Assembly (NCBI GenBank): GCA_964631415.1
Contig: CAZVZC010000029.1
Coordinates: 1 to 28,104 of the forward strand
Source: an uncultured archaeon
GTDB taxonomy: Archaea; Asgardarchaeota; Thorarchaeia; Thorarchaeales; Thorarchaeaceae
DNA length: 28,104 bases
Direction of reading: 5' to 3'
How positions within the stretch are numbered: position 1 is the stretch's first letter; each line of letters begins with the position of its first letter. Positions 1 to 28,104 of this stretch are shown here, piece after piece. The notes under the pieces were generated by a model. The model saw nothing but the letters and a program-made list of their open reading frames with translations, was not told the origin of the DNA and ran no database searches. The position numbers were made by a program, and so were the translations under genes.

Positions 1-133
1 GGCCCAGAGTGGACTTGATAGCATCAGAGATGACGATACCTGCCATGATGTTGTTAGCCTGCGCAGACTTTCCACGGTTCCTTGATGTGCCTTCCTTTAG
101 TATCAAAACCGGTGTTCCACTTAGCTGTGCCAT
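1..133 (-). CDS. ths: Thermosome (group II chaperonin) subunit, 5' end only
   Basis: Manual minus-strand translation from ATG at 133: MAQLSGTPVLILKEGTSRNRGKSAQANNIMAGIVISDAIKSTLG(P). The PVLILKEG and STLGP motifs are typical of the family. An AGGGGA SD-like sequence lies upstream. The gene runs off the window. Confidence 0.96.
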   Translation of the reverse strand, partial: MAQLSGTPVLILKEGTSRNRGKSAQANNIMAGIVISDAIKSTLG

Positions 134-231
134 ATCGAATTCCCCTTTGGGGTTCCACGGCCAAGCTGTTATCTCATGTCAACTTGCACCGTTGAACTCT
201 GTCAAAACTGTGCATGGACTTCGGTGTTTCG

Positions 232-239
232 TATAAAAA
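232..239 (-). promoter_or_regulatory. Putative TATA box of the thermosome gene
   Basis: Minus-strand TTTTTATA about 100 nt upstream of the ATG, preceded by an A-rich BRE-like stretch. Confidence 0.55.
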
Positions 240-309
240 GATTGTCTTTGGGCGGCGCTACGGCCTCAGCCCCTTGCACTCACAATCATACCGAGCGGCC
301 AGACCTTTA

Positions 310-624
310 TCAATACCTGATAATCCCACACTTCCTGCATCTGAGAGCTCTCACATTGGGACACGTCCAGTTCAAGACGGATGAATTGTCGCCCAGCGGC
401 TCGCCAAGACCCCCGAATCTTGGAACATGGTCGTTCCAGTAGACTCCGTGTGCTTCCACAATGTAGCCTCTCTCCATAGGGTTACCACATGCTGGACACG
501 AGTCATCATCAAGAATCCCTTTCAGTGGTCTGTTAGCAAGCTGCCAACACTTTGGGCACCTGAGAGTGCCGTCCGGAGAGATCTGGGGTCGCTCAGTACT
601 CCCATAGTACGGACACGAGGTCAT
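310..624 (-). CDS. Small zinc-ribbon protein (DUF6487-like C-terminal part)
   Basis: 104 aa with CPYY, CPKC, CPACGNPMERGYI and CRKC knuckles. Confidence 0.7.
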   Translation of the reverse strand: MTSCPYYGSTERPQISPDGTLRCPKCWQLANRPLKGILDDDSCPACGNPMERGYIVEAHGVYWNDHVPRFGGLGEPLGDNSSVLNWTCPNVRALRCRKCGIIRY

Positions 625-718
625 CTCATCCCTTCCTCACAGACCTCATTGCGTTCAAGTCTTATGTGCGTAGCTATTCCTTCTGTCACTGTATCAGGAT
701 TGGAGCTGGTTCTTCTGG

Positions 719-1774
719 TCAGACTCTGACAATCGTGAAGGCGCCTTCTGCCTTGCCCGTTTCAAAGGCCGTCAGCCTGGACAACCTATTCTCCATGACT
801 TGGACTGCGACTTCAGATGAGTCACACGCTATCCAACGGCGTTTCGTCTTTTCGGCCGCGACTGCTGTTGTTCCTGCCCCAGCAAAGAAGTCTGCAACGA
901 TATCGCCTGGATCGCTTGCACATTCGATGATTCTAGATAAGAGGGCCTCAGGTTTCTGCGTGAGAAAGCCAGTGTATTCCTCGGACGCACCTTGCACTGG
1001 GGGAATGTCCAACCACAGATCGGACACGGGGACCCCTGGTACATCATCCAAGTACTGTTTCTTCGAGTACCGACCATTCTTGCTTCTGTATATGATGCCC
1101 TGATCCCACCATTCGTCCAAAGTTTCCTGCTTGTAGAGATAGGGTGCAGTCCTCCCGTGCCATTCAAATTGCTTTCTGTGTTGCGATCGCTGTATGCCCT
1201 GTGCCTCTATCTCAATCAATCTAAACCGTCCCTTCTCATCAGCATACATGTAGGGCCGCAGAGACTTCTCATCATGCCTCATATAGACTGGTTTCACTTT
1301 GAACTTGCTCTGGTTTCTAGCGTACACAAGAATGGTGTCATGTTGGCTTCCAAATCCCTTGCTCTGAGCTTTGGGACTGTTCGTACGCTTCCATACTATT
1401 TCGTTGACGAAGTTGGCATGACCGAAGATCTCATCCATGAGGACTCTTGCATAGTGCGAGACGTGCCAGTCTAAGTGCAACCAGATGCTGCCATCATCCT
1501 TGAGCAAGGGCTTCATTGCAGCAAGACGTTCTCTGAGAAAGACCAGATACTGCTCAAGTCCCCCTTCCCACTTGTCTGTGAATGTGCTTCTTTCGGAAAG
1601 CACGGGCGCTCTTTTCTCAGAATTGCCAGTCTTGAGCTTAAGACTATAGTCTGTGTCGGTGAAGAAAGGAGGGTCTAGGTAGATGAGCTTGATACCTTTG
1701 TCGTGATTCTTAGCCAGTGCCGTGGCCACATGCAAGCAGTCTCCCACGAAGATCGCGTTCCGCCAAGACTCCAT
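719..1774 (-). CDS. Site-specific DNA methyltransferase, N6-A/N4-C, beta class (Mod-like)
   Basis: Motif IV IYLDPPF is N-terminal. GSIWLHLDW, NEIVW, TQKPEALL and motif I DFFAGAGTT follow, with motif I C-terminal. Confidence 0.93.
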   Translation of the reverse strand: MESWRNAIFVGDCLHVATALAKNHDKGIKLIYLDPPFFTDTDYSLKLKTGNSEKRAPVLSERSTFTDKWEGGLEQYLVFLRERLAAMKPLLKDDGSIWLHLDWHVSHYARVLMDEIFGHANFVNEIVWKRTNSPKAQSKGFGSQHDTILVYARNQSKFKVKPVYMRHDEKSLRPYMYADEKGRFRLIEIEAQGIQRSQHRKQFEWHGRTAPYLYKQETLDEWWDQGIIYRSKNGRYSKKQYLDDVPGVPVSDLWLDIPPVQGASEEYTGFLTQKPEALLSRIIECASDPGDIVADFFAGAGTTAVAAEKTKRRWIACDSSEVAVQVMENRLSRLTAFETGKAEGAFTIVRV

Positions 1775-1902
1775 GGCTCAAGTGAGACAAGATGCCGCCT
1801 TTAAGAGCTGTCCCAAAGCCGGCAGGATCAGAAACACGAATCCGACATCAATATTAGAGCGTCTGTTCTCAGCAGATTGCGTTTTGGAGGTAGTATCGGC
1901 AA

Positions 1903-4626
1903 TTGTCAAGGTCCGGACTTCCAATGATGCTCATGTTGGTGCCTCTTCTCCTATTTCCAGTTGCGGTATGCGGGCTGGTCGTTGCTGGACCCATCTTACC
2001 GTCGCAAGCCCAGGCTTCTACGAACGTTGCCTTGGTTGGCGCCAGTAACGAACCGTCGGTGGCGACGTCATTACAACTGGATTCGCAATCGATTCACCTG
2101 ACCTTGTTCTCTTCGATTGCAGCAGCAGTCGCCGACCCGACAACTAAAGCACTAATAATTGCTGATGTTCCCATGGGTCCATCCGATGTCGGGGTGCTCA
2201 CAGCCTTCCTTACAGATGGTGGTGGCATCCTTGTTCTGGTTGGTCCTTCTGTTACTACTAATGGGACTGGGTTCCAGGAGCTCGGAATCACACAGAACAA
2301 CAATCTCGTTGCGAGCAGCGATCGAGCAGGGGTAGTCACGAGGATGATGACAACGGCCCATCCTGTGATGAACTTCGACTGGGCTTCTGCTCCGCCCACT
2401 GAGAAAATGACGATTCTTCCAGCACTCAATCCCTTGACTGTGAAGCTTCTCGCGAACGACACTGGCTTCGGGACTGGCGGTGCTCCACTGCTCGTCTACA
2501 CTACCTTGGGCTCGGGTAACATACTGGTTTACACACCTTGGCTCACCATCAACAGCACTGCAGAGGAGCATCAGGTGAATTATGAAACTGTTCTCTGGCC
2601 CTACTTCAATTACTTCCTGTACTTGACAAGTATGTACCTAGGCGGCGAAAGCCCATACACATATGCAGAGTGGGCGTACTCACCCGTTCCTCATTTTGAG
2701 CAGCAAATGATTATCATGGTGATAGTCGCTGTGGTTGGAGTTTCCACTGTCTATTCGTTCCGAAGGATGAGGCGGAAGTCGACCGAGCACCCTGAGGTGC
2801 TCACCGAAATGGAAAGGGCTGAGCTGCTTGTCAAGACGGGCGAAAAGATCAGTGACTGGGAAGAGATAGGAATGCACAGGCAGATAGGTGGATTCCTAAT
2901 ACAGCTCTTTGTCACTCTTCTCCTTGTGATCCCGCGAACTATCCTGGCTGTCATGATCTACCCTCGGTACATAATGCCGTTTCCGCAAGCAGCTGGGTGG
3001 TTCTCCTTCAGTGTGAACCTCTTCCTAGGTCTGTGGACACTGTTTGACCTCAGTACAGCCGTGGCTCTGGCAAGATACTTCGCTGAATACCGTGTGTCTC
3101 AGCCTGAAGAGGCCGTGAAGTATGCGCAGATCTTCGTATGGTGGCAGTGTCTGAGTGGCGTCGTCCAGATCACGTTTATTGCGTTCGTCGGTTCGATTGT
3201 ATTCCCTCACACCTATCTGGCTCACCTTACATACGTGTTTATCGCGCACTCTCTGTTTCAGTTCCCGGGTTTCACTCTGCTCTTTGTCTACGTCTTTCAG
3301 GGAATGAACAGAATCGACTATCATCAGATCTCAACTATCCTGAAGTACGTAGTCTTCGATATTGCAGGCCCTTACACTATCATACTGGTGTTCAGATGGT
3401 GGGGATCTCAGAATCCGATATTCGGCGAAGCACTTGCTGGCGCAATTGGGCAGGCAATCGGGTCGTACCTTTCGGAATACCTAACACTTATCGTTTCTAT
3501 GTATATGTTCAAGAGTCTTGGTTTCAAGGCCAGCACTCTGTTCAGGGTGGACTTCAAGTCTGAGCACATTAAGAGGGCTTTGAAGTTTGGTGCCAAGTGG
3601 ACTGTCGGTGCAGCAACGGTCCCGATTGTCTGGTTCTATCAAATGCTTCTAGTGAGCACCAATCTGCTGAACTGGTCTGCCCTGCAAGGTCAGTATCAAC
3701 TAGCATGGGACCTAGCAATAATGGTTAGCATAGTGGGTCTCTTCATGGAGAGCATGCTTGGAGGAATGTCAGAATCCTACTCCCATGGAAAGAAGAAGTT
3801 GACAGAGCTCTATGTCGCTCAAGGCCTCAAGTACGGTGCCTTCTTCGTGTTTTGGCTAGTATCATCACTGGCAGCTGTTGGTGGTAGGGCAATCTTGGGG
3901 GCCGCTGGACAGGAATGGGCTTATGCGGCTGTCCTGCTTCAGTTCTTCTTGATATTTCAGGTGCTGGGATTCTGGAGTTGGCTTGGCGATTGGGTCTATG
4001 CAGCAGCGGAGAGAACCGGACTTGCAGCTGGTGTCTGGATCCTTGAGCAGGCAATTAGAGCGGTGGCAATGACTTACTTTGTGGTTGTGCAACCAACTCT
4101 GACAATCACCTGGCCCGTACACTTCTCAGTCTATCTTGGCGGAATGCCGGGGATAATCGTCGGCTATTGCATCGGCCTCTTCTGCAAGGATCTGGTTGCA
4201 TGGATAGTTATTCGCAGGGTGATAACCAAACCAAAGCTCTACGTCTGGCAAAGCTATGTGGGCCCTGCTTTGGCTGCGGTTGTGAACTACATCGCGCTTG
4301 AGATGCTCGCCCAATACATATGGGACGGTGACATAATCACTTCTGCCCTGCTCTTCTTTGTCGGCACAATCCCGTCACTCTACCTGTTCGCATTTGTGAG
4401 CGGCCTCACCGGAACTTGGGACGCACATACGCTTGCTGAATTCAAGAGGGCATCCCAAATGGTTCATATTCGAGGACTAGGCTGGTTGGCTAGAAGATTC
4501 TACGGCTCCATAGCTCTTGGTGCACATGTTTCGCCATTGCACAACAGGTTCCCGATAGACATCTACGATGAAGCGATGGTCGAGGCTGAGGAGCTTACAA
4601 GAGAGAAGAAGAAGCTCGTGATCTAG
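1903..4626 (+). CDS. Large membrane protein: signal peptide, extracellular GATase/ThuA-like domain and MOP-superfamily (flippase-like) multi-TM domain
   Basis: 907 aa with a hydrophobic N-terminus, LTAFLTDGGGILVLVG, then more than 12 hydrophobic segments including FDLSTAVALARYFAEY. GGAGG lies upstream of the TTG; the exact start is uncertain. Confidence 0.72.
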   Translation: MSRSGLPMMLMLVPLLLFPVAVCGLVVAGPILPSQAQASTNVALVGASNEPSVATSLQLDSQSIHLTLFSSIAAAVADPTTKALIIADVPMGPSDVGVLTAFLTDGGGILVLVGPSVTTNGTGFQELGITQNNNLVASSDRAGVVTRMMTTAHPVMNFDWASAPPTEKMTILPALNPLTVKLLANDTGFGTGGAPLLVYTTLGSGNILVYTPWLTINSTAEEHQVNYETVLWPYFNYFLYLTSMYLGGESPYTYAEWAYSPVPHFEQQMIIMVIVAVVGVSTVYSFRRMRRKSTEHPEVLTEMERAELLVKTGEKISDWEEIGMHRQIGGFLIQLFVTLLLVIPRTILAVMIYPRYIMPFPQAAGWFSFSVNLFLGLWTLFDLSTAVALARYFAEYRVSQPEEAVKYAQIFVWWQCLSGVVQITFIAFVGSIVFPHTYLAHLTYVFIAHSLFQFPGFTLLFVYVFQGMNRIDYHQISTILKYVVFDIAGPYTIILVFRWWGSQNPIFGEALAGAIGQAIGSYLSEYLTLIVSMYMFKSLGFKASTLFRVDFKSEHIKRALKFGAKWTVGAATVPIVWFYQMLLVSTNLLNWSALQGQYQLAWDLAIMVSIVGLFMESMLGGMSESYSHGKKKLTELYVAQGLKYGAFFVFWLVSSLAAVGGRAILGAAGQEWAYAAVLLQFFLIFQVLGFWSWLGDWVYAAAERTGLAAGVWILEQAIRAVAMTYFVVVQPTLTITWPVHFSVYLGGMPGIIVGYCIGLFCKDLVAWIVIRRVITKPKLYVWQSYVGPALAAVVNYIALEMLAQYIWDGDIITSALLFFVGTIPSLYLFAFVSGLTGTWDAHTLAEFKRASQMVHIRGLGWLARRFYGSIALGAHVSPLHNRFPIDIYDEAMVEAEELTREKKKLVI

Positions 4627-4638
4627 TCCAGCAAAGAT

Positions 4639-4694
4639 GGAGCTCACGTTTTCAAGTGAGCTCCTCCACGGGCTGTCATACTGGTTCAGCCTGT
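4639..4694. terminator. Two tandem hairpins between convergent genes
   Basis: GGAGCTCAC(4639-4647)/GTGAGCTCC(4656-4664) is a perfect 9-bp stem. ACGGGCTG(4668-4675)/CAGCCTGT(4687-4694) is an 8-bp stem with one G-U. Confidence 0.4.
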
Positions 4695-4768
4695 CCTCTA
4701 AACAGATGGAGAGCTAGTTTCCCATTACCCAAGGAAGACGACGATTGTCAAGAGGAATGAGGAACCGG

Positions 4769-5011
4769 TCACATATCCATGTCGACTGATTCATCGGGCG
4801 CCTCTGCAGCTGCTACCTCACGCGCAGCCTTGGTCCTTACGAGCCTGACCATATAACCAGCAACGCGGTTTCTGACCTTGTTTGTGCTAGCATCCGTGTA
4901 CTGCTCGACAAGGCGCTTGTTTGTTTCGAAATCAGCAGTGAACTCGTCTGGAAAGTTCTGTAAGAGGGTTCGTGCCGCAATCTTGATGTAACCTGGTCGT
5001 ATGCTGCCCAA
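4769..5011 (-). CDS. rps17e: 30S ribosomal protein S17e (eS17)
   Basis: MGSIRPGYIK...FTADFETNK...KVRNRVAGY signature. TTG start with GGTGAG SD. Confidence 0.97.
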   Translation of the reverse strand: MGSIRPGYIKIAARTLLQNFPDEFTADFETNKRLVEQYTDASTNKVRNRVAGYMVRLVRTKAAREVAAAEAPDESVDMDM

Positions 5012-5062
5012 TCTGCACTCACCGTTTAATGTGTGTCAAGTCAAGGGCTCGTTCAGACTGTG

Positions 5063-5070
5063 TTTATAAA
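5063..5070. promoter_or_regulatory. Palindromic TATA box TTTATAAA between rps17e and lig
   Basis: Self-complementary 8-mer about 50 nt from each of the two divergent start codons. Confidence 0.6.
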
Positions 5071-5120
5071 GAATGTGTTCCTGACTGCGCTCACCGCGTG
5101 TCTAGTGAGGCAGCCGAGTC

Positions 5121-6869
5121 ATGCAGTATGGACGATTGGCCGAGGCGTATACTCGCATAGAGTCCACTTCCGGTCTCCTTGAGAAAACGGAGGTCTTCTC
5201 ATTGTTGCTCAAGGAAGCAGAGCCTGCAGAAGTGAGTCTAGTAGTCGCATTGACAATGGGCAAATTGCATCCTGATTGGTTGGGCGCACCAGAGATCGGT
5301 GTCGCTGAAAAGATGGCCATTCAGGTTGTTGCTATTGCTGCCTCTGTTGCAGAAACCGCCGTCAGAGAGAAGCTCCGTCGGACGGGTGACATCGGAGCCG
5401 CTGCAGAGAGTCTGTTGTCACAGGGATCTCAAGGGACGCTCTTCGGAGAGGAGCCGACAGTCAAGTTCGTCTACGACACTCTTGACGCCGTGTCAAAGGC
5501 TTCTGGCCAAGGAAGCAGTAGAGAGAAGATTGCGAAGCTCGTGGGTCTTGTCAGCAACGCAACGCCTCTTGAAGCCAAGTACATTCTGCGTACTGTAACG
5601 GGTGACCTCAGGCTCGGGATGGGTGATATGATCATAGTCGACTCACTGGCCGCGGCCTATGTTGGCGAGAAAGGCGCCAGCGAAGAGATTGAACGGGCGT
5701 TTAACGTGTGTAGCGACCTCGCACATGTTGCAGACCTTCTTGCTCAGCGCGGCATGGGATCTATCAGGTCGGTCAAGGTAGAGGTTGGGACTCCCATTCG
5801 CATGATGGCTGCAAAGAAGCTCTCCAGTTCGTCAGAGATTCTGGAGAGGTTGAACCACAAGGCGCTGGTCGAGTTCAAGTACGATGGAGAGAGGGTCCAA
5901 GTCCATAAGAACGGAGATCAGATTGTCCTCTTCTCGCGCCGCCAGGAACGAATAACTGACCAGTACCCGGACGTTGTTGAGCTTGTGCGCAAATCTGTCC
6001 GCGCCAGCAGGTGTGTGATTGAAGGTGAGTGTGTCGCGATAGACTTGGCGACAGGGAAGATGCGGCCCTTTCAGGAGCTGATGCGTCGCCGCAGGAAGAC
6101 GGACATAGACATGATGAAGGACTCTGTGCCTGTAGCTCTCTTCTTTTTCGACATCCTCTATCTCGAAAACAAGGATGTTACAGACCTGCCCATGCTCGAG
6201 CGCAGAAGCCTGCTAGAGAAGGTGGTGAAGAAGAGCGATAGGGTTTCGCTGACCAACGGGGAGCTGATAGACGACCCGGAGCGACTCGACGAATTCTTCA
6301 AGGGCGCACTTGACCGAGGTGTAGAGGGTATCATCGCCAAGGCGATTCACAAGGAGTCGAGCTATCAGGCGGGGTCCCGAAGCTGGCTCTGGGTGAAGAT
6401 GAAACCGTCGTACCAAGGCCTGTCAGATGCGCTGGACTTGGTCGTGGTCGGCGCTATCTATGGTAGGGGGAAAAGGACTGGCGTCTACGGCGCAATCTTG
6501 GCCTCTGTCTACGACCCTGACTCCGACACCTATCCTACGGCCTGCAAGATAGGCACAGGATTCACTGAGGAGATGCTGACCGAGTTCAAGCAGAAACTTG
6601 AGAAGTATGTCATCGAGCAGAAGCATCCAAAGGTTGTTGCCGACATCAAAGCTGACGTCTGGTTCGACCCACAGGTTGTGATAGAAGTGATCGGTGACTC
6701 GATTACTGGGAGTCCCACCCATCCGGCTGGCAGGGGGCGGATTCGCGGCAGCGGGCTTGCAGTACGGTTCCCACGCTTCACGGGTAGGTGGCGGGATGAC
6801 AAGGCGCCGACGCAGGCTACGACGGTAGACGATCTCGTTGACACGTTCGAAAGCCAGCGAGGTCGTTGA
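5121..6869 (+). CDS. lig: ATP-dependent DNA ligase, archaeal type
   Basis: EFKYDGER (adenylated Lys), EGIIAK, WVKMK, DLVVVGA and VRFPRF motifs, plus an N-terminal DNA-binding domain. Confidence 0.98.
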   Translation: MQYGRLAEAYTRIESTSGLLEKTEVFSLLLKEAEPAEVSLVVALTMGKLHPDWLGAPEIGVAEKMAIQVVAIAASVAETAVREKLRRTGDIGAAAESLLSQGSQGTLFGEEPTVKFVYDTLDAVSKASGQGSSREKIAKLVGLVSNATPLEAKYILRTVTGDLRLGMGDMIIVDSLAAAYVGEKGASEEIERAFNVCSDLAHVADLLAQRGMGSIRSVKVEVGTPIRMMAAKKLSSSSEILERLNHKALVEFKYDGERVQVHKNGDQIVLFSRRQERITDQYPDVVELVRKSVRASRCVIEGECVAIDLATGKMRPFQELMRRRRKTDIDMMKDSVPVALFFFDILYLENKDVTDLPMLERRSLLEKVVKKSDRVSLTNGELIDDPERLDEFFKGALDRGVEGIIAKAIHKESSYQAGSRSWLWVKMKPSYQGLSDALDLVVVGAIYGRGKRTGVYGAILASVYDPDSDTYPTACKIGTGFTEEMLTEFKQKLEKYVIEQKHPKVVADIKADVWFDPQVVIEVIGDSITGSPTHPAGRGRIRGSGLAVRFPRFTGRWRDDKAPTQATTVDDLVDTFESQRGR

Positions 6870-6957
6870 GTTTGTGAGTCATTATGTCTGACCTGACCCA
6901 TTCCGACACTTTTAGAAGGGCTTGTTAGCGTAGGTCGGCCAACCCGGAGGCTTCCTC

Positions 6958-7410
6958 GTGCACAGTGTGAGAGTGAGCAGCGAGAGAATGAGGTTCAGTG
7001 CGGCTCACTTCGTAGTGGATGCTAGTGCGTGTGAACACCTCCACGGACACAACTACGAGGTCGAACTGGACATCAGTGGGCCTGTAAACGAACATGGCAT
7101 GATCCTCGATTTCAGAGAGCTGAAGAAGAGAGCGGCCGAAGTGTGCGAGAAGCTCGATCATAGGGTGCTACTGCCAGGCCAATCCGGGGCAATCAGGATC
7201 CGTGAAATCGCTGGTTCAGTCGAAGTGAAGGTGGCAGGCAAGCGATATGTCTTTCCAACGGAAGACTGCCTCATCCTACCTGTTGCGGCAACGACTGCAG
7301 AACTCCTTGCAGAGCACATAGCCGCCGGGCTCGGCTTGCCGAAGTCCTACGATGTTCATGTCTGCGTTAGTGAGAATGTGGGCAGCACCGGATGCTATCA
7401 CTCCAAATAG
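6958..7410 (+). CDS. queD: 6-carboxytetrahydropterin / 6-pyruvoyl-tetrahydropterin synthase family protein
   Basis: FSAAH, CEHLHGHNY, DFRELK, LDH and TTAE motifs. GTG start with GGAGG SD. Confidence 0.9.
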   Translation: MHSVRVSSERMRFSAAHFVVDASACEHLHGHNYEVELDISGPVNEHGMILDFRELKKRAAEVCEKLDHRVLLPGQSGAIRIREIAGSVEVKVAGKRYVFPTEDCLILPVAATTAELLAEHIAAGLGLPKSYDVHVCVSENVGSTGCYHSK

Positions 7411-7440
7411 ACATTGGTAATCACGCGAGCGTGAAGTGCA

Positions 7441-8253
7441 ATGGTGATTGACACACAGAATGAGGAGCCCCGACACAGAATACATCTGAGTAGAGTTGGG
7501 GTCAAGAACCTGAAGACCTTTGTCATCACAGAGCGGGGCGGTCTCAGATACCATCTGGTTCCGAAGGTACAGATCACAATTGACCTTCCCGCAGAGATCA
7601 AGGGAATCCACATGTCCCGACTCGTCGAATCCATGACTGAATCGATCTCCGACGAGTTCAGCGTACACAGTTCTGTCGAGGAGCTTCAGATGCATATACT
7701 CGAGGCTCTTGCACGCAAACATCGATTCAAGCATGGTGAAGTCAAGTTCGATTTCGAGTTCGGGTACGAGAGCAAGACACCTGTGTCCAAGAAGAGGACC
7801 TGGGAAGTGTGCGACATAACGGCTATCACCGTGAAAGAGGATCTGAAACCATTCTCGCACAGTGTTGAGGTGCGTGTCATTGGCAACACAGTCTGCCCTC
7901 ATTGCATGGCAAACAACGATGGCATGACGCACATGCAAAGAGCTTTGGGTGTTTTGCGCGTGGTTGGGGCAACCAGCGACATTCCAAACTATGGTGATAT
8001 GATCGACGTCATCGAGAAGTCGTTCTCAAGCAAGACGTACTCACTGCTCAAGATCGAGGACGAGGTCTACGTGACGAAGCAGATGCATGAGAACCCCCAG
8101 TTCGTGGAAGACGTGTGCAGGAACATACTGCAGAATGCGAAGGAGTCTTTCAAGGACAGGAATCTCGAGATGTATGCAGAGGCAACGTCCATGGAGAGCA
8201 TTCACAAGCATGATGTTGTTGCCGAGGGTCGAATAGTCACCAATGGAGGCTAG
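7441..8253 (+). CDS. mptA: GTP cyclohydrolase, FolE2/MptA family
   Basis: KGIHMSR, TVCPHC, HMQR, NPQFVED and ESIHKHD motifs. Product specificity (IB versus IV) cannot be resolved by eye. Confidence 0.88.
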   Translation: MVIDTQNEEPRHRIHLSRVGVKNLKTFVITERGGLRYHLVPKVQITIDLPAEIKGIHMSRLVESMTESISDEFSVHSSVEELQMHILEALARKHRFKHGEVKFDFEFGYESKTPVSKKRTWEVCDITAITVKEDLKPFSHSVEVRVIGNTVCPHCMANNDGMTHMQRALGVLRVVGATSDIPNYGDMIDVIEKSFSSKTYSLLKIEDEVYVTKQMHENPQFVEDVCRNILQNAKESFKDRNLEMYAEATSMESIHKHDVVAEGRIVTNGG

Positions 8254-8502
8254 ATCTTTTCTCAGGTTGGCTGGTAGACTGGCTGAAACGGCAAGATGGC
8301 ATCAGTGATTATAGCCTTAGACGCCTGATTGGGAGGTCAAACCAAGACCTTGATGATGAGCTAACAAGTGTATGGGCCTGATTCGAGCCCATAGTGGTTG
8401 TCATAGAAACGCTCTTTATTGTTGACGCACGTCTGTCGAAGCATACATGGGCACGACTTGCGTGGTTGCAGTCATGCCCGATTCCGCGGAGACTCAAGTA
8501 GG

Positions 8503-11500
8503 ATGAAGCGCCAAGGCTATGCAGTGGTCGCTTTACTTGTCGTGTTTCTAGGTCAGTTTGCGGCCGTCAACTGTATACCTGGGTGGAACGCATTTGAAGG
8601 CGCTTTCGGTGACAGTGTAACACATACTTCTCCCGATCGAGGAAACGACCAAGATAAGGTCGCACCTGCTGAGCCTGCTCCGGATGACGAAGGCATCGAT
8701 TCCCCCATGCAGGGCTTCCTGACTGCTCAAGATATGGGAAGCGGCACTCTGAATCCGGTTTCAGTGGAGCAAAGAGGCTACACTACATCTGGAAACCTCT
8801 CAGCCCGAACCGACACAGGAACCAACACAAGTGCGAATCTGTTCATTGATCAGGAGCACGGTTGGAAGGGCAGTCTTGCCGAAGTGAACGTATCTGGTCT
8901 TCAGAGGCTCTATGTTGTGAATGGGTCGTTTTTGACGGGCACGCCCGGTTCGAACGCGAATCCAAACGGTACTGTCGCTTGCAAGCCTGACGGCTGGAAT
9001 GCAATGAGCAATTCGACTAACACGTTTCAGACCCAAGTGGCTACCTATGACCAGAGCGGTACCCGATTTGTTGCGGTTGAGAACAGAGGAAAGCAAGCCG
9101 GTATAAACTACTATCACTATGCCGGGACTCGTGTACTCTGGACTCAGAGCGTGGATAATGTTCCTCAGACAACCTAGTTTATCCTTAGGTTTTCCTACAT
9201 GTATCTCAGCGGTCCCCTTGGCTTAGCGCTCTCAAACAGTTGTCACTTGACCGTCTACCTCAATCAGGCAAGAGTATGGAATCAGAGTCTTCCGGCACTT
9301 CCTCAAAGAGGGGTCTGGTACGATACTGGCTCAATACTTGTCAACAAGCCGGACTTAGGCACGACATTCGATTTCAGAATCGGCATAGTAATTGACGACG
9401 ACATGACCCTCAGTTCCAGTACCTATGGTGTCGTGAACGCCGCATACATCACAGTCAACGTTGATGATGTGTTCCTAACCGGGGCTGACTCGCCTACCTT
9501 TGGCAGAGTATCGCTGCAATTCAAGGCGGGCAATACCACTTTTCCCATCACTGGGGCCTCAGGATCTGGTTCGGTCAGCATCCCGAATCCTAGCTTCTGG
9601 ACATCAAACCCACTGACAGTGACAGTGCAATCAAACACAAGCGTATCCTTTTACTATGTAGCTCGCGTTCTTTCCCATCATTATGGTAACTCGACATGGA
9701 CGACTGAGATGGCCAAGACGGGGGTCTGGTATGATGCCCACCCTTGGTCAAGCTCTGATTTGCGGCTTTTCACGTACATTGGATCACTCGGCAGCTATGA
9801 GCAGTTCTCTCTTCGCATAACGACTCCTAGCGATTGGGCGAACGCGACTATTTACGATCCGTTATTCGCAGATGTGACTGGACAGTGCTCGATTGGGCCT
9901 GGGCTTGTCACTGTTCCTCAGAGCGTTCTTAGCCTCCTTGGATGGTGGCAGGTGACATTCCAAGCGCCCAACTACTTGAAGGCAATTGTGATTCAGAAGT
10001 ACGACTCACAGAGTAGCTCATGGTCGAATGAAAGTTCATTCAGGCCAGCGAATCTGACAAGAGCACTCGTCAACGTAAGGACGGCAGAATCAGTCCCAGC
10101 GGATCTGAACAATGTGAACGCCACATGGGTGCTTCCGAATGGGACTGTGTGGGCAAACGAGTCTTTCAGTGGAGGGGTATCAGGTTGGATTAGCAGCAGT
10201 TCACATGTCATTGACAGCTCGGCGGCGGGCATGTGGTCGGTAATAGTGTCTTGGAGCAATGGCTCTGAGGTCGCATACAGTAATGCTCACTTTGATGTCT
10301 ACCACCAAGTCACACTGTCACCGGTTTATACTGAGATTGAAACAGATGCTGGGCTTGTTGTAACGAGTCTGGTTAGGTTCATTGACTTCGATAACGGGCG
10401 ATACTTGATGGATGACTCGGTATCAGTCGCTGGCAACTGGTCTGGCGTCGACACCGTTTTCACACCCAACTTGGCGAAGAGCTGGTGGGAGGGCATCTTC
10501 GATACATCACTCGTCGAGCCCGGCACATATGTGGTAAGAGTCAATGCATCACGGCCATTCTATGATGCATCATACTGCTTGTTTGTCATCAGGTCGACAG
10601 CTGTAACACGGTTGGCTTCACCGAACTCGCCATGGACCAGCTGTGCCTGGAACTCGACAGTTCAGCTCACTTTCGCATACGAACTGCTTGACTTTGAATC
10701 ACATGTGTGGATACCTGTTACGAACTTAACGGGTAATGTATACGCTAATCTCAACTGGACTGCTGGACATTGGTCAGTGTCACAGAATGCAACCCTTGGA
10801 GTCTATGTGTTTATCGTAGATGCGGGGGCTCGACCATCAGGCAACTGGCTATTGAACTTCACATTCACCAGGCTGAGTCATCAACCACAACAGATGCTCA
10901 TCATGCTTCTAGTATCACCAGTCGTCACAACACTGACGTTGGATGGCCCTACATCCGGCCAAGTTGACATCAATGAGGAGCACTCACTGAAGGTCACATA
11001 TGCCGACAGTAACGGCGTTCCGATAGGGGCGGCAAATGTGACTGTTGATGACGTTTCGCCGGCCGAGGGACTTCAGGTCTCTTCGATCACAGAGGTCCCA
11101 TCTGAACATGGGAACTACACCCTGACACTGACACCGAAACACCTTGGCGTTTTCACAGTCAGACTTCTTGCTACAAAGAGTGAATCGCAACCTGCGACTT
11201 CCATCTTTGTACTACTGGTCAATGACATTGCCACTGCTCTCCACATTACGACAGGCGACAGTGCCGTGATTGGTTACACTGACGTCTACACGGCGGTGTT
11301 CCATTATGAGATGCTGAATGGTTCGGGTGTCGAAGACGCCTCGATAACCATCCTCTTCACTGGTCCTTCAGGAGGTCTCACATGGTCTACACCTTTGCAG
11401 ACAGGCATAGGGAACTACAGTGTGGAGTTCAGCCCAGTTGATTCAGGAACCTACCTCGTGACCATTGCGGCGTTTCTGCCGTACTATCAGAGCAGCTCTG

Positions 11501-13821
11501 CCATGTTCTTCCTCATTGTCAGTGACATATCTTCTGAGCTGATGCTTGTCAATGGCACTTCAGCCTCTGTTCTGTTTGGCAATAGCTACCGACTTGTCGT
11601 CCACTATACTAACTCTTCGGGCTTTGGCCTAGACGGTGCAGATGTGAGGGTAGAGTCTCTGAATCCTCTTGGTGCACTCGAGGTTTCTGCCACGGAACCT
11701 CTGGGGCAGGGCTTGTACTCAATTGTCCTCACCCCTACGCAAACAACGACTGCTAACGTTTTGATCAGTGCCAGCTTCCTGAACCATCAGACCGGTTTTG
11801 TCACGTTTACGCTCACAACAATGGCAATACCCGCCTTCCTCACAGTCATGAATTCGGCAGCTGTGACCTCAATCGACCGCAACTTCACTCTGTACATGAG
11901 GTTGCAGACTGAGAGTTTGGTGGGGCTGGCTGGAGCCGTCATCACTGTCCAAAACCCCCCAGTTGAAGTTGCTTTTGTGGGTCCTGTCGATTTGGGCAAT
12001 GGCCTTTATGCATTAACGATGGTCCCCGCTAGTGTTGGAGCGTATGATATACTCTTCAGAGCGAGCCTTCCAAACTATCAGAATGCATCGGCTGCATTCG
12101 CTCTGAACATCATCAAGGTTCCCACAACTCTTCATATTGCAGGTGGTCTTTCATATGCGGCAGTGCGGTTTGGAAACGCCTATGCACTCCGTGTAATGTA
12201 TGAGCGCACAGACATCATGCAGAACGTCACTGATGCGACAATCAGTGTGTATCTCTCACCAGAGGAGGGTCTCATGTGGACTGTCCAACAACTCGATGGC
12301 TACTATAGCATAGGGCTATTGTCCGGGTCCTTGGGTAGGTGGACAATCATAGTTTCTGCTGAGAGAGAGAACCACACCCTAGCATCGGTTCAGTTCGTAC
12401 TTGATATTATCACCATCAGTACCACACTGGGTGCTGCTGCACATCCAGAAACCGTCAACTACAGCAGGCCATTCCTATTCACACTTACATACCGCGTCCA
12501 AGATAATCAAAGCGGCGTTTCTGGAGCGAGCGTCCTTGCTACAGGCGATGGTTCAGAATGGCTTTCTATTCAGGACTTAGGAAATGGCAGTTACAGCGTG
12601 AATGTGACACCCGTCGGCCTTGGGGACTTCTCTCCTCTGCTGACTTTCGACAAGCCTGGCTACGAGTCAAAGCAGTACCGGCTCTCGTTCACCGTCGTGA
12701 AAACACCTCTGAAGGTTCTGCTCTTGAGTAACTCCTATGCCACTGAGGGTGTGCCCTTTGATGTCATAGTCAGAGTCTCGGAAGAAGACACTGGCAGACC
12801 TGTCAGTGACGCCGCGGTTTCATTCAGGATATCTTCAGACCTTGCAGGTGATTTCCTTTCCATGGATGAAACCGATGTACCTGGTGTATACAGCCGCCAA
12901 TACATGATGCCTCTGTGGGTGGACCTGACCAGCTTTACACTGGAGATCGCTGTCTCCAAGGATAACTACGGGCTTCGTGGCGGGTTCTCTGCCGCCTTCT
13001 TCAAGGAACAGAATTTCGCGGTGAGGATGACGCCTGTCATTACCAGCACGGGGTTTTTGGCTCTGGTGGTGCTAGTATCGGCAGTTGGTTTTAGAATCCT
13101 CAGGAAACTGCGAAGGCAGCGGAATATTGAGGCCCTGAGTGTCAAGAAACGCTTCGATGACGTCGCCAATATCATTGGTCTGATTGTATTGCACAAGACC
13201 AGCGGAGTTCCCCTGTACTCCAAGATTCTGAGAGGTGGTTTCGAGGAAGGCATGATCTCAGCTTTCGTTTCGGCCATCACTTCCTTCAGGTCCGAGTTCG
13301 GAATGGATGAGAGTCACTGGGAATACGAAGTAATCCCGATCTCAGATATAATCAGTGCGGTGGCGACCAGAAACCTGATTTGTGCCTTCATGACTGTTTC
13401 GGCGCCCTCAGCGTCTCAGCAAGTGAAGATGGAGGCGTATGCGAGATCCTGTGGTGCCATGTTTGATGACTTGTTTGGGGACGTTCGGGGACAGGTCCTC
13501 GACCAGGAAACCGTGAAGGCGCTCGACTCCCTGTTCTATGACCTTATGGATGGCAACCTCCTGACGCTCTATAAGCGGAGATGGGATACTGCATTACCAC
13601 GGCGGCTAAAGTGCCTTCTAGCCACTGCATCCTTCATTGAGAGACCGGATGGTTTCTTGCTCGGCGAACTAGCAAAAGGAATGACCTCCTGCGGAATTGA
13701 GGAGAGTTACGCATACAAGCTTATCCTCGAGGCCATAGAGGGTCAGGTCCTTGTGCAGGCGGAGAGATCAGATGAGGGGACCAGCATCCCTTTGGTGGAT
13801 AAGAGCACACAACCATCCTGA
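8503..13821 (+). CDS. Giant type I membrane/surface protein (signal peptide, about 9 Ig-like repeats, TM helix, longin/roadblock-like cytoplasmic domain), interrupted by an in-frame TAG at 9175-9177
   Basis: ORFs 8419..9177 and 9199..13821 share a frame and are joined by TAG plus FILRFSY. The signal peptide follows ATG 8503 (MKRQGYAVVALLVVFLG). About 100-aa beta-rich repeats carry G.G.Y motifs and many N-x-S/T sequons. A TM helix near 13036-13101 is followed by a basic stop-transfer patch. Confidence 0.8.
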
Positions 13822-14090
13822 AGTGAACCGCTCATTTTCAGGTGGATAGAGTCGACCCTTGGCAGTCACTGCCATTGATCACCAACACAGGCTCATGACT
13901 CGCAAGATCGGATTCATCTCAACTCAGCCTTTGCATCCGCGCGTTCATGGCCAACCGTTCCTGCAACAGCGGTTGCCTACCCTGTCCCCTCTCCTTCTAC
14001 TCGACTGACTCTTGAGTGCATGTGAGTCACGCGCGTAGATGCTCCTAGGAGGCCTGGCCTCGAGGGTCATACTCACATGGTCTGGACGTG

Positions 14091-14113
14091 ATACTATGGT
14101 ATTACCTTAGTAT
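14091..14113. promoter_or_regulatory. Near-perfect 23-bp palindrome, candidate transcription-factor operator
   Basis: ATACTA-T-GGTA-T-TACC-T-TAGTAT, ending 19 nt upstream of TTTAATA (14133-14139). Confidence 0.55.
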
Positions 14114-14203
14114 GTTGTATGTTGTATCAAGCTTTAATAGCAACGCAGAGGAAGTAGAGGGTAGTTGTACCGCGCAGTTCGGATATGAACGGAGACACGA
14201 ATC

Positions 14204-14356
14204 ATGGCCCACAACATACACACCAAGACAAGACCCGTGTCAACTCTGCAGAGAAACGCGCAAGTTCTGCACGTTCTGTACGGACTCCTTGACAGCGACA
14301 AGGAACCCAGTGACGCCGACGCAGAGAAGCTCAGATACCTGTATGCGAGTTCCTAG
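14204..14356 (+). CDS. Unannotated 50-aa small protein
   Basis: MAHNIHTKTRPVSTLQRNAQVLHVLYGLLDSDKEPSDADAEKLRYLYASS*. GGAGA lies at 14191-14195, with a TATA-like element upstream. Confidence 0.55.
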   Translation: MAHNIHTKTRPVSTLQRNAQVLHVLYGLLDSDKEPSDADAEKLRYLYASS

Positions 14357-14573
14357 GCACTTTCACGCTCCTCATTTTATATGAGGCCAAATCGTTGTCT
14401 CCATGCGCGCACCTCCCGGCAAGCAGAGAGACAGTGGGGGCAGACCTTTGATCTGCCCTCACAAACTGCTGGCCTTGGTCTGAACACGACCGGTCAGTCA
14501 ACAGCTGTTCTTTCTAGTACCGTAGCGGTTCAAGACAAAAGATTCAAGCACATGCTTGTATCTCTCATCTGTC

Positions 14574-16421
14574 ATGGAGCCGCCGACCAGACTCGAGAGG
14601 TACTTGGCCATCGAAACCGTCGGGGGGCCAAGCTGGCACCCCATCTCTGATAGGATTGCCTATGTTTCCAACGTGACCGGTACTTTCCAGGTATACACGA
14701 TACAGGTCAATAAGCATGGCGCCGTCTTTCCACTGCGCATGACCTATGAAGAAGACAGGTGTACAGTCCCGCGCTACTTGCATGATGGCTCTCTTGTATT
14801 CTGTAAAGACTGCAGAGGCAACGAGAACTTCCAGATTGGCACAATTGCTGGTGAACAGATAGTCTGGTTGACAAGCAGCCCGAAGGCGAAACACCTGCCA
14901 ACTTACTCCTCCGAAAGAGGCCTCTATTACATTGCGAACCTCAGCAATTCATCCCGGCTTGACACTTACAGGCTGAATCTGCCGCTGCTTGAGAACGAGC
15001 CCGAGCTGTTATTGGAACCCGACGAAGGGTTGGTGACTGTCGAACTGGTTTCAGATGATGAGAGGTATGCAGTGCTGGAGAAGGACATCGGGGCATCGCA
15101 ACAGGAGCTAATGTTGCTAGATATCGAGAGTCGGACGGTCATGAACCTGACCAAGGGCCTCACGGGGGAAAGACCCACTCGATGGAAGGCAATTCGTTTC
15201 TTGGGGCGCGAGCATCTTCTTGTGACAACTGACCGCGATTCCGACTTCAACCGCTTGGCTGTGCTTAGTCTAAGTGGAGACGTCATCCCAATACCGGGTC
15301 TTGGCAAGCCCAAGTACGAGGTGGAAGACGCGGCCTGGGTTGCTGAGTCTGAGTACACATACTGGACATACAATGACGAGGGCTACAGCGCAATCTATCG
15401 GGGCAGATTCAAGACCGATGGTGTTGATGCTGTGAAGCAAGTGAAGGCGCCGCACAGATGGGCTGTCGCTACAGGGGACGAACGATCCTTCAACCGGCGC
15501 ATCTCTCTGTCACTTGATGCTCGCTTTCTTGCATTGACCGTCAGTTCCCCAACAATGCCTACCAACATATGGGTATGCGACGTGACCGATGGACAGATGT
15601 GGGAAGTTTCTCCGGTCAGTCTATGCGGGCTGAACAGCCGCGACTTCGTTGATTGCACGCTTCATCGAGTCAAGAGCTTCGATGGGGTCAGTGTCCCATA
15701 CTTCCGCTATGTTCCTCAAGGCAGAATGCCCGAGAGAGGATGGCCCGCAATATTCATGATTCACGGTGGCCCTGAGGGTCAGAAGCGACCTGAGTTTGAC
15801 CCTGTTATCCAGTTCTGGCTCAGCGCAGGGTTCGCAGTTGTCACTCCCAACATCCGTGGTAGCACAGGGTACGGCAAGACATACCTTGACCTTGACAACA
15901 TGGACAAACGTCTGGGCGCAATCCGCGATATCAAGGAGATTGTCACACATATCAAGCAAAACGACCACGAGATTGACATCAGTCGTCTGGTTGCCCTCGG
16001 AGGGAGCTACGGCGGGTTCGCGGTTCTTTCAGCTATGACAGAGTATCCTGAGATTTGGAGAGCCGGCGTCGATATTGTTGGAATATCGAACTTCGTGACG
16101 TTCCTCCAGAACACTGCTCCTTGGAGAAGGAAACTGAGAGAGGCCGAGTATGGGTCTCTGGATCACGACCTCGAAACTCTGATCCGGATTAGCCCCATTC
16201 ACAAGGTAGACAAAATACAAGCTCCCCTGTTCATTATCCAAGGGGACAACGATGAGAGGGTTCCATTGTCAGAGTCTTTACAGATATACGAGAAACTGCG
16301 GCTGAGAGGAATACGGGTCAAGCTGCAACGTTATGCCGACGAGGGACATGGTCTCGCCAAGCTACAGAACCGGATTGACGCTTGGACCAAGGTCTTGCAG
16401 TGGCTTGAGGAGGTTGTGTGA
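14574..16421 (+). CDS. S9 family peptidase (acylaminoacyl/dipeptidyl peptidase)
   Basis: Beta-propeller-like N-terminus, IHGGPE, NIRGSTGYG, nucleophile GGSYGG, GDNDERV and DEGHG. ATG 14574 preferred over TTG 14556. Confidence 0.95.
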   Translation: MEPPTRLERYLAIETVGGPSWHPISDRIAYVSNVTGTFQVYTIQVNKHGAVFPLRMTYEEDRCTVPRYLHDGSLVFCKDCRGNENFQIGTIAGEQIVWLTSSPKAKHLPTYSSERGLYYIANLSNSSRLDTYRLNLPLLENEPELLLEPDEGLVTVELVSDDERYAVLEKDIGASQQELMLLDIESRTVMNLTKGLTGERPTRWKAIRFLGREHLLVTTDRDSDFNRLAVLSLSGDVIPIPGLGKPKYEVEDAAWVAESEYTYWTYNDEGYSAIYRGRFKTDGVDAVKQVKAPHRWAVATGDERSFNRRISLSLDARFLALTVSSPTMPTNIWVCDVTDGQMWEVSPVSLCGLNSRDFVDCTLHRVKSFDGVSVPYFRYVPQGRMPERGWPAIFMIHGGPEGQKRPEFDPVIQFWLSAGFAVVTPNIRGSTGYGKTYLDLDNMDKRLGAIRDIKEIVTHIKQNDHEIDISRLVALGGSYGGFAVLSAMTEYPEIWRAGVDIVGISNFVTFLQNTAPWRRKLREAEYGSLDHDLETLIRISPIHKVDKIQAPLFIIQGDNDERVPLSESLQIYEKLRLRGIRVKLQRYADEGHGLAKLQNRIDAWTKVLQWLEEVV

Positions 16422-16556
16422 GTCATATCTCGGATTCATGCAGGACGACCTTCATGCCATGGCTGTCAAATGGAACAGGTGTTGGACAGAGGGCTATGGT
16501 TCTCAATCGCTGCAGATAAGGGGAGGATTCGCCCAGAGAATGGCCAGATGGTCTAG

Positions 16557-17867
16557 ATGCTGGACAAGTATAGGCAGTCAACCCCGACTTCGAACGAGTT
16601 GTTCAAACGTGCTCTTCGGTTGTTTGCAGGTGGGGTGAACCACAATATCCGCACCTTCGGGCTTACGCATTCGGGGGCTTATCCTCCGTTCATGCGTGCT
16701 GGCAAGGGCAGTCACATCTGGGATGTTGACGGCAACGAGTATGTTGACTGGTGGATGGCTCATTACTCAGCCATTCTGGGTCACAGTCATCCGAGAGTTA
16801 TGAAGGCCATCAGTGCGCAGCTGATGAATGGGTGCCACCTCGGAACCCTGAATGAGCAGCAGGTTGTCTTTGGAGAGAAACTGCAGGAAGCCATTCCATC
16901 GATGGCCAGAATGCGTTTCTGTTCCACGGGGAGTGAGGCTACGATGTACGCAGTCCGTCTCGCACGCCTTCATACTGGAAAACCATTGGTCGCAAAAGCA
17001 CTGGGTGGCTGGCATGGCGGCAACGACTCATTGGCATTCCATCTCAAGTACCCCTTCAATGACGAACCTTTCTATGACGGCGTTTCGTTCGACTTCAATG
17101 ACCGCGATAGCGTAGACAATATGATTAAGGAACACGGGGAGGATTTGGCGGCGATAATCGTTGAACCAGTGTTGGGAGCCGGTGGGGGCATCCCTCCAGA
17201 GCCCGGGTTTCTGCCATACCTCAGAGAGATCACCAAAGCGCGTGACATACTCCTAATCTTTGATGAGATTGTGACGGGCTTCCGGCTTCGATATGGATCG
17301 GCTGGGAAGGAGTTGTTCGGGGTTGAGCCAGATCTCATTACGCTTGGCAAGATTGCTGCAGGCGGTATGCCCCTTGGCGTGTACGGAGGAAGAGAGGATG
17401 TAATGTCCTCGGCCGCTCCGGGAGCTGAGCGCGGTCGCTGGGTCGGAGGAGGAACGTTCTCAGCTCATCCTCTGACAATGGCTGCCGGAGCCGCGACTCT
17501 GGATCAGCTCCGGTCAATGAGAGGGGAATACGATGCTCTCAACAAGCGTGGGGATCGATTTCGTGTCCGCGTTAACGAAGTGTTTGAGAAGATGGGAGTG
17601 AATGCTCTTGCGACAGGTTTCGGCTCAATAGTATTCATTCATTGGCTCAAACATAGACTGGACAGCCGGCCTCTCACAGGTGGCAAGGTGGGAGAAGCTC
17701 TCAACCACGACGACTTGGATCTCTTCCAGAGTCTGTTGCTCGAAGACGGTGTGCTTGGCTACCATGGCCTAGGCGCAGCGTCGTTTGCACACTCGGACGC
17801 GGATATCGAGAAGACCCTCAGGGCCATCGAAACGGTGAGTCGGAAGATGCAGGGTATTAAGGCGTGA
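16557..17867 (+). CDS. Class III PLP aminotransferase, glutamate-1-semialdehyde aminomutase-like
   Basis: WDVDGNEYVD, STGSEATM, LIFDEIVTGFR, LGKIAAGGMP (PLP Lys) and GGTFSAHP motifs. Confidence 0.9.
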   Translation: MLDKYRQSTPTSNELFKRALRLFAGGVNHNIRTFGLTHSGAYPPFMRAGKGSHIWDVDGNEYVDWWMAHYSAILGHSHPRVMKAISAQLMNGCHLGTLNEQQVVFGEKLQEAIPSMARMRFCSTGSEATMYAVRLARLHTGKPLVAKALGGWHGGNDSLAFHLKYPFNDEPFYDGVSFDFNDRDSVDNMIKEHGEDLAAIIVEPVLGAGGGIPPEPGFLPYLREITKARDILLIFDEIVTGFRLRYGSAGKELFGVEPDLITLGKIAAGGMPLGVYGGREDVMSSAAPGAERGRWVGGGTFSAHPLTMAAGAATLDQLRSMRGEYDALNKRGDRFRVRVNEVFEKMGVNALATGFGSIVFIHWLKHRLDSRPLTGGKVGEALNHDDLDLFQSLLLEDGVLGYHGLGAASFAHSDADIEKTLRAIETVSRKMQGIKA

Positions 17868-17886
17868 CGCCCAGCAGAGCAGCTCT

Positions 17887-19224
17887 TTGGCTGGCCGCAA
17901 GGGAATGACCGGAGTCGTGAATCGAGTGAGGTACGAGTGTGTGAAAGCGAAGTCACTTCTGTCAAAGCAGATTGTGGCAGACAGCTGGTTTCACGTTAAT
18001 CGTTCTCTCAACGGGTACCGGGGTTGCGAACATGGTTGCGTCTACTGTGATGGCATGTCGGAGAGCTATCACGTTGACGACTTCTTCACCTACATCCGCA
18101 TCAAGGAGAACGCGCCCGAGGTGCTACGCCGCGAGCTAAAGAAGATTGGATACACTGCTAAGTCGGAACTTGAGAGTGAAACCCTGTTCAGGTTTCTTGA
18201 CCAAGAGGATGCGGCAAGTCTTTCGCGGCGGTCGCCCAGAGTGCAGGTGATAGGCGTCTGCGGAGGAGTGTCAGACGGCTACCAGCAGGCTGAGAGAGAG
18301 CATAAGGTCACTCGAAGGAACTTAGAGGTTCTGCGTGACTTCGGACTGCCCGTGTTTGTCCTCACCAAATCCGACCTCGTGCTAAGAGACCTCGACATTC
18401 TGAAGGAGATACATGAACGGGCGTTTGCCAACGTCACCTTCACCATTACTCTCAATGATGAGGAAACGAAGAAGGTCTTCGAACCCAAGTCGTCGTCAAC
18501 AGCCGAGAGGTTCGATGCGCTCAAGGAGGTGAGAAAAGCAGGACTGTTCGGTGGTGTGATGGCAGTCCCAATCATCCCGGGAATAGGCGATACTTACGAT
18601 AACCTGAGAGGCTTGGCGAGGGCGGCCAAGAAGGCCGGAGCCGAGTCTATTGTGTTTGGAGGACTCACTCTCAAGCCCGGGCGTCAGAAGGAGTACTTTC
18701 TGAATGTAGTCGGGAACAGGTTTCCCGAGCATCTTGACCTTCTCAGGAGAGTTTACTCCAACGACGACAAGTATGGTCATCCTGACTACACGAAGAAACC
18801 CGTGAGCGTTATGATCCGCGGGCATCAGGTGTGCAAAGAGCTGGGTATGAGGGACAGGTCAGTCAGGCACAGGATTCCGAGAGAACATGATTCGAACAAC
18901 GATGTGCTTGGTGTGCTGCTGGATATCGTATTCTACCAGACGTACGCACTTGGTCTTCCTTGGAACGCAAGCAGACCATTCCAAGAACTTGCCGCGAAAC
19001 TCGAAGGTGGCGTGGTTGACCTGACGCAGCTGAGAAAGGAAGGTCTTCTCGGCGAACGTCTGGGAGCCGGTGCTGAGATGGTTTCGATGGTAGAGGAGAT
19101 CATGGACCGTGGAACGTGCAAGGTGTTGGAGGAGACTGAGGCAAGACTGACCGCCGCTGAGTCGCAGGGCGGTGAGGTCTTCACTGCATGGACGAAGGTC
19201 GACTCTCCAGATGTTGGCCTCTGA
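17887..19224 (+). CDS. Radical SAM protein, spore-photoproduct-lyase-like family, with C-terminal HhH-like domain
   Basis: YRGCEHGCVYCD (CxxxCxxC), SDGYQQAE, LTKSDLVLRDLD, FEP and PIIPGI motifs. The start may be TTG 17887 or ATG 17905. Confidence 0.88.
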   Translation: MAGRKGMTGVVNRVRYECVKAKSLLSKQIVADSWFHVNRSLNGYRGCEHGCVYCDGMSESYHVDDFFTYIRIKENAPEVLRRELKKIGYTAKSELESETLFRFLDQEDAASLSRRSPRVQVIGVCGGVSDGYQQAEREHKVTRRNLEVLRDFGLPVFVLTKSDLVLRDLDILKEIHERAFANVTFTITLNDEETKKVFEPKSSSTAERFDALKEVRKAGLFGGVMAVPIIPGIGDTYDNLRGLARAAKKAGAESIVFGGLTLKPGRQKEYFLNVVGNRFPEHLDLLRRVYSNDDKYGHPDYTKKPVSVMIRGHQVCKELGMRDRSVRHRIPREHDSNNDVLGVLLDIVFYQTYALGLPWNASRPFQELAAKLEGGVVDLTQLRKEGLLGERLGAGAEMVSMVEEIMDRGTCKVLEETEARLTAAESQGGEVFTAWTKVDSPDVGL

Positions 19225-19268
19225 TGTTGTCATGTTATATCTAATGCCGTCGTATCTGTTCGCGGAGC

Positions 19269-19577
19269 CTAGTAGTGGTCGACCTCGATATCGTACTGAA
19301 TACAACCGTGACCTTTGATATGCTGTCCGCCATCAATCAGTCTCATGTTGAATGGGAACAGGCCAACTCGATCACCATCTCTTATGGCACTGGTTCGCCT
19401 AGCCAATGTGCCGTTGATGAAACAGTCCCCAAGTTCCTTCATTCCTAGACCCAGACGTTTCACGAACTGCTCGAAGTTTTCATCAGCCACGGCTTCACGA
19501 TTAAACATAGTGTCCTCATTGGCCCGACTGCCGGGCACTAGCTCCCTCAATCGCCCGTAGAGATGTACCTCTATCAT
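19269..19577 (-). CDS. ThiS/MoaD-family ubiquitin-like protein with a C-terminal extension after GG
   Basis: MIEVHLYGRLRE...FING...IRDGDRVGLFP beta-grasp pattern, then NMRLIDGG and 18 further residues. Confidence 0.85.
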   Translation of the reverse strand: MIEVHLYGRLRELVPGSRANEDTMFNREAVADENFEQFVKRLGLGMKELGDCFINGTLARRTSAIRDGDRVGLFPFNMRLIDGGQHIKGHGCIQYDIEVDHY

Positions 19578-19655
19578 TGGTCGGCTTGACTCGCCATGCA
19601 CAAATAAGACGTGTCATAGGTACGCGAGAGGCTTCTCACATGGGGAAATCCCTGA

Positions 19656-19674
19656 TGTAACGTTACAGTTATAT
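19656..19674 (+). promoter_or_regulatory. Perfect palindrome TGTAACGTTACA next to the putative metG TATA box TTATAT
   Basis: Palindrome at 19656-19667 and TTATAT at 19669-19674. Confidence 0.6.
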
Positions 19675-19694
19675 CTCCTGCGTGAGAAAAACCC

Positions 19695-19873
19695 GTTATC
19701 ATTCCAAGGCGGGATTAGAAGCTCACAGACCAGAAACATGGAACATGTGTTCCAGCGAATGGAACAAGGACACCTTGTCGCAGGTTGCCTTTTGCCGCGA
19801 TAGACCACTAATGACCAGCAGTGGTGACTAGGAACCTGCTCTCGCCCAGTCCCTGAAGGAGTGTGATGATAAC
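19695..19873 (+). ncRNA. Candidate structured cis-regulatory 5' leader RNA of metG
   Basis: Six mutually compatible stems of 6-10 bp found by eye. The outer stem closes on the nucleotide before the ATG (see findings). Confidence 0.5.
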
Positions 19874-21904
19874 ATGAGAAAGTACCCCTGCAAAGAGCCT
19901 GTGCTTGTGACATGTGGACTGCCGTACGCAAGTGGTCCGATGCATGTGGGCCATCTTCGCACCTACGTGCCGGCAGACGTCTTTGTCAGGTTCCTGAGAA
20001 AGCTCGGCGTCAATGTGACCTTCGTCTGTGGGTCAGACACTCACGGCACACCCGTCATGACAGCTGCCGAGAAGGTGGGACTAACTCCAAAGGAGCTGGC
20101 CACGAAGTACCATCAGCAGTATCTCGGTGTCTTCCCGAGACTCTCCATATTCTTTGACAACTTCGGGACCACAGATGACCCCGAGAACCATCATAGAACG
20201 ACTCAGATAGTCACAACTCTAATGAAGAACGGCTACGTGTACTCAAGAGACCTTCAGACTCCCTACTGTGACAGGGAGAAGAGATCGCTGCCGGACAGAT
20301 ATGTTCGAGGGGAGTGTCCATACTGCCACAAGGACGCCCGAGGTGACGAGTGCGATCAGGGATGTGGAAGATACTTGGAACCGGGTGAGATTCTCAATCC
20401 GCGTTGCGCTATCTGCGGTTCCCCGACGCGACCCATAACCCGAAAGCACTACTATTTCAGACTGACAGACTTCGCCGACTTTCTGCAGAAGTACGTGGAA
20501 GCGATGGACGGCACAAAGAACGCGAAGGGCTATGCTCTTGGCTGGCTGCGTGAGGGGCTGAAGGACTGGTGCATAACTCGTGACATTGATTGGGGTGTCA
20601 GGTTTCCGGGTGACCCGAGCCTTGTTCTTTATGTCTGGGTGGATGCTCCCATCGGATACATTGCCAGCACAGAGCAGTGGGCGAAGAAGATAGGCAAGCC
20701 GGATGCATGGGAACGGTACTGGAAACCAGGCGACGGACGCATTGTGCACTTCATCGGGCAGGATATAGTGTATCATCACTGCATCTTCTGGCCTGCCATG
20801 CTGAAAGGCAGCGGCTATAATCTCCCTGATGCAGTCGTCGCATCAGGCATGGTAAAGGTTGATGGTAATAAGCTGAGCCGTAGCAGAGGTTACGTGATCT
20901 GGTTGCTTGACGACTACCTCGACCAGAATCTTGACCCGGACTACATGCGCTACTACGTGGTTTCCTACACGAGTCAGACCAAGGATCTTGACTTCACATG
21001 GGACTCATTCAACGACAAGGTCAACAATGAGCTCGTGAACACGCTTGGCAACTTCTTCTACCGTGCTATGTATTTCTCGAACCAACACTTCGGTGGTGTT
21101 CCACAGGGGAATCTCCCTGACGACGTTCGACAGAAGATACAGAAGACAATGGATGCAGTGGTTGAGGGTCTGAACGAGTATGAGCTCAAGAAGGTCGTCG
21201 ACGAGATCATGGCGTTGGCGTCCTACGGCAATGAGTACTTCCAGAGCAACAAGCCTTGGGAACTGGTGAAGAGGGACAAGGCAAAGTGCCAAGAGGTCCT
21301 CTACAATTCACTTGCGCTGACAAAGGCCCTTGCGGTTCTCATCGAACCAATCATGCCATCAGTTGCTGAGAAGGTCTGGCGCCAGCTAGGCATTGATTCA
21401 GATGTCCACAAGGTCCTGCTAAGCGAGGCTTTGAGCCCGCCCAAGCAAGGATCCAAGCTTGGTGAAGTGAGCCCTATCATTACAAAGATTGATGAGAAAC
21501 TGCTTGCTAGATTGAAGGACCTGGTAGCGAAACGTATACAGGCAGCACTAGCTGCTGATCATGTGGAGCCTGAGAAGATGATATCTATCGAAGAGTTTCA
21601 TAAGATGGACATACGGGCAGGCAAGATAGTGGAATGCACTGCCATTCCCAAGATGAAGAAGCTTCTGTTGCTCAAGGTCGATATTGGCAAGGAGGTCCGC
21701 ACGATAGTGACGGGCTTGGCTGACCAGTACAAGCCCGAGCAGCTGACAGGTCTGACGGCCCTCTTTCTGGCCAATCTGGAATCAAAGAAGATTGGTGGGT
21801 TCGAGAGTCATGGCATGATTCTTGCTGTCGAGAAGGCCGATGAGCCCGGCAAGTGGATCCCGGTGACCGTGACGGGCGTGCCGCCCGGCAGCAAGGTTGC
21901 CTGA
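19874..21904 (+). CDS. metG: Methionyl-tRNA synthetase with C-terminal tRNA-binding domain
   Basis: LPYASGPMHVGH (HIGH), CGSDTHG, Zn knuckles, YVWVDAPIGY, KLSRS and a C-terminal OB fold (ESHGMIL). Confidence 0.98.
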   Translation: MRKYPCKEPVLVTCGLPYASGPMHVGHLRTYVPADVFVRFLRKLGVNVTFVCGSDTHGTPVMTAAEKVGLTPKELATKYHQQYLGVFPRLSIFFDNFGTTDDPENHHRTTQIVTTLMKNGYVYSRDLQTPYCDREKRSLPDRYVRGECPYCHKDARGDECDQGCGRYLEPGEILNPRCAICGSPTRPITRKHYYFRLTDFADFLQKYVEAMDGTKNAKGYALGWLREGLKDWCITRDIDWGVRFPGDPSLVLYVWVDAPIGYIASTEQWAKKIGKPDAWERYWKPGDGRIVHFIGQDIVYHHCIFWPAMLKGSGYNLPDAVVASGMVKVDGNKLSRSRGYVIWLLDDYLDQNLDPDYMRYYVVSYTSQTKDLDFTWDSFNDKVNNELVNTLGNFFYRAMYFSNQHFGGVPQGNLPDDVRQKIQKTMDAVVEGLNEYELKKVVDEIMALASYGNEYFQSNKPWELVKRDKAKCQEVLYNSLALTKALAVLIEPIMPSVAEKVWRQLGIDSDVHKVLLSEALSPPKQGSKLGEVSPIITKIDEKLLARLKDLVAKRIQAALAADHVEPEKMISIEEFHKMDIRAGKIVECTAIPKMKKLLLLKVDIGKEVRTIVTGLADQYKPEQLTGLTALFLANLESKKIGGFESHGMILAVEKADEPGKWIPVTVTGVPPGSKVA

Positions 21905-22001
21905 GCCTGTAGTCAAAGCGTATGGGCCGGTCCAGGTGGTCTGTGCTGTGCCTGGCAAGATGAGTATTCGGATGAGCGCTGAGCAAGCCTAATAATCATC
22001 A

Positions 22002-23555
22002 TTGTTCGGTCCAGTCGCTCGGGCTATACAGAAGTTGAGGTTTGAAGTCAAGGACTCTCTGACTGAGGAAGAGATTGAGGCGGGCTTCAATGCCGTCATT
22101 CGTGACGGGATCATGTCCCAAATCAAGATGACACTCACAGAGAGCGTGTTCCTTGTGAACTTCGCACTCTTGCTGGGAGCATCCAACTCGGTCATCGGGC
22201 TCTTGGCCGCAATACCACCCCTCGCCCAATTGCTGCAGATTCCTGCAATATCACTTGTCGAGAGGAGGCGAGTCAGACGCGAGATATGTGTTCTTGCCTC
22301 CGCAGCAAGCAGGTCGTCCATACTTGTCATGGCTTTGATTCCGCTTCTTGTTGCTCCTCCAATGGGACTCATCATTCTGGTGCTCGCTGTCATCACCCAT
22401 GCGGCCTTTGGCGCTATCTCGAACACAAGCTGGAACTCATGGATGCGTGACCTGGTGCCTGAGGAGAGGTTGGGGCACTTTTTCTCCAGGCGGCTGACGA
22501 TTCAGGCGGCCGTCGGAATCATTGCGACATTGGGCGCCGGAGCATTTCTGGGATATTGGCCATTGGCCTCTCCTACTGTTCTCTACGGTTACTCCTATGT
22601 GTTTGCCGCCGGTTTCATTGCAGGAATGGTCGGGGTTTACATGATATCTACCATCCCAGAGCCCCGAATGGTGTCGACCGACAGTCGCCGCGAGTTACTG
22701 AAGCTAATCCGGGAGCCGCTTCGCGACGAGAACTTCAGAAACCTGATGAAGTTCTCGGGGATCTGGAGTCTTGCAAGCAGCCTCGTGGCGCCTTTCTTCA
22801 CGGTCTATCTTCTCGTTCGACTTAGCATGTCTCTTCAGCTGGTCACTGTCTTCATGGTATTGACCCAGATAGTCAGCATCGTGTTCTACAGGTTCTGGGG
22901 ACGCCTGTCAGATCGTTTCAGCAACAAGTCTGTGCTGCAGGTGACTATCCCACTGTTTCTCGTTGGACTGGTCCTCTGGACATTCACCACGATGCCAGAT
23001 GTCCACGTCCTGACAATACCGTTGGTATTCGTCATCCACATCCTGATGGGCGTGTCGTCAGCAGGGGTTAACTTGGCCTCCGCTAACATGGGTCTGAAGC
23101 TGGCGCCTAAAGGAGCAGCAACTCACTATCTTGCCTCGTGGGGACTAGTCAACTCTTTGGCTGCCGCGTTCGCACCTCTGGCGGGCGGAGCACTAGGGGA
23201 CCTGTTGGCAAACGAAACCCTGTCGATCAACCTATCGTGGACTCGCCCAGGTTTTCAGTTTGTGGTACCAGCCTTCAAGCTTCGGGGTTTGGACTTCTTG
23301 TTTATGATTTCCTTTGTGATCGGGCTGTATTCTCTCTATAGGCTAGCTTCTGTCAGAGAAGTTGGAGAGGTTGACGAGAAGGTGCTTATTGACACCATCG
23401 TTTCGGATGCTCGACGCGGTGTGAGGAGTCTTTCCACGGTTGAAGGTTTCAGGACATATCTGTTGGCTCCCCTTTCCCATGTCTGGCATGTCCTGAGGAA
23501 AGCTGAGCCTGAGGACGGCAAGGACGAGGCAGGTTCACAGTCAGCTGAAACGTAG
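22002..23555 (+). CDS. MFS transporter
   Basis: About 12 hydrophobic segments, WNSWMRDLVP and motif A-like WGRLSDRFSNK. Confidence 0.9.
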   Translation: MFGPVARAIQKLRFEVKDSLTEEEIEAGFNAVIRDGIMSQIKMTLTESVFLVNFALLLGASNSVIGLLAAIPPLAQLLQIPAISLVERRRVRREICVLASAASRSSILVMALIPLLVAPPMGLIILVLAVITHAAFGAISNTSWNSWMRDLVPEERLGHFFSRRLTIQAAVGIIATLGAGAFLGYWPLASPTVLYGYSYVFAAGFIAGMVGVYMISTIPEPRMVSTDSRRELLKLIREPLRDENFRNLMKFSGIWSLASSLVAPFFTVYLLVRLSMSLQLVTVFMVLTQIVSIVFYRFWGRLSDRFSNKSVLQVTIPLFLVGLVLWTFTTMPDVHVLTIPLVFVIHILMGVSSAGVNLASANMGLKLAPKGAATHYLASWGLVNSLAAAFAPLAGGALGDLLANETLSINLSWTRPGFQFVVPAFKLRGLDFLFMISFVIGLYSLYRLASVREVGEVDEKVLIDTIVSDARRGVRSLSTVEGFRTYLLAPLSHVWHVLRKAEPEDGKDEAGSQSAET

Positions 23556-23583
23556 TTCGGTGATCACCTTCAGAGGTGCTAAC

Positions 23584-23748
23584 ATGCGCACAAGTGCCGG
23601 TGTAAACCGCATCAGGAATGGTGGGATCTACCATGTGCAGCATTATCGCCACGTCATTGTAGAGGGCGAGGTGTCTACGGTGCCCTTGGGTTGGAAGCGA
23701 TTCACATTTGACGTGTCTTATGACCGACCAAGGTACAAGAACTCTTGA
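23584..23748 (+). CDS. Putative 54-aa small protein
   Basis: Strong SD GAGGTG (23573-23578) 5 nt before ATG 23584. Translation: MRTSAGVNRIRNGGIYHVQHYRHVIVEGEVSTVPLGWKRFTFDVSYDRPRYKNS. Confidence 0.45.
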   Translation: MRTSAGVNRIRNGGIYHVQHYRHVIVEGEVSTVPLGWKRFTFDVSYDRPRYKNS

Positions 23749-23806
23749 TTCACTATGTTGGCATCGGTTCAATGAGCTAAAACCGGCTAGGAGGCATCAT
23801 GGACGG

Positions 23807-24853
23807 ATGTCCACCACAAATCACTCGCGGACAGAAGGACCGGCGCTGCCATGTCTTAGCTGCAAACAGTACACGTACTACGGGTGCGGCAGGGGCGGAT
23901 TCTGCAAGAAACTCACTCGATGGTCATCATCGACGGCTCTGTGCGATGGCTTCGCGCCGCCATTACTAGTTCAGGATCAAGCTGACCATCTGGCCGACAC
24001 GGGACTGATTTGGGAATCTGGAAGCGTCAGCAATCTCGCCACTGAAGTGTTTCGAAACGCTGGGTTTTCAGTGGCACAGGCGTCTTCCGGCTTCTCGAAC
24101 GACGCAACATATCTGCCGCACATTGTGCTGACCCGGTCCAGTTATCCAGGATTCGAGGCCCACCTGTTTACTATCGCTGACGCCTCATTCTGGATCCCTG
24201 AGTTCACTCCCGACAATGAAGTGGTCCTCTACTACCCCTGGGGTTCAGATGACGAGAGACGTTCAGCTTGGGAGCGACTATTCGGATCAGCGGTTGTGAT
24301 ATGCCGCCAACTAGCTCACAGTCCTGAAAGAACAGCGAGAGGCTTACAGAGTGTTCCCGTGCGATGGGCGCATGCCGAAAAGGGGTGGGAAGAACTCCTC
24401 AGGCAAGCTGATGAGCGGCCATTGACCCCACAGAAGGATGACTGGGAGAAGTCGATTGCGGCCCACATCACCACACTACGTGACTCTGGGTTTGTGCCAA
24501 AGTACGTCTATTCAGGCCTGACAAAGGATCATCCGGCCGTGAAGGTTCTGGACTTCCCAACAGTACTGTTTGATGATGAGAACTACATCGGAGTGGACGC
24601 GCATCTGTTCACTCTTGCCGACATGGCTCAGTGGGTACCATCCTTTGGTGAGCATGGTATGGACGTGATAATGGAGTTGCCGACTCTCGATCAGGAAGAG
24701 GCCCGAATTGGGTGGAAGAGGCTTGCTTCCGCGGCGTCTACGCTCAAACGTCTGCTCCGCGGCTATCGGACAATCATGATGGATGATTTCATTGGAGACT
24801 ACAAGTACTGGCGGATTCAGCGTGTTGGTTTCAATGTGCTCCTCGAGAAGTGA
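23807..24853 (+). CDS. Hypothetical protein with an N-terminal Cys cluster and two internal repeats
   Basis: CLSC...C...C...C at the N-terminus, and AHLFTIAD / AHLFTLAD 147 codons apart. The start is uncertain. Confidence 0.7.
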   Translation: MSTTNHSRTEGPALPCLSCKQYTYYGCGRGGFCKKLTRWSSSTALCDGFAPPLLVQDQADHLADTGLIWESGSVSNLATEVFRNAGFSVAQASSGFSNDATYLPHIVLTRSSYPGFEAHLFTIADASFWIPEFTPDNEVVLYYPWGSDDERRSAWERLFGSAVVICRQLAHSPERTARGLQSVPVRWAHAEKGWEELLRQADERPLTPQKDDWEKSIAAHITTLRDSGFVPKYVYSGLTKDHPAVKVLDFPTVLFDDENYIGVDAHLFTLADMAQWVPSFGEHGMDVIMELPTLDQEEARIGWKRLASAASTLKRLLRGYRTIMMDDFIGDYKYWRIQRVGFNVLLEK

Positions 24854-25138
24854 TTTGCACAGACCTGACGGCGAAGACCTCAGAGTTGCCTCCTGTCTGA
24901 TGTGTGTTTTCAGCGTCGCAACAGAGCGAGCGACCGGTGTTCTCGCCCATAGGCGGGGCCCATGTTCTTGTGACAGCACTAGCCACAGCCTGTGCGCTTT
25001 TGTGGAACCTCAATGAGGTCTATGATCAGAACCCTGACTTACCGCATGCAGAACGTTCCTAGGTCGCCCCTTCATCAGAAACGAGAGCATCCGCAGGCTT
25101 CATCTACTTGCTTGTTTCACGATGCCGGCAGTGAGCAA

Positions 25139-28104
25139 ATGGAGATTCGAGTCCGGGGCGCTGCCGAGCACAATCTCAAGAACGTAGATGTTGACATCGA
25201 AGAGGGACTCACAGTCGTGACCGGCGTTTCTGGTTCGGGCAAGACCTCTCTAGTGTTTGACACGATCTACCACGAGGCTCGTCGCCGATTCCTAGACGTC
25301 TTCTCATCGGGCTCAAAGGCCGTAAGGTTGACACCCGCGAACGTGCAGTCAATCACAGGCATAGGCCCAACCATCGCGGTGGGCCAGAACCTGTTGAACC
25401 GCAATCCATTGTCGACACTCGCTACGTCATGTGGCATTCATCCCTTTCTCAGACTTCTCTATGCTAGGTTTGGCGTGCGGCACTGTCCCAAATGTGGGAA
25501 CGGTCTTTCAGTGCTTACGGAGGACGAGATTGTAGACAGAATACTCTCTTTGAGAGGACAAGGAACAGTCAAAGTGTACGCCCTATTGGTGGGTCGAGTG
25601 ATCGGCAGTCACCGCACACTCCTCGGGATTCTGGATAGGCAGTTAGGTACCAGCCGCGTGCTTGTCGACGGGGATCCATACGATGGCAAACGGCTGAATC
25701 CATCGAAGGAGCATACCATAGAAGTCGAGGTCGGACGAGTCGAACACGCAGACAAGTCTTCCCATGCTCGTAGGATTGTTCAGGAGTCTGCTGCACTTGG
25801 AGCCAGTGTATTGGTTGCCCGGCACGGGCGATCAACGATTTCACTATCGCGCACCGCGGTCTGCTCGGAATGTGGAACCCGTTTCGAAGGCATCGAGCCC
25901 ATTCACTTTCATACGCCCTGTCCATACTGCAAGGGCAGTGGCTGTCCGCAATGTTTTGACACTGGTCTGCATCCACAGGCCGCAGCTGTGAAGTGGCAGG
26001 ATCTTCGCATCACTGAGTTCCTCGCTCTCACTGTCGATGAGGCCCAAGCATTGTTTAGGACCGCAATGATGCCGCCTGTATCATCGCGCGTGAGGTCAGA
26101 GATTCAGAAGAGGTTGGACTCACTTGCAGGCGTTGGCCTTGGCTACGTTCAGCTCAACAGACCTTCTCCAACGTTGTCGCGAGGCGAGTCGCAAAGAGTC
26201 CGATTGGCCGTGTCGTTGACCAGCCGGCTAGAGGACGTAGTCCATGTGCTGGATGAACCGACGATAGGTCAACACGCAAAGGATGCTTCCAAGCTTCTTC
26301 TTCGCTTCAGAGAATTGCCGGGACCGGTCATCTATGTCGAGCATGACAGGGCTGCCGCCGCCTTCGCAGACCGGGCAATAGATGTTGGTCCCGGAGCAGG
26401 CGACGCTGGCGGCGAAATCGTGTTCACAGGTACGCCAGCTGAGCTCTGGAAGTCTGAAACAGCGACAGGACGCTATTTCAGTATGCGTGATAAGGTTCTT
26501 GTCCCAGGGCCAAGGCCTAGGCCAGACCGCTTCATCACAATCAGTGGGGCATGTGTACACAATCTCCAAGGCATCGATGTTTCGGTCCCTGTTGGGCGTT
26601 TCACGGTCATCAGTGGGATTTCTGGGTCAGGCAAGAGCACTCTCGTTGAGGACGTCCTTGTGCCTTCATTGTCTAAGGGAAAACCCGTGGGCTGCAGGAG
26701 CATAGATGGTGGAGACATAAAGCCCGTTCTTGTGGACCAAGGGCCCATAGGACGGAATCCCCGATCGAACCCAGCGACCTATACGAAACTCTCAGACATA
26801 GTTCGAGAGCTCTTCGCCAGACAGACTAAGTTGTCGGCGTCACATTTCTCATTTAACCGCCCCGAGGGCGCTTGTCCGACATGCAGGGGCATGGGTGCAG
26901 TTGAAGTCAAGATGCACTATCTGCCATCATCTTGGATACCGTGCACCGATTGCAGTGGTCAACGGTTCTCTGACCAGGTCCTCTCAGCTATAGTGGACTT
27001 CCACGGCAAGAGCTACTCAATCGCGGACATCTACCAGCTATCAATCTCGCAGGCGTATTCACTGTTTGTCGGTGACGAGCGACTCACGGATGGGACCAGA
27101 GAGTCTGCGAGGAGCATGCTTGACGCGCTGGTCACCATCGGGCTTGGCTACTTGACCATTGGCCAACCATCTCCAAGCCTCTCTGGGGGTGAGTCTCAGA
27201 GAGTGAAGCTTGCAAAGTTCCTTGGTCGAAGGAATCTCTCAAATCGGCTCATAATCTTGGATGAGCCGTCTACTGGACTACATCCCAAGGACCTCGCTGG
27301 CTTACTGTCTGTACTTGACCGACTCGTGCGCGTCGGAGCAACGGTGGTTGTTGTTGAGCATAACCTGGACATCATAAGGGCTGCAGACTGGGTGATTGAT
27401 CTTGGGCCCGGTGCTGGACCCAGTGGAGGACGCGTGATTTATGCTGGGCCTCCAAGCAGGCTGGCTCAGGATGAGGAGTCTGTCACAGGACGAGCAATCA
27501 AAGAGGACGCGCGCGTTCGCCCAAGAGCCAAACCGGCGACGATGCACAAGCGATCCGACTGCATCTCGATAAGGAACGCCCGTGCTAACAATCTGAAGGG
27601 TGTCGACATTGATTTCGTCAAAGGCGCATTGACTGTGGTCACAGGAGTTTCGGGCTCCGGAAAGTCGAGCTTGATTCACGACGTACTTGAGTCAGAAGCG
27701 AAACGCAGGTTCCTAGAAACACTCTCACTCTACGAGAGGCAGGGAATACATGAGGGTCCCGAGTCTCCAGTCGACTCCGTATCAGGACTAGGAGTATCTG
27801 TTTCAATCCTACCCGGACAGAGCCTCTATAGCCGAAGGTCCACTGTCGGGACCGTCACTGAGATCTCACACCACCTCGCGGCTTTGCTGGCGGCTATCGG
27901 TAAACGGACCTGTCTACAGTGTGGAGCGCAGATGAAGCGTAGCCAGCAGTGGATCTGTTCGAACTGCGGAGCGACAGCCCCACTCGCAGAACCAAGGCAC
28001 TTCTCATCATCGACCTACTCATCAGCCTGCCCGGTCTGCCATGGGGTGGGAACTCTCCAAGTTCCTGCTCCCGAGAAACTCATCATCAACCCAGACAAGC
28101 CCAT
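25139..28104 (+). CDS. uvrA: Excinuclease ABC subunit A, internally duplicated form, truncated by the window end
   Basis: Starts MEIRVRGAAEHNLKNVDV. Three same-frame Walker A motifs: GVSGSGKT at 25223, GISGSGKS at 26615 and GVSGSGKS at 27644. Signatures LSRGE (26174) and LSGGE (27179), LDEP Walker B motifs, and CxxC fingers. Confidence 0.93.
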   Translation, partial: MEIRVRGAAEHNLKNVDVDIEEGLTVVTGVSGSGKTSLVFDTIYHEARRRFLDVFSSGSKAVRLTPANVQSITGIGPTIAVGQNLLNRNPLSTLATSCGIHPFLRLLYARFGVRHCPKCGNGLSVLTEDEIVDRILSLRGQGTVKVYALLVGRVIGSHRTLLGILDRQLGTSRVLVDGDPYDGKRLNPSKEHTIEVEVGRVEHADKSSHARRIVQESAALGASVLVARHGRSTISLSRTAVCSECGTRFEGIEPIHFHTPCPYCKGSGCPQCFDTGLHPQAAAVKWQDLRITEFLALTVDEAQALFRTAMMPPVSSRVRSEIQKRLDSLAGVGLGYVQLNRPSPTLSRGESQRVRLAVSLTSRLEDVVHVLDEPTIGQHAKDASKLLLRFRELPGPVIYVEHDRAAAAFADRAIDVGPGAGDAGGEIVFTGTPAELWKSETATGRYFSMRDKVLVPGPRPRPDRFITISGACVHNLQGIDVSVPVGRFTVISGISGSGKSTLVEDVLVPSLSKGKPVGCRSIDGGDIKPVLVDQGPIGRNPRSNPATYTKLSDIVRELFARQTKLSASHFSFNRPEGACPTCRGMGAVEVKMHYLPSSWIPCTDCSGQRFSDQVLSAIVDFHGKSYSIADIYQLSISQAYSLFVGDERLTDGTRESARSMLDALVTIGLGYLTIGQPSPSLSGGESQRVKLAKFLGRRNLSNRLIILDEPSTGLHPKDLAGLLSVLDRLVRVGATVVVVEHNLDIIRAADWVIDLGPGAGPSGGRVIYAGPPSRLAQDEESVTGRAIKEDARVRPRAKPATMHKRSDCISIRNARANNLKGVDIDFVKGALTVVTGVSGSGKSSLIHDVLESEAKRRFLETLSLYERQGIHEGPESPVDSVSGLGVSVSILPGQSLYSRRSTVGTVTEISHHLAALLAAIGKRTCLQCGAQMKRSQQWICSNCGATAPLAEPRHFSSSTYSSACPVCHGVGTLQVPAPEKLIINPDKP

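Follow-up and report, generated by a model that had tools for sequence, protein, structure and literature searches.

In the T-box, SAM riboswitch and Escherichia coli thrS operator systems, a long structured leader precedes a synthetase or methionine gene, and in the leader-peptide attenuator of E. coli pheM-pheST a ribosome on the leader ORF reports the charging of the cognate tRNA. To our knowledge, few cis-regulators have been described in archaea, where the matching of synthetase levels to amino-acid supply is largely open. A new reading frame is exploited by prfB (RF2), in which an SD-like sequence lies 5' of a CUU-type +1 shift site and a low level of a translation component opens the productive frame, and by the ermC leader (ermCL), in which ribosomes frameshifted under telithromycin read on into the spacer and allow ermC initiation (PMC5009743). 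A hungry codon promotes the +1 shift as well (PMC5009743). Initiation itself may also be altered: elongator tRNAs are reported to initiate in E. coli when the initiator tRNA is depleted (Samhita et al. 2013, as cited in PMC7949028). In archaea, termination-reinitiation works (PMC6728339), and protection from FttA termination has been published as a hypothesis only (PMC11616081).

The window, i.e. the whole 28,104-nt stretch of DNA that was analysed, is contig C29 of a 2.16-Mb thorarchaeote genome (Table 1). The identification of the downstream gene as metG, made by the initial annotation, was borne out by its NF001100 match. Altogether, 66 metG loci of the family were gathered; three of them lay at contig ends without upstream DNA, and 63 leaders were compared. 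The genus comparison comprised the source genome and two genus-level relatives with an intact metG. Among the 63 orthologues metG starts at CTG in 38, ATG in 15, TTG in 5 and GTG in 3, with two unclear. The CTG starts occupy the same position as the ATG of other orthologues, and two orthologues (L013, L016) have none of these four codons there. A four-codon GTG mini-ORF (19863-19877) lies in the metG SD and overlaps the metG start (ATGA) in the genus, its frame not being conserved family-wide.

Table 1. Features of the metG leader and its surroundings (positions in the window)
Feature	Position	Strand	Basis or distribution
Promoter block CGTTA[CG]AGTTATAT (BRE-like element + TATA)	19661..19674	+	conserved family-wide
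Probable transcription start (A, 29 nt past first T of TTATAT)	19698	+	archaeal TATA spacing
5' strand AUCAUUCC	19698..19705	+	partner: strand just upstream of metG SD in most genera; SD itself in genus
SD-like motif AAGGCGGGA, near-invariant; proposed ribosome entry site	19706..19714	+	63 leaders
AUG-less leader frame, 29 codons to TAA	19722..19811	+	family range 26-74 codons
YUC codon (CTC-A), the first to be conserved in the AUG-less frame	19722..19725	+	CTCA 38, TTCA 23 of 63
Palindrome copy TGGAACATGTGTTCCA (consensus TGGAACACGTGTTCCA)	19739..19754	.	dispersed DNA palindrome
Possible relay mini-ORF, TAATG overlap, MTSSGD*	19811..19831	+	source genome only; could be chance
TCTCGCC, partner of GGCGGGA; closes entry site	19840..19846	+	fold and genus conservation
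metG SD GGAGTGTGA	19858..19866	+	its TGA is the leader-frame stop in 19/63 orthologues
metG, methionyl-tRNA synthetase, 676 aa	19874..21904	+	NF001100, 780.8 bits vs cut-off 587

Upstream of metG and divergent from it lies a small ThiS/ubiquitin-like gene (19269-19601, minus strand), which adjoins metG in 3/30 loci only, this neighbourhood being confined to the genus. A minus-strand RNA serving this gene was considered and rejected on that distribution and on a folding z of -1.22 on the minus strand. Elsewhere in the window, the ORFs at 1903-4626 (907 aa), 8419-9177 (252 aa) and 23708-24853 (381 aa) have no Pfam match, and 9199-13821 encodes a 1540-aa protein with weak Ig-like repeats.

The layout of the leader is shared by the family. 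The promoter block and AAGGCGGGA or a close variant are present in 63/63 leaders, YUCA follows 6-8 nt later in 61/63, and GGAG(T/C)GTGA or a close variant lies 135-230 nt beyond YUCA in the 63 family leaders. The promoter block, which occurs in a single copy in the source genome, precedes GGCGGGA by 40-46 nt across the family. Transcription probably starts at 19698, as judged from archaeal TATA spacing together with a conserved pyrimidine-A step 10 nt before GGCGGGA, and the first three bases of the outer stem drawn by the initial annotation would therefore be untranscribed. The entry motif reads AAGGCGGGA in 53 leaders, CAGGCGGGA in six and a single variant in four, and it is partially complementary to the 16S 3' end GGAUCACCUCCU. 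Pairing of the motif with 16S rRNA outside the 3' tail was rejected, only one-mismatch internal matches being found. Two Thorarchaeota 16S genes (L091 and L090) depart from the model just before the anti-SD tail, which suggests insertions or introns near the 16S 3' end; the L092 16S is ~2.4 kb long. Outside the family, the motif was absent before metG in 22 of 23 loci, the other having one unanchored AAAGGCGGGT, and no paralogous leader was found among the 15 AAGGCGGGA sites of the source genome.

It is very improbable that these motifs are DNA sites, e.g. a repressor site just past the transcription start, and that the folds are incidental. The motif does lie ~10-19 nt past the transcription start, and the leader does contain a true DNA palindrome; however, the motif itself is non-palindromic, single-copy in its context and variable in its distance from the TATA box (40-46 nt), and it fixes the reading frame. 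As for the palindrome, the TGGAACA/TGTTCCA pair that the initial annotation took for an RNA hairpin turned out to be a one-mismatch copy of a dispersed element, GAACACGTGTTC, found 5-10 times per Thorarchaeota genome versus 0-1 for the reversed control. In 10 orthologues it also occurs upstream of the metG promoter, outside the transcript. The second TGGAACA, on which a proposed swap between two RNA states depended, occurs in the source genome only (1/63 leaders). The palindrome copy is probably not part of the RNA mechanism; the element is a candidate DNA-binding site, with copies frequently close to metG, before or after its promoter. Further sites in the source genome (G000) are C1:180897, C5:39771, C17:16384, C36:11332 and C41:14932, and four of five copies in this genome lie outside or at the edge of long ORFs; sites in other genomes include G001:C32, G003:C16 and G008:C2. 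Clusters of three palindromes also occur, with spacings of ~240-280 and 320-330 bp.

The most distinctive property of the leader is an open frame that begins at YUC, 6-8 nt past the entry motif. A frame stop-free over 75% of the leader was found in 58/63 cases against 26 expected, these counts being taken from related genomes, which overstates their independence. In the CUC class, 38/39 leaders keep the CTC frame open across 70% or more of their length, against 7.6 expected; the counts for the other two frames are 6 and 9 of 39. In the CUUCA class the UUC frame is open in 20/24, the CUU frame in 19/24 and the third in 3/24, with ~5 expected. Since frames are compared inside the same leader, this result is immune to composition effects. 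Among 31 representatives (<70% identity) the frame is open in 16/17 (CUC) and 11/14 (CUUCA), and in nine new metagenome leaders, most 89-93% like known ones and one 51%, it is open in 6/6 and 3/3, respectively.

The YUC frame is stop-free for 26-74 codons in all 63 leaders (median 45). In 40/63 its stop is located between 5 nt upstream and 30 nt downstream of the SD start; in the other 23, including the source genome, it lies more than 5 nt upstream of the SD, too far for simple overlap coupling. Termination-reinitiation would call for a stop that overlaps the downstream start or lies within ~10 nt of it (PMC6728339). Four divergent leaders of one genus (197-230 nt) all end the frame on the TGA of the SD. 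ATG, GTG, TTG and CTG are missing from the entry site in all 63 leaders, and each of the three frames is closed by a stop no more than three codons before YUC, so ribosome entry should be local, at YUC or one codon away. Frameshift entry from a 5' leaderless ORF was rejected because there is no conserved start and all frames contain stops. In one genus, 17/19 leaders have a CUG or UUG in frame, 5 nt upstream of the motif, which offers an alternative start there.

Variation is even across the codon positions of the frame. This absence of codon-position bias indicates that translation matters and the peptide is irrelevant, and a protein-coding remnant was rejected on this ground. AUG is the most depleted codon of the metG frame (13 vs 40 expected, ratio 0.32; p=0.005 on representatives), which could also result from avoidance of internal starts. 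Taken as a pattern of stops and codons, these data make it very likely that the AUG-less frame is translated. The leader resembles pheM-pheST in that a ribosome on a leader ORF would report charging to a synthetase gene. It differs in having no cognate-codon run, AUG start or conserved terminator hairpin: the AUG-started leader ORF with cognate codons of a classical attenuator was not found in the 63 leaders, and no terminator or antiterminator hairpin is conserved across genera, bearing in mind that archaeal termination need not use hairpins. In a literature search covering few subscription papers, we found no published description of this AUG-less metG leader frame or of a methionine-free regulatory start.

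The source genome carries the weakest copy of the frame, which extends over 64% of the leader, its stop lying 49 nt short of the SD. The CTC frame, preceded by an in-frame TAG two codons upstream, reaches its stop at the TAA at 19809, its short length being due to a 1-nt deletion near 19786 relative to the genus. The overlapping six-codon mini-ORF ends at the TAG at 19829, where the frames of both genus relatives end. The early TAA and the mini-ORF may represent a relay, decay or an assembly error, and this copy would need either the TAATG relay or an output by unfolding or coupling.

The initial annotation proposed a two-state RNA switch in which the 5' end of the leader masks the SD. All the helices it listed are present in the sequence where it placed them, and its fold of 19690-19880 was reproduced (-61 kcal/mol, z -3.07 on the plus strand), i.e. 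this segment does fold better than shuffled controls. The fold is boundary-sensitive, however: when folding starts at 19698 and runs into the coding region (to 19900), the outer stem is gone and z is -0.94. Within the genus TCC/GGA is paired in 100% and GGCGGGA/TCYCGCC in 95% of cells; for the outer stem (67%) and the ACAAGG hairpin (50%) the register is not preserved. Across the family, a CCGCC-like partner of the motif is found downstream of it in 46/63. Masking of the SD may hold in the genus, in which the 5' end pairs with the SD and TCC/GGA is kept in 3/3 members, but it is not supported family-wide, the metG RBS being predicted to be more open than in shuffled leaders in 59/63. The start codon class is not linked to RBS burial, the opening cost being 4.5-6.0 kcal/mol in all classes. 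Covariation was likewise not seen between the 5' end and the SD across genera (p=0.49), whereas the 5' strand does match the strand just upstream of the SD: it pairs at -6.7 kcal/mol with its own pre-SD strand versus -3.7 with those of other genera (p=3e-4). By direct count in an 18-sequence alignment, this helix is 72% paired, with modest covariation.

These data bear on the possibility that the RBS is toggled by a structured RNA whose ligand is MetRS (bound by a thrS-like tRNA mimic), SAM/Met or uncharged tRNA. We consider this unlikely, despite the likeness of GGCGGGA/UCCCGCC and CUCA to portions of tRNA-Met, the choice between two partners that GGCGG has in several genera, the covarying terminal helix and the 48/63 leaders that are slightly more stable than shuffles. 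Consensus folding across genera gave no common internal fold, and Rfam, which had been suggested as a check, returned no match for the leader at the gathering score or at E up to 10 (chance-level only), nor for 11 orthologous metG loci at E up to 1. Although a long structured leader before a methionine or synthetase gene is also a feature of the T-box, SAM riboswitches and the thrS operator, their defining motifs were not found here and the internal fold is not conserved. There is no covariance-model match to the T-box (RF00230 and relatives), no conserved AUG specifier or UGG in the 63 leaders and no UGGN antiterminator bulge in the alignments; SAM riboswitch families gave no covariance-model match and no conserved ligand-pocket fold in the metG leaders; and a conserved thrS-type anticodon-like CAU loop is absent, CUCAU following the motif in only ~4/63, in an A-rich context without a conserved hairpin. 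An aptamer would also leave the frame-specific absence of stops unaccounted for. What survives of the proposed archaeal riboregulator is thus a conserved cis-regulatory metG leader, and not a ligand-binding two-state RNA working through the TGGAACA swap. The leader is a conserved cis-regulatory element that very probably acts on translation and probably responds to methionine supply.

Other synthetase genes offer a second line of comparison. In the source genome proS, hisS, leuS and ileS are each preceded by a short uORF with a cognate codon and by a +1 frame that ends on the gene start. From the cognate codon, the +1 frame is open in 24/24 ileS, 29/29 leuS and 30/30 proS leaders (83/83) and the zero frame in none, and the ileS +1 frame stops no more than 2 nt from the start codon in 23/24. 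The uORFs MDCQI (ileS), MDCVL (leuS) and MLGExVP (proS) are conserved. The cognate codon follows 7 nt after an SD-like AGGATGGA or AGGTGA, whose place, relative to the key codon, is taken in metG by AGGCGGGA, 6-8 nt before YUC. The cognate amino acid is avoided in the long frame, at 0.35 of expectation for Ile in ileS and 0.21 for Leu in leuS, on a level with rare Trp; proS is the exception, with Pro at 0.91. Compared with shuffles, the entry site is harder to open in 53/63 metG, 21/24 ileS, 24/29 leuS and 17/30 proS leaders, which is not so for the main RBS in any of the four. Before thrS of the source genome (C13 near 31528, minus strand), a ten-codon uORF, MTDGNKRSPE, has Thr as its second codon, and its stop overlaps the thrS start (ATGA); this layout is unlike that of the sister leaders.

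There is a strong case, built on these sequence patterns, that the ileS, leuS and proS leaders form a hungry-codon frameshift-and-couple system, into which hisS fits in the source genome. A hungry cognate codon would cause a +1 shift, and the ribosome would then reach the gene start and reinitiate. These leaders match prfB closely, except that in prfB the new frame is the protein itself, while in these leaders it is disposable and ends where the gene starts. We found no published description of hungry-codon +1 frameshifting as a general amino-acid sensor, few subscription papers having been covered. The metG leader shares two properties of the system, i.e. a frame open from the SD motif to the gene start and avoidance of the cognate codon. 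The short AUG-started zero frame with a cognate codon and +1 shift site is absent from the 63 metG leaders, which makes metG, compared with prfB, a version without the upstream zero frame. As the long frame is present in metG without an AUG uORF, sensing would take place at initiation, and metG is best read as the methionine member of the sister ribosome-based system.

We therefore propose, with a probability of about 0.55, that the metG leader is a methionine sensor read by the ribosome at initiation, and not an aptamer. The small subunit would bind the SD-like AAGGCGGGA near the 5' end, where YUC, and not a start codon, is presented. When Met-tRNAi is plentiful, loaded subunits would find no match and leave, the entry site would fold shut and metG output would stay low. 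When it is scarce, translation would begin at or beside YUC without methionine, and the ribosome would cross the AUG-poor frame to the metG RBS, raising metG output through termination-reinitiation, through unfolding of the leader or through sustained coupling of translation and transcription (protection from FttA termination). The simplest starter would be elongator tRNA-Leu(GAG), whose codons are CUC and CUU, with wobble on UUC. This tRNA could also slip from CUU to UUC as in prfB, and the restriction of two open frames to the CUUCA class would then be accounted for, as it would be if Met-tRNAi mispaired on any N-U-N codon. A start at YUC by an elongator tRNA has, in our judgement, odds a little short of even. 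In archaea, aIF2 and aIF1 select the initiator tRNA, and we know of no archaeal elongator-tRNA initiation nor of any natural regulatory use of such initiation. The E. coli case is alike in that an elongator tRNA is reported to start when the initiator is short, and differs in being a laboratory loss of fidelity in bacteria (PMC7949028). The ermCL parallel lies in the output: translating a new frame through the leader, and not the peptide, switches on the downstream gene (PMC5009743). There, however, a drug is the trigger and the frameshift occurs from an AUG uORF, while the metG leader has no AUG and its proposed trigger is the lack of Met-tRNAi.

On the thermodynamic side, one point counts against the proposed sensor: the metG RBS is not predicted to be buried, which leaves the OFF state without an explanation, and ileS, leuS and proS are alike in this. 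The same openness of the ground-state RBS (59/63) would suit a frame of opposite sign, in which Met-tRNAi, when abundant, starts wrongly at YUC, metG is repressed by ribosomes that melt the 5'-3' helix or overrun the RBS, and starvation relieves the repression. Many frames indeed cross the SD, the 5' CAUUCY can pair with GGAGUG, an initiating footprint is predicted to lift the opening cost from 4.6 to 6.5 kcal/mol, and the right sign would be obtained with ordinary biochemistry. We nevertheless regard this as improbable. In E. coli, initiation at non-cognate codons amounts to 0.01-1% of that at AUG (bioRxiv 10.1101/063800), which is not frequent enough for a stronger start to be blocked; moreover, the entry site is sequestered, the thermodynamically similar sister leaders can only activate, and the AUG depletion fits translation during methionine shortage. 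The frame might also serve low constitutive coupled expression or sense start-codon stringency (aIF1/aIF2) or general stress, not methionine. The 38/63 CTG starts of metG are in keeping with this, and a non-cognate start would become available with any drop in initiation fidelity. This reading too appears unlikely, as every sister leader presents its cognate codon at a constant position, an amino-acid-specific pattern, and AUG is specifically depleted. On balance, the frame would seem quite likely to activate metG under methionine shortage. More tentatively still than the elongator start itself, the leader might be a natural conserved switch in which a methionine-free start at a Leu/Phe codon induces metG when Met-tRNAi is short, i.e. 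the initiation-level member of an Asgard frameshift-and-couple set.

The metG leader is a short, mutable element. If its start is methionine-free, initiator-independent initiation would here have a natural role in regulation, within the group of archaea that stands closest to eukaryotes. The sister leaders, for their part, argue that hungry-codon +1 frameshifting is a general sensor of amino acids.
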